From Dehalococcoidia bacterium (GTDB lineage: Bacteria; Chloroflexota; Dehalococcoidia; Lucifugimonadales; VXLM01): DNA of 64,000 nt. The position numbers and the translations under genes are program-made. The DNA is taken from contig OZ244722.1 of NCBI GenBank assembly GCA_965219245.1, forward strand, positions 1,785,212 to 1,849,211. Reading direction: 5' to 3'. Below the pieces are notes generated by a model. It searched no databases and was not told where the DNA came from. It was given only the letters and a program-made list of their open reading frames with translations. Below are positions 1 through 64,000 of this stretch, one piece after another; the first letter of the stretch is position 1, and every line of letters begins with the position of its first letter.

Positions 1-772
1 TCGCGCCAAAGGTAGGCAGTTCGCCGACCATCGACTGGATTCTCGCGTCGTCGCTGGCCAGCCATTCCGGGTAGGGGTCGAATATGTTGCCCGCATAGTA
101 GCGGAGGGAGGCGATATGGTTGTCGGTTTGCGGTCGGCCGGCGAATTTCAGGGCGATGTAGCGTCTGCCTGCCCAGCCGTTGAAGATGGCGTGCCAGATG
201 CTCTGGTTGAAGAAGATGGCGTCGCCGGGGTTGGACTCGAGGGAGACGCTGGGCATGTTCGGGCCGGGCACGTCGAACGGGCGGACGGGCAGTCCTCGGC
301 GCTGGTGCATGGAGTCGGGCTCAATATCGCGGTGGAGCGGCATCCGGTGAGACCCCGGAATGACGCGGAGGCAGCCGTTTTCCTCTCTGATCGGGTCGAG
401 GTAGAGGTTGAGCTTGAGACGGGTATAGGAGACCTCGTCGTGATCGCCGGGACGATCGGGATGCCAGGGGTGCTCGGAGTTGACGGTGACGTTGCCCTCG
501 GACCCCGCCCAGACGAAGCCGGGGCCGAGGATGCTCTCGGCGGCCTCGTAGATGCGGTCGTCCGTGACGATCTTCGTCAGCGCCTCGTCCTGCTCGATGA
601 AATTCCCTTCCCCCTGGCCCTGTTCGGGGTCGAGGGGCTTACCGTCGCGGAGCTTGAGCCACAGGTTATCCGCGGTAGCGGTGATCTCCGCTGTTTCCTC
701 TGCAGAGAAGAGCTGCGGAATGAACAGAAAACCGAACGATTCAAAGTGGGCGACCTGCCCGTCTGAAAGCAT
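1..772 (-). CDS. Phytanoyl-CoA dioxygenase (PhyH) family Fe(II)/2-oxoglutarate oxygenase, partial (3' end off window)
   Basis: Not in the ORF track (no stop inside window). Reverse complement from ATG at 772 reads MLSDGQVAHFESFGFLFIPQLFSAEETAEI...EHPWHPDRP...CLRVIPGSHR...AIFFNQSIWHA, i.e. the HxD...H pattern of PhyH-type oxygenases. ORF 116..766 (+) is its opposite-strand shadow. Confidence 0.7.
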   Translation of the reverse strand, partial: MLSDGQVAHFESFGFLFIPQLFSAEETAEITATADNLWLKLRDGKPLDPEQGQGEGNFIEQDEALTKIVTDDRIYEAAESILGPGFVWAGSEGNVTVNSEHPWHPDRPGDHDEVSYTRLKLNLYLDPIREENGCLRVIPGSHRMPLHRDIEPDSMHQRRGLPVRPFDVPGPNMPSVSLESNPGDAIFFNQSIWHAIFNGWAGRRYIALKFAGRPQTDNHIASLRYYAGNIFDPYPEWLASDDARIQSMVGELPTFGA

Positions 773-1134
773 CTGGCGTACCTCTGCTGCGGAATCGGAG
801 TTAGCGCCGCTAATGGTACGTCGGTCGGTCGGACATGGCAATAGCGGGAGAACCGCGTAGTAGATAGTGTCAACACTCGGTTCACAATGCTAGGGCGACG
901 TTGAGTTCTTCCCCGCCCGCTGAATTGTGGCCTCTGCTACGTCCTTGGGCGGGTGTTCTTTCGTGCTGTCCATCGGTTTCATAGACGGTCTGAACTTCTA
1001 TCATCTGGCGCGGAGAGCCTAGGCCACAGCACCGCCATTCCTGCGAAAGAACGTCACCCCGTACCCCGATACGGGGCAGGAATCCATCCCCGGCCATTGC
1101 AGATCAAGAAGATTCTGTGACGAGCGAACCCACT

Positions 1135-1422
1135 TCACCCCAACGTGTCAGACAGATCCGACCATGTTGGATTGTCCTTCTCAATCAACTCGATCTTCCA
1201 CGTCCGTTTCCACCTCTTCAGCATCCTCTCCCTCGTGAGTGCGCCTTCCATAGACTCATGAGCCTCATACCAGACCAGTCTGTGAACGCCATAACGCTTC
1301 GTGAATCCTTCCACGAAGTCATTCGTGTGCTGCCAGACTCGTTGGGCAAGATTCGATGTTGCGCCGATGTACAGAGTGCCATTCGGTTTGCTCGCAAGGA
1401 TGTAGGCGCAGGGGGCTTTCAC
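1135..1422 (-). CDS. GIY-YIG nuclease superfamily protein (UPF0213/YhbQ-like)
   Basis: 95 aa. CAYILASKPNGTLYIGATSNLAQRVWQH...RYGVHRLVWYE...EGALTRERMLKRWKR matches the GIY-(x10)-YIG plus conserved R/E/K layout. GTG start. Confidence 0.85.
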   Translation of the reverse strand: MKAPCAYILASKPNGTLYIGATSNLAQRVWQHTNDFVEGFTKRYGVHRLVWYEAHESMEGALTRERMLKRWKRTWKIELIEKDNPTWSDLSDTLG

Positions 1423-1521
1423 GAGGGCCTTGAAGATTCGTTATATTACGGTACGGATCTTGTCGTCACTTGGTGTGGGGATGTTCCCGTTTATTTTCGC
1501 AGGAATCCAGGCGGGTTACGT

Positions 1522-1716
1522 CTACGCGGTATCTTTCCACAAACTGTCGAGTTCGGCCTTGAGGTCTTCTAAAGAGACGGTCTCGTCGTCCCTGCGTTCG
1601 GCGATAAGGGCTAGATCCCGGAGGTCTTCCATGAGACGATCGTATTCGGCCATAGACAGTATTACCGCCTCGCGCTCTCCGGCTTGGTCGATTACGTACC
1701 GACGTTGCTCTAACAC
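1522..1716 (-). CDS. Phd/YefM-like type II antitoxin-like protein
   Basis: 64 aa. EREAVILSMAEYDRLMEDLRDLALIAERRDDE is the typical Phd/YefM C-terminal pattern. No toxin ORF follows. Confidence 0.55.
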   Translation of the reverse strand: MLEQRRYVIDQAGEREAVILSMAEYDRLMEDLRDLALIAERRDDETVSLEDLKAELDSLWKDTA

Positions 1717-1767
1717 CTCTTTAGGCCTCCAGACCTGATGTCTTCTTGACAGGTCATACCAGAATCA

Positions 1768-1992
1768 TCAGCGCTCATTCATCTCATCCCTTGTGAATGT
1801 GCGTCCACCTGTGGATATGACGGAGCGCAACTCACGCAGGGTCGCCTCGGCTTTGGCGGCCCGTTGGTCGCGTCCGACATAGCTGGCGAGCCATAGCCGA
1901 AACTGAGCGTTCAAGGTTGTACGCTCTTCGGCTGCCCGTCGCCGCGCCTCTTCGATCAGAGTCTCGTCGGCACTCAGGGTGATGTTCTTCAC
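1768..1992 (-). CDS. Ribbon-helix-helix (CopG/VapB-like) antitoxin-like protein
   Basis: 74 aa. N-terminal MKNITLSADETLIEEARRRAAEERTTLNAQFRLWL fits a beta-strand plus two helices (RHH). No adjacent toxin. Confidence 0.45.
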   Translation of the reverse strand: MKNITLSADETLIEEARRRAAEERTTLNAQFRLWLASYVGRDQRAAKAEATLRELRSVISTGGRTFTRDEMNER

Positions 1993-2036
1993 GCTGTCAC
2001 CTCGTTAATTGATACACAGATATGGTGTACACGATA

Positions 2037-2203
2037 CTAGTGTCCTGTGTCAGAGGTTCACAGAATAAATCAGCGCGCGAAAATCCCCTCTCCCGTCGTG
2101 GGAGAGGGCTAGAGCCTGCCCCGTACTCGATACGGGGGTGAGGGTGACTTCCCGGAACACACCCATCCGCCTTCTACAACAAACTTCAGGAACAGGACAC
2201 TAG
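2037..2203. mobile_element. MITE (CTAG-bounded, ends CTAGTGTCCTGT / ACAGGACACTAG)
   Basis: 12-bp perfect terminal inverted repeat. Internal core atcccctctcccgtcgtgggagaggg...gccccgtactcgatacggggg tgagggtg. Ends match the right TIR of the adjacent IS630 element. Confidence 0.7.
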
Positions 2204-2343
2204 TACTCAGTCAACTTGAATATGATAAACAGACAGATGCCGATTTATCCCCTCTCCCGTCGTGGGAGAGGGCTAGGGTGAGGGTGACTTCCCGGAACAC
2301 ACCCATCCGCCTTCTACAACAAACTTCAGGAACAGGACACTAG
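2200..2343. mobile_element. MITE (left end CTAGTACTCAGTCAACTTGAATATGA, right end ACAGGACACTAG)
   Basis: Shares its CTAG junction with the previous element. Same hairpin core. The left end recurs at 3625, 3748, 12378, 31195, 42023 and 53902. Confidence 0.65.
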
Positions 2344-2483
2344 TGTCCTGTTTCGCAAGTTCGTCGGATTATTTGGGCTGGTCTTGTAGGGGGCAGGGAC
2401 TGGATTCCGGCCTTCGCCGGAATGACGAACGAGTGTCGATGGTCGTCGCATTTATGTAATGAACTTCAGAAACGGGACACTAG
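2340..2483. mobile_element. MITE-like element (CTAGTGTCCTGT...AACGGGACACTAG) with a different interior
   Basis: Same termini as 2037..2203. The interior carries the ctggattccggccttcgccggaatgac hairpin instead of the core. CTAG at both junctions. Confidence 0.55.
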
Positions 2484-3628
2484 TGTTATGAGTCGTAAGT
2501 AGTCAGTATAATAGAGGGCATGAGTAGTAGGAGGAAGTCATGCCCCGTGGTAGACCGTTGGCACCGTTGGAGATCGGCATAGAGGAGCGAGAAACCCTGG
2601 AGAGATTGGTCGCGCGTCGGAAGACGGCGCAAGCGCTGGCCCAACGCGCCCGGTTGATACTTGGCTGCGCCGAAGGTAAGTCCAACAAGACAGTGAGTGC
2701 TCAAGTGGGGCTCTCTCCCCAGACCGTGGGGAAGTGGCGTCGTCGGTTTCTCGAAAGAGGCTTGGATGGGCTCTTGGACGAACCGAGGCCCGGCGCTCCC
2801 CGCAAGATCACCGACACCGACGTCGAGAAAGTCGTCACTCTGACACTGGAAACGACACCTGACGACGCTACTCACTGGAGCACTCGTTCGATGGCCAGAC
2901 GCACCGGCATGAGCCAGAGCGCCATAAGCCGTATCTGGCGAGCCTTCGCTCTTCAACCTCATCGCACAGAGACCTTCAAACTGTCCACCGATCCTCTCTT
3001 CATCGAGAAGGTCCGAGACATCGTGGGACTGTACCTCAACCCACCGGACAAGGCTCTTGTACTGTGCGTAGACGAAAAATCGGGTATCCAAGCGCTGGAC
3101 CGTACCGCGCCTTTGTTGCCCATGCGTCCAGGCCAAGTCGAGAGACGTACTCACGACTACGCTCGGCACGGAACCACCGACCTGTTCGCGGCCCTTGACG
3201 TAGCTACCGGCAGGGTGATCGGCTCCTGCCAACGGCGCCATCGTTCGGTGGAGTTCCGCAAGTTCCTTGACAAGATCGATGACTCTGTACCCCCAGACCT
3301 CGATGTGCACATCATCCTCGACAACTCCTCAACCCACAAGACCGCGCTTATCCAACGATGGCTGGTTAAGCGGCCCCGTTACCATCTCCACTTCACTCCC
3401 ACCAGTTCATCATGGCTCAATCTTGTCGAGCGCTGGTTCGCCGCGCTGACGGATAAGCAGCTCAGACGGGGTGTCCACCGCAGTACACGCGAGCTTGAGG
3501 AAGCGATCCTTCACTACATCGAGTCTACCTGTGCCGATCCCAAGCCTTTCCGATGGACAAAAACGGCTGACGAAATCCTAGCCTCACTAGCAAGATATTG
3601 CATGCGAACTTATGACTCAGGACACTAG
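2480..3628 (+). mobile_element. IS630-family insertion sequence (complete)
   Basis: Imperfect 21-bp TIRs: 2480..2500 CTAGTGTTATGAGTCGTAAGT versus the reverse complement of 3608..3628, CTAGTGTCCTGAGTCATAAGT. Single transposase ORF. CTAG at both ends, consistent with the known CTAG target and TA duplication of IS630. Confidence 0.85.
2540..3628 (+). CDS. IS630 family transposase (HTH + DDE)
   Basis: 362 aa. N-terminal HTH (ARLILGCAEGKSNKTVSAQVGLSPQTVGKWRRRF) and a DDE core (LCVDEKSGIQ ... HIILDNSSTHK ... SSWLNLVERWF), typical of IS630/Tc1-mariner-type transposases. The stop TAG lies in the right TIR. Confidence 0.92.
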   Translation: MPRGRPLAPLEIGIEERETLERLVARRKTAQALAQRARLILGCAEGKSNKTVSAQVGLSPQTVGKWRRRFLERGLDGLLDEPRPGAPRKITDTDVEKVVTLTLETTPDDATHWSTRSMARRTGMSQSAISRIWRAFALQPHRTETFKLSTDPLFIEKVRDIVGLYLNPPDKALVLCVDEKSGIQALDRTAPLLPMRPGQVERRTHDYARHGTTDLFAALDVATGRVIGSCQRRHRSVEFRKFLDKIDDSVPPDLDVHIILDNSSTHKTALIQRWLVKRPRYHLHFTPTSSSWLNLVERWFAALTDKQLRRGVHRSTRELEEAILHYIESTCADPKPFRWTKTADEILASLARYCMRTYDSGH

Positions 3629-3751
3629 TACTCAGTCAACTTGAATATGATAAACAGACAGATGCCGATTTATCCCCTCTCCCGTCGTGGGAGAGGGCTA
3701 GGGTGAGGGTGCTTTGAGTAAGCTACCAAAATCATATGGAACCGGTACTAG
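3625..3751. mobile_element. MITE (CTAGTACTCAGTC ... GGAACCGGTACTAG)
   Basis: 127 bp with CTAG at both ends. Core cccctctcccgtcgtgggagagggctagggtgagggtg, followed by tttgagtaagctaccaaaatcatatggaaccggtactag. Confidence 0.7.
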
Positions 3752-3880
3752 TACTCAGTCAACTTGAATATGATAAACAGACAGATGCCGATTTATCCCC
3801 TCTCCCGTCGTGGGAGAGGGCTAGGGTGAGGGTGAGGGTGCTTTGAGTAAGCTACCAAAATCATATGGAACCGGTACTAG
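3748..3880. mobile_element. MITE (second tandem copy of the 3625 element)
   Basis: Near-identical to 3625..3751 with one extra gtgagg unit. Shares the CTAG junction. Confidence 0.7.
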
Positions 3881-3931
3881 TGTACAAATCAAAGAAGATG
3901 CCCAACGTAATTCCACCTGGCTTTGCGAGGG

Positions 3932-3972
3932 ATAAGAAAAACAGGCCCGCCGGATCCCGGCGGGCCTGTTTG
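3932..3972 (-). terminator. Rho-independent terminator of the solute-binding protein gene
   Basis: Near-perfect 15-bp GC-rich stem (rc: aaacaggcccgccgg / ccggcgggcctgttt with a short central loop), followed on the minus strand by TTTTTCTTATC, about 40 nt after the stop at 4010. Confidence 0.8.
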
Positions 3973-4009
3973 CTTTAGGCTAAGCTGCCTAGTCTTGTCC
4001 GCTTGGTTT

Positions 4010-6421
4010 CTACCAGACGGTCTTCGTGCACTTGTCGTACGGACTGCCGCCCTGGATGAATGCCCAGCTTCCGCAGTACTTCGACCGATTGCCCGGATGG
4101 TGGAAGTTGTCCTGGCCGTCCTCGAAGAAGCGCGCCCAGGCGGTGAAGCCGTTGTGGTCACGCTCGTGGGTGATCGGCTTGTTGCGGAAGTTGTTCCGGG
4201 TCAGGTAGACGCCGCGGAACACGCCGGAGTAGGCGCAGCAGTTGAGCGCCCAAAGCTGGTCGGCGTTGGTGGCGAACAGCTCCTTGCCCATCTCGACTCG
4301 GCGTGGGTCAAGGTTGCTGACGCCGAGGCCTTCGACCCACAGGTTGGACTGTCGCGCAAGCAGGCCGCCGGCATCAGCCGGGAACTCGCCCGGGCCCGCC
4401 AGAGGGAGCCAATCGGGATCGCCGCCCGTGGGGGCCATGCCCTCTTCACCGCGAGTGGAGTACCACTGTCCTATCCGGCCCGCAAGGTCGCTACCCCCCG
4501 ACAAGGGCGCGAGGCTCGTCCACTGCACCATCCATGGGTTGTACTGGTAGGCGGAGTAGTCACGCGCGATCGTCGTCGTTTCCTGGCTAGTGCGCGTTAG
4601 GGAGTAATGCCCAGTTTGGATCTTCGTCTTGATTCCGACGCTCTGCCAGCCTTCCTTTAGAATCTCGGCGGCCTGCACGACTGCCGGGTTGTCGCTAATC
4701 GTGATTTTCATCTCGATCGTGCCCGATCCGTCCTTGTGCAGCCGGAAGTTATCGGCGTCTCGCGTCGTCAGGCCCAGCCCGTCGAGCAACTGGTTGGACT
4801 TGTTGACGTCTTTCTCCATGTGGAGCATACGGAACTCGTCGCCCGGGTAGTACGGATTGTTCGGTCGCGGGACGCGGTTCTGCACCACACCGACGCCGGA
4901 CAGGACGACGGTGTTGAGGTCTTCCTTGTCGACCGTGTGCGACAGGGCGAGACGGAAGTCGCGCGTTCGGACGAGCTCGCCGATGTGCTGGTCCTCGTTG
5001 TAGGTCTGCTGCATCGTCGCGCTCAGGTCGGCGCCGCCGCTGCTCGGCCAGTGGTAGACCGAGTAGTCGCCGCGCTCCATGTTCTGGACGTAGAGCGGAA
5101 TCTCGCCGGGCAGGAACGAAGACGTTCGTCCGTCTTCTTCACCGGCCATCGCGCGGAACTTGATGACGGCTTGGCTCTCCTGCTTGGTCATCACAGCGCC
5201 GTCGTTGTAGGGGATCTGGTTGCCCTCGGGGTCGACGAACCAGTGGTACTGGTTCTTCATGAACACCGACTGAGCGTCCGTGTCCTCGATGTTGCAGTAT
5301 GGAGCGGCGCAGGGGTTGCTGTCGATGTTGTCCCAGAAGGCCAACTCACCCTTCAGCATGTCCTGAAGGTCGGTGTAGTTGCCTTCCTTGATGAGCTTGT
5401 CGACGGCTGCCTGTCCCGCGTACTGCGGGTAGAGCCTCTTCATCTTCGGGTGCCAGACCATGCACACGCCCCCGGGCTGGCACAGCGTGCCCGGCGTAGA
5501 CCGTGACTCCATGATGGTGAAGATCGGGGAGTCGTAGGTAAGCGTAAACGTCAGGTCGTCGACCACCGCGAATCTAGGCGGGTTCCCCGTTACGGGGTCG
5601 CTAATCCACAGCGGAAGCGGGCCGCCGAAGAGGGCGGGCGTGAGATTCATTTCCCACGCGAACTCGACGGACTCCATGTCCAGCGGAACGCCGTCCCACC
5701 ACTTGAGGCCCTCACGGAGCGTGAAGGTCCAGAGGGTCCCGTCGTCGCTGACTTCCCAGCCCTTGCCGATCCAGGGGAACCAAATAAGGCCCCCGAGGGA
5801 GTCACGGCGGTTCCAACTGGCGCCGATCCACTCGCCGATGTAGGCATGGGGCTGCGTCTGTTGATAGAATCCGCCATACTCGCCGATGCCGTCCGGCCCG
5901 GCGATGACCGCCACGTCCTCAGGAACGGGGAGTCGCTCCATCAGTGGCGGAATTGCGCCTTCCTTAACCAACTGGGCCGAGTGCGGGGACTCGAAGAACT
6001 GCGTTGGGCGCGGGCCGTCGTAGTCCTGGAATACCCAGACCTCGCCAGGCACCTGCTGCTTGACGGGCTTCCAAACGTGCGGGCTGCGGAGCGGGCAGTC
6101 GGAGACTGTGTCGCCCAGGATCACGCACGTTGCCGGCACCATAGCCATTGCCTCCGGCTCGGGCCGTGGGGCAGGTGCTGGTGCAGCCGCGGGGGCGGGC
6201 GCGGGAGCGGCTTGTGCCGGAGCGGGGGCCGCCTGTGCCGGAGCGGGCGCGGGGGCGGGGGCCGGAGCCGGTGCAGCCGCCGGAGCTTGTGCCGGAGCGG
6301 GTGCCGGAGCCGGAGCAGCGGTCGTCCCGCTGTCCGTATCGTCGCTGCTGCCGCACGCCACCAGCGCCAACGCCAGTACGAGACCGGCAACTATAGAGAA
6401 TATAAACCTACGGTTGAGCAT
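4010..6421 (-). CDS. ABC transporter substrate-binding lipoprotein, family 5 (peptide/oligosaccharide/nickel type), with Ala-Pro linker
   Basis: Start moved to ATG 6421 (GGAGG 7 nt upstream). MLNRRFIFSIVAGLVLALALVACGSSDD is a lipobox signal, followed by an (AP)n linker of about 60 aa and a large SBP_5-like body (WWDGVPL, YNPWM...). No permease or ATPase genes are adjacent. Confidence 0.75.
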   Translation of the reverse strand: MLNRRFIFSIVAGLVLALALVACGSSDDTDSGTTAAPAPAPAPAQAPAAAPAPAPAPAPAPAQAAPAPAQAAPAPAPAAAPAPAPRPEPEAMAMVPATCVILGDTVSDCPLRSPHVWKPVKQQVPGEVWVFQDYDGPRPTQFFESPHSAQLVKEGAIPPLMERLPVPEDVAVIAGPDGIGEYGGFYQQTQPHAYIGEWIGASWNRRDSLGGLIWFPWIGKGWEVSDDGTLWTFTLREGLKWWDGVPLDMESVEFAWEMNLTPALFGGPLPLWISDPVTGNPPRFAVVDDLTFTLTYDSPIFTIMESRSTPGTLCQPGGVCMVWHPKMKRLYPQYAGQAAVDKLIKEGNYTDLQDMLKGELAFWDNIDSNPCAAPYCNIEDTDAQSVFMKNQYHWFVDPEGNQIPYNDGAVMTKQESQAVIKFRAMAGEEDGRTSSFLPGEIPLYVQNMERGDYSVYHWPSSGGADLSATMQQTYNEDQHIGELVRTRDFRLALSHTVDKEDLNTVVLSGVGVVQNRVPRPNNPYYPGDEFRMLHMEKDVNKSNQLLDGLGLTTRDADNFRLHKDGSGTIEMKITISDNPAVVQAAEILKEGWQSVGIKTKIQTGHYSLTRTSQETTTIARDYSAYQYNPWMVQWTSLAPLSGGSDLAGRIGQWYSTRGEEGMAPTGGDPDWLPLAGPGEFPADAGGLLARQSNLWVEGLGVSNLDPRRVEMGKELFATNADQLWALNCCAYSGVFRGVYLTRNNFRNKPITHERDHNGFTAWARFFEDGQDNFHHPGNRSKYCGSWAFIQGGSPYDKCTKTVW

Positions 6422-6486
6422 TCGTAACCTCCTCTTCAATAAGGCAAAGTGTTCTTGAACCGATCTCTTCAGGCCGATTCCGAGCG

Positions 6487-6516
6487 ACTCTAGCACAGTA
6501 TTTATGCGGCTGTCAA
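6487..6516 (-). promoter_or_regulatory. Candidate sigma-70 promoter for the SBP gene
   Basis: Minus strand reads TTGACA (6516..6511), an 18-nt spacer, then TAGAGT (6492..6487), about 65 nt upstream of the start. Confidence 0.4.
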
Positions 6517-6532
6517 TGCGTAGCACCACAAG

Positions 6533-6554
6533 GTAACTGTTCAGAGTTGATGAG
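6533..6554 (+). repeat. 22-bp terminal-repeat-like motif GTAACTGTTCAGAGTTGATGAG
   Basis: The same motif occurs at 22972..22993 (+), 44562..44583 (rc) and, degenerate, at 44311..44330 (+). Here it is followed by a short ORF (6607..) whose first ~45 codons (RETLPEVITSQQAVIIELRRRVEDLERQ) look like a transposase N-terminal coiled coil and which is then cut by a hairpin repeat. Confidence 0.4.
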
Positions 6555-6682
6555 GTGAATGAAGGGCTTGAGACTCCTGTGGCCGGGGGTGTGACATAAG
6601 GGAGTCATGGGAGTTGAGGTAGACCGCAAGAGTGCCAGCAGAGAGACTCTGCCGGAGGTTATTACAAGTCAGCAGGCGGTCA

Positions 6683-7081
6683 TCATCGAGTTGCGGCGCA
6701 GGGTCGAGGACTTGGAGAGGCAGGGCTCTCCTCGCGGGCCCTCTGGATTCCGGCCCCGTATCGCAGTACGGGGCAAGCTCTTCGCCGGAATGACGGGGAT
6801 GGCTGCTTTGGTGTTTGGGAGAAGCACACCGACCAAGTTGGTACAGCTTCGAGAATCACTTTCGGATGAACTTGGTTCTCGAAATCATGAAATGAGAAGC
6901 GACAGTTGTTGGGCTTAGGCCACCCACGAGCGGATGAGGCGATGTCCAGCACATCGATGTCTTCGGCGATGCCGTTGGACAGAGTCGCGTAGAGCGGCGA
7001 ACTGCCGATGTAGGTCTCTTCAGAAAACCTCTTGAATATGTTCCCGAGTTTCTGTAGTTGCTCTTCGTCTCCCGACACCAT
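6683..7081 (-). pseudogene. Truncated gene fragment, N-terminus resembles DUF2332 family
   Basis: ATG 7081 with AGGAGG 9 nt upstream. MVSGDEEQLQKLGNIFKRFSEETYIGSSPLYATLSNGIAEDIDVLDIASSARGWPKPNN resembles DUF2332 N-termini (FA..EA..SPLY..L...IA.D). Similarity is lost after ~60 aa and the frame runs into repeat-derived sequence (FRRRACPVLRYGAGIQ). Confidence 0.4.
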
Positions 7082-7220
7082 GTGGGTGAAACCTCCTATG
7101 TATGAAAAGAATACCTGAGTCTGCCTATGGAGTGCTGACCTTTCCCGACCTTCCCGCGAAAAGCCTGCCCCGTACCCCGATACGGGGGAGACATCTGAGT
7201 TACTGGCACGATAACCCGTT

Positions 7221-7342
7221 ATTCCTCTGAAAATAAGCCCCGTCCAACCTCCCGTAGGGGCGATTCGCGAATCGCCCCTACCGCCATTTTCATGATTGGT
7301 GGTGTCGGTGACAACCGACATGAGCGATTGCTATGAAAATAG
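7221..7342 (+). repeat. Single copy of the 105-bp composite hairpin unit
   Basis: ctctgaaaataagccccgtccaacctccc GTAGGGGCGATTCGCGAATCGCCCCTAC cgccattttcatgattggtggtgtcggtgacaaccgacatgagcgatt. Same unit as the tandem array at 17655..18080. Confidence 0.8.
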
Positions 7343-7722
7343 ATGGCAACCACCCCCATTCCGTCATTCCGGCGGAGGCCGGAATCCAGTTCCCGGCACC
7401 CTGCCGACCGTGACGACGCATCCCAATTTTCATCTCTCTTATGTGGCCTGACAAGGCCATAGTCATTCCGAGCGCGGCGAGGAATCTAGGTTATTCCGCC
7501 GTCGTCATCGAGGCTGTTCCAGTTACAGGAACAACTTGGAGGACAAGTACCTGTCATTTCAAACGGAGCGGAGTGAGGAATGACAGGTACCGGGGTTAAG
7601 CGCAGGTCTCCTTACGCAAGAGTGACGACACAGAATTCGGAGCGAAACTCGGAGCCTTGCGCTTCACTCTTAGCAGCACAAGAGCCTCCGGGTCATGACA
7701 CGCGGCCCGTCCGCCCCGACGT

Positions 7723-7760
7723 GTTAAAGATGGTTAATCGTGCCTTAACGTTCCGTTAAC
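7723..7760 (+). promoter_or_regulatory. Pho-box-like array of four direct TTAA(A/T/C) repeats upstream of pstS
   Basis: TTAA at 7724, 7734, 7745 and 7756 (spacing 10/11/11 nt, one helical turn). The array lies 22 nt upstream of a TATAAG -10 (7781..7786), with no -35 hexamer. Position and periodicity match PhoB/PhoP-type activator sites. Confidence 0.45.
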
Positions 7761-7847
7761 GCGATGGGCACGCCGGGCAATATAAGGTTTTTGTTGGAAG
7801 AAACTTCAGAAATCAAAACTAGAGGACTCCAAGGAGGAAGTACGAGA

Positions 7848-8804
7848 ATGTCATCCGTAGGTCGATTGTCAGGGCGCGGGAGCGTGATAGGTCTCCTGCT
7901 GTTGATGGTGTCCGCGCTGCTGATTGCGTGTTCCGGGGACGAAGAGGGAGAATCCCCCAGCCTGAGCGGTACCGTTGAGATCGACGGTTCGAGCACGGTG
8001 TTCCCGATCAGCGAGGCCGTTGCCGAAGAGTTCAACAAGATCTCCCCAAGCGTCCGGGTAAATGTCGGCGTTTCGGGCACAGGCGGCGGCTTCAAGCGGT
8101 TCACGGTCGGTGAGACCGACATCTCCGACGCCTCTCGCGCCATCGAGGACTCCGAGAGTGAAGCGGCGGCGTCCAACGGTATCGAATACCACGAGCTTCG
8201 CGTTGGTACCGACGGCCTCTCGGTCATGGTCTCAACGCGGAACGACTTCCTCGACTGCCTGACGGTGGGAGAGTTGAAGATGATCTGGAATGCCGGTTCC
8301 ACGGTCAAGAACTGGAACCAGGTACGCTCCGGCTTCCCTAACCGCCCTCTCCGGCTGTACGGTCCTGATACCGACTCCGGCACGTTCGACTTCTTCACGG
8401 AGGAGATCAACGGCGAGGCCCAGGTGAGCCGCGCAGACTACACGGCCAGCGCCGACGACAACGTTCTCGTGCAGGGCATCAGCGGCGACCGCAACGCGCT
8501 GGGGTACTTCGGATACGCCTACTACGCCGAGAACGCCGACAAGCTGAAGCTGGTATCGGTGGACAACGGTGACGGTTGCGTGACCCCAACGCCCGACACG
8601 ATCCTCTCGGGCGACTATAAGCCCCTTACCCGCCCACTCTTCATCTACGTGAACAAGAAGAGTCTCGAGCGCGCCGAGGTCAGGGCCTTCGTGGAGTTCT
8701 ACATGGAGCACGGCGAGGAGCTTACCCGCGAGGTCGGCTACGTGCCCGTCTCTCCGGATGCATACGCATCCAACCGCACGATGGTCGAGAATGGCGGCAA
8801 CTAA
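7848..8804 (+). CDS. pstS: Phosphate ABC transporter substrate-binding protein PstS
   Basis: Start refined to ATG 7848 (AAGGAGG 10 nt upstream). Lipoprotein-type signal LLLMVSALLIACSG. IDGSSTVFPISEAVAEEF...GVSGTGGGFKRF...DISDASR are PstS family motifs. Confidence 0.9.
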   Translation: MSSVGRLSGRGSVIGLLLLMVSALLIACSGDEEGESPSLSGTVEIDGSSTVFPISEAVAEEFNKISPSVRVNVGVSGTGGGFKRFTVGETDISDASRAIEDSESEAAASNGIEYHELRVGTDGLSVMVSTRNDFLDCLTVGELKMIWNAGSTVKNWNQVRSGFPNRPLRLYGPDTDSGTFDFFTEEINGEAQVSRADYTASADDNVLVQGISGDRNALGYFGYAYYAENADKLKLVSVDNGDGCVTPTPDTILSGDYKPLTRPLFIYVNKKSLERAEVRAFVEFYMEHGEELTREVGYVPVSPDAYASNRTMVENGGN

Positions 8805-8922
8805 CGGACGTTTGAACTGACGCGCCCCGGTTTTTTGACGGGGTTCGTTGGACAGAGTATTGATACCGGGACGGAGGAGTAGGCCTCCGCCTCGAAGCGT
8901 ACGAGTAATCAAAGAGGATAAC

Positions 8923-9897
8923 GTGAGTTCAGGATCCGCGGCGCAGGGAAGCCCAGAATCGCCCACCGACGTCTTGAAGTCCGCCGGCAGCGAGTACCGC
9001 GCGCTCTTCAAGCGCAACAAGCGAACGTGGGAGGGCGCCGTCGTTCACTGTCTGGTGTTCGTGTGCGCCATTCTGTCGATCTTGACCACGGTCGCCATCC
9101 TCCTGTCTCTGGTCATCCAGTCGTGGGGATTCTTCTCGCAAATCCCGGTATGGGAGTTCCTGGGCGAAGCAAGATGGTCGCCGATCCTCAAACCGAGGTC
9201 ATACGGCGTCCTTCCGCTCGTGGCGGGGACGATGCTGGTGACCTTCCTGGGAGCGGCTGTGGCGATTCCGGTAGGTCTGGCGGCTGCCACGTACCTGTCG
9301 GAATATGCCCACGACAAGGTCAGGCGGATTATCAAGCCGATCCTCGAAGTATTGGCGGGTATCCCGACCGTTGTGTACGGCTATTTCGCCCTGACCTTCG
9401 TGACGCCGCAGCTCCAACGAATCTTCCCGGACATGCTGGTCTTCAACGCCCTGAGCGCGGGGCTGGTCATGGGCATCATGATCCTCCCGATGGTCTCGTC
9501 GCTGAGCGAGGACGCCATGCTGGCGGTGCCGAGCTCGCTGCGACAGGCGGCATACGCCCTCGGCGCGACGCGATTCGAGGTGTCGACCAAGATCGTCATT
9601 CCGGCTGCGCTGTCCGGCATCATGGCGGCCTTCATCATCGGTCTTTCCCGCGCGATTGGCGAGACGATGCTCGTCACCATCGCCGCCGGCGCGACGCCGA
9701 AGCTCACCATCAATCCACTCGAGAGTATCCAGACCATGACCGCCTACATCGTGCAGCTGAGCTTGGGCGAAACGCCGCACGGTTCGCTTGAGTTCAACAC
9801 GATCTTCGCGGTCGGGCTGCTGCTCTTCCTCATGACGCTCGTTATGAACGTCATGGGCTATGCGATTGTTCGGAAATGGGGGCTGAAGTACGAATGA
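8923..9897 (+). CDS. pstC: Phosphate ABC transporter permease PstC
   Basis: Multi-TM protein with the EAA-type loop ([16 protein letters not shown]). Start is uncertain: GTG 8923 (AGAGGA upstream) is preferred over the track start 8848. Confidence 0.85.
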
Positions 9898-10808
9898 TTC
9901 CGAGAACCGCGCGGTTCCATCCGAATCTTGAGGCCCGGAAGGTCAAGGGCGCGATTGCCTACGTCATCCTTGTCGGCGCGGTGGCGGTCGGCATACTAGG
10001 TCTCGCCGTACTCCTAATACAGGTGTTTTTGCAGGGCGTCGACTGGCTCCGGCCGGAGCTTATCTTCAACTTCCCATCCCGATTCCCGGAGCAGGCGGGC
10101 CTCAAGGCCGCGTTGTTCGGTACGTTATGGCTCATGGGCCTGACCGCCCTGTTCTGCGTTCCGGTGGGGATCGGGGCCGCCATCTACCTGGAAGAGTACG
10201 CCCCGGAGAACCGCCTGACCCAGTTCATCGAGATCAACATCGCCAACTTGGCGGGCGTCCCCTCCATCGTCTACGGCCTCTTGGGACTGGCACTGTTCGT
10301 CCAAGGGTACACGTTCGAGTACGGCGGGACGAAGATCGAATTCAACCTTGGTCGAAGCGTTTTGGCCGGCGCGCTCACTATGTCGCTGCTCGTCCTGCCC
10401 ATCGTCATTCTGGCTTCTCGCGAGGCGATAAAGGCGGTGCCGGACACCTACCGGCAGGCCTCGTTCGCTCTCGGAGCGACCAAGTGGGAGACCATCCGAG
10501 GCGTGGTGCTCCCGTCAGCGTTCCCCGGAATGCTGACGGGCATCATCCTGGCGATGTCGCGGGCGGTGGGAGAAACCGCGCCGGTGATAGCAATCAGCGC
10601 GCTGGTCTACCTGACCTTCATTCCGCAAGGGCCGCTCGACCGGTTCTCCGTCCTTCCGATACAAATTTACAACTGGGTCTCCCGTCCTCAGGCGGACTTT
10701 CAGGGCCTCGCAGCGGGTGGTATAGTTGTTCTACTCATAGTGCTGCTCTCCATGAACGCCCTCGCCGTCTACTTGCGGAACAAGTTCCAGAATCGGTCAA
10801 TCGAGTGA
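9894..10808 (+). CDS. pstA: Phosphate ABC transporter permease PstA
   Basis: ATG 9894 overlaps the pstC stop (ATGA). [22 protein letters not shown] permease signature with 6 predicted TM segments. Confidence 0.88.
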
Positions 10809-10836
10809 CAGTCCCTTCCACAATCGGCGAGGCATC

Positions 10837-11691
10837 GTGCAGGAACAGACTACGAAACAGCCGGAAACCATCGTCCCGTCTCAATTGATCGTCAAACAGC
10901 CGGACACCGCTGACGACATTCAGACTGACGTCGTCCTCGACGTGCAGTCGCTTGAGGTCTACTACGGGACTTTCAGGGCGGTGAAGGACGTGGCCATGCC
11001 GATTCAGTCGAACAAGGTCACGGCGTTCATCGGCCCGTCCGGATGCGGCAAGAGCACGGTCCTCCGCTGCTTCAACCGCATGAACGACCTGATCCGCGGC
11101 GCGCGGGTCGGCGGCAGGATACTGTTCCGCGACGAGGACCTGTACGGCGCCGACATCGACCCGACCGAGATGCGTTCGCGCATCGGCATGGTCTTTCAGA
11201 AGCCGAACCCATTTCCCAAGTCGATCTACGAAAACGTCGCGTTCGGCCTTCGGGTGAACGGCTTCACCGGCAACTACCCTGACGCGGTCGAGCGTTCTCT
11301 TCGCCGTGCCGCCCTCTGGGACGAGGTAAAGGACCGGTTGAAGGAGAACGCCTTGGAGCTATCAGGCGGACAGCAGCAGCGCCTCTGCATCGCGCGGGCC
11401 CTCGCGCCCGAGCCGGAGGTGCTCCTCATGGACGAGCCGGCGTCGGCACTCGACCCGATCTCGACTCTCGCCATCGAGGACCTCATCAAGGAACTCGTCA
11501 GCGACGTGTCCATCGTCATCGTGACCCACAACATGCAACAGGCCGCGCGAGTCTCGGACGAGACGGCATTCTTCATGATCGACTCGGACGACCGCGCCGG
11601 ATACCTGGTCGAGTTCGGCAAGACCAACAGCATCTTCACGAACCCGACGGACGAGCGGACGGAAGCGTACATAACGGGCCGGTTCAGCTAG
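10837..11691 (+). CDS. pstB: Phosphate ABC transporter ATP-binding protein PstB
   Basis: Walker [10 protein letters not shown], signature [15 protein letters not shown], Walker [12 protein letters not shown], plus the PstB-typical [15 protein letters not shown]. Confidence 0.93.
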
Positions 11692-11705
11692 GCGGAGACA
11701 CCACC

Positions 11706-12380
11706 ATGCCCCGAAACGAGTTCGGACGCGATCTCCGGTTTCTCCAGGAAGAATTGCTGGCTGTGGGCAGCATGGTCGAAAAGGCCATTGCGAATTCGGT
11801 CGACGGCCTCAAGCGGCGTGACTTGGAACTCTCTCGCCAGGTAGTCCAGGACGACGCAATTATCGACGCCCGGCGGTACGACATCGAGGAGCGCTGCGTC
11901 AATCTCATCGCGAAACAGCAGCCCATGGCCACCGACCTGCGCACGATCATCGCGATCCTGCAAATCGTAGGGGAGCTTGAGCGGATTGGCGACTATGCGA
12001 GCGGTATCGCCAAGATCAGCCTGGCAATGGGGAATGAGCCCCCCATCAAGCCGCTGATCGATATCCCGCGCATGGCCGACAAGGCCTCGCTGATGCTTCG
12101 CAGGAGCCTCGATGCCCTCGTGAACAGGGACATCGTCGCCGCGGCGGGTGTACGGGCCGATGACGACGAGGTGGACGCCCTCTACGACCAGATATACCGC
12201 GAGCTGCTTACCTTCATGCTGGAAGACCCCCGAACGATAACACGGGCCACGTACCTGCTATGGGTCGCGCACGACCTCGAACGCATCGCCGACCGGGCGA
12301 CCAACATCGCCAAGCGCGTCATCTACCTCGTAACCGGCCAGCATGTAGAGACCAAGAACCTCGCGTCGACGGGCTCATAG
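11706..12380 (+). CDS. phoU: Phosphate signalling complex protein PhoU
   Basis: 224 aa with two PhoU repeats (ELERIGDYASGIAK and DLERIADRATNIAK). The stop TAG coincides with the terminal TAG of the downstream MITE. Confidence 0.9.
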   Translation: MPRNEFGRDLRFLQEELLAVGSMVEKAIANSVDGLKRRDLELSRQVVQDDAIIDARRYDIEERCVNLIAKQQPMATDLRTIIAILQIVGELERIGDYASGIAKISLAMGNEPPIKPLIDIPRMADKASLMLRRSLDALVNRDIVAAAGVRADDDEVDALYDQIYRELLTFMLEDPRTITRATYLLWVAHDLERIADRATNIAKRVIYLVTGQHVETKNLASTGS

Positions 12381-12517
12381 TACTCAGTCAACTCGAATAT
12401 GATGAACTGGCAGATGCCGCTCTATCCCCTCTCCCGTCGTGGGAGAGAGCCTGCCCCGTACTTGATACGGGGGTGAGGGCGAATCGTAGTACCAGAATCA
12501 TGTTGACATGGTACCAG
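12378..12517. mobile_element. MITE (TAGTACTCAGTCAACTCGAATATGA ... TGTTGACATGGTACCAG), slightly degenerate ends
   Basis: Same left end and core as 2200, 3625 and 42023. The right end is the catgttgacatggtac type, also seen at 42107..42145 and 53985..54024. Confidence 0.6.
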
Positions 12518-12527
12518 TCTCACCCGT

Positions 12528-12732
12528 CATTACCCTGAAAATAACCCCCGTCCAATCTCCCCTACCGCTGCCATTTTCGTGATTGGTGGTGTCGGTGACA
12601 ACCGACATGAGCGATTGCTATGAGAATAGGCTCCGGCAAACCTGTTGTAGGGGCAACCCTTGTGGTTGCCCGTTCCCGGCGCCACCGCCATTTTCATCCC
12701 CTTATATGGCCTCCACACGGCCATAGTCATTC
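12528..12732 (+). repeat. Degenerate copy of the composite hairpin unit plus its terminal module
   Basis: ctgaaaataacccccgtccaa...attttcgtgattggtggtgtcggtgacaaccgacatgagcgattgc, then a variant palindrome (gtaggggcaacccttgtggttgccc), then ttttcatccccttatatggcctccacacggccatagtcattcc. The same ending occurs at 18033..18080 and 7427..7470. Confidence 0.7.
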
Positions 12733-12868
12733 CGAACGCAGCCGACTCGCCACCCCGTCATTCCTGCGAAGGCAGGAATCCAGAATCCTCGTCCTGCCCG
12801 AACTCACCTCTTACGCAAGGCTTCCTCCCCTGCGCTCTCCGCGCCCTCTGCGGTGAGTCACACGTCAC

Positions 12869-13882
12869 CTACTTGCCGCCGAAGACACCGCGCCGTGTCG
12901 CCTCCCGGATCGCCCTCTCCACGTCCACGACGAGCGGCCCGTCGTCCCTCAACGTGACCTGCGCGGACTGTTCCACCCCAACGCTCCACGCCCTCTCCCC
13001 GTCGAGGGCGATGGTGCACGGCCGCAGTCCTATGTCCACCGCTTCCCCGACACCCATGAGCTTCCACGCGGATACCGGCACGGTCGTCACGATGCCCGGA
13101 GCGATTGGCGCGTCGACCGTCTCCCCGCCCGGTCCGATGGTTACGTGTACTGCCGAACGTTCGCTGCCGTCCGACGGCCTGAGACGCGCGCCGATGGCCG
13201 ACAGGCCGATGGCGTCGGCATCCGTCCGCGCGAGGAACAGTTCCTTGATCGTGTCGATGTCCCACAGCGCCCGCGCCCCGATGAACCGGTGTGTGCTTAC
13301 CGCCACGTCCACGAGGGCTATGTCCCGCACCGTTCGGTCGATTGACACTTCCAGCGCCGTCGATCGTCGTGTGACTTGCTGAACGTCTACCACTCCCGCC
13401 GCCACGACCCCCGCGGCGATACCCGCCACGGTGCCCTCGATCATCTGGGGGAAGACGTTGTTGGTGCCCGTGGATATGGGAATGATTGGGATGTCGCCCG
13501 AGCCCTTGGCAACGGCGCGATTCGTCCCGTCACCTCCCAGGGTGACAAGGCATCCCACACCCTGGTCTTGCATAGCCTCGGCGGCGCGGGTGGAGTCGAT
13601 TTCCTTGTTCGTGACGAGAATGTCGACGAACTCGACATCCAAGCTCCCGGATCGTCCGTCCATGCTGCCATGGCCGAGTCCGTTCATATCCGGCATGAAG
13701 ACGACGCGACGGACGCCGACCGACTCGATGCCTGCAAGCACCCTGCGGAGAATGTTCACCTTCTCCTGGTTGGTGACGAACCGTCCCTGGGCAACGAGTC
13801 GCCGAATGTCCTTGCCCGCCGCCGGATTCGCGATGATCCCGACGGCAGGAGTCCGGCTACTCGCCATCGTTCCAGCGCCCAA
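12869..13882 (-). CDS. ATP-NAD kinase family protein (AcoX-like)
   Basis: 337 aa. VGIIANPAAGKD and LVTLGGDGTNR (GGDGT motif) fit the NAD kinase / diacylglycerol kinase-like fold. Confidence 0.7.
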   Translation of the reverse strand: MGAGTMASSRTPAVGIIANPAAGKDIRRLVAQGRFVTNQEKVNILRRVLAGIESVGVRRVVFMPDMNGLGHGSMDGRSGSLDVEFVDILVTNKEIDSTRAAEAMQDQGVGCLVTLGGDGTNRAVAKGSGDIPIIPISTGTNNVFPQMIEGTVAGIAAGVVAAGVVDVQQVTRRSTALEVSIDRTVRDIALVDVAVSTHRFIGARALWDIDTIKELFLARTDADAIGLSAIGARLRPSDGSERSAVHVTIGPGGETVDAPIAPGIVTTVPVSAWKLMGVGEAVDIGLRPCTIALDGERAWSVGVEQSAQVTLRDDGPLVVDVERAIREATRRGVFGGK

Positions 13883-14789
13883 TCTCTTCGACCGCGTGCG
13901 CGATTCTGCGTCGCAAATTGGCCGACGACTCCGGGGTCCACTCGTACACGCCGCGCCCCGTCTTCAGGCCGTAGTCTCCTCGCTCTGCCATCCGTGCAAT
14001 CGCGGGCGGAACCTCGGTGGACGACTCTATATCGGGCATGAGCTGCTCGCATATCGCGTACCACACGTCCGCGCCCGCGGCGTCGAACACTTCAAATGGC
14101 CCCGCCACGCCGAGCCTTCGACCAAGGCCGCTCCTGACCACCGTGTCGATGTCCTCCGGTCGCGCGACGCCGTCTTCCACGAGCGCGAAGCACTCGCGAA
14201 GAAGGGCGGCCTGCAGCCGGTTGGCGATGAACCCCAGCGCCTCCTTCTCCAGCATGACCGGCCTCTTGCCCTGGGAAACGACGAGGTCGCGTACCGCTTC
14301 GACCGTTTCGGGCGAGGTGTCGCGCCCTCCGACCACCTCGACCAGCGGAACGACGTGGGGCGGATTGAAGTAGTGCATCACTACCACCCGCTCCGGGTTC
14401 TTCGTGGCCTCGGCAATCTGGGAGGGCAAGTACGTGGACGTGTTGCTGGCGAGGATGGTGTCCACCCTGCAGATGCTCTCCAGTTCCCTGAACAACGCCT
14501 GCTTTACTTCCAGGTTCTCGACGATCGCTTCGACGACGAGGTCCGCGTTTTCGACCGCCGTTCGCAGGTCGTCGGTATATGTGATGCGGGATGCGACGCC
14601 GTCCCACTCATCGGATCGCCCCAGCATTTCGAGGTTCTGCCTGATGCGGTCCCGCGCATGGTCCAGCCGCTCTTCGCTCACGTCGTTCAGCGAAACGCTG
14701 TACCCGGAGACGGCAAACTCCTGCGCGATGCTGTGGCCCATCAGCCCCGCCCCAACGACGGCGATGTTACGTATGTCTTTCGTGCTCAT
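13857..14789 (-). CDS. 3-hydroxyacyl-CoA dehydrogenase family protein (NAD-binding)
   Basis: IAVVGAGLMGHSIAQEFA Rossmann motif. NTSTYLPSQIA and HYFNPPHVVPLVEVV are typical of HBD/HADH enzymes. Confidence 0.88.
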   Translation of the reverse strand: MSTKDIRNIAVVGAGLMGHSIAQEFAVSGYSVSLNDVSEERLDHARDRIRQNLEMLGRSDEWDGVASRITYTDDLRTAVENADLVVEAIVENLEVKQALFRELESICRVDTILASNTSTYLPSQIAEATKNPERVVVMHYFNPPHVVPLVEVVGGRDTSPETVEAVRDLVVSQGKRPVMLEKEALGFIANRLQAALLRECFALVEDGVARPEDIDTVVRSGLGRRLGVAGPFEVFDAAGADVWYAICEQLMPDIESSTEVPPAIARMAERGDYGLKTGRGVYEWTPESSANLRRRIAHAVEEIGRWNDGE

Positions 14790-15766
14790 AGCAGCCCTCT
14801 CATGGTTGCAATTTTGGGAAGGAGAGACATGCTCAGGTGCGCTCCGGTGACGATTGCCGCCACCCTTTTCCCCCGGACCTCGTCCGGGTGGCCGACCATG
14901 GCCGCTATCGGCGTGGCTGCCGATGGCTCCGCGAAGACCTGCTCAAGCTCCATCAGGCTCCTCACGGCGGGCAGAATGTCCGACTCCGACACCGTCCACA
15001 CGTCGTCGATGAGACCGGTAAGCTCCTCCACGATCTTGGGAATCGGAACACGAACGGCCAGCCCGTCGGCAAGCGTGTCGACCGAGGCCGACTCGTCCCA
15101 CGCCTGCCCCCGAAGCGCCTGCGCCATCGAGGGCGCTCCCTCAGGCACGACAGCAACTATTTTGGTGTCTGGACTCCGCCTTTTTATCTCCTGCGCGATG
15201 CCCTTGATGAGCGACCCGTTGCCGAGTGGCACGATGACCACGTCCCAAGGGGCCGGGTCCCGCAGCAGCTCCGTAGCGATAGTGCCCGCGCCCGTCGCCA
15301 TCTCCTCGATTACGCCGTCCTCCCAAAAGACCCCACCTGCCTCACGGGCCTTCTCCTTCGCATACCCCTTCGCCACGTCGAAATCGGTGCCGTGTATCTC
15401 CACCTTGCCACCCAACAGACGGATTCTCTCCAGCTTGGACGGGGTCGCCCCCTCGGGAGCAACCACCGTCACCGGGATGCCGTACCTCGCACAGGCGTAT
15501 ACGATTGCCAGGCCATAGTTCCCCGCTGACGCGACGTAGACGCCCGCCTTAGGAACATCCGAGGTCAGCGCTCCGGCGGTCGTGATCGCCCCACGCAGCT
15601 TGAACGAGCCAATCGGAGTGCAGTCCTCCCGCTTGAGCCAGACATCGGCATCGAGTCGACGGCCAATGGCGTGAGCCTGCAGCAGCGGCGTCGGCGTCCA
15701 CGGCTCGGCCTCGATCAGGCTCGCCGCGAATTCGATTGTGGTGGTATCGGTCAGGGAGTCGGGCAC
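14786..15766 (-). CDS. PLP-dependent threonine/serine dehydratase family enzyme
   Basis: LKREDCTPIGSFKLRGA contains the PLP lysine motif of threonine ammonia-lyase / serine racemase-type enzymes. ASAGNYG loop present. 4-bp overlap with the downstream gene. Confidence 0.85.
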   Translation of the reverse strand: MPDSLTDTTTIEFAASLIEAEPWTPTPLLQAHAIGRRLDADVWLKREDCTPIGSFKLRGAITTAGALTSDVPKAGVYVASAGNYGLAIVYACARYGIPVTVVAPEGATPSKLERIRLLGGKVEIHGTDFDVAKGYAKEKAREAGGVFWEDGVIEEMATGAGTIATELLRDPAPWDVVIVPLGNGSLIKGIAQEIKRRSPDTKIVAVVPEGAPSMAQALRGQAWDESASVDTLADGLAVRVPIPKIVEELTGLIDDVWTVSESDILPAVRSLMELEQVFAEPSAATPIAAMVGHPDEVRGKRVAAIVTGAHLSMSLLPKIATMRGLL

Positions 15767-15841
15767 ACGCGGGTCCGGCAGTTGTTGTTACGTGGTCGGC
15801 GGAATTATATCACCGCCCGCCGAAGGGAGAGGGGAGTGCTG

Positions 15842-16813
15842 TTACAGCGATCCCCTACCCCCGAATGGGTACCCCAGCGGATCGTCCTCGAATTCGAGAC
15901 CAATCAACGCTTCCCGCGCCGCCTCTTCAATCGCCTCGTCCTCGTCGGACAGGTGTAGCTGTAGCGCGTTCTTCGCCGTCGTCCCGCCTATCAGTCCGAG
16001 CGCCTTGATCGAGGCCAGGCGCACTTCGGAGTCGTCGTCGCGGAGTCGTCGCAAGAGGTGCGGCGCGTCCGTCTCTTCGCCCAAAAGGCCGCACGCCGTC
16101 ACCGCCTCGAACCGCACCGCGGGCAGGGGGTTCGACATCTCGTCTACGACCGTTGGCAGCCAATTAGGATTCGAGCTTTGCCCCATCCCGTAGATCGCGC
16201 TCTGCACCAGCGTCGGGTTGTCCGACTCGTACGCTTCTCGGACGGCCTCGTTGGTCTCCGGGGTATTGAAGCTCGACACTACCTCGATCGCCCGCCTGCG
16301 CACGTCGATGTCCTCCGTCGGGCTGTTGACCAAGGCTAGGAGCGTCTGACGTATCCGGTCACCGTCACGAGTGAGCAGCTTGCCGTTCTGCGCCATCACT
16401 GCGAAGTTCTTCAGCGAGATGGCCGCCGACGACTTCACCTCGGCGCAGGTGTCGTTTTCCAGTAGCTTGACCAACGGACGGATCATCGTGCGGTCTTCCG
16501 TCTCCCACAGGCCCTTCGCCGCCATCTCCCGTATCGCGTCATCATCGTCCGTCAGACACGACTTGAATATCGAGCTGAAATCGAATTCCACGTTGTCGTC
16601 CGCCAGCTCGAGGAGCTTCCGAACGATCTCGCGCCTGCGTTCCGTCGACAGCCTGGGCCAGACGGTCTTGAGTTCGGCCAGACCCTCGACCGGCAGGTCG
16701 GTAAGCTGCAGTAGGCCCGAATACGTCACGGGCTTTTCCGCGTCGGTCAGGTCGGTTAGAAGGTCGGGGAGCGTCACGGCTATGAGAATGTCCGGCGGGC
16801 ATTTTTTGCCCAA
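15842..16813 (-). CDS. HEAT-repeat (PBS-lyase-like) protein
   Basis: Repeated D..VR..A...LG units (DSEVRLASIKALGLIGG, LPAVRFEAVTACGLLGE, DIDVRRRAIEVV). Confidence 0.7.
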   Translation of the reverse strand: MGKKCPPDILIAVTLPDLLTDLTDAEKPVTYSGLLQLTDLPVEGLAELKTVWPRLSTERRREIVRKLLELADDNVEFDFSSIFKSCLTDDDDAIREMAAKGLWETEDRTMIRPLVKLLENDTCAEVKSSAAISLKNFAVMAQNGKLLTRDGDRIRQTLLALVNSPTEDIDVRRRAIEVVSSFNTPETNEAVREAYESDNPTLVQSAIYGMGQSSNPNWLPTVVDEMSNPLPAVRFEAVTACGLLGEETDAPHLLRRLRDDDSEVRLASIKALGLIGGTTAKNALQLHLSDEDEAIEEAAREALIGLEFEDDPLGYPFGGRGSL

Positions 16814-16980
16814 AACACGGGACGAATGCGATTTGCGTTAGCAGGCACGGAAAATAATCGAGTCCCGCATCGTTTGTCAAGGTGGGGTGCAAGTGCGATA
16901 CTGCCCTTTGCGAGGGCGGTTTTGAGCCGCCGTTCGTACTCCCCCTTCGAGGTCTGCCTGTGCCCCGCCGAGTCAAGCGC

Positions 16981-17634
16981 ATGTCCGCGGTCGAGGTCAT
17001 GGACGCCCTCAGCCCCGAGTACGGCCCGTTCCACTGGGAGCCGCGATACGACCCCGCCTCCGAACTGGTCTACACCATCCTCTCGCAGCACACCTCCGAC
17101 ATCAACTCCGAACGCGCCTTCAACAACCTCATGGCCACGTTCGGCACGTTGGAGGCCATCGCGGCGGCGGACGTGAAGCAGATCGAAGACGCCATCAGGC
17201 GGGCGGGCCTGTTTCGCGTCAAAGCGCCCCGGATCAAGCAGGTGCTGAACGAGGTCCTCGAAGAGGTCGGCTCGTTCGACCTCACATTCCTCGCCGAGAT
17301 GCCCCTGAACGAGGCCAAGGACTGGCTCAAACGCTTCAACGGCATCGGCCCCAAGACCGCGGCCATCATCCTCTGCTTCTCGCTCGGACTGCCCGCCATG
17401 CCCGTCGACACGCACATCTACCGAGTCGCTCGACGGCTCGGCCTCATCGGCCCCAAGGTTACGGCCGACCAAGCCCACGACATTCTCGAGCCCATGGTCG
17501 CCCCGGAGGACGTCTTCGCCTTCCACCTCTACCTCATCAACCACGGGCGTCAGGTATGCAAGGCGATCAGGCCCCGGTGCGATTCCTGCACCCTCGCCGA
17601 GCGCTGCCCGTCGCGTGGCATCGAGCGCGGCTAG
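16981..17634 (+). CDS. nth: Endonuclease III / HhH-GPD base-excision repair glycosylase
   Basis: Start refined to ATG 16981. HhH motif LKRFNGIGPKTAAIIL, catalytic D in PVDTHIYRV, and a C-terminal 4Fe-4S cluster CKAIRPRCDSCTLAERC. Confidence 0.88.
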   Translation: MSAVEVMDALSPEYGPFHWEPRYDPASELVYTILSQHTSDINSERAFNNLMATFGTLEAIAAADVKQIEDAIRRAGLFRVKAPRIKQVLNEVLEEVGSFDLTFLAEMPLNEAKDWLKRFNGIGPKTAAIILCFSLGLPAMPVDTHIYRVARRLGLIGPKVTADQAHDILEPMVAPEDVFAFHLYLINHGRQVCKAIRPRCDSCTLAERCPSRGIERG

Positions 17635-17654
17635 CCGGTGCAGAAATTCTCCGT

Positions 17655-18080
17655 CATTACCCTGAAAATAGCCCCCGTCCAACCTCCCGTAGGGGCGATT
17701 CGCGAATCGCCCTACCGCCATTTTCATGATTGGTGGTGTCGGTGACAACCGACATGAGCGATTCCTCTGAAAATAGCCCCCGTCCAACCTCCCGTAGGGG
17801 CGATTCGCGAATCGCCCTACCGCCATTTTCATGATTGGTGGTGTCGGTGGCAACCGATATGAGAGATTCCTCTGAAAATAAACCCCGTCCAACCTCCCGT
17901 AGGGGCGATTCGCGAATCGCCCCTACCGCCTTTTTCATGATTGGTGGTGTCGGTGACAACCGACATGAGCGATTCCTCTGAAAATAACCCCCGTCCAACC
18001 TCCGGTAGGGGCGATTCGCGAATCGCCCCTACCGCCTTTTTCATCTCCTTATATGGCCTCCACAAGGCCATGGTGATTCC
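17655..18080 (+). repeat. Tandem array of a 105-bp composite hairpin unit (3 full units plus a terminal variant)
   Basis: ctgaaaata begins at 17662, 17767, 17872 and 17978 (periods 105, 105, 106). Each unit holds the perfect 28-nt palindrome GTAGGGGCGATTCGCGAATCGCCCCTAC and a second small hairpin, gtcggtgacaaccgac. There are no unique spacers. Confidence 0.9.
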
Positions 18081-18140
18081 CGCGACATAACTCCCTCTCC
18101 CGTTCGCGGGAGAGGACTGAGGTGAGGGTAAAAGCCCCGA

Positions 18141-19154
18141 CTACCCCTCCGGCCAGTCGACCCCCAGTTCCCGAACCGCGTTCCGCCAGAAGATGTCCTC
18201 GATCTGATCGCGCGTGAGTCCGGCGATCGCCGCCGCCTGCTTCATCGCGAGGAGCTGCTCGTACATGCAGATGACGGGCCGGTAGTCCGAGTGGTCGAAG
18301 TGGAGAGACGGCACCTTGTCGGTTTCGAGTTGCTGGTGTGTTCGGCCAAACGCCGTGTACGCGCCGTGGAACGAGACCGACTCGATGCCGTCGCTGCCGT
18401 AGAAGATGCGCCGGTGGTCCTCCTCGCGGAACAGCGTGATGAACGGGCGCACGTCGGTCACGGCAGACGTGTCGTACCAGATGTTCGGCATCGCCTTGAG
18501 GCGGTCAACCCCTCGCTCCATCTGCCAGTAGACGAACGACCGCGCGCAGTGAGCGAGGATCCACCGGATCCCCGGATAGCGCTTCGTCGTGTACTCCTCG
18601 AGGTCCCGCAGGTTCTCCTCGTCGCCGCCCCCGGCGCGCGACAGGTGCATCGTCACCCACAGTCCCAGTTCGCTGGCGACCTCCAACTGCTCGTGCGGCA
18701 GGAATTCGTGGATGCGGCAGTCCTTGATGTCTCCCGTAACAGAGTAGAAGCGGTACACCTTAAGGCCGATGAAGCCCCGCTCTTTGACATCCCGCTCGAT
18801 CTCTTCGGGAGTGTCGCTGGGCATCGTCAGCCGGTTCCGGCGCGAAAGGGGATCGGACTGCATCTCCCGGTGCATGAACGAGTTGTGGCCGTAGACGTCC
18901 GTGCCCGGCGCCGGCCTCCCCAACATGAGGAAATGCGTCTCCCGTCCCGGCAGCACGAGATTGTGCCACGCCTTGGCCGTCTCGAAGTCGGTGTCGGGAT
19001 ACATGTCCCGGTACTTGGTGCCTTCGGCAATGAGGCTGTTGTCCAGCAGGTGCATGTGACAGTCATAGACCCTCTGCGGCACCCAGCTCTCCAGCTCCGT
19101 TTCCCAGAGCTCCTTGTCGTCGTCTCTGTAGTCGATGTGTTCCTTGGTAAGCAT
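18141..19154 (-). CDS. Amidohydrolase-2 family metal-dependent hydrolase (TIM barrel)
   Basis: Start refined to ATG 19154 (MLTKEHIDY...). VYDCHMHLL HxH motif; ...WVTMHLSR... and ILAHCARS fit the amidohydrolase_2 / ACMSD-like fold. Confidence 0.75.
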   Translation of the reverse strand: MLTKEHIDYRDDDKELWETELESWVPQRVYDCHMHLLDNSLIAEGTKYRDMYPDTDFETAKAWHNLVLPGRETHFLMLGRPAPGTDVYGHNSFMHREMQSDPLSRRNRLTMPSDTPEEIERDVKERGFIGLKVYRFYSVTGDIKDCRIHEFLPHEQLEVASELGLWVTMHLSRAGGGDEENLRDLEEYTTKRYPGIRWILAHCARSFVYWQMERGVDRLKAMPNIWYDTSAVTDVRPFITLFREEDHRRIFYGSDGIESVSFHGAYTAFGRTHQQLETDKVPSLHFDHSDYRPVICMYEQLLAMKQAAAIAGLTRDQIEDIFWRNAVRELGVDWPEG

Positions 19155-19294
19155 GTGCCCCCTGCCTAAAGACGCCGGCAGCGCCGCCGATCTAATTGGT
19201 TCTCGACATGACCCCGCCATAATCCCTGAAATGCCCGCACATAGCAACAGCCACCCACCGGCATTGTCCTGAGAATGGGCCACACCATCAATCC

Positions 19295-19661
19295 GTCATT
19301 CCGGCGAAGAGCTTGCCCCGTACTCCGATACGGGGCCGGAATCCAGTGATCCCTTCAGACGGGGCTCGCCCAGTTTCAGTTTAGGGCGGTGAGGGAGGAA
19401 ACCCTCACGAGATTTTCCGAATGCCGCGAAGCACACCTGTCATTCCGAACGTTGCAAAGCACATCTGTCATTCCGAGCGTAGCGGAGCGGAGAGAGGAAT
19501 CTAAATTCATTCTCCAGCCGAGATATACTGTTTCGGCAGCAGACGGCACGATTTCCTAGATTCCTCCCTACGCTCGGAATGACAGCTTACTAGGGCCGCT
19601 TTCGCAAGGCCCTCACAATGCTGCCCACTCCGCGATCCCCCCGCCCTCTGCGGTGAATCCC
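19295..19661. repeat. Cluster of hairpin repeats (GTCATTCCGGCG...CCGGAATCCAG; GTCATTCCGAGCG...AGGAATCT; CCGCCCTCTGCGGTGAATCC)
   Basis: gtcattccggcgaagagcttgccccgtactccgatacggggccggaatccag at 19295. An inverted pair gtcattccgagcgtagcggagcggagagaggaatcta / tagattcctccctacgctcggaatgac. ccgccctctgcggtgaatcc lies directly 3' of the RND gene. Confidence 0.8.
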
Positions 19662-19662
19662 A

Positions 19663-22600
19663 TCAGGTCGCCGGTACCGGCTTGCGACTCAGCGCGCCGA
19701 CGATGCGCCGGAACGTATTCGGAATGCTCTCGTTGAATATGCTGTAGACCACCGGCACCACGATGAGCGTAAGCCCCGTCGAGCTCATCAGCCCGCCGAT
19801 CACCACCGTCGCCAACTCGGCGCTGATGATGCCGCCCTCGTCCGACGGCGCGGCCGCCAGGGGCAGTAGCGCGAAGCTCGTCGTCAACGCTGTCATGAGA
19901 ATCGGGCGCAGACGCACCCTGCCGCCGTTGATGAGAGCGTCGTAGACACCCATTCCCTTCTCCCGCAGCTGCTCGACGAAGGCGATCAGCACGATGGCGT
20001 TCGTCACCACGATTCCGATCAGGAGCAGGATGCCCATCATCGCGGGCAGGCCCAGAGACCGGCCCGTTATCACCAGCGCCGCCAGCGCCCCGATGAGAGC
20101 GAAGGGTAGGGTGGTTACGATGACGATGGGATTCCTCAGAGACCCGAGACTGGCTACCATCACCAGATAAACGAGGACGACTCCCACAGCCATCGAAATG
20201 AAGATGGCCTGGAACCCCTCGGCGATGTCCGCGAACAGTCCACCGCTGGTGATGGATACGCCCGGAGGAAGCGAGACCGCCGCGATCTTCTCGTCGATCA
20301 GCCGTCCGACCTGCTGCGCGTCCTCGGCAATGATGTCCCCCGTGATGGTGGCCGAGCGAAGGCCGTCCGTCCGGCTGATGGTCACCGGCCCTTCCTTCAC
20401 GACCACTTCGGCCAGTTCGCCGAGAGGGGCCGAGCCGAGCGGCCCCGCAATGATCAGACTCTCCACCGCTCCTATGCCGTTTGCCGCCATGCGGTTGCCC
20501 GACAGGACAACGTCTGTGACCGTATCGTCGATGGTAATCCGCGTGACCGTCTCGCCGATGAGGTACTGGCTCAGCTGCAACCCCACCTGCCTCGTGCTCA
20601 AGCCGATGGTCGCCGCCTTCGCCGGATCGACCTGTATGGATGCCTCGTCCCGCGCCTGCGCAACATTGCTCTCGACATTGATGACCCCATCCAGTTCCCC
20701 GAACGAGGCCGTCAGTTCCTCCGAGACCGCCACGATATCGTCATAGTTCGACCCCGTGATCCTGACATCGAGGCCGGAGGATGGGGGACCGCTCTGTACC
20801 TCTCGGATCCTTAAGGTCCGTCCGCCCGTGTCGAGTTCCTCTCTCAGGATCTGGGCAATGGCTTCCGGCGCATCCTCTGACAGATTTACCAGGATGCCGG
20901 CCTGATTGAGCCCGCCCGGCTGGCCCCCGAACGACAAGCTCGACGCCCCGATGGTGGTGCTGTACACCTGAGCGATACCGCTCACCCGTTCCTCAATTTG
21001 GATTACCTCGGCCAGCGTCCGGTCGGGCGGAGTGCCGGGCGGCAGGGAGAGCTCGATCTGCACGAACCTGTCGCCGCCGCTGGGGAAGAGTGTGACGGGG
21101 ATGAGGAACGTCAATCCCAGGCTTCCGGCGGTTAGCGCGAACGCGGTCACCAAAGTAATCGCCTTGTGCCGGAGCGTCCACCTGATGATCGGCGTGTACA
21201 CACGCTGCATCCACGTCTCTTGGACGAAGGTGTCGTTCTCCTCTCCAGCCCCTTCGGGCAGGTCGCCCGGGCGCAGCAGATAAGCGCCCAGCACCGGGAC
21301 CGCCGTCAGCGCGACGAACAGGGACGCTATCAGCGCGAAGCTCACCGTGAGCGCGAAGGGCGCGAAGAACGCGCCCACCAGACCCTGAATGAATGCCAGG
21401 GGCGCGAACACCACGATGGTCGTCATGGTCGAGGCGAAAATCGCGGGGCCGACCTCCGCCGTGGCCTCCAGAGCCGCCCTCCACCTCTCACGACCCGCCT
21501 GGATGTGACGATACACGTTCTCCAATACCACGATCGAGTCGTCGACCACGCGCCCGACGGAGATCGCCAGACCGCCCAGCGTCATGAAGTTCAGCGACAT
21601 ATCCTGCCACGCCATCAGCAGCACGCCCGTGAATACGCTCAGAGGGATCGACAGGCCGATGACGACGGTCGGGCGAAGGGTGTTGAGCAGCCCGCGCGGT
21701 ACCGTCGGCTTGAGCGTAAGCATGAACGCGAACACGACCGTCACCGCGAACAGGAACCCGAACATCGCCTCCCGCAGGAGCGTGTCGATCTGATGCTGAA
21801 TGCTCGGCCCCTGGTCGGATACGATGACGATCTCCACGTCCGGGGGGAGCCCCTCCAGACCGTCCAGCGCATCCCGCACGGCGGCCGTCACGTCGATAGT
21901 GTTCGCCTCGGCCTCCTTGACGACGGTCACGCCCACGCTCGGCTTGCCGTTCGTGCGGGAAATGCTCCTTGGAGCGGCAGTTCCAAGGCTAACGTCCGCC
22001 ACGTCGCCGAGGAACACGGGGCCCGACTCGGACATCCCCACGGCGAGATTCTTTACGTCGTCGATGGAGCTAAAGGTGTGCGTCGTCTTGGCAAGGACGG
22101 CTTGCCCGCCCTCGAAGATCGCCCCCGCCGGCAGGCTAACGTTGTTGTCTCTCAGGGCGTTCGATATCTGGAACAGCGAGACGCCGTTCTGCGCAAGCCT
22201 GTCGGCGTCCACGGTGATCTGCACCCGTCGCTCGATCTCTCCCGTAGCCTGGACCTGCAGGATGCCCTCGACGTCCGATAGCGCGGGAAGGACCCGTGAC
22301 TGGACGATTCCCCGCAGTTCGGCGGGGTCGCGGTCCGAGATGACGCTGAACTGGATCACCGGGAACTGGTCGGGATTGAAGCGTCCAACCGTGGGCTCCT
22401 CGACTCCGCCAACGAACGGAATATCGTTCACGGCAGAGGCGATGTGGGTCTCGGCGGCGGCCATGTCCGTCCCATACTTGAAGGTGGCCAGCACGACCGA
22501 GTTGCCCTCGAAAGTCGTCGTCTGGACGGACTCCAGCCCCACCGTTCCTGAAATCGCCCGCTCTATCGGATCGGTCACGTCGCGGACGACGGCGTCCGGG

Positions 22601-22767
22601 TTCGCGGACGGGTATGCTGTCCTTACGGTTACGAGCGGAAACTCGATTTCGGGAAACAGCTCCACGCGCAGGGAATTGTAGGCCGTTACCCCCGCCGTCA
22701 GAACGATGATTATCGCGAGAACCGTAACCGTCCTATTGCGGACCGCTATCCCGGTGATGAACCTCAT
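19663..22767 (-). CDS. RND family efflux transporter permease (AcrB/HAE-type)
   Basis: 1034 aa with 12-TM architecture and two large periplasmic loops. Typical N-terminus MRFITGIAVRNRTVTVLAIIIVL and GGLAISVGRVVDDSIVVLENV motif. No membrane-fusion gene is adjacent. Confidence 0.92.
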   Translation of the reverse strand: MRFITGIAVRNRTVTVLAIIIVLTAGVTAYNSLRVELFPEIEFPLVTVRTAYPSANPDAVVRDVTDPIERAISGTVGLESVQTTTFEGNSVVLATFKYGTDMAAAETHIASAVNDIPFVGGVEEPTVGRFNPDQFPVIQFSVISDRDPAELRGIVQSRVLPALSDVEGILQVQATGEIERRVQITVDADRLAQNGVSLFQISNALRDNNVSLPAGAIFEGGQAVLAKTTHTFSSIDDVKNLAVGMSESGPVFLGDVADVSLGTAAPRSISRTNGKPSVGVTVVKEAEANTIDVTAAVRDALDGLEGLPPDVEIVIVSDQGPSIQHQIDTLLREAMFGFLFAVTVVFAFMLTLKPTVPRGLLNTLRPTVVIGLSIPLSVFTGVLLMAWQDMSLNFMTLGGLAISVGRVVDDSIVVLENVYRHIQAGRERWRAALEATAEVGPAIFASTMTTIVVFAPLAFIQGLVGAFFAPFALTVSFALIASLFVALTAVPVLGAYLLRPGDLPEGAGEENDTFVQETWMQRVYTPIIRWTLRHKAITLVTAFALTAGSLGLTFLIPVTLFPSGGDRFVQIELSLPPGTPPDRTLAEVIQIEERVSGIAQVYSTTIGASSLSFGGQPGGLNQAGILVNLSEDAPEAIAQILREELDTGGRTLRIREVQSGPPSSGLDVRITGSNYDDIVAVSEELTASFGELDGVINVESNVAQARDEASIQVDPAKAATIGLSTRQVGLQLSQYLIGETVTRITIDDTVTDVVLSGNRMAANGIGAVESLIIAGPLGSAPLGELAEVVVKEGPVTISRTDGLRSATITGDIIAEDAQQVGRLIDEKIAAVSLPPGVSITSGGLFADIAEGFQAIFISMAVGVVLVYLVMVASLGSLRNPIVIVTTLPFALIGALAALVITGRSLGLPAMMGILLLIGIVVTNAIVLIAFVEQLREKGMGVYDALINGGRVRLRPILMTALTTSFALLPLAAAPSDEGGIISAELATVVIGGLMSSTGLTLIVVPVVYSIFNESIPNTFRRIVGALSRKPVPAT

Positions 22768-22971
22768 GTACTACTCCGTGGTTCGCTTCAGGTTCGTTTC
22801 GTGCCGTATCGCAAGAACGCCCCCGACCGCGGTCGGGGGCGAGTAACCTTCAATTCCAATTGTAGATAACGACATGTCGGGACGGTAGGTTATTCCCGAA
22901 CTGGCCGAGGTTGTCTTGTTCTCCTTGCTTCCGTATAGATTGAACTCATACAAGTCTACAAAGATGCCGTA

Positions 22972-22993
22972 GTAACTGTTCAGAGTCGGTGAG
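22972..22993 (+). repeat. Solo copy of GTAACTGTTCAGAGTCGGTGAG terminal-repeat motif
   Basis: 19/22 identical to 6533..6554. Lies in the RND upstream region next to a gtcattctgaggagcgcaacgacgaagaat hairpin. Confidence 0.5.
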
Positions 22994-23044
22994 ATATGCG
23001 GGAATTGTCCTCCTGCTGTCATTCTGAGGAGCGCAACGACGAAG

Positions 23045-23433
23045 AATTTACAATCTCTCGCGACGACCGCCTGACGTGGAGCGTGCCGAAACCGACCGGA
23101 ATCATGGGGCAGACCATGACGCCGGTCCCGCTGGGACGCGACCGGCTCATGGTACTCTACAACCGTCGATACGGACGGCAGGGCGTCGTGATGAACCTCG
23201 TGACGTTTACCGACAACGCCTGGACGATTTACTACGAGGGGATGATGTACGACCCCAACACGACTGCCGAGCGTCCGGAGGACATCAAGTCGGGCGTGGA
23301 GACATTCGCGAGCTTCCAGTTCGGCTTCCCGACTGCCATCAGGCTACACGACAGGACGTATCTGGCGACGCACTGGTCGCACGAGGGCGGCCACTGCGGC
23401 ATCGGGTGGACGCTGTTGCGGGTGGACTGGTAG
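23045..23433 (+). pseudogene. C-terminal fragment of a BNR/sialidase-like beta-propeller protein
   Basis: FTISRDDRLTWSV matches the BNR SxDxGxTW motif, followed by a last-blade-like region (YLATHWSHEGGHCGIGWTLLRVDW). The upstream sequence is replaced by a hairpin repeat and there is no plausible N-terminus. Confidence 0.4.
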
Positions 23434-23616
23434 GGGAGTACTGGAGACAAGACCTCATCGGCCGCTCCGAATGTGCTTCAGACGGACTTTCGGAATCGAC
23501 CGTCCTTGCTTCTTGGGTTTCCCCGCAATCCAATCCTCCTCCCGCTGCGTAGTACATAGTAGAGCCATGTAGCTTCCCATTATTTTTTTCGTTGTGGCTC
23601 TCGGGAGGGACTCGCT

Positions 23617-23991
23617 ATGACGACGACCACGTATGGACTCGATGTGTTCCGGCGGGAGTTGCTGAAGGGAAGCACCGAAACACTTATCATGTCGCTCCTA
23701 GCGGAGCAGGAGATGTACGGCTACCAGCTCGCCAAGGAGATGGAGCGGAGGAGTGGAGGCTACTTCCACCTCAAGGAAGGGACGCTGTATCCCGCCCTGC
23801 ACAGGCTGGAGCGCGACGGCCTGATAGAGGGGCACTGGGAGCTGTCCGAAACGGGCCAGAGTCGCAGGTACTACCATGTCAGCGCCCGGGGCATGGACCG
23901 CCTCGACGCAATGCTCGCCGAGTGGAACACCTTCTCCAACGCCGTAAACCGCATCGCTCGACCGGTCAGTGTCCCCGCCTACGTGGCCTGA
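23617..23991 (+). CDS. PadR family transcriptional regulator
   Basis: GSTETLIMSLLAEQEMYGYQLAKEM...LKEGTLYPALHRLERDGLIEG..SETGQSRRYY is the canonical PadR winged HTH. Confidence 0.9.
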   Translation: MTTTTYGLDVFRRELLKGSTETLIMSLLAEQEMYGYQLAKEMERRSGGYFHLKEGTLYPALHRLERDGLIEGHWELSETGQSRRYYHVSARGMDRLDAMLAEWNTFSNAVNRIARPVSVPAYVA

Positions 23992-24242
23992 CGCGCATCC
24001 GCTCCGAATATCCACCTGCCCGAAATGGGCACAGTGTCCCCCGCTGGCCTTCTCCTCACCTTCCCCACTATGCTGGACTAAACGGAGAACCTTCGTGTTG
24101 AGGTTCAACCTGCAGCAATAGCCTCATCCGCCATACACCGAGGGGCACATGGCCTGTCCTGGCCAGTACGCCGGGCTGCGTCAACTTCACGAAGACGGCA
24201 GCATCGGGCGACACCGAGCGCGAGCAGCCGGGTCAAACAGGC

Positions 24243-26423
24243 CTAGCTGTCACCAGCAGCCGACCGAGAAACGGCACAGTTGCATCCACTGCAACCCAGG
24301 CGCAGCAGCGTGCTTGGGTCTCCCGGAATGGTCCAATTAATGTTGGCTGGCATGCCAGTGAACTCAACCAGCGTGGCGTCCTCGCGCCGAGTGGTCAGGC
24401 CACCATCCTTGTAGTAGCCAAGTAGATACTCCGTGCATCCGTCTTCTGTCCACCACAGGGAGAGAATACCCGATCCGGTAGCGCCTTTGGGGTATATGAC
24501 GTAGAACGTACCGTCTGCCCTGGATCCCCTGAGAACCAAGTCGATCGGAGTGCCCACCCACGAACCGTGGTCTTCCTCGAGCTTGAACCGTGGAAATCCC
24601 TCACCCTTGGTCGATTGGTCAGGCCAGCCCAGTTGCGCTTTGAACTGCACCATGGGCGGCGCGGGAGACTCCATCGCGTTGATCCACTCATCGAATGCTG
24701 TGTAGAAGTCCGCTATGGAGAGACCAAAGGCTTCCTCAAAAGCCTGTTGCCAAGTCGGCCGTTCGCCTAGGAGCTTCCAGTAGGTCACGTATGCGTTCTC
24801 TTCCTCGGCCGCCTCCTCAACCAGGAAAGTGGCCGCGATGAAGCTCAAAGCGTAGGAGTGCCACCCTTCAGAACATCCGTGAAAAGCGAACCTGTCCTCG
24901 ATCCTCGCCAGCTCCATCGCCAGGTTTTCCAGGACATCCGACTCCTGTGCACGTTGCCACGCCAAGTCTTCATATGGTGTGTATCTGTCGTTCAGGAATG
25001 GCCTGCCTCCGGGTCTGCTTGGAGAGTATGCGTAGTCGGCATACGAAGCCAGACCTTCCACCAGCCAACTGGGGCCAGGACCGCGTGGGAAGCCCCAGGC
25101 TATCTCGCCACTCTGCAACTGTGCGAGCCCTGAACCAAGTTGCCCTTGCAGAACGTGGAAGTACTCGTGGGCAATGTAATGCTTGAGAGTAGAGAGCGAC
25201 CTGTCAGAGAGATGCCCGTACACTAGACCGACCACTGCCCCTCCCGATGCGGAGGATCCAACCCAACCATGCGTCACCTTCAATCTGTAAGCCGACGAGA
25301 TGTCTGTGCCGGTTACGTCCCGGTACACCGGGGACATCGCCTCATAGTCGACACCGACCAGCACCGTAAATCCTGTCGCCTCAATGCCAAACCGGTCGCT
25401 GAAGTAAGCCCGGGAGTGCTCCATCTCCGCGCGCAGTATCGTCTGGTGCTCTCTCGGAATATCCCCTGCGAATACCCAAGTTGGGGGAGGTGAATCCGCC
25501 TTTGGAACAGGTGTCGGTGTGGCCGTGGCCGTCGGAACAGGCGTAGCCGTGGGAGAAGGCGTGATCGTCTGAGTGGGCGTAGGCGACGGCGTCACGGTCG
25601 GCACGGGTGTAGCCGAGGGTGCGGGCGTGGCTGTCGGCAGGGGCGTCGGAGTCGCCGTAGGCTCCGGGGTTCGGGTAGCTGTCGGCGACGGAGTCGCGGT
25701 CGGTATGGGTGTGGCCGAGGGTGCGGGCGTGGTTGTCGGCAGGGGCTTCGGAGTCGCCGTAGGCTCCGGGGTCTGGGTAGCTGTCGGCTCCGGCGTCGCG
25801 GTCGGTATGGGTGTGGCCGAGGGTACGGGCGTGCCTGTTGGTGTAATGGTAGGGCTTACGGTTGACGTAGGCGTAGCTGTCGGTTCAACTGTGGGGGTGG
25901 GCTCTGCCGACGGTACCAGTGTCGGTTCAAGCGTTGGCTCAGGCGCCGCGTCCGGCGTGGGTTCGGGGGTTGGAGTCGGCTCCGGCGTCGGCTCGGATAC
26001 ATCGGGCAGCGCCTGAGATTTGGCAAGGTTTTCGGCAGCCACGGCTGCTTCGAATCCCGACGATGAAGCAGGCTGACGTGTTACTTCAACTGTTGGTGTT
26101 GCTGTTCTGGTGGGTGTCGGCGTGACCGTGTTGTCCGGTTGAGCAGCCGGCGCCTGATCGGGGCCATTCGACAGGACAAGGACCACCAGCCCGAAGCCCA
26201 GAACGGCGAACGTTGCAGCTATGAACAGGAGCCCGACTGCCGTCCAGGCGCGTGAGAGGCCCAGTGACAGGATGCGTGGCCTCGTGGTCGTGATGCCGGT
26301 TGTGGACCTGCGGGCGGCTCGTTCGATTCTGGGCCACAGGTCGTGGCTGTCAGGAACGGCGAATTGCGCGAGGTCGCTCAGCTGTTCTCGGTTGAGGAAT
26401 TGGTCTATTGGCTGGGCATTCAT
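24243..26423 (-). CDS. Membrane-anchored anti-sigma-factor-like protein with Pro/Thr linker and extracytoplasmic HExxH metallopeptidase-like domain
   Basis: Lies 22 nt downstream of the ECF sigma gene. Short cytoplasmic N-terminus, one TM (AVGLLFIAATFAVLGFGLVVLVL), about 200 aa of (T/E)P(T/S)-rich repeats, then a globular domain with KHYIAHEYFHVLQG. Confidence 0.7.
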   Translation of the reverse strand: MNAQPIDQFLNREQLSDLAQFAVPDSHDLWPRIERAARRSTTGITTTRPRILSLGLSRAWTAVGLLFIAATFAVLGFGLVVLVLSNGPDQAPAAQPDNTVTPTPTRTATPTVEVTRQPASSSGFEAAVAAENLAKSQALPDVSEPTPEPTPTPEPTPDAAPEPTLEPTLVPSAEPTPTVEPTATPTSTVSPTITPTGTPVPSATPIPTATPEPTATQTPEPTATPKPLPTTTPAPSATPIPTATPSPTATRTPEPTATPTPLPTATPAPSATPVPTVTPSPTPTQTITPSPTATPVPTATATPTPVPKADSPPPTWVFAGDIPREHQTILRAEMEHSRAYFSDRFGIEATGFTVLVGVDYEAMSPVYRDVTGTDISSAYRLKVTHGWVGSSASGGAVVGLVYGHLSDRSLSTLKHYIAHEYFHVLQGQLGSGLAQLQSGEIAWGFPRGPGPSWLVEGLASYADYAYSPSRPGGRPFLNDRYTPYEDLAWQRAQESDVLENLAMELARIEDRFAFHGCSEGWHSYALSFIAATFLVEEAAEEENAYVTYWKLLGERPTWQQAFEEAFGLSIADFYTAFDEWINAMESPAPPMVQFKAQLGWPDQSTKGEGFPRFKLEEDHGSWVGTPIDLVLRGSRADGTFYVIYPKGATGSGILSLWWTEDGCTEYLLGYYKDGGLTTRREDATLVEFTGMPANINWTIPGDPSTLLRLGCSGCNCAVSRSAAGDS

Positions 26424-26445
26424 ATCGTCCTTCTCCAGTTCCCCT

Positions 26446-26991
26446 TTACTTCCCGCGCGTGGTTGCTTGGAGGATCTGTTTCAGCCGCGCTCGTGCGTCG
26501 TGGAGGTTACTCTTGATCGTGCCTCTTGAGCGTCCGGTCCGCTCGACCATCTCGGCCTCAGACAGATCGAGGAAATACCGCATGATGACCGCCCCTCGCT
26601 GTGACGGCGCAAGCTGTAACAGCGCCTCGCGTACGGCTCTTCGCTCCTCGTTCAGTACTGCGGCGTCCTCAGGGTCGGTCGATTGGTCCGGTCTCCGTGT
26701 AACTTCCACGTGGTCCAAGGTTGTAGTCCGGTCTCGGCGTTGGACGGCCTTGATGGAGTCGTTGACGACGATCCTGTAGAACCATGGGCCAAACGGGCGG
26801 TTTGGGTCGTACTGGTCGGCCCGCTCGAAGACCCGAAGGAACGCGCCGGTCACAACATCTTCGGCAAGGGCGAGATCGTGTGTAACAAGGTACGCGGCAC
26901 GCAGCGCCCTGGTCTGGTATCGGGAAACCAGCGTACCGAGGGCGGCGATATCGCCCCGCCTTAGCTGTTCCATCTCGGGTTGGTCGTTCAT
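26446..26991 (-). CDS. ECF-type RNA polymerase sigma-70 factor
   Basis: Region 2 (DLALAEDVVTGAFLRVFER..QYDPNRPFGPWFYRIVVN) and region 4 HTH (GAVIMRYFLDLSEAEMVERTGRSRGTIKSNLHDARARL). Confidence 0.9.
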   Translation of the reverse strand: MNDQPEMEQLRRGDIAALGTLVSRYQTRALRAAYLVTHDLALAEDVVTGAFLRVFERADQYDPNRPFGPWFYRIVVNDSIKAVQRRDRTTTLDHVEVTRRPDQSTDPEDAAVLNEERRAVREALLQLAPSQRGAVIMRYFLDLSEAEMVERTGRSRGTIKSNLHDARARLKQILQATTRGK

Positions 26992-27321
26992 GTTTTCTGC
27001 CCTGGCACGTCAGGGCTCCGCTATGTATAGTATCCGTGAAACGGCCTAAAGGTTGGGAGCAATTCGCCTTTCGGCAGAATGTCTTGTGGTGACCCTATGT
27101 CGTTTTGAATGAATCCACGTCCCGACCGGCGTTCCAACCCCTTAAAAGGCCCCGACTTCCCCCGAAGCAGAGGCAGCTTTAGCTCCTACGGAGCAGAATG
27201 CTGAAGGTGCTTGACTATACCGTTCTGAGCACCTGGGTTTTCGACCGTGGGACTTCCTGAGTGAGTTCATCCGGCTCCCTTCCGAAGTCGGGGTAGAGTT
27301 ATTTCTCCGTCGCAAGCACCA

Positions 27322-27466
27322 CTAGTACCGTTCCCATTTGAATATGACAGTCGTATTGAGAGGTGCGTATCCCCTCTCCCGTCGTGGGAGAGAGCCTGCC
27401 CCGTACTCGATACGGGGGTGAGGGTGTTTTGAGTAAGCTACCAAAATCATATGGAACCGGTACTAG
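27322..27466. mobile_element. MITE (CTAGTACCGTTCCCATTTGAATATGA ... CATATGGAACCGGTACTAG)
   Basis: 145 bp, CTAG-bounded. TIR CTAGTACCG(G)TTCC. Core with both hairpins (ccctctcccgtcgtgggagag / gccccgtactcgatacggggg). Confidence 0.7.
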
Positions 27467-27844
27467 CTATTGAGGCCTACTTCCTTCGCGTGGAATCGCT
27501 AGGTCAGTCGCATCGTCATGACCAGGAGGTGTCAAGCTCCGTTCCTTTGTACGTCTTTCTCCTTTTACTACACCACTCATGCAGCGGAACTGTAGCTAAT
27601 ACGTAACAACCGCCCCAATCACACTTCCTCTTGCCAGTCGAAGATTGGCCCTGCACATGCCCGAAACCCATACTTCGTTCGCTGCCTGACTAGAATTAGA
27701 ATCTGCCACTGACGGTCCAAGGAGTTCTGTAGAGGCTCGTAAACTCCACCAAACAGGCCTCGCACGCAGCGTCCCTTTCGTCGCGGAAGACTCTCCGTGA
27801 TATGATGCGCCGGTACCGACCGTCGAGAGAGGTGTCGGCGTACC

Positions 27845-28723
27845 GTGCAGGGGAACAACCGGGTATCCATCGTCACTGACAGCGCGGCTTCTCTGCCCGC
27901 GCAATTGGCGGACGAGTCCGACCAATTCCTTCACGTCGTTCCCCACCAGATGGTCATCAACGGCACAACGTACCGGGAGGGGCTGGATCTTTCGCCGGAT
28001 GAGTTCTACGAGACTCTGCGAAGGCTAAAGCGGCCGCCAACGACGTCGGGGCCTTCGCCCGATCAATTCGCCAGGGCGTACGAGGCGGCATCAGTGGTGA
28101 GCGACAGTGTCGTCTGCCTCGTTCTCTCCTCGAAGTTCAGCATGACATACGACTCGGCGGTCGTCGGCGCGCATGAAGTCTCGGAGAGACTGCCGGCAAC
28201 GCATATCGAGGTGATCGATACGGAGAGCGCGACCGGCTCCGGCCTCATGGTGATCGAGGCGCTCCGGCTCTCGGCGCAGGGCCACACCGCGGACGAGATC
28301 GTCCGGCGGACGAAGGAGCTTGTGCCGCGAGTCAAGGTTATCGCTACGCTCGATACGCTGTACTACCTCCAGAAGGGCGGGCGCGTGCCTGTGCTGGCCC
28401 ATCTCGGAACGTCCCTCTTGCAGGTCAAGCCGATCTTCGAGATGTACCGTGGAGAGGTGAGCACGATAGCCAAGGTACGGACCGCAAAGAGGGCAAAGAG
28501 CAAGCTAGTCGACCTGCTCCACGAGGACGTGGGCGAAAAGAGACTCCACGCGGCCGTCTTACAGGGCAACGTCCCCGACGAGGCCTTAGAGCTGGAAGAG
28601 CGTATAGCCTCGGAGTTCGACTGCGCCGAGCTCTACGTCGGGACGTTTTCCCCCGTCATCGGCGCGCACACAGGCCCCGGACTGCTCGGCGTGTCCTACT
28701 GGTCGGAGAGCGAGTCGGCTTGA
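27845..28723 (+). CDS. DegV family fatty-acid-binding protein
   Basis: GTG start. VSIVTDSAASLP, TTSGPSP and LDTLYYLQKGGRV are DegV/EDD-fold signatures. Confidence 0.85.
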   Translation: MQGNNRVSIVTDSAASLPAQLADESDQFLHVVPHQMVINGTTYREGLDLSPDEFYETLRRLKRPPTTSGPSPDQFARAYEAASVVSDSVVCLVLSSKFSMTYDSAVVGAHEVSERLPATHIEVIDTESATGSGLMVIEALRLSAQGHTADEIVRRTKELVPRVKVIATLDTLYYLQKGGRVPVLAHLGTSLLQVKPIFEMYRGEVSTIAKVRTAKRAKSKLVDLLHEDVGEKRLHAAVLQGNVPDEALELEERIASEFDCAELYVGTFSPVIGAHTGPGLLGVSYWSESESA

Positions 28724-30105
28724 CCGAGAACGTCATCCTGCAGTTCACCGACCTCGTCACCACAAGGCGAAGCGCGCTTCGCATCGATCCGCCCGACCTA
28801 GACCTGACGCTCCAAAACCTGCTCGACAAGTACCTCAAGCATCCGCCGCTGGCGTTGCTGCGTGAAGAACGCCGCATCGCCGACGACTCCGAAGAGACTC
28901 TTACGGCGTTCCAAGACCTGGTCTACATCTCATCCGACTCCGGCAGCCTGACCGGCATGTTCGAGGGGGTCGAGTTCCTCCAAGAAGGGAGATACTTGGA
29001 CGCTGATGACACGCCTCACTCCGAGCCTGTGACCATAGGCGAAAAGGACGCCCTCGTCGTCGACCTGCAGATCGATCGCACCGGCGTCGGATACGACCGC
29101 AACTGGGTCGGATTCCACCGCCGACGATGGGACAGGCACTCGGACACCTTCACCGACTTCGTGGCGGAGAGTCTGGAGATGAGATTCGGGTCGGAATTCG
29201 CGAAACGGTCCGGTGGCTTGAAGTCAACGGGCGACAAGGCGGACTTCATTCACGCGCTCGCCTTGCGTATCTGGGAAGCCGACTTCGAAAACTATTCGCG
29301 CTTTAGCGGGCGCAAGCTGGTATTCAAGTCGGGCGATGAGACCGTGCTCAATATCGTCGGAGGGCGCGGCGGAATATGCTCGGAGAAGGTGCAGGCGCTG
29401 AAGTTTCTCACCGACCATTTCGGTCTGGAGTCCGAGTACGTCCTCTCCGGCCCTGCCACTCCCGATCCGGTGCCTGAAGAGCGCCTTCGTCAGCTGTTGG
29501 ACACGCTCGACTTCCGCTTCTCCAAGCGGTTCATGCGCTACTGGCAGCACCTCGCCCTGCTGTACAGGTTCGACGGCATGGAGCTTCTCGTCGACGCGAC
29601 CAACGGAAACGTCCCCTTTCTGTTCGTCTCAGGCCCGGAGGCCGAGGGCGTCTTGGGGTACGAGTCCAAACGTCCCGTCCGCGTCCGCATGGCCGTGAAG
29701 GAGGAGGACTTCTACTACCACCGCGTCTCGCAGGACATCGTCGAGGACATGATCTTCGCGATGGAGGGGTGGATTCCCTACGTCGATCTGGTGCAGGTCT
29801 TCGAGAATGAGCTTGGCCTGTGCATCACGAAAGACTACATGGTCGCGCCGGTCGTCTTCAGAATGGAGAAGACTTTCGATACAATGAGGCGGGAGTATCT
29901 CCGCGTATGCGACGAAGCAGGACTCGACTGCGAGGTCTCGGACGAGTGGGGCTTCACGGGACCCATCGGCGAGTCGTTTGCGACGGAAGATCCGGAGAAG
30001 GTCGAGCATATCATGGACTCGTACGACCACCTGCTCGACAGGTACGATGAGGCCCACGGCCCGGGGCACGAGGCGGGTCTGGCGGTCATAAGGCTAACTG
30101 CGTAG
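28720..30105 (+). CDS. Uncharacterised protein with transglutaminase-like Cys-His-Asp core
   Basis: 461 aa. TTG start overlaps the DegV stop (TTGA). GGRGGICSEKVQALKFLTDHFGLESEYVLSG (Cys), then YWQHLALLYRFDGMELLVDATNG (His ... Asp), matching the papain-like transglutaminase core spacing. Confidence 0.6.
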   Translation: MTENVILQFTDLVTTRRSALRIDPPDLDLTLQNLLDKYLKHPPLALLREERRIADDSEETLTAFQDLVYISSDSGSLTGMFEGVEFLQEGRYLDADDTPHSEPVTIGEKDALVVDLQIDRTGVGYDRNWVGFHRRRWDRHSDTFTDFVAESLEMRFGSEFAKRSGGLKSTGDKADFIHALALRIWEADFENYSRFSGRKLVFKSGDETVLNIVGGRGGICSEKVQALKFLTDHFGLESEYVLSGPATPDPVPEERLRQLLDTLDFRFSKRFMRYWQHLALLYRFDGMELLVDATNGNVPFLFVSGPEAEGVLGYESKRPVRVRMAVKEEDFYYHRVSQDIVEDMIFAMEGWIPYVDLVQVFENELGLCITKDYMVAPVVFRMEKTFDTMRREYLRVCDEAGLDCEVSDEWGFTGPIGESFATEDPEKVEHIMDSYDHLLDRYDEAHGPGHEAGLAVIRLTA

Positions 30106-30108
30106 ATC

Positions 30109-31173
30109 ATGTTCTACTCGCTAAATCGACTGCTTCGCAAGATGAGACGCCGCCGCGAACTCGGCGCTCTCTTCCTTCTGTTCGCCCTCGCGATAAGCAT
30201 CGTTGGAAACACGCTGAACTTCTTCTACTTCGAACAGGTCAGCGCTAATCCGCCCGGAGTCTGGGACAGCCTTTGGTACAGCGTCATTTCGATCACCACC
30301 ATCGGGTACGGCGACTTTTCCTCCACAACCGTCGGCGCGAGAATTGGTACGACGGTCTTCATCGTGGTCATCGGTTTGGCCGCGTTCACCACGTCAATAG
30401 GGCTGCTGGTGGACTGGGTCGTGGAACTCCGAGACAGAGAGAGGTCAGGTATGGGTAAATCGGATGCGAGAGACCACTTGATTATCGTCAACTTCCCCGG
30501 CGAGTCCCGGGTGCGGCAGGTCATCAGCGAGTTCCTGACGGACGCCCAACACGAAGACAGGGACATTGTGATCGTGACCGATGGGATAGAGCGCCTGCCG
30601 TTCGTGATGCCCAACGTGTCGTTTGTGCGCGGCTCGCCTCTGGAAGAAGAGACGTACCGCCGTGCAGGAATCGAGCACGCCGAGCAGGCCATCATCCTCA
30701 GTACCGGCTACGACGACCCCCGCTCGGACAGCTTCGTCGCGTCCGTGGCCTTCGTCGTCGAGAATATGAACCCGGACGTCAACATCGTCGCGGAGTGCTT
30801 GGACTCAAAACACGCTGCCCTGTTCAGCAAGTCCGACCAGGTGTCCCTCGTGTACGCGCTCAGCCTGGTGACGAACCTGTTGGTTCAAGAGGCCCAGGAC
30901 CCCGGCGTGAGCCTCGTTACGCAGGCCATTACCAGCAACGAGGTGGAGGGTACCCTTGCCACGACGATGGTGGAGGGTGACGTTGGCCCCAACCCCTCCT
31001 ACGACTACATTGCCGGCAAACTGCTCGACAACGACGTGAACCTCGTCGGAGTCGTCCGCGATCAGTCCGTCATGCTGAGGTTCCACGGCGAGGTCTGTAG
31101 CCAAGGCGACAGCCTTGTATACATCGACTCGAGCCGCCGGACGTGGGATCAGATCCGGGAGATGCTGGCGTGA
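30109..31173 (+). CDS. Two-TM potassium channel with C-terminal RCK/TrkA-N domain
   Basis: Selectivity filter SITTIGYGDF between two TM helices. RCK domain begins DHLIIVNFPGESRV. Starts 3 nt after the previous stop. Confidence 0.88.
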   Translation: MFYSLNRLLRKMRRRRELGALFLLFALAISIVGNTLNFFYFEQVSANPPGVWDSLWYSVISITTIGYGDFSSTTVGARIGTTVFIVVIGLAAFTTSIGLLVDWVVELRDRERSGMGKSDARDHLIIVNFPGESRVRQVISEFLTDAQHEDRDIVIVTDGIERLPFVMPNVSFVRGSPLEEETYRRAGIEHAEQAIILSTGYDDPRSDSFVASVAFVVENMNPDVNIVAECLDSKHAALFSKSDQVSLVYALSLVTNLLVQEAQDPGVSLVTQAITSNEVEGTLATTMVEGDVGPNPSYDYIAGKLLDNDVNLVGVVRDQSVMLRFHGEVCSQGDSLVYIDSSRRTWDQIREMLA

Positions 31174-31194
31174 CCACTGCGACGGCCCGCGACG

Positions 31195-31652
31195 CTAGTA
31201 CTCAGTCAACTTGAATATGACGAACAGGCAGGTGCCGATTTATCCCCTCTCCCGTCGTGGGCTGACAGGGGTAGGTAAAACGGATTTGTAGCTATGATCC
31301 GGCCCCGTCTCTCTGTCATTCCGAGCGTAGCGAGGAATCTAAAATCCATAACCGCAAGACCGGACAGCCAGCGCCGTGCTTCTATCGTGACCAAGAGCGA
31401 AAACAGCGTAAGAACTCCCTATGTCAGCTTTACGTTAGGACAGACACTTTAGATTCTTCGACTCCGCTACGCTCCGCTCAGGATGACAGAGCCAGGTTGC
31501 TTTCTGGTCAATGGAGAGTGGAGCGATAGGCAAATACATACCCCTGTCAGCCCGTCGTGGGAGAGGGCTAGGGTGAGGGCTAGAGCCTGCCCCGTACTCG
31601 ATACGGGGGTGAGGGTGGTTTGAGTAAGCTACCAAAATCATATGGAACCGAA
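31195..31652. mobile_element. MITE interrupted by a nested insertion
   Basis: The left part (31195..31261) is ctagtactcagtcaacttgaatatga...cccctctcccgtcgtggg. The right part (31551..~31652) resumes cccgtcgtgggagagggctagggtg...aaaatcatatggaacc. The right terminus is degenerate. Confidence 0.7.
31262..31550. mobile_element. 289-bp non-autonomous element with 12-bp perfect TIRs and 11-bp target-site duplication
   Basis: TIR CTGACAGGGGTA (31262..31273) / TACCCCTGTCAG (31539..31550). Flanked by direct cccgtcgtggg at 31251..31261 and 31551..31561. The interior carries an inverted pair of gtcattccgagcgtagcgaggaatcta-type hairpins. Confidence 0.75.
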
Positions 31653-32264
31653 ACTCGCATTGCAGAAGCAACCAGCGAGTCCGTCCACCGGATTCACACG
31701 CTCTTCGCGGAAACTCTCGGCAACGACTCGGTTGAAGACCTCGAGTCGTTTCGTCAGACGGTTTCTCCGCACACTGACCCGCATGTTGCTCCAAAGCTGG
31801 TGACGACGCACGAGTGCGGCCACCACGTCGGCGCGATGCTCGGCGTATACCTTCGCAGGGTGAACGGTGGCATGGTTCTCTACGCAGGCGTCAAAGAGCC
31901 GTTTAGACGACAGGGGATATACACGGAAATGAGAACCAGGCTGCTGGCCAAGCTCGCCGCGGAGTCTCCGACCCGTCTGGGGTTCGTGCTGAGTGAGGTC
32001 GAGGACGGCTCCTGGCTGCACCGGATGTACCTCGAAGATTGGGGAGCGTTCATCGCCCCGCTGGACTACGTTCAACCGGCTGTCCAGGGCCTGTCGAGAC
32101 GGCGCCTGGACCTTGTGGTCGTGCCTCAGGCTGCAGATAGGGAGGAGATCATTCACTCCCTGCCAGCGATTGTTCGCGAGGTGTTCACGGGCGTCTACGG
32201 CATCTCGGAGCCCGAAGACCACCCGGACTTCCGTCACGTAGTGGACTCAATCGGGACGTCCTGA
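31620..32264 (+). CDS. GNAT family N-acetyltransferase
   Basis: VKEPFRRQGIYTEMRTRL is the acetyl-CoA-binding R/Q-x-x-G-x-G/A-like motif with surrounding beta-alpha pattern. The only in-frame canonical start (TTG 31620, preceded by GAGG) lies inside the MITE right end. Confidence 0.65.
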   Translation: MSKLPKSYGTETRIAEATSESVHRIHTLFAETLGNDSVEDLESFRQTVSPHTDPHVAPKLVTTHECGHHVGAMLGVYLRRVNGGMVLYAGVKEPFRRQGIYTEMRTRLLAKLAAESPTRLGFVLSEVEDGSWLHRMYLEDWGAFIAPLDYVQPAVQGLSRRRLDLVVVPQAADREEIIHSLPAIVREVFTGVYGISEPEDHPDFRHVVDSIGTS

Positions 32265-32284
32265 AGACCGAGGAGTCGCCCGTC

Positions 32285-35200
32285 GTGCCCGATTCTCCCG
32301 TCATCAACGATTCTCCCGCCGGCCAATCTGGATGGCGTGGTGAGCCGACGGGATTGTTCCGTCGACCTGACCGTTCTTCGCAGGCGTTTATGTCGTCCGT
32401 ACGAAGCATCGATTTGTCCCAAGCGTCGGACGCGGAGCTTCGCGCCCGCGCAGATAGGCTGAAGCATCGCACACTGGATGAGGATACTCTGGCCGAGTGT
32501 TTTGCCGTCATCGACGAGACAATCAGACGGCGAATCGGCGCATGGCAGGTCTTCGACCCAGGTTTCGAGCACGCGGACATTGACAGATATAGAGACCTGG
32601 CCCGTAACCTCACTGGAATTGACAAGCTGATCGCGGATACCCTTGCCTACGTGGCCGAAGAGAGTACCTCGCGATACTTCGCCGACATCGATCTCCCAGC
32701 ACCGTTCTACCTCGCAGTACGAGAATCAACCCTCTTCGACGTACTACGTTTCGAGCCGACGGACGAGCAGATAGCGGCGGGCCGGCTGATGCTCGACCGC
32801 ACCGTCGTCGAGATGGACGCTGGCGAGGGCAAGACCGTCGCTGCCGCCTTCCCCGCCATCACGCAGGCGCTGTCCGCGCGCAAGGTGCATGTCATTACAG
32901 CGAACGATTACCTCGCCCTGCGCGATGCCGAGTTGCTGGCGCCTGCATACGAGTTCCTGGGCCTTACGGTCGGCGCCGTGCTGAGTCACATGAGCGACGC
33001 CGAACGTCGAAGCGCCTACCGGCGTGACATCGTCTATGGCACGCTGCGGGAGATCGGTTTCGACTACCTGCGCGACAACCTGCGCCACTCGCGGGTTGAC
33101 ATGGTGCATGGACCCATCGAGGTCGCCATCGTGGACGAGGCCGACCATGCCCTCGTCGACGATGGCCGCACGCCGCTCATCATCTCCGGGAAGCCGGGCG
33201 GGAGCGTCAGGTCGGTCTTCCGGGTGAAGCAAGCAGTCGAAGGGCTGATCGAAGAACAGCGGGACATCGTCGTGTCGCTCGTCGACAATCTCACGGAGGT
33301 GAAGGGGACGCCGCGCCTAGATCGGTACGCCAAGCTACTGCTCGCCGACCCTCGAAACGCCGCATTCGTCTCCGCCGCCGCGCGCGACGAACGATTATTG
33401 AGCCGCGTTCGAGCCGTAATCGACACGTACTCCGAGGACGGCATCGAAAACAAGCTCACCGAGGGGCTGCTCTACACGACCGACCCCAGTCGCGGTCTCG
33501 TCGCGCTTACGGCGGAAGGCAGCGCCTACGTCGAAGGCCGCCTCGGCCCCGTCTTCGACACTGCCGACCTCCACGCCGAGCTTGCCGAGATTGAGTCCGA
33601 CCGGTCCGTGCCGCTTGCGGAACGGAGACGACTCAGAGAGGCCGTCTCTAAGCGAATAGCACGGCAGTACGGCACCGCAAACCAGGTACACCAGATGCTC
33701 AGGGCCTACCTGTTGCTGACTCGTGACGAGGACTACATCGTTGCGGACGGACGCGTCGTATTGATCGACGATCTGACCGGCCGCCGCAAGTCGGACAGCA
33801 AGTACCAATACGGCCTGCAGGCCGCGCTCGAGGCTAAGGAGGGCGTCCGGGTGCGTCCGGATCCCCAAACACTCGCGTACCTGACGGTCGAGGGACTCGT
33901 CCGGCAGTACGTCCATGTATCGGGAATGACGGGGACGGCGTTGGAGGCCCGCGAGACGTTCCGCAGGTCGTACGGTCTCGACGCCGCGCGAGTTGAGCCT
34001 GCCAACCCTTCCCGCCGAGTCGACCGTCCGCCGAGGGTCTATGCCACGCGGAGCGAGAAGCTCGACGCGATCGTGGAAGAAGTGGCGTACTGGAACCGCA
34101 TTGGCCGTCCGGTGCTCGTCGGAACGCGAACGGTCGAGCAGTCGGAAGAGATCAGCCGGCTCCTCACCGAGGCGCAGGTCGCCCACAACAGGTTGGACGC
34201 CGTGAGGAACGGCGATGAGGCCCGGATCGTCCAAAAAGCCGGTTCATTCGGCGCGGTGACCGTCGCGACCAATATGGCCGGCCGCGGCACCGATATCCTG
34301 CTGGACGACGACCTCGACGAACGAGTAACCGGCCGGTTCATCCGAATGCTCAGCGAACGCCACAGTACAGAGCGACACCCCGTTCGCGTGGACTGCGGCC
34401 ATGCAGATGTCGTTGAAGATCTTGCCGCTCGGCTTACCGATTTGGGACTCCCTTTTCACGTCACGGAATCCGCCCTCGTGATCGAGGGAACCGGCAGCGA
34501 GACATCAATGGAATTCGGTCTCGGCCTCCACGTGATCGGCACGGAGATGAACGAGGCCGCCCGCGTCGACCGTCAACTCCGGGGTCGGAGCGGCCGGCAG
34601 GGCCAGCACGGCTCGTCCCGGTTCGTCCTGTCGCAGGAAGACCGCCCCTTCATCACGTCGAGCCGCAGGCTGTCGAGTCCCGACGCGGAGGACGCGCAGG
34701 GGTTCGTCGAGAAGGTGCAGTCGTCCATTGAGCAGGACGCCGATGCTATACGCATCGTCTCGTACGACCTCGCCCGGATCATCGAGCGCCAGACCCTGAA
34801 CTACTACAAGGCCCGCAACGCCGTGCTCGACGACGATTCGTTCCACGAAACATGCTGTGACATGGCGCGGGATGTCGTTCGCCGCCTGGTTGAACGCCTG
34901 TTTCCGCCCTCGGAGATGGGTGATTACACGACGCGGTTCGACGACGTAGCGGAGTCCGTTCGGCTCGACTTCGAGATAGACATGGAGGATCTATACGGCT
35001 TGGGGGCCGAGTCGCTGCATGAAGAGATTTACGAGGCCGTTATCACACGATTCGGTGATGCGGAGGCCGTGCTGAGTACAAGAAAATACAATCGGTTGGC
35101 CAAGACGATTGCCTTACAGGTGAGCGACGGGCTTTGGGCGCAGCACCTAAACCTCGTGCAGGACTTGATCGTAAACGCGCAGTTGTCCATGTCAGGGCAT

Positions 35201-35371
35201 AACAGTGTGGTGGCCGAGCTTGTCTTTCGGGCCGAAGATGCGTACCGTACATTTATGGAGCAGGCGGCAGATACGTTCATCTCTCGATTGGCGATGTTCG
35301 AGGCCGACGAGGAGGTGGGCGATGATGACTCGATCGTGCTTGCAGATGACGTAGGGGCTATACTTGTGTAA
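32285..35371 (+). CDS. Divergent SecA-like ATPase (DEAD motor, preprotein-binding-like and helical domains; no zinc-binding tail)
   Basis: 1028 aa. MDAGEGKT, HVITANDYLALRD, FLGLTVG, VYGTLREIGFDYLRDN, VDEADHALVDDGRTPLIISG, YIVADGRVVLIDDLTGR, YQYGLQAALEAKEGV, SGMTGTA, VLVGTRTVEQSE, ATNMAGRGTDI and HVIGTEMNEAARVDRQLRGRSGRQG all align to canonical SecA motifs but with many substitutions and extra insertions. GTG 32285 has GAGGAG upstream. Confidence 0.8.
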   Translation: MPDSPVINDSPAGQSGWRGEPTGLFRRPDRSSQAFMSSVRSIDLSQASDAELRARADRLKHRTLDEDTLAECFAVIDETIRRRIGAWQVFDPGFEHADIDRYRDLARNLTGIDKLIADTLAYVAEESTSRYFADIDLPAPFYLAVRESTLFDVLRFEPTDEQIAAGRLMLDRTVVEMDAGEGKTVAAAFPAITQALSARKVHVITANDYLALRDAELLAPAYEFLGLTVGAVLSHMSDAERRSAYRRDIVYGTLREIGFDYLRDNLRHSRVDMVHGPIEVAIVDEADHALVDDGRTPLIISGKPGGSVRSVFRVKQAVEGLIEEQRDIVVSLVDNLTEVKGTPRLDRYAKLLLADPRNAAFVSAAARDERLLSRVRAVIDTYSEDGIENKLTEGLLYTTDPSRGLVALTAEGSAYVEGRLGPVFDTADLHAELAEIESDRSVPLAERRRLREAVSKRIARQYGTANQVHQMLRAYLLLTRDEDYIVADGRVVLIDDLTGRRKSDSKYQYGLQAALEAKEGVRVRPDPQTLAYLTVEGLVRQYVHVSGMTGTALEARETFRRSYGLDAARVEPANPSRRVDRPPRVYATRSEKLDAIVEEVAYWNRIGRPVLVGTRTVEQSEEISRLLTEAQVAHNRLDAVRNGDEARIVQKAGSFGAVTVATNMAGRGTDILLDDDLDERVTGRFIRMLSERHSTERHPVRVDCGHADVVEDLAARLTDLGLPFHVTESALVIEGTGSETSMEFGLGLHVIGTEMNEAARVDRQLRGRSGRQGQHGSSRFVLSQEDRPFITSSRRLSSPDAEDAQGFVEKVQSSIEQDADAIRIVSYDLARIIERQTLNYYKARNAVLDDDSFHETCCDMARDVVRRLVERLFPPSEMGDYTTRFDDVAESVRLDFEIDMEDLYGLGAESLHEEIYEAVITRFGDAEAVLSTRKYNRLAKTIALQVSDGLWAQHLNLVQDLIVNAQLSMSGHNSVVAELVFRAEDAYRTFMEQAADTFISRLAMFEADEEVGDDDSIVLADDVGAILV

Positions 35372-35401
35372 CGGTCGGGCTAGCGCGCAGGAGGCACCGA
35401 C

Positions 35402-36220
35402 ATGACTACCCGATGGCGAAAGCTGGGAATCCGAGCGACGGCAGGACTAGCGGTTGCGGCCGCGCCGGTTGCGGCGGCTTGCGGTTCAGGGCCGTCCTAC
35501 GAGGACTGGGCCGAAACGGACGGCGCTGCAGGTCGTATCAACCTCGAGGACGTGCAGAACGCATTCCAGGAGTCCGAGAGCGTTACCGAATTCGAGAAGC
35601 GCGTCAACGAGATATTCGAGGGAGACGGCATTGTCCTCATCAAGGCCGAGCAGACCGACACGGCATTCGTCCTCGAAGGGTGGGAAAACCTGGACGGCAA
35701 CATAAGGATAGACGAGGGGACGGACGAGAAGCTCTTCACCATCACGGAGAAAGATGACAAGAGCCACGAAATGCGAGGCCACCACGCCAACTCCTACTAC
35801 CATTCATCGTTTGGAGCCGGCAACTTCCTGTTTACCTACTTGCTCCTGTCTTCCTTCGCCGGTCCGCGCTACGTGTACGCTACCCCGGCGTCTCGCGTAG
35901 GCACTATACGCAACGAACGGGGCCTCTACCGCAATTCAAGCGGCTACAAAAGCCAGGTCTCGAAGAACGGCTCGTACTTCAACAAGCAGAAGAGCTTTGC
36001 CGGTTCGAGCTACGACTCTGCAAACCGGAATCGCAGCAGCGCCAGGCAGTCCTACCAGTCACGCGCTCGCTCGACAGGCGCTTTCAGGAACAGCGGGACT
36101 GGAGTTCGCAGCAGCTGGGGAACGTCATCGCGTTCAGGCTTCTCTAGCGGCCGCAGCGGCGGTTTCTTCGGTGGGGGTGGCGGACAAACCTTCCTCGGCT
36201 CCACCCGACGCCGCGGTTGA
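35402..36220 (+). CDS. Lipoprotein of unknown function with Ser/Arg/Gly-rich tail
   Basis: AGGAGG SD. Lipobox signal LAVAAAPVAAACGSG, an acidic globular part, then a low-complexity S/R/G-rich C-terminus ending FFGGGGGQ. Confidence 0.65.
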   Translation: MTTRWRKLGIRATAGLAVAAAPVAAACGSGPSYEDWAETDGAAGRINLEDVQNAFQESESVTEFEKRVNEIFEGDGIVLIKAEQTDTAFVLEGWENLDGNIRIDEGTDEKLFTITEKDDKSHEMRGHHANSYYHSSFGAGNFLFTYLLLSSFAGPRYVYATPASRVGTIRNERGLYRNSSGYKSQVSKNGSYFNKQKSFAGSSYDSANRNRSSARQSYQSRARSTGAFRNSGTGVRSSWGTSSRSGFSSGRSGGFFGGGGGQTFLGSTRRRG

Positions 36221-37314
36221 GGCACTTGCCGGACGAAGGGCCGAAATACGCAAAACCACCAGTCTCTCCAGTCGGCCCGTGGAGCGCATCCTCCCTTTCC
36301 GCCGCTGACTCCGAGTTCGTCCTGCAAATCACCCTGGGCGAGATGCCCATCGAGGACGGATTCTGGATAGGCCTGCCTGACGACCTCTCGCGTCTGTCGC
36401 TTCGAGAACTGTTTAGCCGGGTGTTCCCGGGTGACCCCTCTCTCCAACAACTCTTCCTAGAGCGACTCGACATTAGCGGAAATCCAGACCTCCCCGACAT
36501 GTATGAGGCCCTGATCGACATCTTCGTGAAAGAACAGCTGGGACTGTGCGCCGTCGACACCTACGTGAACCACGGCCCGAAGCTCGACGACTCGGCAGCC
36601 ATAGACCAGCGCCTGAACAAGAACGACACCCCGCCTGTGCTCGACCTCGTACTGGAGCAGCGATTCTCGGCCATCGACTACGCCGTGCGGCGCGGGGACT
36701 TCGCCGATCAAGAGGATGCGCTGGCGTGGATGCGTTCGCGAGTGCTGCTGTACTTCCTCGACACGCCCGACTATGCCCTGCTTAGCGATCCTGTCGACGA
36801 TGCCGACGCGGCACTGCTGCCCATAGCACAGACCCTCGTCGAAGAGGGTCTTATCGAACGACCCGCCAAGCCCGGGCCGTTCGAGATCACCGAGTTGGGA
36901 CACGAGACGCTTCACGAAATGACGGCAGAGGTCGAAAACGTGCTCGAACGTTACGAGGTGTTCGGGGACGTTCTCTACGACCCAGAGACGGGCGAATGCG
37001 TCTTTGGCACGGGCGCAGGCATCGATCTTCGCATACCCGTCTACGAAGCGGAGGACCTAAGCCCCGTGCGCGCCGTCCTGCTCGTCGAACTATGCGACGG
37101 CGAACTCGCCCAAATGACCGACGACTGGCGCACCGCCATCCACGACCGCGAGTTCTTCGATGCGCTGCTCCTGCCCGTAGTCGAGCGCCCTCTAGTCGAC
37201 TCGGAGCACCTAGACGCCATCATCGACGCCGGGTTCGAGTTCATGGAGCGGCAGGCCCGCCAAGCATCCCTCGCCGACGAAGACGCCCAACTGCGCCGCT
37301 CCATCGACCTTTAG
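36217..37314 (+). CDS. Hypothetical acidic protein (possible winged-helix segment)
   Basis: Long ORF with coding-like composition. EEGLIERPAKPGPFEITELGHETL resembles a wHTH wing. Start uncertain: TTG 36217 overlaps the upstream stop, with ATG 36343 as the alternative. Confidence 0.55.
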   Translation: MRHLPDEGPKYAKPPVSPVGPWSASSLSAADSEFVLQITLGEMPIEDGFWIGLPDDLSRLSLRELFSRVFPGDPSLQQLFLERLDISGNPDLPDMYEALIDIFVKEQLGLCAVDTYVNHGPKLDDSAAIDQRLNKNDTPPVLDLVLEQRFSAIDYAVRRGDFADQEDALAWMRSRVLLYFLDTPDYALLSDPVDDADAALLPIAQTLVEEGLIERPAKPGPFEITELGHETLHEMTAEVENVLERYEVFGDVLYDPETGECVFGTGAGIDLRIPVYEAEDLSPVRAVLLVELCDGELAQMTDDWRTAIHDREFFDALLLPVVERPLVDSEHLDAIIDAGFEFMERQARQASLADEDAQLRRSIDL

Positions 37315-37392
37315 TAGGTAATGCTGACATCCCAATCATCCCCAACCCAATCCCAAGCAAAACGCGATTGCCCTAGATGATGGGGAAAAGGA

Positions 37393-37752
37393 TCAGATGT
37401 GGAGGACTTGGAGTTTGTCCACAAGCTCTTCGACGTCTCGCAGGCCGTCTTCGACCGCGTCCCGCGTCATCCAGCCCTCGTAGAAGTTCTGGTGGAGAGA
37501 GTTGGCGGAGCGGAATAGGTTGCGCAGGCGCCGGTCCCCGGTCTCGTCGGCCAGGCGGTCGATTGCCGTGTACAGTTGGCGGTGGCCGTCGTGCGACCAG
37601 CCGCGGTGCTCGGCAACGGCCTTGACCGTCTGGGCGGCGGCGCCCCAGCCCTTCTCGGAAGCCTGGAGAAGATCGCCGTCGGCCAGGTAGTCGCCAGCCT
37701 TTGCCATGAAGTGCCGGGCCGTGGTGGTGTGGTATTCGGTGCGAGTGGTCAT
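37393..37752 (-). CDS. PaREP1-like (HEPN-related) helical protein
   Basis: 119 aa. LLQASEKGWGAAAQTVKAVAEHRGW...SANSLHQNFYEGW matches the ASEK.WGA ... LH.NFYE pattern of the archaeal PaREP1 family as I recall it. Confidence 0.5.
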   Translation of the reverse strand: MTTRTEYHTTTARHFMAKAGDYLADGDLLQASEKGWGAAAQTVKAVAEHRGWSHDGHRQLYTAIDRLADETGDRRLRNLFRSANSLHQNFYEGWMTRDAVEDGLRDVEELVDKLQVLHI

Positions 37753-37838
37753 GGAAGGTACCCTTCAGAGACTATTGTAGCAGATGCCTCAACCGCGATT
37801 CGCGTGAAGCGAATGCGATAGCCCTTCGCAAACCCCTC

Positions 37839-38762
37839 CTAGATCGCAAAGAAGAGCACCAGCGACGCGCTGAGGACGATTGCGCCCACGACGAACGCCA
37901 TGCCGACGTTGCGCGCGCCGGCAAGCTCGTCCGCGATCGTCACCTTGGGGAACATCGCCTTGTCGATGACCCACTGGACGACCAGCAGGAGGACGAACCC
38001 GATCACCGCGAACGTAGCGAACGAGATGAGGCTCTCGCTCCACCCGACGAACTCGCCCGTCACCGCCTTGAAGATCACTATCGCGATGGCGATCAGGTTG
38101 GCCGCCATCGCAACGCCGACGGCGACGTTGTTCTTCTCGATCTCATCGTGGATATCGTAGGCAGTGATGACTTGATAAAAGAGCGCGTACAGGACAAGCA
38201 CTCCCATACCCAACAGGAAGAAAGCGACGGAGCGGATGAGTTCATCGAGGACGCCTGGGGCCACGGCTCCAAGCGGGGTGGCGTCGTATCCCGCCAGCGA
38301 TGAAGCAATGACGAGGGCCACTGCTATGTAGACCGCCATCTCGACGGCGCCGCTCCCGGCGTTCTGGTCTTCGATGACCTCCTTCTCGACGCTGAACTTG
38401 AAGAGCACGAGGCGGTCGACCAGGAACCGGGTCAAGTTCAGAACCGCTATGGCCCCCAGTGAGTAGAGGAAGACTTCCAGAACGTCGTACCCGAAGTCGG
38501 CATTGAACTGCCATTCATACTCGCCCCCTGCCGTGAACGGCGTGTATAACACCGCGACGAAGACGATGATGACTCCAAGGAAATATCCCGCGATACTCAG
38601 GCCGAGAGCATTATTGCTCTTCTCGCCAAGCTGGTCGCCAACGTGATATGGAGTGACGAAGTCGAGTATCCACTTGGCGATGTACAGCACGACTATCCCC
38701 AGCGCAACGTACACCAGCCCGCGCGGAAAGTATTCGAGCGTCTCAATGAACGTGTCAATCAT
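37839..38762 (-). CDS. Integral membrane protein with repeated DUF350 domains
   Basis: 307 aa, about 8 TM. Three or four repeats of the pattern (V/I)T.(Y/F)(D/H)..(D/E)(I/L)...N.A.(G/A) (VTPYHVGDQLGEKSNNALGL; ITAYDIHDEIEKNNVAVGV; KVTIADELAGARNVGMAF). Confidence 0.7.
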   Translation of the reverse strand: MIDTFIETLEYFPRGLVYVALGIVVLYIAKWILDFVTPYHVGDQLGEKSNNALGLSIAGYFLGVIIVFVAVLYTPFTAGGEYEWQFNADFGYDVLEVFLYSLGAIAVLNLTRFLVDRLVLFKFSVEKEVIEDQNAGSGAVEMAVYIAVALVIASSLAGYDATPLGAVAPGVLDELIRSVAFFLLGMGVLVLYALFYQVITAYDIHDEIEKNNVAVGVAMAANLIAIAIVIFKAVTGEFVGWSESLISFATFAVIGFVLLLVVQWVIDKAMFPKVTIADELAGARNVGMAFVVGAIVLSASLVLFFAI

Positions 38763-38796
38763 GTTCTTTCTCCCTCAGAACGGCCGGCGATGCCGG

Positions 38797-39369
38797 TTAC
38801 TGCTTGTACACGGTAATGCTGTCCGGTGATACCACGCTGCTGAAGTAGCACTCGTACGGGCGGTCACCGAATTTGTCGATGGACAGGATCGTGCGCTCGT
38901 CCGAGCTCATTAAGTCCCACGTATAGTACCCGATCCCGTCTCCCTGGCCACCCTCGAAGAGAAAGGCCTCTCCGCTGTTGAGATAGTAGAAGTCCCGACC
39001 ATCATACGTGAAGTAGTTGCTCAGGGAGTGCTCCTCGTCGACCTGAGTAAGGTCGTCTCGCGTGAGGTTGAGCGCTTCGAGCGGTATCGGCTCGTTGTCG
39101 TTGGTGACAGAGGTGAAGAGCTGCCCGCCGTCGTTCGACCAGTAGACCCACAGCCTGCGGTCGCCGTCGCCCGCAACCAACTCGTACCACGTGCTGTAGC
39201 TGGTCGCGTACCGGTGCTTTGCCTCGATGAGATAGTAGCCGTCGTCGTACTCCAAGTCGAAACCCATGATGGTGAACACGTCCCCGACAACCGCGTCCCT
39301 GACGCCCTCGGCAAGAGAGGTAGCGCCGGTGAGCTTCTTCTTCTTTCGCCCGAACAGCGACTTTATCAC
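38797..39369 (-). CDS. DUF4178 domain protein
   Basis: Start refined to GTG 39369 (GGAAGGAG 5 nt upstream). GDVFTIMGFDLEYDDGYYLIEAKHRY...WYELVAGDGDRRLWVYW and a second similar half fit the DUF4178 pattern. Confidence 0.6.
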   Translation of the reverse strand: MIKSLFGRKKKKLTGATSLAEGVRDAVVGDVFTIMGFDLEYDDGYYLIEAKHRYATSYSTWYELVAGDGDRRLWVYWSNDGGQLFTSVTNDNEPIPLEALNLTRDDLTQVDEEHSLSNYFTYDGRDFYYLNSGEAFLFEGGQGDGIGYYTWDLMSSDERTILSIDKFGDRPYECYFSSVVSPDSITVYKQ

Positions 39370-39468
39370 GCCTACTCCTTCCCGCCGAGTGCCATTGTAG
39401 ATTCGGGCCAAACTAAGGTCAACCAACCAACTGTTGACGCTACCCCCGTTCCCTGCTACCGTCCCGCC

Positions 39469-40611
39469 ATGTTGGAAACATCCCTACAAAACAAACCGCC
39501 AGCCCACGCCACCCTCACGGCCCCGCAGACGCCGTCATTCGTCTGTCACGTCGACGACCTCAAATGCACGGCGGCGCGCATACGAGAAGCCGCTCGCAAC
39601 GCCGATTGCACCCTCCTCTACTCGGTCAAAGCCAACGCACTCCCCGGAGTTCTGTCCGCCATCACCCCCTTCATCGACGGCTTCGGCGTCAGCTCGCTGG
39701 CCGAGGCGCGAGCCGCCCGAACGGCCCTCGGAGACTCCGGCAGGCTCCATCTCTGCACGGTCGCCGTCCCGCCTCCCGACGCCCAAGAGTTGGCGGACAT
39801 CTGCGACTACGTGACCTTCAACTCGCTCTCCCAGCTTCAGCGGTGGGGCCCCACCTTCACCGGACGCGCCTCGATCGGCCTGCGCGTAAACCCCGGACAC
39901 TCCTTCCTCGACGACCACAGATACGACCCATGCCGCCCTCACACCAAGCTGGGCGTTCCCCTCGACGACCTCGCCGCCTCAGCCGACCGTATTGCCCCAC
40001 TGATCGACGGCCTCCACATCCACTCCAACTGCGACTCAACCAACCTCGGCGAGCTGCTCGAGACCATCCAAGTCCTCGACTCTCGCCTTGGGCATGTCCT
40101 GTCGCAGGTCAAATGGGTCAATCTCGGAGGCGGCTACCTGTTCGACGAAGGAGCGAACCTCGATCCCCTAAGGGAAGCCGCAAGTCTCCTTCGTGACCGA
40201 CACGGCGCGGAGGTCATCATCGAGCCGGGAGCGGCCTTCGTGCGCGACAGCGGCTTCCTTGTGACGTCCGTGCTCGACCTGTTCGAGAGCGACGGCAAGG
40301 AAGTGGCCGTTCTGGACACGACCGTCAACCACATGCCGGAGGTCTTCGAGTACCAGTTCCGCCCCGACGTCCTCGGCCACCGCGACACGGGAGCGCATGA
40401 GTACGTCCTGGCCGGCATGTCTTGCTTGGCGGGTGACATCTTCGGCGACTATCGCTTCGATGATCCGCTGGAGTTCGGATCGCGCATCATATTCTCAAAC
40501 GCCGGGGCATACACTATCGTCAAGGCGAACACCTTCAACGGCATCCCTCTGCCCACCATCTACGAGTTGCGAGACGACGGGAGTTTCGTCGAGATGGCGG
40601 TGGCGTCGTGA
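39469..40611 (+). CDS. nspC: Carboxynorspermidine/carboxyspermidine decarboxylase
   Basis: Start refined to ATG 39469; the upstream part of track ORF 39028.. overlaps the divergent gene. LYSVKAN, FNSLSQL, LRVNPGHS...YDPCRPHTKLGV, GLHIHSNCDS, VNLGGGY, IIEPGAAF, AGMSCLAGDIFGDY and YTIVKANTFNGIPLP follow the NspC/CANSDC family. Confidence 0.85.
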   Translation: MLETSLQNKPPAHATLTAPQTPSFVCHVDDLKCTAARIREAARNADCTLLYSVKANALPGVLSAITPFIDGFGVSSLAEARAARTALGDSGRLHLCTVAVPPPDAQELADICDYVTFNSLSQLQRWGPTFTGRASIGLRVNPGHSFLDDHRYDPCRPHTKLGVPLDDLAASADRIAPLIDGLHIHSNCDSTNLGELLETIQVLDSRLGHVLSQVKWVNLGGGYLFDEGANLDPLREAASLLRDRHGAEVIIEPGAAFVRDSGFLVTSVLDLFESDGKEVAVLDTTVNHMPEVFEYQFRPDVLGHRDTGAHEYVLAGMSCLAGDIFGDYRFDDPLEFGSRIIFSNAGAYTIVKANTFNGIPLPTIYELRDDGSFVEMAVAS

Positions 40612-41996
40612 GGCTGTTCGAGCGCGAGCTTACCCAGACAGCGACGGACGGGCGTATCGGAACGCTCGAAGACATCCGGCGCATGATCGACGGACAACTC
40701 GACACCAATCAGATGCCGATACGTTTCGCCGTCACCGAGTCCTCTCCACACTCCTACCACTACGAGATCGGCATTCTCGAAGGGACAGGGTCTTTCGTCC
40801 CCTCCATGTTCGACCTCCATCCTCGACTCGACGAAAACGTGAGTTCCTTCAACGCGGTGCTCGTCGTGCCAACGGGCATCGGAGCGGAGATCGGCGGTCA
40901 CGCCGGTGACGCGACGCCCGTCGCGCGACTGCTGGCCTCCGTGTGCGACACGCTTATCACGCACCCGAACGTCGTCAACGCCTCAGACCTGAACGAGATC
41001 CCGGACAACGGCCTCTACGTCGAGGGCAGCCTCCTGAGCCGCTTTCTTACGGGCGCCATCGGCCTGAGACCCGTCCGATCAAACCGCGTCCTCGTCATCA
41101 TCGACGCCCACCCCAACGAGCGGTTCGCGCGCGCAACGGTCAACGCCGTCAACGCCGCGCGGGCGACCTATGGACTCCGATGCCCCCGTGTCGTCGTCCT
41201 AGATCCCCCGCTGCCGGTACGCGGCGAGTACACGCCGTCCGGACGCACAGCAGGGACCGTCGAGGACTTGGAACGGGTCTTCGAGGTGCTCGACACCCAC
41301 CGGGGCGAGTACGACGCCGTCGCCCTCTCAACCCTCGTCGACGTCGACGTGCCCCACGAGAGCTACTTCTCCTCGAGGGGCGAGATCGTCAACCCCTGGG
41401 GCGGCGTCGAGGCCATGCTCACCCACGCGATATCAACCCTCTACAACGTGCCGTCCGCCCACGCGCCGATGATGGAGTCGGTCGAGATCGCAAACATCGA
41501 CCCCGGCGTCGTCGACCCCCGCATGGCCGCTGAGGTCATCTCACTCACCTTCCTCCAGTCCGTCCTCAAGGGCTTGCACACCGCGCCGCGAATCGCCGTT
41601 GGCCCCACCGAAACAGCCAGTCTCTCCCCAGCCGGGGGAGAGATACAGAGAGGGGGCCACACCCTCACGGCGAGAGACGTATCCTGCCTCGTTATCCCCG
41701 ACGGCTGCATCGGGCTGCCGACTCTGGCCGCGCTCGAACAGGGCATACCGGTTATCGCCGTCCGCGAGAACCGGAGCCTGATGAGAAACGACCTCACACT
41801 ACTGCCCTGGTCCGACGACCAGCTGCACGTCGTCGAAAACTACTGGGAGGCCGCGGGGGTGATGGCAGCGCTGAAGGAGGGCATGTCGCCTGGCTCCGTG
41901 CGCCGACCTCTGCGCGATGTGCCCATCGAACGCACCCCCACGACCGAACGGTCCAGAGTCGGTCTTCCAACCCCGCCCGGCGGCGTAGAGCAATGA
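40608..41996 (+). CDS. Uncharacterised conserved protein (possibly DUF3326-like), translationally coupled to nspC
   Basis: GTGA overlap with the nspC stop. Gly-rich motif VLVVPTGIGAEIGGHAGDATPVARLLA. The family assignment is from memory only. Carries an in-frame repeat insertion at 41621..41668. Confidence 0.6.
   Translation: MRLFERELTQTATDGRIGTLEDIRRMIDGQLDTNQMPIRFAVTESSPHSYHYEIGILEGTGSFVPSMFDLHPRLDENVSSFNAVLVVPTGIGAEIGGHAGDATPVARLLASVCDTLITHPNVVNASDLNEIPDNGLYVEGSLLSRFLTGAIGLRPVRSNRVLVIIDAHPNERFARATVNAVNAARATYGLRCPRVVVLDPPLPVRGEYTPSGRTAGTVEDLERVFEVLDTHRGEYDAVALSTLVDVDVPHESYFSSRGEIVNPWGGVEAMLTHAISTLYNVPSAHAPMMESVEIANIDPGVVDPRMAAEVISLTFLQSVLKGLHTAPRIAVGPTETASLSPAGGEIQRGGHTLTARDVSCLVIPDGCIGLPTLAALEQGIPVIAVRENRSLMRNDLTLLPWSDDQLHVVENYWEAAGVMAALKEGMSPGSVRRPLRDVPIERTPTTERSRVGLPTPPGGVEQ
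41621..41668 (+). repeat. Palindromic repeat element inside a CDS (translated LSPAGGEIQRGGHTLT)
   Basis: tctctccccagccgggggagaga tacagagaggggg ccacaccctcac. The same hairpin plus tacagagaggggg occurs at 43211..43251, 43825..43866, 52978..53016 and 53190..53228. Confidence 0.8.
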
Positions 41997-42022
41997 CCAC
42001 CGCGCTCCGCGACACGCGGCTA

Positions 42023-42145
42023 CTAGTACTCAGTCAACTTGAATATGACGAACATCCAGGTGCCGATTTATCCCCTCTCCCGTCGTGGGAGAGGGCTAGG
42101 GTGAGGGTGAAACGTAATATCAAAACCATGTTGACATGGTACTAG
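42023..42145. mobile_element. MITE (CTAGTACTCAGTC ... TGTTGACATGGTACTAG)
   Basis: 123 bp, CTAG-bounded, near-identical to 53902..54024. Confidence 0.7.
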
Positions 42146-42285
42146 TACCGTTCCCATTTGAATATGACAGTCGAATAGAGAGGTCGTATCCCCTCTCCCG
42201 TCGTGGGAGAGAGCCTGCCCCGTACTCGATACGGGGGTGAGGGTGTTTCGAGTAAGCTACCAAAATCATTTGGAACAGGCACTAG
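42142..42285. mobile_element. MITE (CTAGTACCGTTCCC ... TTTGGAACAGGCACTAG)
   Basis: Homologous to 27322..27466. Shares CTAG junctions with both neighbours. Confidence 0.7.
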
Positions 42286-42443
42286 TTTCCTGTGTCAGAG
42301 ATTCTTCGAACATATCAGCGCGTGAAAATCCCCTCTCCCGTCGTGGGAGAGAGCCTGCCCCGTACTCCCATACGGGGGTGAGGGCGGCTCCCCGGAACAC
42401 ACCCATCCAATGTATACAATGAACTTCAGAAACAGGACACTGG
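42282..42443. mobile_element. MITE (CTAGTTTCCTGTGTCAGAG ... AACAGGACACTGG)
   Basis: Homologous to 2037..2203. The right terminus is mutated (CTGG). Contains the ATGs at 42410 and 42419 used by the downstream ORF. Confidence 0.65.
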
Positions 42444-44329
42444 AACGGCCAGATTCGACCACCGGTCAACAGCTAGGTGCCGCCCTCCAATACGCCTACT
42501 CGACCTTTTCGACCTACCGTGACCTGTTCGAGGGAGCCGGAGTCGGACTAGACGCGCTTGTCAAGGACGACCCGCTTGCCGTCCTCGAACGGCTGCCGGT
42601 CATCGCCGCCGACACACTTGCGAGGGTGAGCGAAGAGAGCCTCTCGGTCGTCGACGGCATCGTGGACATGGAGACCTCATCCGGCACCACAGGCGTCCGA
42701 AAGAAACGCTTCATCTCCTACGAAGACGACCAAGACGACCACGCCTTCATGGCCGAGCTGTTTCGACTGGCGGGCATCAACGAGCACGACCGCGTGGCCT
42801 GCCTCGATACCGACCCCGTCTACCTGATGGTCTCATTCGCCCGCGCCCTCGATATCCTCGGCGTAGACGAATCATATGTCTACTCCGTAGGCCGCGATCA
42901 GGGCCAGACGCTCGATGCATTGGTGCGACTCGACCCCACCGCGATCTTCGCCGTGCCGTCCATGTTCGAGCGGTGCTGGCCCGCACTCCGCCGGCTCTAC
43001 GACCAAGCAGGACGCGGCAGCCTGAGCAAGGTCGTCTTCCTCGGCGAGCGAGTCCCCCGCCGGCTGAGAGCGCAGTTGGAGTCCGAGCATGGCGTCGAGG
43101 TCTTCAGCTACTACGGCGCAGCCGAGACCTCGTCACTCGGCATCGAATGTACGGCCCACACAGGCATCCACCTCTACACCGACCGCAACCTATTCGAACT
43201 GACCAACACCAATCGTCTCTCCCCCGCCGGGGGAGAGATACAGAGAGGGGGGCGTGAGGTCACCAACAGCCCCCTCTCCCTTGAAGGAGAGGGCCTGCCC
43301 CGTACTCGATACGGAGGTGAGGGTGATCATACCCCCTCTCCCGTCGTGGGAGAGGGTTGGGGTGAGGGTGACCATGCCCCCTCTCCCGTCGTGGGAGAGG
43401 GCTGGGGTGAGGGTGACCATACCCCCTCTCCCGTCGTGGGAGAGGGCTGGGGTGAGGGTGACCATACCCCCTCTCCCGTCGTGGGAGAGGGTTGGGGTGA
43501 GGGTGACCATACTACCCCCTCTCCCGTCGTGGGAGAGAGCTGGGGTGAGGGTGAGACAGCCCCCACCGGAGAAGAGATGCAGACAGGCGCGCTCGCAGAT
43601 ACCAACAATCTCTCCCCCACCGGAGAAGAGATGCAGACAGGCGCGCGCGCAGATACCAACAATCTCTCCCCCACCGGAGAAGAGATGCAGACAGGCGCGC
43701 TCGCAGATACCAACAATCTCTCCCCCACCGGAGAAGAGATGCAGACAGGCGCGCGCGCAGATACCAACAATCTCTCCCCCACCGGAGAAGAGATACAGAC
43801 AGGCGCGCGCGCAGACACCAACAATCTCTCCCCCGCCGGAGAAGAGATACAGAGAGGGGGGCTCGTCGTCACAAGCCTCCTGCAGAAGACCGTCCCCCTC
43901 GTGCGATACTCCCTCGGCGACGAGATAGTCCTGCTCCCCGGCGACTGCCCGTGCGGCCTACCGCACCCGCGAGTCGACGTGCTCGGTCGAGCAGGGGACA
44001 GCTTCGCCATTCTCGGCTCCACGTTCCACTACGACTCGTTCCTGCGCTCGGTCTACAAGAACCTCGACGAGGTCGGCTACATGCAGGTCGTCCTCACGAC
44101 CGAGGCTCAAGATGTCCTCACGGTCCTCCTCCCCGCCGAGATGCACCCCCACGAAAAGCGCATGAAGGACTCGCTCCTCTCCGACCAGCTCGAATTGGAG
44201 TTCCTCCTCACCAGCAAGCTCGCGTCCCTGCGGTTCGACTACGTAGACGAGTCCTACTTCACCGGCTCCCGGAAGATGAAGCTGGTCGATGACCGGAGAC
44301 AAAAGGAGGCAACTGTTCAGACTTCGTGA
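42410..44329 (+). CDS. PaaK / coenzyme F390 synthetase-type adenylate-forming ligase carrying about 650 bp of in-frame repeats (function possibly compromised)
   Basis: N-domain motifs ETSSGTTGVRKK (P-loop), YYGAAETSS and HLYTD. C-terminal GLVVTSLLQKTVPLVRYSLGDEI...CPCGLPHPRVDVLGRAGD. The start lies in a MITE and the stop in another MITE TIR. Repeats occupy 43211..43866. Confidence 0.6.
   Translation: MYTMNFRNRTLERPDSTTGQQLGAALQYAYSTFSTYRDLFEGAGVGLDALVKDDPLAVLERLPVIAADTLARVSEESLSVVDGIVDMETSSGTTGVRKKRFISYEDDQDDHAFMAELFRLAGINEHDRVACLDTDPVYLMVSFARALDILGVDESYVYSVGRDQGQTLDALVRLDPTAIFAVPSMFERCWPALRRLYDQAGRGSLSKVVFLGERVPRRLRAQLESEHGVEVFSYYGAAETSSLGIECTAHTGIHLYTDRNLFELTNTNRLSPAGGEIQRGGREVTNSPLSLEGEGLPRTRYGGEGDHTPSPVVGEGWGEGDHAPSPVVGEGWGEGDHTPSPVVGEGWGEGDHTPSPVVGEGWGEGDHTTPSPVVGESWGEGETAPTGEEMQTGALADTNNLSPTGEEMQTGARADTNNLSPTGEEMQTGALADTNNLSPTGEEMQTGARADTNNLSPTGEEIQTGARADTNNLSPAGEEIQRGGLVVTSLLQKTVPLVRYSLGDEIVLLPGDCPCGLPHPRVDVLGRAGDSFAILGSTFHYDSFLRSVYKNLDEVGYMQVVLTTEAQDVLTVLLPAEMHPHEKRMKDSLLSDQLELEFLLTSKLASLRFDYVDESYFTGSRKMKLVDDRRQKEATVQTS
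43329..43559 (+). repeat. Tandem array, 5 units of 45 bp (one of 48), inside the ligase CDS
   Basis: Unit ccccctctcccgtcgtgggagagggctggggtgagggtgaccata, starting at 43332, 43377, 43422, 43467 and 43515. Translated PSPVVGEGWGEGDHT. This is the MITE hairpin core. Confidence 0.9.
43556..43866 (+). repeat. Tandem array, about 5.7 units of 54 bp, inside the ligase CDS
   Basis: Unit tctctcccccaccggagaagagatgcagacaggcgcgc(t/g)cgcagataccaacaa, starting at 43609, 43663, 43717, 43771 and 43825. Translated LSPTGEEMQTGA(L/R)ADTNN. Confidence 0.9.
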
Positions 44330-44583
44330 GAGCACTCGATAGACGCAGCTATCGTCATACCCCTTTCCCACAACCGTCATACCGGCGAAGAGCCTGCCCC
44401 GTACTCCGATACGGGGCCGGTATCCAGAGGGGCGGGGGGTGGGGTTTGATGGTGTCGATTCTAAGTCCCGCCCCTTTTTACAGATCATGCAAAGGCCTCC
44501 GAAAGAACGTCACCCCGTACCACGATACGGGGCGGGTATCCACAGCGGTGGGGAGTATTCGTCTCATCAACTCTGAACAGTTA
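44309..44583. mobile_element. MITE with 22-bp imperfect TIRs AACTGTTCAGA(C/G)TT..TGAGA
   Basis: Left AACTGTTCAGACTTCGTGAGAG (44311..) versus the reverse complement of the right end, AACTGTTCAGAGTTGATGAGAC (..44583): 18/22 identical. The interior holds two gccccgta..tacggggc hairpin repeats. Confidence 0.55.
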
Positions 44584-44600
44584 CAAAAGGTGCTGCCATA

Positions 44601-45113
44601 ATGCAGGTCTTCTTCATCGCGCTCGCCATCCTCAGCGGAGCGGGAATCTCCATGCAGGCTGCCATGCTCGGCGCGGTAGGCACGGCGCGCACCCCCGCGG
44701 CCGCCGTGTGGATATCCCTGCTCGCAACGGTCGTCGGCCTCACCGCATTCGTAATCTACCGCTCCGCCACCTCGTCCATCGGCCTTCCCCCACCGTTCGA
44801 CCGCCCTTACATCATGATCGCCTTCGCAATCGCCGCAACCGTCGCGCTGGCCTTCTCCGCACGGGACATCGAGTGGTACTACGTCCTCACCGGCCTGATG
44901 CCGATCCCATTCCTCGTCGGCGCGGGATTCCTCGCCCCCCGCCTCGGAGTCGGACTCTTCATCTCCGCCGCCATCGCCGGACAGCTCACCGCCGCCGTCC
45001 TGCTCGACCACATCGGCGCTTTCGGCGGCAACCTCATACGCGCCGACTACATCCGCCTACTCGGCATCGCCGCCCTCATGACCGGCGTCGTCCTCATCCG
45101 CGGCTTCAACTAA
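44601..45113 (+). CDS. DMT-superfamily membrane protein (DUF606/YdcZ-like)
   Basis: 170 aa, 5 TM. ILSGAGISMQAAMLG and AAIAGQLTAAVLLDHIGAFG match the YdcZ family pattern. Confidence 0.75.
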   Translation: MQVFFIALAILSGAGISMQAAMLGAVGTARTPAAAVWISLLATVVGLTAFVIYRSATSSIGLPPPFDRPYIMIAFAIAATVALAFSARDIEWYYVLTGLMPIPFLVGAGFLAPRLGVGLFISAAIAGQLTAAVLLDHIGAFGGNLIRADYIRLLGIAALMTGVVLIRGFN

Positions 45114-45428
45114 TACCAATTCGCTTTGACTACGCCATAAATCATTAATACATACCGGAACCCCGCCGTCATTTGATCCCCTCTCCCGTCGTGGGAGAGG
45201 GCTAGGGTGAGGGTCCGCAAGGCATGCAAGCGAGATTACGGCCTCGTCACGCCAAATTGGTATAACGTCAGCGCGGATTGCCATACGGACGGAAGACGCG
45301 GAAACGACGGAAAAGCGAGAGTTCAAGGGAATCGTGTACGATATCTCTGTGCTGTCGTGCGAGGATGTCGCTTCCACTTACGCGCGATTCGTGCGTCAGG
45401 GGACTGGCATGAAGAAAGGACGAATGAA

Positions 45429-45851
45429 ATGAACAATCATAGGCCGGTTCGGTGGATGGTGTCCTTTTGGCATCCGGATGGCGACAGCAAAGAAGAGCCT
45501 GACTTCCCGAAGGTAAAGCATTGGCATTCCGATAAACAAACCGCCAGAGTTGAGGCTGCGCGGGTGCTGATCGAGTTACGGGAGAGTCGTGGCGATGTCC
45601 GTGACTGGGTCGCGGCCGGTCACCCCGACCCTTTGGAAGTCGGCGCAGGCCGTCATGTCGGAGGGCAGTGGATTCTCCGCTATGGGGACTTGGAGAAGCG
45701 CGACGCCACATCGAGGCTGACGGCGGAAGAAAGGCTCAAAGGGACGAAATCGGCCGCTGGTTCTTGGAAAGGTCTCATCGACGGAGAGGAACTAAAGACA
45801 ACCCTCCATGAAGCCCGTCACTCCGGCTCCCTCGTCGGTCCGGATCAGTAG
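45429..45851 (+). CDS. VapB-like antitoxin with an unusual ~95-aa N-terminal extension
   Basis: Start refined to ATG 45429. The C-terminus LTAEERLKGTKSAAGSWKGLIDGEELKTTLHEAR resembles antitoxin tails paired with PIN toxins. Ends 3 nt before vapC. Confidence 0.55.
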   Translation: MNNHRPVRWMVSFWHPDGDSKEEPDFPKVKHWHSDKQTARVEAARVLIELRESRGDVRDWVAAGHPDPLEVGAGRHVGGQWILRYGDLEKRDATSRLTAEERLKGTKSAAGSWKGLIDGEELKTTLHEARHSGSLVGPDQ

Positions 45852-45854
45852 CGG

Positions 45855-46250
45855 ATGCGGTACTTGGCCGACACCAATTGGGTCATCGATTACATGAATG
45901 GCATACCCCAAGTCGTCGGGCGATTCGACGAGCTATTGCCGCAGGGGATCGGTCTGAGCATCATTTCGCTTGCCGAGCTCTACGATGGCGTGTACGGTGC
46001 TGCGAATCCCCAGAGTGCTGAACTGGGACTGCAAAGATTTCTCGATGGTCTCGATGAAATAGTGCCACTCGAAGAACCGGTCTGTCGGATTTTCGCCATG
46101 GAGCGTGTCAGATTGCGAACGGCCGGAAACCGCATTGAAGACCTTGACCTCCTGATAGGCTCAACTGCAATACATCACGGACTTACACTGCTCACCAACA
46201 ACCGCAGGCACTTTGAGAGAATGCAGGGCCTGAGCCTAATCTCGGCATGA
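45855..46250 (+). CDS. vapC: PIN-domain ribonuclease toxin VapC
   Basis: MRYLADTNWVIDY (first acidic D), SIISLAELYDG, DLLIGSTAIHHGLTLLTNNRRHF. Classic VapC layout. Confidence 0.88.
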   Translation: MRYLADTNWVIDYMNGIPQVVGRFDELLPQGIGLSIISLAELYDGVYGAANPQSAELGLQRFLDGLDEIVPLEEPVCRIFAMERVRLRTAGNRIEDLDLLIGSTAIHHGLTLLTNNRRHFERMQGLSLISA

Positions 46251-46302
46251 ATTAGGCTTCAATGAATCGAGCGATCATAAACTGATCATCAGCCGCCCAA
46301 CC

Positions 46303-47856
46303 TCAACCCTCCCCGTACCTCACCACCAACTCCACATCCGTCAGCGTCAAATCCGGGATAATACGCGGGTTCCTATGCCGCAAAACCACCTTGACCCTGT
46401 GCTGCCCCTTCGCGACCTGCCCAGCCTCAAGCGCATACGACTGCCACACCACGTCGGATACCGCATCGCCCATATGCGACCGCTCGATCACGTATTCGAC
46501 GTTCGCGTCGGGCAGCAACTCGCCGTCCCACATCACCTCGACCTCGTCGCCGACAACCCACTCCTCCATCCGCACTCGCAGGCAAACGCTCTCCGGCGCA
46601 TCGACCAAAAAATCGTCGGCGACCGTCAGGGCCACTGTCGGGCCGTCCCCGCTCATCGTCTCGACCAGCGGCGTCGGGACCTCGGCGTAGATGCGGTCGT
46701 TCAGCTCCGCGCCACGCCACTCTCCCGTCACACGCGGTATCTTGTGTGTCGCGGCGTATATCTTGCTTGCGCCTTGGAGCGTCTCCGGCGAGCCCATCGT
46801 CGTCAAGAGTCTCCGGCGGTGCTCTCGGTCTCCGTGGAAATTGAACACGTAGATGCCGTCCGCCCCATGCGCGTAGTGCCGGCTCGCGATCCCTCCGAGC
46901 ACCATTTCCTGCTTCGTGCCCTCGTCCTCCGGCCCAACGTGCGGCCCGTCCGTCGCGCCGTAGATGCACCCGTACACCGCGATGTCCGTGCCCTCCGTCA
47001 GCCGCTTGAACCCCTCGATGTCCAGCAGAGGGTCGGTCCCTGAGCTCGCCGCCGGAATGAGAATATCGACGAGTCCCTCTTCAACCCACGCCTCGATGTC
47101 GTACCCGATGCGCTTGCACATCTCCAGCGTCCCCGACACCCTCGCCGCCACGTAGAACGGCCTGCCCCGTTCCTCCGCGATCCGGTCGGTCGCCTGCCGG
47201 ATCGACCGCTGCAGATCGGTCACAGCATACCGCATCTTGTACCCGTAGTCCTTGTCCAGGTGGTATCCATGACGCTGCCAGTCGAGCTCGACCCCGTCCC
47301 AGTCCCATCGCTCGCAGAGCTCCTTCACGTGCTCGTACCTGTGCCGCCGCACCTCCGGCACGGCCATATTCCACGACAGCGCGAACCAGTCCGACTGCGC
47401 CCCGTCGCCCAGCACCCATTCGGGATGGTCCCGCCGCATCTGCGTTATCGAGCCGTGCCGCGACGTCCCCAGGTCCTCCACCTGCAGCCCGGCGAAGTGA
47501 TTGTCGTTCATGCGCACCGACGCGTACACGTGCATCCCCAGCGCATGGCCCCGCTCGATAGCCGCCGCCTGCGCGTCCTCCCCACGTTCGAGCATCGCCA
47601 GAACGTTCTCGCTGAACGTGTACTGATGGACGCTGTGATACTCCCTCCCCACGTGCTCCCCCATGGTCTCCTGCACCGCGCTCCTGTACCGCGCGACGTG
47701 CTCTCCTATGCACCAGAAATGCGCTCCCACCTGCGTGTCCGCCAGCGGCGCGTACATAGAGCCGAGAAACTGCTCCATAGTCTGCGGTACCTCGTGATGA
47801 CCGTGCGGCGCACCGTCCCAGTTGTAGATGATTCCGTAGTCCGGTGGTTGGGACAT
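46303..47856 (-). CDS. Hypothetical protein, possible glycoside-hydrolase-like TIM barrel
   Basis: 517-aa ORF with good coding character. WDGVELDWQRHGY and ILIPAASSG suggest a GHL-type barrel. The functional call is weak. Confidence 0.6.
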   Translation of the reverse strand: MSQPPDYGIIYNWDGAPHGHHEVPQTMEQFLGSMYAPLADTQVGAHFWCIGEHVARYRSAVQETMGEHVGREYHSVHQYTFSENVLAMLERGEDAQAAAIERGHALGMHVYASVRMNDNHFAGLQVEDLGTSRHGSITQMRRDHPEWVLGDGAQSDWFALSWNMAVPEVRRHRYEHVKELCERWDWDGVELDWQRHGYHLDKDYGYKMRYAVTDLQRSIRQATDRIAEERGRPFYVAARVSGTLEMCKRIGYDIEAWVEEGLVDILIPAASSGTDPLLDIEGFKRLTEGTDIAVYGCIYGATDGPHVGPEDEGTKQEMVLGGIASRHYAHGADGIYVFNFHGDREHRRRLLTTMGSPETLQGASKIYAATHKIPRVTGEWRGAELNDRIYAEVPTPLVETMSGDGPTVALTVADDFLVDAPESVCLRVRMEEWVVGDEVEVMWDGELLPDANVEYVIERSHMGDAVSDVVWQSYALEAGQVAKGQHRVKVVLRHRNPRIIPDLTLTDVELVVRYGEG

Positions 47857-47926
47857 TTCACTCTCCTCGCAAAACGGGATTATGGCCGTCCATTCTACGC
47901 GACACTACGGTCCCGTGCCCGCTCAT

Positions 47927-48014
47927 ATCCCCTCTCCCGTCGTGGGAGAGAGCCTGCCCCGTACTCGATACGGGGGCTAGAGCCTGCCCCGTACCCGATA
48001 CGGGGGTGAGGGTG
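47927..48014 (+). repeat. Solo hairpin-core repeat with duplicated second hairpin
   Basis: atcccctctcccgtcgtgggagag agcctgccccgtactcgatacggggg ctag agcctgccccgtacccgatacggggg tgagggtg. Confidence 0.8.
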
Positions 48015-48246
48015 ATTCCTTGTGAGCACATCCATCTACGCTACGCACTTCAGAACCGCACCCCGCCAACCGTTAACAGTTCTGTAAGGTACGTAATGAG
48101 GGGGAAACCTTTACCCCATACTATGGTAGCCAAACGACGAACGGGAACGACCTATGAACAAAACAAGGCCCGCGCCTGCGCCCGCCGAGTCGCGTATACT
48201 GAAGGCAGCACACTCCGATGCTGTGAGGGACCGGCGCGACGATATC

Positions 48247-48933
48247 ATGGCGACTCGAATTCTCATCGTGGACGACGAACGCGTTGTAACGGAGGTCGTC
48301 GAGCGCTACCTGAAGCTCGAAGGCTACGACGCCGCCATCGCGTCCGACGGGGCCGACGCCCTCAAGGTCGCCCAGGACTGGGACCCCCACCTCGTAGTCC
48401 TCGACCTGATGCTCCCCGTCCTCGACGGCCTCGAGGTCTGTCGCATCCTCCGCAAGAACTCCGACGTGCCGATCATCATGCTCACCGCGCGCGGCGAGGA
48501 GACCGACCGCATAGTCGGGCTCGAGATGGGCGCCGACGACTACATGGTCAAGCCCTTCAGCCCGCGAGAGCTCGTGGCGCGAGTCAAGTCGGTGCTGAGG
48601 CGGGCGCAGGCGACTCCGGGCACGGGCACCGGCTCGACCCTCAAGTTCGGCTCACTGGAAATCAACCCCGACACCAGAGAGGTTACCGACGGCCCACGCA
48701 AGGTCACGCTCACCGCCAAGGAGTTCGACCTCCTCTTTTTCCTGGCGTCACATCCCAACCATGTCTTCACGAGGACGCAACTCATGGACCAGGTGTGGGA
48801 CTACTCCTATGCGGCCGACTACTCGACCGTCACCGTCCACATCCGACGTCTTCGGGCCAAGCTGGAGTCCGACCCCCTGAAGCCGAGGTACATCAAGACC
48901 GTCTGGGGTGTCGGCTACAAGTTCGAAGAATAG
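48247..48933 (+). CDS. OmpR/PhoB-family response regulator
   Basis: Start refined to ATG 48247 (MATRILIVDDE). Receiver D in VVLDLMLP, K in MVKPF. Winged-helix output domain (LTAKEFDLLFFLASHPNHVFTRTQL...VWGVGYKF). Confidence 0.92.
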   Translation: MATRILIVDDERVVTEVVERYLKLEGYDAAIASDGADALKVAQDWDPHLVVLDLMLPVLDGLEVCRILRKNSDVPIIMLTARGEETDRIVGLEMGADDYMVKPFSPRELVARVKSVLRRAQATPGTGTGSTLKFGSLEINPDTREVTDGPRKVTLTAKEFDLLFFLASHPNHVFTRTQLMDQVWDYSYAADYSTVTVHIRRLRAKLESDPLKPRYIKTVWGVGYKFEE

Positions 48934-48936
48934 ACC

Positions 48937-50184
48937 ATGACGACACTCGCAAAGCACTCCATGCAGGCGGCGGCAACGCTGATCATACTCTTGGCCGTCG
49001 TCCTGGCGGCAACCGTTGTGCTGCTCGACCCACCCGCGGGCGATCTGGTCGACCTCGGCCTGTTCCTGCTCCTGTCCGGCGGGATCACCGTCGGCCTCGG
49101 CGTGGCCGTCTCACAGTTCGGACTGCCGTCTTGGGCACGCTCGATCCGAAGCCGTCTCATCCTCATATCCGTCCTCGTAATGGCGCTCTCCCTCGCCAAC
49201 GTCGGATTCGTCGCCGTCCTCATGTTCTTCTCACAGCACGATTTCTACCTCCTCGTCGTGCTCACCGTCTTCTCCGTCGGCATATCCATCTTCGTGGCGT
49301 ATGCCTCGTCCGTGCCGACCGCGCGCGTCATGGGCGGATTCGTCAGCGCCGTCCGCGAGATCAACACCGGTAGCCTCGACACGAGGGTGCCCGTCGAGTC
49401 GAACGACGAGGTCGGCGAGCTTGCCGCCGCCTTCAACGACATGGTCGAGCGGCTCCAGGGCAGCTTCGAGCGGGAGCGAGACCTCGAAAACGCCCGCAAG
49501 GACCTATTCGGCGCAGTCTCCCACGACCTCCGTACCCCACTCGCGTCCATCCGCGCCATGATCGAGAGCATCAACGACGGCGTAGTGACCGACGAGGACA
49601 CCAAGGCGCGCTACCTCGCAACGATCCAGTCGGAGGTCGAGAACCTCAGCGGCCTCATCGGGGACCTGTTCGAGCTTTCGCAGATCGACGCGGGAATCCT
49701 CGCCCTCCACGTCGAGTCGTCGTCGATCCAGGACCTCATATCCGACACGCTCGAAAGCATGGCGGCGCAGGCCAACAACCGGCGTCTGCGGCTGGAGGGC
49801 GAGGTCGCAGAGGACATCTCCCCCGTCTCCATGGACTCCCAGCGCGTCCAGCGGGTGCTCTACAATCTCGTGCAAAACTCGATCCGCTACACCCCGCCGG
49901 ACGGCTCCATCTCCATACGGGCAGTCGACGCCGGAGAGGAAGTCCACGTGCAGGTGGCCGACACCGGAGAGGGCATCCGCCGGCGCGACCTGCCCAAGAT
50001 CTTCGACCGTGCCTACCGGGCGGACCCCGCTCGTCACCGAAACTCCGGCGGCGCGGGCATCGGCCTCAGCATCGCCAAGGGCATCATCGAGGCCCACGGA
50101 GGCCGCATCTGGGTAGAAAGCGAACCCGGCCGAGGCAGCGTCTTCAGCTTCACGCTCCCCAAATCCGCCCCCGCGGCGGGTTAG
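48937..50184 (+). CDS. Sensor histidine kinase (2 TM, HAMP, HisKA, HATPase_c)
   Basis: HAMP (EVGELAAAFNDMVERL), H-box SHDLRTPL, N-box LYNLVQNSIRYT, G-boxes DTGEGI and GGAGIGLSIAK. Confidence 0.92.
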   Translation: MTTLAKHSMQAAATLIILLAVVLAATVVLLDPPAGDLVDLGLFLLLSGGITVGLGVAVSQFGLPSWARSIRSRLILISVLVMALSLANVGFVAVLMFFSQHDFYLLVVLTVFSVGISIFVAYASSVPTARVMGGFVSAVREINTGSLDTRVPVESNDEVGELAAAFNDMVERLQGSFERERDLENARKDLFGAVSHDLRTPLASIRAMIESINDGVVTDEDTKARYLATIQSEVENLSGLIGDLFELSQIDAGILALHVESSSIQDLISDTLESMAAQANNRRLRLEGEVAEDISPVSMDSQRVQRVLYNLVQNSIRYTPPDGSISIRAVDAGEEVHVQVADTGEGIRRRDLPKIFDRAYRADPARHRNSGGAGIGLSIAKGIIEAHGGRIWVESEPGRGSVFSFTLPKSAPAAG

Positions 50185-50214
50185 GGCCCCAACTCGGCGG
50201 CCTGTCGACAACCG

Positions 50215-51861
50215 CTACCGCCCCTCCCATATCCGCACCATCAACAAGTCCCCATCCTCCCACGGCTGCGACTCCACTCTCCAACTCAACGTTTCGTTCG
50301 CACTGTCAACCGTCGCCTCGTCCACGTCCAGCGAGAGCGACACCGTCCCGTCAAGCTCGATGATGTCCAGAATGTGACCACTAAGCGCGTCGTCGGGGGT
50401 CACCTCGATCTCCACCGTGCCCGACTTATAGGAGATGCTGCCTATAGCCGCCGACCCGCCGTTTGCGTCCGTGAACGCCGCGGGCTCCAACTGCCCGTTC
50501 GACGAATCGGCCCCCACATCTGGGAGCCTGCCCTGAGCTTGTCGAAGGGTCACCGGGTCGAAGAATAGCTCGTGCAACGTGCCCTCCGGTGACTCGACGT
50601 TTACGAGCCACTTGACGCGGTACGGCGGGATGTAGTTGCAGGGCTTCATGCGGTGCTTCTGGATGTTCGTGTGGAACTCATACACCCGCGCGGGCAGAGG
50701 CCGCGTAGTGTAGTAACTGTGAGAGAAGCCGTTTAAGGCATTCGTGTCTGTATCGCTCTGTTTCGTCGTGAACCAATCGGAGTCAGGCCCTTCTAGGAAG
50801 TGGGTGGGGTATCCGTCCTTAGCTCTACTCCTCTCTCCCATGAGTGGGGTGTTGGTCGGCGATCCTGAAGGAATGGACACATCGACTTGGCTCCAAAACG
50901 CAGGCGGATACGTCGGCCTGCCGTCGCGTTCATCTTGCTCTTTGGCTAACAGGCACTCTTTGTGGCCGGGTATCGAGCTGTCGACCTTGGCGGTCTCGGT
51001 CGTGATGTCGGTCTTCAGGTCTACCAGCGATTTCGTCGCAGGGAGATTCACGATTTTCGGGTCGTCAAGGTAGAACGTTTGACTCCCAGCCTCTCCTACC
51101 GAGACCGCAGGGAGCCACACCTGATTCTTCGTGCTGTGGATGGTGTACTCATCCTCGCTCATTCTGGCATTCCCCCCGATTGACCGCTCCGAGACGAAGA
51201 CATATTGAACCGTCGAAGGGACTCCGTCCTTCCAAGACTCAGAGACGTTGGATGCCAGCGACAGGAATATGATCGCGTCGCGCTCGTCCCAGTCGGTGAC
51301 GCGCCGGGTTTCATTCCAAACCCTGCTTACTTCCAGGGCCTTGGCTTCTGTCTTGTAGGGCGCGGCGGGGACATTGTTTTCCCAGGGCTTGGATAGCAAG
51401 AGACCTACCACGACAGTCTCGTCGGGGCTTCCGTACAGGGCTTCCTTCATGTCGAACGTGAAGGCGACCGCCGGGGCGTATGCCTTCCGTTGACCATAGT
51501 TGTACCACCACGAAGAGGGGACTACTGAGGTCAACCTTGCCCTTGCGATCACATCGGATCGCAAGATGCGCTCGCTCAGCGACAGAGGCCTGGGGTTCCT
51601 GTGCCCCACATCATCTATCGCGCTGTCCGCTCGAGGCCCCCAAGTGTATTCCACCTGCTCGACCGCGCGACTTGCCTCCGGCGCGGCTTCCGGTGTCGGC
51701 TCTGTCTGGGTCGCCACATCGCGTGGTTCCGAAGCCATGGGCGCAACGGGTTGCGTGGCGGCGGGCACCGCCTGCTCGTCTCGATCTGTGATCACGGAGC
51801 AGGCCAACGCTACTCCCACAACTACCACCAACCAAACGCAGATGACCGTCCTATACGTCAT
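50215..51861 (-). CDS. Secreted/lipoprotein of unknown function
   Basis: 548 aa. N-terminal signal VWLVVVVGVALACS. No recognisable catalytic motif. Confidence 0.6.
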   Translation of the reverse strand: MTYRTVICVWLVVVVGVALACSVITDRDEQAVPAATQPVAPMASEPRDVATQTEPTPEAAPEASRAVEQVEYTWGPRADSAIDDVGHRNPRPLSLSERILRSDVIARARLTSVVPSSWWYNYGQRKAYAPAVAFTFDMKEALYGSPDETVVVGLLLSKPWENNVPAAPYKTEAKALEVSRVWNETRRVTDWDERDAIIFLSLASNVSESWKDGVPSTVQYVFVSERSIGGNARMSEDEYTIHSTKNQVWLPAVSVGEAGSQTFYLDDPKIVNLPATKSLVDLKTDITTETAKVDSSIPGHKECLLAKEQDERDGRPTYPPAFWSQVDVSIPSGSPTNTPLMGERSRAKDGYPTHFLEGPDSDWFTTKQSDTDTNALNGFSHSYYTTRPLPARVYEFHTNIQKHRMKPCNYIPPYRVKWLVNVESPEGTLHELFFDPVTLRQAQGRLPDVGADSSNGQLEPAAFTDANGGSAAIGSISYKSGTVEIEVTPDDALSGHILDIIELDGTVSLSLDVDEATVDSANETLSWRVESQPWEDGDLLMVRIWEGR

Positions 51862-51973
51862 AGGCGCTCATCTCCTTGCAAAACAAAACGCAGACGGTCT
51901 TGCCCGCGTCCCCCTCATCACCCGTTATCGTACCACCAACCCATTCCGTTTTCCCACCCACTGAAACCAACAA

Positions 51974-52363
51974 CCGTCATTCCCGCCAATAGCCGACTCC
52001 GTCATTCCTGCGAAGGAACGTCACCCCGTACTCGATACGGGGGCTGGGGTGAGGGGCAACCCCAGAACCCAGAACCCTCCCCTCCGCGCTCTCTGCGATC
52101 TCTGTGGTGAATCTCCTCCCCCTCTGCGCCCTCCGCGCTCTCTGCGGTGAATCCTCTTTCACCCACACCGTCATTCCCGCCAATGGCCGACTCCGTCATT
52201 CCGGCGTAGGCCGGAATCCAGCGATCCACCAAGGCGGTACGTGGCCCCACTGACAATTCACATACCTAACACCCAGAACCCTCCTCCTCCCCTCTGTGCT
52301 CTCTGCGATCTCTGTGGTGAATCTTCTCCTCCTCTCCCCCCTCCGCGCCCTCTGCGGTGAACC
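51974..52363. repeat. Dense cluster of hairpin repeats and CTCTGCGGTGAATC-type repeats
   Basis: Two copies of ccgtcattcccgccaat(a/g)gccgactccgtcattcc..., and four or five copies of cc(t/g)ctgcg...ctctg(c/t)ggtgaatc. Confidence 0.8.
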
Positions 52364-52413
52364 CCAAAATCGCGCTTTTGACACGAACGTTCTTATCCTC
52401 TACCATCAATTAC

Positions 52414-53862
52414 ATGACATCACACAAAGACCACCAACTCGACCAACTCGGCATAAACTCCCAGTACGAGGCCGACGAGCTCGAACGAGAGCTCGACATA
52501 CGCTTCGACAGGTTCTCCTACCACGGCCGCGAGGCCTGGGTCCAGCAGAACGCCTACCTCGACGCCTACGCCAACACGCGCGCCGTCTCCAACGCCGCAG
52601 ACACAGCGGGCGTCACCGTCCCCACCGCGCAGGCGTGGAAATTCCTCAACACCCTCGGCTTCAAACGCAGACTCGAAATCGCCGACCTCCGCTTCTCCGA
52701 CAGCCTCCAGGTCATGGCCCTCGAACGCGCAAGAGAACCCGACGCCCCAGCGTCCCTCCTCATCGCTCTCCTTCGCGCCCACATACCCGAAAAATTCTCC
52801 TCCAACGGACACACCTGCGACACCTCAAAGGCCGACGAACTCCTCTTCCTCTACAGCCAGGACGCCAAACGAGAACTCGACGCGGGCCATCCTACCTTCC
52901 GCGCCATCGCCAACGGGACCTACCAACCACCCAACCGTCATACCGGCGGAGGCGGGAATCCAGAGGCGGCCCATTCCAATCTCTCCCCCGCCGGGGGAGA
53001 GATACAGAGAGGGGGATCCTTCCCTGAAAACCAATATGACTCCCAAGAGACCACCCTCCCCCACGACGACATCTCTCCCGACGAACCCGACACCCCCACC
53101 CGTCATTCCCGCGAACGCGGGAATCCAGAGGCGGCCCATTCCAATCTCTCCCCCGCCGGAGAAGACACTCCCCGTTCCAATCTCTCCCCCGCCGGGGGAG
53201 AGATACAGAGAGGGGGATCCTTCCCTGAAAACCAATACGATTCCCAAGAGACCACGCCCCACGACGACATCCACCCCGTCGACCCCGACGAGATCGCCCG
53301 CGCCAACCTCTCCCCCTCACCGGAAGAACACACCTCTTCCCCCTCTCCCGTTGTGGGAGAGAGCCTGCCCCGTACTCGATACGGGGGCTGGGGTGAGGGT
53401 GAGGGTGAAATGCCCCGTCCCCAGAACCCAGCACCTAGCACCCAGAACCCCTCCGCGCCCTCCGCGCCCTCTGCGGTGAATCCCTCCCCAACACCCCAGA
53501 ACCCAGCACCTAGCACCCAGAACCCCTCCGCGTCCTCCGCGCCCTCTGCGGTGAATCCCTCTCCAACACCCCAGAACCCAGCACCTAGCACCCAGAACCC
53601 CTCCGCGTCCTCTGCGCTCTCTGCGGTGAATCCTTCCCCAACACCCCAGAACCCAGCACCTAGCACCCAGAACCCCTCTGCGTCCTCTGCGCTCTCTGCG
53701 GTGAATCCTTCCCCAACACCCCAGAACCCAGCACCTAGCACCCAGAACCCCTCTGCGTCCTCTGCGGTGAAACCAACCCGCCGCCCCATCGCCTCAATAT
53801 TCCAAACACGCAGACCCTCCCAAAACGACGACCCCAACACCTTCAAAGTAACTCGCTTCTAA
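52414..53862 (+). CDS. HTH protein (terminase-small-subunit-like / homeodomain-like N-domain) with a repeat-derived C-terminal tail
   Basis: Start refined to ATG 52414. The N-terminal ~135 aa are paralogous to 54046..54951 (YANTRAVSNAADTAGVTVPTAQAWKFLNTLGFKRRLEIA...LLIALLRAHIPEKF). The remaining ~350 aa are translated repeats. Confidence 0.5.
   Translation: MTSHKDHQLDQLGINSQYEADELERELDIRFDRFSYHGREAWVQQNAYLDAYANTRAVSNAADTAGVTVPTAQAWKFLNTLGFKRRLEIADLRFSDSLQVMALERAREPDAPASLLIALLRAHIPEKFSSNGHTCDTSKADELLFLYSQDAKRELDAGHPTFRAIANGTYQPPNRHTGGGGNPEAAHSNLSPAGGEIQRGGSFPENQYDSQETTLPHDDISPDEPDTPTRHSRERGNPEAAHSNLSPAGEDTPRSNLSPAGGEIQRGGSFPENQYDSQETTPHDDIHPVDPDEIARANLSPSPEEHTSSPSPVVGESLPRTRYGGWGEGEGEMPRPQNPAPSTQNPSAPSAPSAVNPSPTPQNPAPSTQNPSASSAPSAVNPSPTPQNPAPSTQNPSASSALSAVNPSPTPQNPAPSTQNPSASSALSAVNPSPTPQNPAPSTQNPSASSAVKPTRRPIASIFQTRRPSQNDDPNTFKVTRF
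53420..53775 (+). repeat. Tandem array, about 4.7 units of 75 bp
   Basis: cccagaaccc starts at 53420, 53495, 53570, 53645 and 53720. The unit contains the ccctctgcggtgaatcc repeat. Translated QNPAPSTQNPSASSAPSAVNPSPTP. Confidence 0.9.
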
Positions 53863-53901
53863 TACGTACATACGAAATACCCTCTACCTCCTTCCCAGAA
53901 C

Positions 53902-54024
53902 CTAGTACTCAGTCAACTTGAATATGATGAACAGGTAGATGCCGATTTATCCCCTCTCCCGTCGTGGGAGAGGGCTAGGGTGAGGGTGAATCGTAATATC
54001 AAAACCATGTTGACACGGTACTAG
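53902..54024. mobile_element. MITE (CTAGTACTCAGTC ... TGTTGACACGGTACTAG)
   Basis: 123 bp, CTAG-bounded, near-identical to 42023..42145. Confidence 0.7.
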
Positions 54025-54045
54025 AACCCAACACCCAGCACCCCA

Positions 54046-54951
54046 ATGCCCTCCCTATACGAAACCCTAGGCATCTCATCCCAACTAGAAGCCGCCGAGC
54101 TCGAACAGGACCTCGGCATCCGCTTCGACGACTTCACACCCGAAGACGCCGACACATGGATTCGCCAGACCCTCTACCTCGGCCAGTACGCCAACACCCG
54201 CACCTTCACTCACGCCGTGCGTGAAGCGGGCGTCTCCCTTCGCCACGCCAGAACATGGCAGACCGAAAACACCCTCGGCTTCAACCAACGCCTCCAAATA
54301 GCCGTCCTCGAATACACCGAAGAGATCGAGGTCCTTCTCTTGGAGCAAGTCCGACAGCCCAAACCCTCCCCCGCGCTCCTCGCAATGCTCCTCCGAGCGC
54401 ACCTCCCCGAAAAATACGGCCCCGCGCGCCGCCAAAGCGCCCCGCGGGCCAGCCACTCCGACCACGACGACGACCCCAAGCCGGAAACCTCCCAAGACGA
54501 CCGTGAATCCCTAGACGACATCCGCCAAGACCTCCAACAACTCAACCAATTCGCCGGCCTCACCGACCCTACCTCCAATCTCTCCCCCGCCGACCTACCA
54601 CCCGTAGGGGCAGGTTTCAAACCTGCCCCCGATCCCTCCCCCACCGGAGAAGACACGTCCCATCCCAATCTCTCCCCCAACGGAGAAGACACTTCCCATC
54701 CCAATCTCTCCCCCGCATCCTCACACCCCTCCGCGCCCTCCACATCTTCCCCCTCTCCCGTCGTGGGAGAGACCTGGGCTGAGGGCGATCTGCCCCATCC
54801 CCAGCACCCAGCACCTAACACCCAGAACCCTCCCCTCACCCGCCGCCAACGCCGTCAACTCCAACGAAAACAACGCAAACAACGCAAGGCCCCGCGCCCC
54901 GATGCGCGGACCAAACAACCCAACTCCCACCGCCCACGCGCCCCCAACTGA
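54046..54951 (+). CDS. HTH protein, paralog of 52414..53862, with repeat-derived and basic C-terminal tail
   Basis: YANTRTFTHAVREAGVSLRHARTWQTENTLGFNQRLQIAVLEY...LLAMLLRAHLPEKY. The tail contains LPPVGAGFKPAP (palindrome gtaggggcaggtttcaaacctgcccc), PSPVVGETW and RRQRRQLQRKQRKQRK. Confidence 0.5.
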   Translation: MPSLYETLGISSQLEAAELEQDLGIRFDDFTPEDADTWIRQTLYLGQYANTRTFTHAVREAGVSLRHARTWQTENTLGFNQRLQIAVLEYTEEIEVLLLEQVRQPKPSPALLAMLLRAHLPEKYGPARRQSAPRASHSDHDDDPKPETSQDDRESLDDIRQDLQQLNQFAGLTDPTSNLSPADLPPVGAGFKPAPDPSPTGEDTSHPNLSPNGEDTSHPNLSPASSHPSAPSTSSPSPVVGETWAEGDLPHPQHPAPNTQNPPLTRRQRRQLQRKQRKQRKAPRPDARTKQPNSHRPRAPN

Positions 54952-54961
54952 CCCCACCACC

Positions 54962-55352
54962 TGTCATTCCGACACCACCTGTCATTCCGAGCGAAGCGAG
55001 GAATCTAAGATCCCAACCTTCCTCAATGGACCTCGAAGCAGGAACGACCCTTGCCCATATCCCCTCTCCCGTCCTGGGAGAGAGCCTGCCCCGTACTCGA
55101 TACGGGGGCTAGGGTGAGGGTACCCCGTACTAGATACGGGGCCGGAATCCAGAAAGGGCTCTACACCACACCCTAATCCAGAACCTACTCACACCTCATC
55201 CGACTGAAACCCCCACCCCAGTCGGCCGTCCCTACACGCCCTTACTTTTCTCTTCCCCTCTGTGTCCTCCGTGCCCTCTGTGGTGAATCCTCCCACTTTC
55301 TACGCAATACTTTCTACTTTCTCTCCCCCTCTGCGCCCTCCGCGGCGAACCC
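54962..55352. repeat. Cluster of hairpin repeats (GTCATTCCGA..., core, CCGGAATCCAG, CTCTGTGGTGAATCC)
   Basis: ctgtcattccgacaccacctgtcattccgagcgaagcgaggaatctaag; the core at 55059..55152; ccctctgtggtgaatcc and ccctctgcgccctccgcggcgaacc. Confidence 0.8.
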
Positions 55353-55485
55353 CACGCAACACCCGGTACTTTCCCCTCTCCCTCCCCAAGCGTAATTGCC
55401 TTTCGCGTGACGCGCAGAGACGTTTACACAGGTTCTTTTCACGTGCTACGATTAATGCAGTGTCGGGGCGAAGGAGGGGTGTGCG

Positions 55486-55761
55486 TTGCTGCAAGACACG
55501 GCTTATGTCATAGGAATCGTCCGTGACATTCTACTCATCTTCGTCTTGGCCTTTATCGGCGTTGCTCTCTATGTGACCTATCGAAAGCTGTCGAGCGTGC
55601 TCGAATCCGTAGATGGGACACTCAAGAGCACAAGGGAAGTGGCGGAAGCGATATCGGAGCGGTTCTCGGAGTCGTCATCCTCGGGCGGAGGTGTGGCATC
55701 AGGGATTGGGAATGTCCTATCTTTTCTACTGCGACGATCTCGCGCAGATTCGGATTCGTGA
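55486..55761 (+). CDS. Small membrane-anchored protein (DUF948-like)
   Basis: TTG start with GAAGGAGGGG 7 nt upstream. One N-terminal TM (ILLIFVLAFIGVALYV) plus a helical tail. Sits upstream of a YtxH gene, as in Firmicutes ytxG/ytxH-type pairs. Confidence 0.55.
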   Translation: MLQDTAYVIGIVRDILLIFVLAFIGVALYVTYRKLSSVLESVDGTLKSTREVAEAISERFSESSSSGGGVASGIGNVLSFLLRRSRADSDS

Positions 55762-55792
55762 GTTCAGTCCAAATATAAGGAGGTTACATATC

Positions 55793-56212
55793 ATGGCTGA
55801 TAACGATAGTGGAATGGCATTTGTTTCAGGGTTTCTCCTGGGCGGATTGGTCGGCGCGGCAATAGGCCTGCTGCTCGCCCCCAAGTCCGGCGCGGAGACG
55901 CGGGCCGGTATAGCGGAGCACAGTGACGAATGGAGGCATCGGGCCGAAGACATCGCCGGTCAGATCTCCCACAACATCACTCCCGCCATCGAAAACCTGC
56001 GTCACCAGGTAGCCCCGGCGGTCGATGTCGTCCGTGAGAGGATGGGCATGGAGCCGGCCCCGGTTGTGGCTGAACCGGCCGAACCGGACATGGCGAGCGC
56101 CAACGGCGCCGAGGCAGAACCCGTACCGGAGATGGTGAGCGACGCTGCCTCCGACGTTGCGGAACCCGAAGAAGAAGCGCCCGAAGCGGCTCCAGCCGCC
56201 AAAGCGTCCTAG
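55793..56212 (+). CDS. YtxH domain-containing protein
   Basis: ATG 55793 with AAGGAGG 8 nt upstream. FLLGGLVGAAIGLLLAPKSGAETR is the YtxH signature. Confidence 0.8.
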   Translation: MADNDSGMAFVSGFLLGGLVGAAIGLLLAPKSGAETRAGIAEHSDEWRHRAEDIAGQISHNITPAIENLRHQVAPAVDVVRERMGMEPAPVVAEPAEPDMASANGAEAEPVPEMVSDAASDVAEPEEEAPEAAPAAKAS

Positions 56213-56233
56213 TTCAAAATTAGCCCGAGGATG

Positions 56234-56272
56234 GAGACGGGTGGCCCTTAGCTGGGCCACCCGTCTTGCTTT
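56234..56272 (+). terminator. Rho-independent terminator after the YtxH gene
   Basis: Stem gagacgggtggccc / gggccacccgtct with loop ttagct, followed by tgcttt. Confidence 0.6.
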
Positions 56273-56307
56273 AAGGCAGTGTAGTGCCACCTGCACCAGA
56301 AACTTCG

Positions 56308-57036
56308 TCACCGCCTCCGCAGTCCAACAACCAGGCCGACGGTGCCAAGCACCGCTCCCGATACGCCGAGCGCCAGCGCCACGATGGGCAGCACGCCCGG
56401 TCCCTCTTCCGCGGCGTCGCGCGCCTGCTCCGCCGTGCTGATGGCGCCGCGCACTGCGCTCTCCATCTCGCGGGCCGACGGGAGCTCATCCGGGAACTGG
56501 AGCGCCGCCAGCGGCCGGATGTCGTCAAAGCCTCCGCCACCGCCCCTCGACGCGAACGTCTCGTCGACCTGCATATCCTCGATGGCCCCGAAGACACGGA
56601 ACTCGTACACCCCCGGCGTCGTCGGCAACAGGTCCGCCGTGTAGCGACCGGCCTCGTTCACGTCGGCGCTCAGGTTGACCACCCGCAACGCGCCCGTGGG
56701 AACGTAGATGACCTCCACCTTGAGGGTGTTCTCCAGGCCCTCTACGGCCGCCGAATCGCCGTGGTGATTGGCCATCGCCATGCCATCTCCGTCGTCGTCC
56801 TTGCTCATTGACGTGGACTCGCTGTGGTCATCACCACCGCTCTCCGCCACCCTGGTCACTCGGACCTCCACTCCGTTCATAAACCCTTCGTACGCCGGTT
56901 CCACAATCCATCCGATGTTGATGCGGTAGTCGCCCACCTCCCGGCCTTCGTGGGCGGAAACGACGCCGACCGTCAGGCTCAGCACGGCAGCGACGGCCGC
57001 CGCAAGCCAATATCTCTTGTTAGTTACAAGCTGCAT
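56308..57036 (-). CDS. Secreted protein with mature N-terminal His and C-terminal TM anchor (possible metal/copper-binding, YcnI-like)
   Basis: Start refined to ATG 57036 (AAGGAG 5 nt upstream). The signal peptide ends VGVVSA|HEGREVGDY. His/Asp-rich loop (GGDDHSESTSMSKDDDGDGMAMANHHGD). C-terminal TM LPIVALALGVSGAVLGTVGLVVG. Confidence 0.6.
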   Translation of the reverse strand: MQLVTNKRYWLAAAVAAVLSLTVGVVSAHEGREVGDYRINIGWIVEPAYEGFMNGVEVRVTRVAESGGDDHSESTSMSKDDDGDGMAMANHHGDSAAVEGLENTLKVEVIYVPTGALRVVNLSADVNEAGRYTADLLPTTPGVYEFRVFGAIEDMQVDETFASRGGGGGFDDIRPLAALQFPDELPSAREMESAVRGAISTAEQARDAAEEGPGVLPIVALALGVSGAVLGTVGLVVGLRRR

Positions 57037-57140
57037 GAGAGCTCCTTTCATGAACTCACGCCGTCCCTGCTTTCGGGCCGCGTGGCGATGCCATGCGGGA
57101 AGTCCGATCGAAACGGTCAATGCCTATGGGGAGAAAGGAG

Positions 57141-57566
57141 CTAGGCGCGAGGGGGTTTCTTCGGAACGACGAGGATTGCGTCTTCGGGAATGAGGGAATC
57201 GGAGGAGATGCCGTAGGCGGCCGCATCGTCGTCGGGCCCTACGAAGGGCGGCGACTGCTGGATAGCTTGCACGGTAGCGTCGATCATCACCGGGCTACTG
57301 CCGTCGTAGGACGCGAGGTAGACGATGCCGTCCGTCGGCGCCTCGAATGGATGGTAGTGGAAGTGGCCCTGCACCTCGAACGGGTGAACGTGGTTAGAAT
57401 CGCTAGGCCCGAAATACAGGTGGGTGTGGTTCGGAAGCCGCTCGGCGTAGTGATGGTCGAGCAGCGGCCCCAGCGTGGGCAGGAACACCGCGGCCGTCGC
57501 AGCCGTGGTGAAGAGCGCGCTCAGTATGGCGCGCAGCACACGTCCTACCGTGAAGCGCTCTTCCAT
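57141..57566 (-). CDS. Membrane-anchored His-rich protein of unknown function
   Basis: 141 aa. N-terminal TM, then LLDHHYAERLPNHTHLYFGPSDSNHVHPFEVQGHFHYHPFE (11 His in 41 aa). Confidence 0.5.
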   Translation of the reverse strand: MEERFTVGRVLRAILSALFTTAATAAVFLPTLGPLLDHHYAERLPNHTHLYFGPSDSNHVHPFEVQGHFHYHPFEAPTDGIVYLASYDGSSPVMIDATVQAIQQSPPFVGPDDDAAAYGISSDSLIPEDAILVVPKKPPRA

Positions 57567-57599
57567 GTCTTCATTGTCCCATACGCAGTTCAGGCGCCG

Positions 57600-58460
57600 C
57601 TACACGTCTACGCTCATCAGCTCCCGTCCCCAGACGATCTCGCCATCGTAGTGATGCGCTATGTCGCGAATCGCCCGCTCCGTCTCGCCGGGCTCGTCCA
57701 TGGCGTCGGTCTGGTGCACGAGGACGAGCCGCTTCGCTCCGGCGTCCTGAGCCATCTTGGCGGCCGTCTCGCTCCCGCACATGTACTGCCCCTCAGGCGT
57801 GTCCGCCTCCTCGTTCTCGATGTAGGTGCACAGGCAGACCATCGTGTCAACGTCCTTGGCGAGGTCGACGACGCTGTCGCACGGCCTCGTGTCTCCCGTG
57901 ACGACGACGCTGCCCTCGTCGCTGTCTACCCGGTAAGCGAGAGAGTCGAGCCACGGCTCAACGTGTTCGGCCGGAGCGGCGGTTATCTCCCAGTCCGGGC
58001 CGTCGATGATCTTTCCGGGGCCCACGTCCTTTGCGACGACAACGGGCGCGGGACGGGGCAGCACGCCGCCCCGCGAGGTGAAGGCGTTCAGGCTCAGTGG
58101 GTGGTTGATCCTCGCGATCCAGTCGTGGGCGAATGCGCCCTCGTTCTCATCCATGATCCGGTGCGTGATCCTCTCCGTCAGGTTCGGGCCGTACACGCGC
58201 AGGTCTTCCTCGCCCCCGATGCAGAGGTTCCAGCGACTGAGGATGAAGCACGGGTAATCAACGTCGTGGTCGAAGTGGTGGTGCGTGAAGAAGAGGTTGT
58301 CGATCTTCGTCAGCGGTATTCCCATCTTCACCAGCTTGTGCGTCGACGCGGGGCCGCAGTCGAACATCAGCCGCTCGTCGCCGACATTGACCACGTAGCA
58401 GGAACCAAACCTCTCGGAGGCCGGTGACGGGGTGCCCGAACCAATGATGTCGATTTTCAT
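57600..58460 (-). CDS. MBL-fold metallo-hydrolase (RNase Z/BN-like)
   Basis: Start refined to ATG 58460 (AAGGAG 5 nt upstream). LFFTHHHFDHDVDY is the HxHxDH motif, with downstream His/Asp ligands. Confidence 0.85.
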   Translation of the reverse strand: MKIDIIGSGTPSPASERFGSCYVVNVGDERLMFDCGPASTHKLVKMGIPLTKIDNLFFTHHHFDHDVDYPCFILSRWNLCIGGEEDLRVYGPNLTERITHRIMDENEGAFAHDWIARINHPLSLNAFTSRGGVLPRPAPVVVAKDVGPGKIIDGPDWEITAAPAEHVEPWLDSLAYRVDSDEGSVVVTGDTRPCDSVVDLAKDVDTMVCLCTYIENEEADTPEGQYMCGSETAAKMAQDAGAKRLVLVHQTDAMDEPGETERAIRDIAHHYDGEIVWGRELMSVDV

Positions 58461-58608
58461 GTGCTCTCCTTCTGAGGTGCGCACTTTTCTCATAGGTGGA
58501 GTATGAAACTGCTATGGGCATCACCCTCACCCTAGCCCTCTCCCACGACGGGAGAGGGGATTTCACAAAGGTCTCTCTGGGTGAAGAGATTGGTGAAGGG
58601 GGAGCGTG

Positions 58609-59523
58609 TCACTCGGCGTCGCCGGTGGGGACGGGCGTCTGGCCGATGCCGTCTAGGCGGCGCTTTGCCTCGGCGTACACGTCCTCCGAGAGGGGACCGC
58701 GCATGACGGCCTCAACGTTCTCGCGCAGGTGCTCCGCGCGGGTCGTACCAACGATGATCGTGTGGGCGTGCGGGTGCGTGAGGGTGAAGCGGAGCACGAA
58801 CGCCGAGCGGCTCTCTCCCGGTTCCCGGAGCTCGTCCAGGTCGGCGCGCTCGAACTGGCCCCATGTTCCCGCGCGGTCGCCCGACGACACCTCGCCCTGC
58901 GCCACGCCACCCCTGATGATGATCCCCACGCCCGCCTCGGCCACCTTCGTGATCCAGTCCTCGTGCTCCCGCTCGAGCGCGGAGTAGGGGATCTGCATCG
59001 TGTCGAACACGCCCCAGTCGAGGAACGTCGGCAGGTATGGCAGCGTTGTCGATATGCCGAGATGCCGCACCTTGCCGGAGTCGCGCATCTCCCTCATGGC
59101 GTCGACGAGTCCGCCGTCCTCGACCTCCGCAACGGTGGGGTTGTGCGGCTGGATGATGTCCACGCTTTCGCGTCCCAGCCGTTCGAGGCTGCCGCTGATG
59201 TTGCTCAGGAAGTTCGAGCGCGTCCACACGTGGCGAGAGCTGTTGCGGTCGGGCTGGGTGTCGGTGCATCCGCACTTGGTCGCCAGCCGGAACTCGTCGT
59301 AGCGGTCGATGAGGGTCCTCCCGATCCAGTCCTCGGCGAACATGTAGTCATAGGCCGTGTCGAGGAAGTTGATGCCGCAGTCCAGCACCTCGTTATAGAG
59401 GGCAGACGCGGTCTGCTCCGTCCAATGGTGTCGGTCCGGTCGCCAAAGGGCCGTACCGAACCCCAGCCGCGTGACCTTGATGCCAGTCCGACCCAGTATG
59501 GCAGTCGGCAGTACGTCGCTCAT
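58609..59523 (-). CDS. Aldo/keto reductase
   Basis: Start refined to ATG 59523 (GGAGGAGG upstream). LGRTGIKVTRLGFGT, INFLDTAYDY, HLGIST and TIIVGTTRAEHLRENV are AKR family motifs. Confidence 0.88.
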   Translation of the reverse strand: MSDVLPTAILGRTGIKVTRLGFGTALWRPDRHHWTEQTASALYNEVLDCGINFLDTAYDYMFAEDWIGRTLIDRYDEFRLATKCGCTDTQPDRNSSRHVWTRSNFLSNISGSLERLGRESVDIIQPHNPTVAEVEDGGLVDAMREMRDSGKVRHLGISTTLPYLPTFLDWGVFDTMQIPYSALEREHEDWITKVAEAGVGIIIRGGVAQGEVSSGDRAGTWGQFERADLDELREPGESRSAFVLRFTLTHPHAHTIIVGTTRAEHLRENVEAVMRGPLSEDVYAEAKRRLDGIGQTPVPTGDAE

Positions 59524-60417
59524 AGTCGGCGCCTCCTCCACTGTTTGTGCGTACCCTCGGCAGGGCGGTCGTATGGTATCACGGGGTGAGAGAGCATACG
59601 GCCGAGCTCAGACGGAGAGCATGCGGTCGTGAGACAGACTGAGATTTTGGGACAGTTTGAGATGTCTTCCAGATCTCCTTCTTTTCTCCTTGTCCCAACT
59701 TGTCTCGCCCGTCCCGATGGGGCGTTTTGAAGCTGTTTCGACGAGACGCACCCGGCAGGCGATGCAGTGGTGAGACAGTATGTGACAAATCCCGCATGGC
59801 TAGATTTTTCCGCTCTCGTTCTCATTTTGTCTCGCGACGTTTCACGGGTCCGGGCAAGGCGGCATGAACCCGCTTCCACGACGCAGTTAGTGTAGAGCGT
59901 ATGTTCTCTTAATTCAAGTTTGGTGTTGGATTCACCTAATGGGCGCGGAGAACGTGGAGCGATAAAATGGGGTTTCCGCGCTCGGAGACCTTTGCGGTAT
60001 CTGCCCAAGAATTGTCATTCCGAGCGCAGCTGGGTACGCTCAGGTCTCTACTATCACTACGCCTTCAAGAGAATCCACTGACAGGCTGCATACCCAGAGC
60101 GTTGGTGGACAATCCAAACCTTGAACTGGCTTTGCACTAAAAGTCGATGTTGGTGCAAAAGTCGGTTGGCCTGATTGGCTTGGGAGCTATATACTTGGCG
60201 ATCCCGTGAAGCAAGAACAATAAGGGACTCAGGTGGCAAAATAAGCAATCCCAGGGTACTTACTCGTAGTACCTCAACTCTTCTAGGCGTCGGCGGGCCT
60301 CGTCTAACTCCGCTTGGGTGAACAGGCAATGCCACTGAGGATTGTCTGAAATCGCGGCTTCAAGAGTTAAGTCCAGCCGCCTACACTCCTAAAGTTCATA
60401 GAAGCCAATGGAAAAGC

Positions 60418-63045
60418 CTATGACCCAAGAGATAGCAAGTCCTCCTGTTGGGATCTGATAGATTCAAGGCTCTGGTGAATCTGTTTCTGTGCTTCCAGCA
60501 TCGCCTGAGCTTCTTTCAGGAGTTGCTCCCGGCAAGCGGGCGCAGGAAAAGGAAGCATGAATTCGTCCTTAAATATCTCTCGCCGAATTTCAGGCTGACT
60601 AGCAGAGACCGCAAGATAATAGATTTGCTTGCGCACTGCTTCCGACGAAAGAACGGACCACCACAAAAGAGACTCTTCCGGGGAGTCGGGACGAATCCCT
60701 ATGAATCCTGTTGTGACCAAAGCGTCATCAAAGGACTCTGGAATCACTACCGTCGTTCCGCGAGAACTGTTGTTTTTAGCGAAAACCACGTCATTTACCT
60801 TGACCATGAGACGCCCGCGGGTTGGCAGGTCTTCAATCGCATCCTGCTTCCAGTGGACTATGGCGCCATATCTAGTTACGTCGCCAATTTCGAAATATTT
60901 GAAGACATCGCCTTCAAGCTCCAGTACTTGAGTGGAAGACAGTTCCTTAATCATTGAGACGTCTTTCCCGCTCATGAGTTCAATTTTCCCTTGACTGGCT
61001 GCTTTCTGGAGTTGCTCCCGCAGTTGCACAAGTTCCGGGGCATAGTAAAAGGCATCGAGTCTGTCTTGAAGCTGATCGGGTGCGACCGTGAAGATTTGCA
61101 AGGGACACCCTAACGGTTCGTCCTGGTGCTCATTACGGATGATTCGGGATTCCAGGCTTTCACCGTCTAACCACTGACTGTAGAAGGAAGCAACGATGCT
61201 CAAGTTATCGCGGTGCGGGGTGTCGTGTCTGTGGTCGTCGTGTCCGACGTTGTTGGTAATGGCCATGAAAACTGCGCTCTGCTCTTCTCCCGGCATTTTC
61301 TTGCGTAGATGGAGGACCGACGTCTTTATGTTGGCCTGAGCTTTGAAAAACGCGTTGAACGGAAGGGAAACCACCTGCCTGATGATAAAGTGTTCGCGTA
61401 GAAATTCTCTGTGCCTCTTGCTGGAAGGCCCATTCAAGATAGTGTCGTCAATCACGGTGAGCAGGTCCCCACCCGGCTCCAGCAAGTCGAGGTAGCGTTC
61501 AATAAATAACATACTCGACTTTTCAGTGCTGGACAGTTTGCCATTCTGTGTGATAGCCACTTTGTATTGCTGGAGGATCGCCTTCTCCGCTTCATCACTG
61601 GCTTTGTAGGACATCGAGAACGGCGGATTGGTCAGGATTATATTGAACCGCAGTCCTTCATCGACAACCGTCTTCTTGAATTCTATTAATCCGTCCTCCT
61701 TCTCAACGTTGATACCAGACTCGATGCTGACTTCCTTGTCTAGCGCCTCGGCGTGATAGATTCGGCTTCCGCCGTCACCATGAAGGTACATATTGAGTCG
61801 GGCTACCCGCGACAAGTCTTCATTCGCTTCGATTCCGTACAGCCTTTGGTCTTGAACGGTGCGTTTCAACTGATCCTTCTCGTAGGAACTAAGGGCCGCA
61901 TAACTCTCGATCTTTTGTGTCAGAATGGCCATAGCTTCAATCAAGAACCCTCCCGTGCCACAACATCCATCCAGCACGAAAGGAGTCTGACCACCGGCAA
62001 TATTGAGGCCGCTGGTCATGGCCATGTACCTCACAATCGGCCTGGGCGTGAAATACTGCCCCAATTCCTTGCCTCGTATTGTGGCATTCAGGAATGTCTC
62101 GAACATCCTGCCATTCAGGTCTTCATCAATGCCATGGAGGTCATAGTGCTCCAACATTCTGACGACCTCTTTAATAGTCGACGGGGCCAGTCGCAAGGTT
62201 TCCCCAGGAGTGAATATGGGCTTTTTCAGGCCCTGCTTGATTTGGTCCTCGATGTCCTCCCGCAATTCTTTGAAAAGGATCGTGTCAAAAGGATTAGGAG
62301 TGGTGGCCTCCAGGGACTCAAGCCAATGAACCGAGAAAACGAAGTCGGTCTTTTTGACTAATTCGCTCTTATCGATCTTTTGATGAATTTGCCGGTCTTC
62401 CCTCATCTTGACGAATACGATTTTCACGAATTCATAGAAGGCCCATGTAGGTCCTTGTTTTTCCTTCTTCCAAATAACATCGTGACATCGATTGAACGTT
62501 TTGGTCAGCGTAGTAAGCTCAGGCCGGGAGAAGGCAAAGTCAGTTCCTTCCACGGGAACGTCGTTGAATATCCCGTAGGCAATATTCGACACCAGCAATG
62601 CGAATGCGGTGTTTCCTTCAACCAGATCATCAAAAGCCAGATAGAAAACGGGAGTGTTGCTGTCCCATGGGTAGACTGCGAGAGTATGACCGTTGCACAA
62701 GACTCCGTATTTGACCGGGTTCACCCCAGCTGGGAACGTTCTGTTGACAGCTGCAGCATAGCCCACTGGCTGGTAGACCCATGAGTCAATGGATTCGTGG
62801 GGATGTTTGGCTTCGATCACTATAACCGGCCTATTCCCCGAATCCAGCAAGACGTAGTCGGGCCTATAGTTCTCCGTGGCGCTTCCCCGAGGGATTGGCA
62901 ATGTCTCAATCGACTCTTTTGTCCGAACGCGGCTGTCTGGATAGCCAAGGCGAATCAACAGCCGATTGACTAGAAAAGTCTCGACTGCCGCTTCGTTGTT
63001 CAGGTCACTGAGGCGGCAGAACATATTCGTAATCTCAGTTGCCAA
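60418..63045 (-). CDS. Single-polypeptide restriction-modification enzyme (type IIG/IIL-like): PD-(D/E)xK nuclease + gamma-class N6-adenine methyltransferase + target-recognition domain
   Basis: TTG start with AAGGAGGA upstream. N-terminal HsdR-N-like nuclease (RPDYVLLDSGNRPVIVIEAK). MTase motif I VLDGCCGTGGFL and motif IV ILTNPPFS. C-terminal HsdS-like half-TRD. Visibly lower GC than flanking genes. Confidence 0.82.
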   Translation of the reverse strand: MATEITNMFCRLSDLNNEAAVETFLVNRLLIRLGYPDSRVRTKESIETLPIPRGSATENYRPDYVLLDSGNRPVIVIEAKHPHESIDSWVYQPVGYAAAVNRTFPAGVNPVKYGVLCNGHTLAVYPWDSNTPVFYLAFDDLVEGNTAFALLVSNIAYGIFNDVPVEGTDFAFSRPELTTLTKTFNRCHDVIWKKEKQGPTWAFYEFVKIVFVKMREDRQIHQKIDKSELVKKTDFVFSVHWLESLEATTPNPFDTILFKELREDIEDQIKQGLKKPIFTPGETLRLAPSTIKEVVRMLEHYDLHGIDEDLNGRMFETFLNATIRGKELGQYFTPRPIVRYMAMTSGLNIAGGQTPFVLDGCCGTGGFLIEAMAILTQKIESYAALSSYEKDQLKRTVQDQRLYGIEANEDLSRVARLNMYLHGDGGSRIYHAEALDKEVSIESGINVEKEDGLIEFKKTVVDEGLRFNIILTNPPFSMSYKASDEAEKAILQQYKVAITQNGKLSSTEKSSMLFIERYLDLLEPGGDLLTVIDDTILNGPSSKRHREFLREHFIIRQVVSLPFNAFFKAQANIKTSVLHLRKKMPGEEQSAVFMAITNNVGHDDHRHDTPHRDNLSIVASFYSQWLDGESLESRIIRNEHQDEPLGCPLQIFTVAPDQLQDRLDAFYYAPELVQLREQLQKAASQGKIELMSGKDVSMIKELSSTQVLELEGDVFKYFEIGDVTRYGAIVHWKQDAIEDLPTRGRLMVKVNDVVFAKNNSSRGTTVVIPESFDDALVTTGFIGIRPDSPEESLLWWSVLSSEAVRKQIYYLAVSASQPEIRREIFKDEFMLPFPAPACREQLLKEAQAMLEAQKQIHQSLESIRSQQEDLLSLGS

Positions 63046-63120
63046 CCCCTTCCTCCTTCTGGGTGGTGGCTTATCGCTGTCTTCCCGTTCCTGGACAGCG
63101 TTCGGAGTAACCGCTCTGCG

Positions 63121-63303
63121 TCAAACCGTTTCGGACTTGCGCCTGAACTGGTACGGCCGGTCCCAATTGGCGCTTTTGCACTTGGGACAGACCCTGGGAG
63201 CTTCGGTCTGATGCAGGTTCTTGGGAACCCATTCGTGTCCACACCGGCAACGATAAGCCGTTACTTTGAAAGTCCCCGGTTTCGCCTTGGTATCGGTCCC
63301 CAT
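63121..63303 (-). CDS. Small zinc-ribbon protein
   Basis: 60 aa, AAAGGAG SD. CRCGHEW...CPKCKS is a CxC...CxxC ribbon. Lies 75 nt upstream of, and co-oriented with, the R-M gene. Confidence 0.6.
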   Translation of the reverse strand: MGTDTKAKPGTFKVTAYRCRCGHEWVPKNLHQTEAPRVCPKCKSANWDRPYQFRRKSETV

Positions 63304-63333
63304 TATTGGTAACTCCTTTCACGAGATACCACC

Positions 63334-63380
63334 AATATATACCATAAGTATTGACAGGTCAACCATATTAGGTATATACT
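63334..63380. promoter_or_regulatory. Back-to-back divergent promoters sharing a palindromic -35 (TTGACAGGTCAA)
   Basis: Plus strand: TTGACA 63351..63356, 18 nt, TATACT 63375..63380. Minus strand: TTGACC (63362..63357), 17 nt, TATATT (63339..63334). Flanked by ATTGGT-containing inverted and direct repeats. Confidence 0.5.
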
Positions 63381-63410
63381 ATTGGTAGTTACTACAAAGG
63401 AGTCGCACCC

Positions 63411-63725
63411 ATGACTACCCAAGCCCCGTGCCGCACAGCCCTCAGCCCCAATGACCCTGATGACGGCGAAACTGGACGGCAACAGCGCGGAATGGCAATT
63501 GCAGCCAGTGTGCCCATTCAGAAGAACAAACTCGGCTACAAGGTTCCCTCCCAATCCGGGAACGGCTCCTACGTGGTCAGTGTAAATGGTGAGCCATTTT
63601 GCACTTGCCCGGACTTCGAAAAACGCGAAGACCGTTGCAAGCACGTATACGCCGTGGAGTTTACCATCCAGCGGGAAGCGAACTCGCCAGATGCACCCCC
63701 GACCAGTGACCGACCCTTCGGCTGA
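63411..63725 (+). CDS. SWIM zinc-finger protein
   Basis: 104 aa, AAAGGAG SD. CTCPDFEKREDRCKHVYAV is the CxCx(n)CxH SWIM signature. Confidence 0.75.
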   Translation: MTTQAPCRTALSPNDPDDGETGRQQRGMAIAASVPIQKNKLGYKVPSQSGNGSYVVSVNGEPFCTCPDFEKREDRCKHVYAVEFTIQREANSPDAPPTSDRPFG

Positions 63726-63805
63726 GCCCGCCCCAGCGCCCTGGCTGGTTACGGCATCCGCCTCACTGATATACTTCGCCGCAATTCGGCAGGCCAGAGG
63801 TCGCG

Positions 63806-64000
63806 GTGAACTGTTCCCGTCTACGACGAGCGGTCCGGACGGCGGCGCTCATCTCCGGGCTTCTCGCCGGAGCATTGCTAACGCCGCACGTGGCGACCGC
63901 GAACGATACCCAGACCTACACCAACCACCTGATGGGATTCTCCATCACTGCGCCAGCTGATTGGCGGATTGTCGAAACGGGGCGTAGAGTCTCGGTCGTC
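63806..64000 (+). CDS. Secreted protein, N-terminal part only (runs off window)
   Basis: Not in the track. GTG 63806 opens VNCSRLRRAVRTAALISGLLAGALLTPHVATANDTQ..., a signal-peptide-like N-terminus, and stays open to the window end. GC returns to host level here. Confidence 0.4.
   Translation, partial: MNCSRLRRAVRTAALISGLLAGALLTPHVATANDTQTYTNHLMGFSITAPADWRIVETGRRVSVV

Follow-up and report, generated by a model that had tools for sequence, protein, structure and literature searches.

A PaaK-like adenylate-forming ligase gene of a Dehalococcoidia bacterium carries a 220-aa in-frame insert made of palindromic repeats, and judged from its sequence the gene still looks functional. The insert probably arose when selfish palindromic elements colonised a permissive loop, nested there and were amplified in tandem, with out-of-frame variants removed by selection. 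It is most likely tolerated selfish DNA and not a functional module. The host gene and the parts of the insert are given below by their positions in the window, which is the whole stretch of 64,000 nucleotides that was analysed.

42410..44329, + strand: ligase gene hosting the insert, 639 aa, a PaaK-like (ANL superfamily) adenylate-forming ligase, from the ORF list
43202..43861, + strand: whole repeat-derived insert, 660 nt, 220 aa, in place of the ancestral 11-aa loop GPSEREGSDGQ, bounds from the ortholog alignment
43202-43216, + strand: lead TNTNR, from segmentation of the insert
43217..43252, + strand: opening palindromic element (PE) LSPAGGEIQRGG, 36 nt, stem ATCTCTCCCCC/GGGGGAGAGAT
43253..43333, + strand: double-hairpin element, 81 nt, an H1-like hairpin (TTGAA loop) and then the H2 hairpin CCCCGTACTCGATACGG, read as REVTNSPLSLEGEGLPRTRYGGEGDHT
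43334..43558, + strand: 45-bp array, five units of 45, 45, 45, 48 and 42 nt, each the H1 hairpin CCCTCTCCCGTCGTGGGAGAGGG plus the tail TGGGGTGAGGGTGACCATACC (PSPVVGEGWGEGDHT)
43559..43825, + strand: 54-bp array, five units (51 nt + 4 x 54 nt), each unit made of a decayed PE and a linker (LSPTGEEMQTGA[R/L]ADTNN)
43826..43861, + strand: closing PE LSPAGEEIQRGG, abutting the A6-like strand LVVTSL

The in-frame repeat expansion described by the sequence-only reading is present with all its features, and needs small corrections. The PE, double hairpin, five 45-bp units and closing PE of its part list stand, but the 54-bp array has five units and not about 5.7, and the insertion measures 220 aa instead of about 216. 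Since the insert replaces an 11-aa loop, the net gain is 209 aa. All unit lengths are multiples of 3, as had been stated, the 48- and 42-nt variants included. Tandem Repeats Finder gives a period of 45 x 5.2 copies for the 45-bp array (94% matches, score 416) and of 54 x 5.5 copies for the 54-bp array (97% matches, score 547). The stable hairpin typical of the Rickettsia palindromic elements (RPEs) is found in the PE (11-bp perfect stem and -23.6 kcal/mol for the opening copy), in the double-hairpin element (-34.2 kcal/mol, z = -3.1) and in the 45-bp unit (-22.2 kcal/mol). It is lost in the 54-bp unit, a decayed PE with the linker ADTNN whose hairpin potential is gone (fold z = -0.3). The double-hairpin module is also present in L011-L014, L020 and L021, and the closing PE occupies the position of the lone PE in the minimal alleles L015, L016 and L017. 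As trypsin cleaves after R, the peptide ADTNNLSPTGEEMQTGAR is expected twice in the window allele; EVTNSPLSLEGEGLPR is a further repeat-spanning peptide of the insert.

Across the site the translated ORF reads ...HLYTDRNLFEL, then the insert, then LVVTSLLQKTVPLVRYSLGDE... AMP-binding is the sole Pfam domain found in the ligase (36.5 bits vs a cut-off of 29.9), a PDB search gives PaaK-family matches down to E = 2e-12, and the best Foldseek match of the ligase model is PaaK1 2y27 (TM 0.69 normalised to the target). The translation contains the adenylation motifs SSGTTG, YGAAET, RYSLGDE, GRAGD and SRKMK. Domain score, motifs and fold place the protein among PaaK-like ANL enzymes, so the earlier label "PaaK/F390-synthetase-like" holds at the superfamily level. 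It does not hold at the equivalog level, where the insert-free ortholog P0014, used as the query, scored 50.5 bits for TIGR02155 (PaaK; cut-off 646.3) and 40.8 bits for TIGR03335 (F390 synthetase; cut-off 458.7). An identity as PaaK proper or coenzyme F390 synthetase was rejected, the scores being far under every NCBIfam equivalog cut-off. The gene belongs to a conserved cluster of a decarboxylase, DUF3326, the ligase and a YdcZ-type transporter.

Removal of the insert before the enzyme matures, by an intein, an intron or translational bypass, is extremely improbable. Pfam finds no Hint or intein domain in the ligase, Rfam matched no intron or other family in the whole window, and the boundaries lack the intein-type Cys/Ser/Thr and His-Asn residues. 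Lengths from 17 aa up and changing boundaries are also unlike a splicing element, and no bypass is needed because the frame is open. Such removal would agree with the position inside a conserved gene, and with nothing further. No sense-strand terminator was found within the insert.

The insertion point, for which an alignment to orthologs had been proposed, was fixed in this way at the bounds listed above. The corresponding position in 38 homologs free of the insert holds a variable loop of 6-11 aa, which lies between adenylation motifs A5 (YGAAET) and A6 (G-x-LVVTSL), and it aligns to a gap-prone hairpin of PaaK structures that is itself variable there. The flanks have pLDDT values mostly of 80-96 in the AlphaFold model, with four 10-residue blocks at 67-78. 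Residues 266-474 of the protein started at MNFRN have pLDDT <50 and no secondary structure, and the insert bridges strands 257-263 and 479-486. The model thus puts the insert in a predicted loop between two strands, as a disordered excursion from a beta-hairpin with both domains confidently modelled. The suggestion that a surface loop tolerates the insertion finds support in both the loop variability of the homologs and the model, which together indicate the kind of fold-compatible site known for RPEs.

Stops are absent from two of the insert's three sense frames, and only frame 0 is in addition free of Cys and acidic (net charge -29, hydrophobic fraction 0.16). This charge resembles that of known entropic-bristle sequences, and the segment may be seen as co-opted: an acidic disordered stretch with its own role, for example in solubility, tethering, interaction or regulation, whose length variation is adaptive. 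The large insert is kept in many strains, the same benign frame is always used, and similar in-frame H1-like arrays lie in linkers of the unrelated proteins P0150 and P0130. However, insert length (17 to 241 aa) and composition are not conserved, the element families differ by strain, and the unit-to-unit differences (R/L, T/A, I/M) look unconstrained. Most orthologs work with the 11-aa loop, and the same elements fill intergenic DNA. Co-option is for these reasons rather unlikely, and tolerated selfish DNA is the preferred reading.

The close relatives that carry a loop insert are Dehalococcoidia metagenome genomes, and more distant orthologs retain the loop of 6-11 aa. A comparison of array length among relatives, as the sequence-only reading had proposed, shows it to be polymorphic. 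The 15 alleles have at least 14 different insert lengths (17, 24, 27, 34, 52, 65, 71, 80, 95, 109, 158, 204, 220 and 241 aa), all in frame across the insert, and none of the best 120 matches ends inside it. The smallest alleles, such as L015 and L017, have a single PE, and in the alleles examined the insert ends in a PE adjoining the C-terminal flank; both support the view that the arrays grew from one initial insertion. The longest insert (241 aa) is that of the L012 allele. There are five 45-bp units in the window, four in L011 and none in L012-L014, and from 2 to about 9 54-bp units, with copy number and order differing in L011-L014. The arrays therefore consist of head-to-tail units divisible by 3 whose copy number varies among strains, and different strains use different element families in the insert.

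Repeat arrays are classic misassembly sites, and the structure could be an assembly artefact in which a repeat region was collapsed, or a chimeric one attached to the gene. This is very unlikely, since contigs from at least seven ENA samples independently show the same nesting and are 87-98% identical to one another in the flanks. The 660-bp array is also far below long-read length, and the contig names (ctgN_11x_l) suggest a long-read assembly.

Purifying selection acts on both sides of the insert. For five large-insert genes the pN/pS of the C-terminal domain is 0.20-0.37 (P <= 0.001 vs neutrality for the deeper pairs), with non-synonymous changes depleted downstream of the insert (P down to 2e-5), and the dN/dS of the N-terminal part is 0.08-0.23. 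These alleles are diverged, with dS of 0.04-0.23 in the C part and 0.19-0.44 in the N part, and have no frameshift or stop in their 1.2 kb flanks. At the DNA level nine sequences with an insert were analysed, the window and eight contigs, and in none of them do the ligase flanks have a frameshift. The median C-terminal pN/pS is 0.30 in large-insert genes vs 0.16 in insert-free orthologs, sets that differ in divergence and saturation, so constraint may be relaxed. Of the alleles with an insert one, P0075, shifts frame about 55 codons past it, and three insert-free alleles (P0077, P0080 and P0114) are also frameshifted, suggesting that the ligase is dispensable in some lineages. Tandem expansion with units that are multiples of 3 keeps the frame automatically, and part of the always-in-frame pattern therefore needs no ongoing selection.

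The raised pN/pS, the frameshifted alleles and the second stop-free frame of the insert could all be expected if the array had killed the enzyme, leaving the frame open only because each unit is divisible by 3 in length and stops are rare in GC-rich repeats. The adjacent DUF3326 gene, a pseudogene in four strains, can be added to these. The sequences make a recent pseudogene unlikely, as the five diverged alleles have unbroken flanks, non-synonymous changes are significantly depleted downstream, and the operon partners of the ligase are intact in the window. In the same span of time the adjoining DUF3326, where it is a true pseudogene, accumulated as many as about 10 frame-shifting indels. The recently inactivated gene that had been offered as an alternative is thus disfavoured, and missing catalytic segments, which would have been its sign, do not appear: the recognisable adenylation motifs A3, A5, A7, A8 and A10 are all intact. 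Judging from sequence conservation, the protein is presumably made and active.

Insertions are also found at two neighbouring places in the cluster:

41620..41655, + strand: one PE in the DUF3326 gene (40608..41996), same frame LSPAGGEIQRGGH, a second hot spot
44300..44592, + strand: composite element, about 290 bp, inserted where the ligase stop and transporter start ancestrally overlapped

The element families of the DUF3326 hot spot are those of the ligase insert. Its alleles have six lengths (30, 39, 63, 105, 156 and 177 nt), all divisible by 3, and in both genes the host ORF continues on both sides of the in-frame insertion. In L020 the DUF3326 PE is split by an H1 element. DUF3326 is decayed on four insert-bearing contigs, with 1 to about 10 frame-shifting indels, and the ligase flanks there have no frameshift. 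Two of these indels are common to assemblies from different samples, and the decay in the four strains may reflect a pathway loss under way. The final residues of the ligase (QKEATVQTS) and the ligase stop codon come from the composite element, which has CAACTGTTCAGA/TCTGAACAGTT as its inverted ends and the 8-bp direct repeat ACAAAAGG flanking it. The window, L011, L012 and L015 have this element; L001, L003, L010, L013, L014 and L016 lack it. In the window and L011 only, a 25-bp H2 element lies inside the loop of another palindrome. The differences in presence and absence among strains, this H2 copy and the split PE all point to elements that are mobile and nest in one another.

The 64 kb hold 21 H1, 12 H2 and 10 PE copies. 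The H1 and H2 copies are mostly intergenic, and the PE copies of this window are only inside ORFs. With 0 expected for either, the PE 34-mer matched 5 times at <=3 mismatches and the hairpin core of the 45-bp unit, a 23-mer, 21 times. Of the core matches, 16 are outside the insert and 14 of these are outside any plausible gene; the H1 core in the array is identical to dispersed copies elsewhere in the window. The 45-bp unit had been equated with an intergenic MITE core. The hairpin core is indeed dispersed, but "MITE" is not established, because the search of the PE, H1 and H2 for terminal repeats or target duplications gave none that were consistent. The elements have the dispersed copies and strain differences of MITEs, and as short imperfect palindromes, in high copy and mainly extragenic, they also resemble REP/BIME sequences. 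REP palindromes measure 20-40 bp, carry a conserved head of GTAG or CGTC, and are mobilised by RAYT, whose gene is found with them. The PE copies differ in their starts, some having CGTC-TCTCC and others AATC or AGTC. A GGTCACC/GGTGATC terminal inverted repeat was rejected as the defining feature of the double-hairpin element, since the L012-L014 variants lack it and this pairing occurs only in the window/L011 variant. Inverted ends are also seen on the middle element of L019. On related contigs, genes for DDE and IS66 transposases lie near the locus.

The LSPAGGEIQRGG peptide frame is used at three independent sites, the ligase, DUF3326 and the tail of ORF 52414-53862, and a second PE frame occurs elsewhere in a spurious ORF, P0157. 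Repeat-filled linkers are also seen in ORFs 52414-53862 and 54046-54951. The exact PE pattern gave no match in a first scan of JGI metagenome contigs and one in a second scan, on L018 (1.3 kb). This copy is in the opposite orientation and in apparently non-coding DNA, which argues against restriction of the PE to coding regions. HMMER with the 220-aa insert against 1.84 billion representatives returned 82 weak matches, most of them compositional (collagen-like Gly-rich repeats), and few that are truly element-derived (P0130, P0150, P0157 and P0171). A word-indexed protein search with the composite insert peptide gave 15 candidates and 1 match, and was useless for a census of host proteins.

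For the origin of the insert, the following course is proposed as probable. Small palindromic mobile repeats would enter the DNA for the surface beta-hairpin loop of a PaaK-like ligase, where one PE would replace most of the 11-residue loop. More elements would then nest into or beside the PE, after which 45-bp and 54-bp sub-units would be amplified head to tail, by slippage or unequal recombination, and the arrays reshuffled through exchange between alleles. Variants would persist only if the frame is kept and is the one that gives a stop-free, cysteine-free, acidic and hydrophilic peptide. The outcome would be about 220 intrinsically disordered residues looping out of the protein, with the two folded domains left intact. 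It is also possible, but doubtful, that the palindromic elements of this lineage preferentially insert into existing hairpins. A tolerated in-frame copy would then make the loop a self-reinforcing landing pad that acquires, nests and amplifies selfish DNA, in several genes at once (the ligase, DUF3326 and the linkers of the two ORFs above). Were this so, conserved enzymes would, through such landing pads, be gaining long disordered segments from non-coding repeats in a process still under way at the population level, and some of the resulting segments might already be co-opted.

The source of new protein sequence and the way in which enzymes gain long disordered loops are open questions on which this locus bears. 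Close strains form a graded natural series that starts with the ancestral loop of 11 residues, passes through one 12-residue element and reaches 241 residues built from at least four repeat families, and the host gene is under selection throughout. The locus thereby allows a direct test of the long-standing idea that new protein segments are seeded by selfish palindromes. Annotation pipelines should allow for the fact that an ORF full of repeats, in a metagenome genome of high GC content, is not necessarily a pseudogene or a misassembly.

The fold and adenylation motifs of the host protein are common to the PaaK/phenylacetate-CoA ligase family (PDB 2y27, 4r1l), but it is far below the NCBIfam equivalog cut-offs given above. 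PARCELs resemble the insert as tandem coding repeats with dyad-symmetric DNA, variable copy number and an association with mobile DNA. They differ in being 25-residue amphipathic domains in ORFs of unknown function that are often membrane-targeted, with no insertion into a conserved enzyme fold and without intergenic counterparts like those seen here. In-frame VNTRs of bacteria include mycobacterial MIRU-type loci and the repeats of surface proteins. They share the head-to-tail multiples of 3, the strain-variable copy number and the preserved frame, whereas the units here derive from dispersed palindromic mobile elements and occupy a catalytic-domain loop of a cytoplasmic enzyme instead of part of a surface or linker protein. 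Intragenic ERIC, BOX, Anabaena MITEs and Correia elements are small non-autonomous repeats that make in-frame fusions (PMC10969869). As here, they occasionally land in ORFs and are read through, and their presence differs among strains. The cases in that review are described as insertions and not arrays, and some inactivate the gene; here a composite array persists, the host gene is under purifying selection, and a neighbouring gene behaves alike at its own site.

RPEs (Ogata et al. 2000, 2002) are selfish palindromic repeats found between genes and in frame in conserved genes, according to the passages on them in PMC10969869. A literature search for RPE-like elements in Chloroflexi or sponge symbionts gave nothing relevant. 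As those passages describe RPEs, both they and the elements here are intergenic and in frame inside unrelated conserved genes, reuse the same peptide frame across hosts, and occupy sites compatible with the host fold in genes that are retained. The RPE-like reading is supported as an analogy by the hairpin, the in-frame state, the reuse of frame and the fold-compatible site, a likeness drawn from the description of RPEs. The elements are about 23-81 bp here and about 100-150 bp in RPEs as described there, and the host belongs to a different phylum than Rickettsia. Because of the Dehalococcoidia host and the lack of an Rfam match, the system here is classed as an RPE analogue and not a member. 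Unlike in RPEs as described there, several families nest at one site here, are tandemly amplified and make up as much as a third of the protein. Site length also varies among close strains, and the RPE passages of PMC10969869 mention neither such variation nor tandem amplification. By this comparison, the locus appears to add tandem expansion and strain-level length variation to what is described for RPEs.

The ligase ORF (42410..44329, + strand, 639 aa) reads normally until ...HLYTDRNLFEL and again from LVVTSLLQKTVPLVRYSLGDE. The 660 nt between them (43202..43861) divide, by codon-aligned segmentation, into the following parts, listed in the sense of the gene together with an element at its 3' end.

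Insert 5' end, + strand: lead TNTNR, 15 nt
After the lead: opening palindromic element (PE), 36 nt, CTCTCCCCCGCCGGGGGAGAGATACAGAGAGGGGGG, peptide LSPAGGEIQRGG
After the opening PE: double-hairpin element, 81 nt
After the double-hairpin element: 45-bp array, five units of 45, 45, 45, 48 and 42 nt, PSPVVGEGWGEGDHT
After the 45-bp array: 54-bp array, five units of 51, 54, 54, 54 and 54 nt, LSPTGEEMQTGA[R/L]ADTNN
Insert 3' end: closing PE, 36 nt
44300-44592: 3' composite element, ~290 bp, at the ancestral overlap (GCCATGA) between the stop codon of the ligase and the start of the YdcZ transporter

Tandem Repeats Finder gives a period of 45 with 5.2 copies (score 416) and a period of 54 with 5.5 copies (score 547). 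These results, with the segmentation and the match counts below, confirm the in-frame hairpin-repeat insert in an adenylate-forming ligase gene that a sequence-only reading had proposed. The repeat-encoded stretch is 220 aa long instead of the ~216 aa claimed, and the five 45-bp units are all multiples of 3, two of them being 48 and 42 nt.

The repeat counts in the window far exceed chance: the PE 34-mer, with up to 3 mismatches allowed, has 5 matches where 0 are expected, and H1, the core hairpin of the 45-bp unit (CCCTCTCCCGTCGTGGGAGAGGG), has 21, again where 0 are expected. Sixteen H1 copies lie outside the insert, 14 of them outside any plausible gene. Single-strand folding energies are -23.6 kcal/mol for the PE, -34.2 kcal/mol for the double-hairpin element (z = -3.1) and -22.2 kcal/mol for the 45-bp unit. 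The 54-bp unit combines a linker with a PE that has undergone G-to-A changes, and its folding shows no gain over shuffled sequence (z = -0.3). Most copies in the window are on the + strand (H1 20/21, PE 10/10, CTGCGGTGAA-type 10/10, GTCATTCC-type 5/6), and cumulative GC skew falls near-monotonically along its whole length; each would fit single-strand (lagging-strand) transposition. Two other tandem arrays, at 17662-18044 (105 bp x 3.6, built around the palindrome GGGGCGATTCGCGAATCGCCCC) and 3627-3874 (123 bp x 2, including an H1 copy), likewise have unit lengths that are multiples of 3. The PE has a single match in the JGI metagenome collection, in opposite orientation on L018 (MKWU01085894.1, 600-660), where it lies in apparently non-coding, repeat-rich DNA and adjoins GTAACTGTTCAGTCTTCGTGAG, the end sequence of the window's 3' composite element.

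The product of the host gene scores above the Pfam cut-off for AMP-binding whether the insert is included or removed, and the insert-free protein matches PaaK-family structures (4r1l, E = 1.8e-12; AjiA1; NatL2). The translation of the gene contains the adenylation motifs SSGTTG (A3), YGAAET (A5), RYSLGDE (A7), GRAGD (A8) and SRKMK (A10). The insert sits directly before the A6-type strand (G-x-LVVTSL), where the 4r1l alignment has PaaK's own variable stretch DPETGEPVPEGEIGE. Equivalog-level assignment as PaaK or F390 synthetase is ruled out by scores an order of magnitude under the cut-offs. The gene belongs to a conserved cluster with an Orn/DAP/Arg decarboxylase, DUF3326 and a YdcZ-type transporter.

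The insert-free protein, used as query, brought up 512 relatives, the nearest named genomes being Dehalococcoidia metagenome-assembled genomes. In 38 homologs (43-83% identity) the loop at the insert position has 6-11 residues; it is hydrophilic and poorly conserved among insert-free homologs, and in the closer ones is usually GPSEREGSDGQ. Fifteen alleles carry inserts (17, 24, 27, 34, 52, 65, 71, 80, 95, 109, 158, 204, 220 and 241 aa; one allele is known only as a partial protein), with 67-92% BLAST identity to the query, or 75-94% by global alignment. The stepwise allele series foreseen from the sequence is thus present, from a single PE up to 241 aa. The smallest alleles, on contigs L015 and L017, have one PE in place of GPSEREG, and L017 still keeps the ancestral SDGQ. 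The larger alleles have a common order of PE, double-hairpin element, 54-bp units and PE, with details that vary: there are five 45-bp units in the window, four in L011 and none in L012-L014, L012 has a second double-hairpin element, and in L019 two PEs enclose a different element, of the VRPEPVEG family, which spans ~110 bp and has inverted ends. The examined alleles have a PE at the 3' end of the insert, adjoining the C-terminal flank. Misassembly as the source of the insert is not credible, since the insert-bearing contigs derive from at least seven ENA samples.

The ligase flanks remain under purifying selection. The DNA-level analysis covered nine insert-bearing sequences (eight contigs and the window; L019-L021 were fetched later and left out). 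Their dN/dS is 0.08-0.23 in the N-terminal part and 0.05-0.36 over the 148 codons after the insert, and none has a frameshift in the flanks. The five large-insert genes diverged after the double-hairpin insertion, since all share it. Their pairwise C-terminal pN/pS is 0.20-0.37, and non-synonymous changes are depleted in 7 of 10 pairs at P = 2e-5 to 1e-3 and in the three closest pairs at P = 0.006-0.07. Insert-free orthologs are tighter (median pN/pS 0.16), so there may be some relaxation of constraint in the large-insert genes, although the comparison pairs are more diverged. One insert-bearing allele, P0075, has a frameshift ~55 codons past the insert and three insert-free alleles are also frameshifted; some lineages have therefore lost the ligase, whether or not they carry the insert. 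As judged from conservation, the main proposal of the sequence-only reading, an in-frame repeat insert tolerated by the gene, probably holds.

DUF3326 (40608-41996), directly upstream of the ligase, carries a PE in the same reading frame (LSPAGGEIQRGGH), with six lineages having it and seven lacking it. Allele lengths at this hot spot (window 41598-41660) are 30 (ancestral), 39, 63, 105, 156 and 177 nt, every one a multiple of 3. Their building blocks are the PE, H1 plus a 45-bp-like unit, and the VRPEPVEG element; the last occurs in L012 and L019, and the PE of L020 is interrupted by H1 plus a 45-bp-like unit. DUF3326 is intact in the window and has 1 to ~10 frame-shifting indels on four ligase-bearing contigs (L013, L014, L015 and L016), where the ligase is intact. 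These are real mutations, since two of them recur in assemblies from different samples, and they illustrate neutral decay across the same period in which the ligase flanks stayed intact. In L021, at a contig coverage of only 2x, the DUF3326 frame is apparently broken past the PE, and the ligase is intact.

An AlphaFold model built with a 51-sequence alignment has pLDDT mostly 80-96 in the flanks (four 10-residue blocks at 67-78), and its top Foldseek match is PaaK1 (2y27; TM 0.69 normalised to target). Residues 266-474 have pLDDT < 50 and lack secondary structure, and the insert joins strand 257-263 to strand 479-486. The inserted peptide (19% Gly, 13% Glu, 11% Thr, 9% Pro) has a net charge of -29 and a hydrophobic fraction of 0.16 versus 0.38 in the flanks. 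The insert can be read without stops in three of its six frames, two of them sense; of the three, only the frame in use also lacks cysteine and gives an acidic peptide. Its product is less hydrophobic than that of the alternative open sense frame, a peptide of pI 11.5 with 5 Cys. The insert has no terminator-like site on its sense strand, the ligase no Pfam intein domain and the window no Rfam family.

The elements are mobile, because strains differ in the copies carried, and they insert into one another, as the split PE of L020 shows. In the window (~44385-44410) and L011 only, the palindrome GTCATACCGGCGAAGGCCGGTATCC holds a 25-bp H2 hairpin element (AGCCTGCCCCGTACTCCGATACGGG) in its loop; L012 and L015 lack it. 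This insertion into a hairpin loop is clean and recent, and suggests that the elements may target existing palindromes. The 3' composite element ends in the inverted sequences CAACTGTTCAGA/TCTGAACAGTT and is flanked by the direct repeat ACAAAAGG. It supplies a new ligase C-terminus (QKEATVQTS*), uncouples the ligase and transporter genes, and brings a promoter-like match (44574-44602) ahead of the transporter. The window, L011, L012 and L015 carry it, and six other relatives lack it. Array copy number differs between alleles with 98% identical flanks. Between the window and L011, its nearest relative (37258-45112 compared), identity is 92.4% upstream of ~43360 and 98.0% over 43361-45112, and dS falls from 0.435 (N part) to 0.037 (C part). 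The jump falls inside the 45-bp array and points to a recombination boundary in or beside the repeats; the ligase alleles are recombination mosaics.

We infer that a first PE landed in the loop-coding stretch, which has a short inverted repeat of its own (CCCCTC...GAGGG), and that the resident hairpin drew in further insertions. Slippage or unequal exchange would then have multiplied the sub-units of 45 and 54 bp. The junction between ...GGGTGACCATACC and CCCTCTCCC is array-specific, which suggests duplication and not repeated insertion. Frame-breaking or harmful-frame variants would have been purged by selection. The ligase would end up with a loop that is long, disordered and acidic, and that, we likewise infer, is most likely neutral or slightly costly.

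In-frame repeat insertion reaches beyond the ligase gene. The window ORFs 52414-53862 and 54046-54951 are paralogous, with a common N-terminal domain of ~170 aa that has no Pfam match. Their remainder is almost wholly dispersed repeats (PE, GTCATTCC...GGAATCC palindromes, H1/H2, and two arrays, one of 75 bp x 4.6 and one of 36-bp units). ORF 54046-54951 and its homolog P0171, from elsewhere, have a conserved basic tail past the repeats, so the repeats in these paralogs may be translated linkers. In other organisms, in-frame H1-like arrays lie between the Zn_protease and 7TM_transglut domains of P0150 and within the 1524-aa protein P0130.

Small mobile repeats that are read through in frame are already known, Rickettsia palindromic elements being the extreme case (PMC10969869). 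The ligase locus behaves like an insertion of these elements, but its repeats are analogues and not members of that family; the host phylum is different and the window has no Rfam match. The locus adds several element families nested at a single codon-level hot spot, amplification in tandem up to a third of the protein, and strain-level length variation resembling that of coding minisatellites. PARCELs (PMC2996958) are also palindromic coding repeats in arrays, but form amphipathic domains in uncharacterised, often membrane proteins. The literature searched, whose coverage is incomplete, yielded no report of such inserts in Chloroflexota. The mechanism class is known, but alleles of graded insert length in a conserved enzyme give an unusually direct view of selfish DNA turning into protein sequence.
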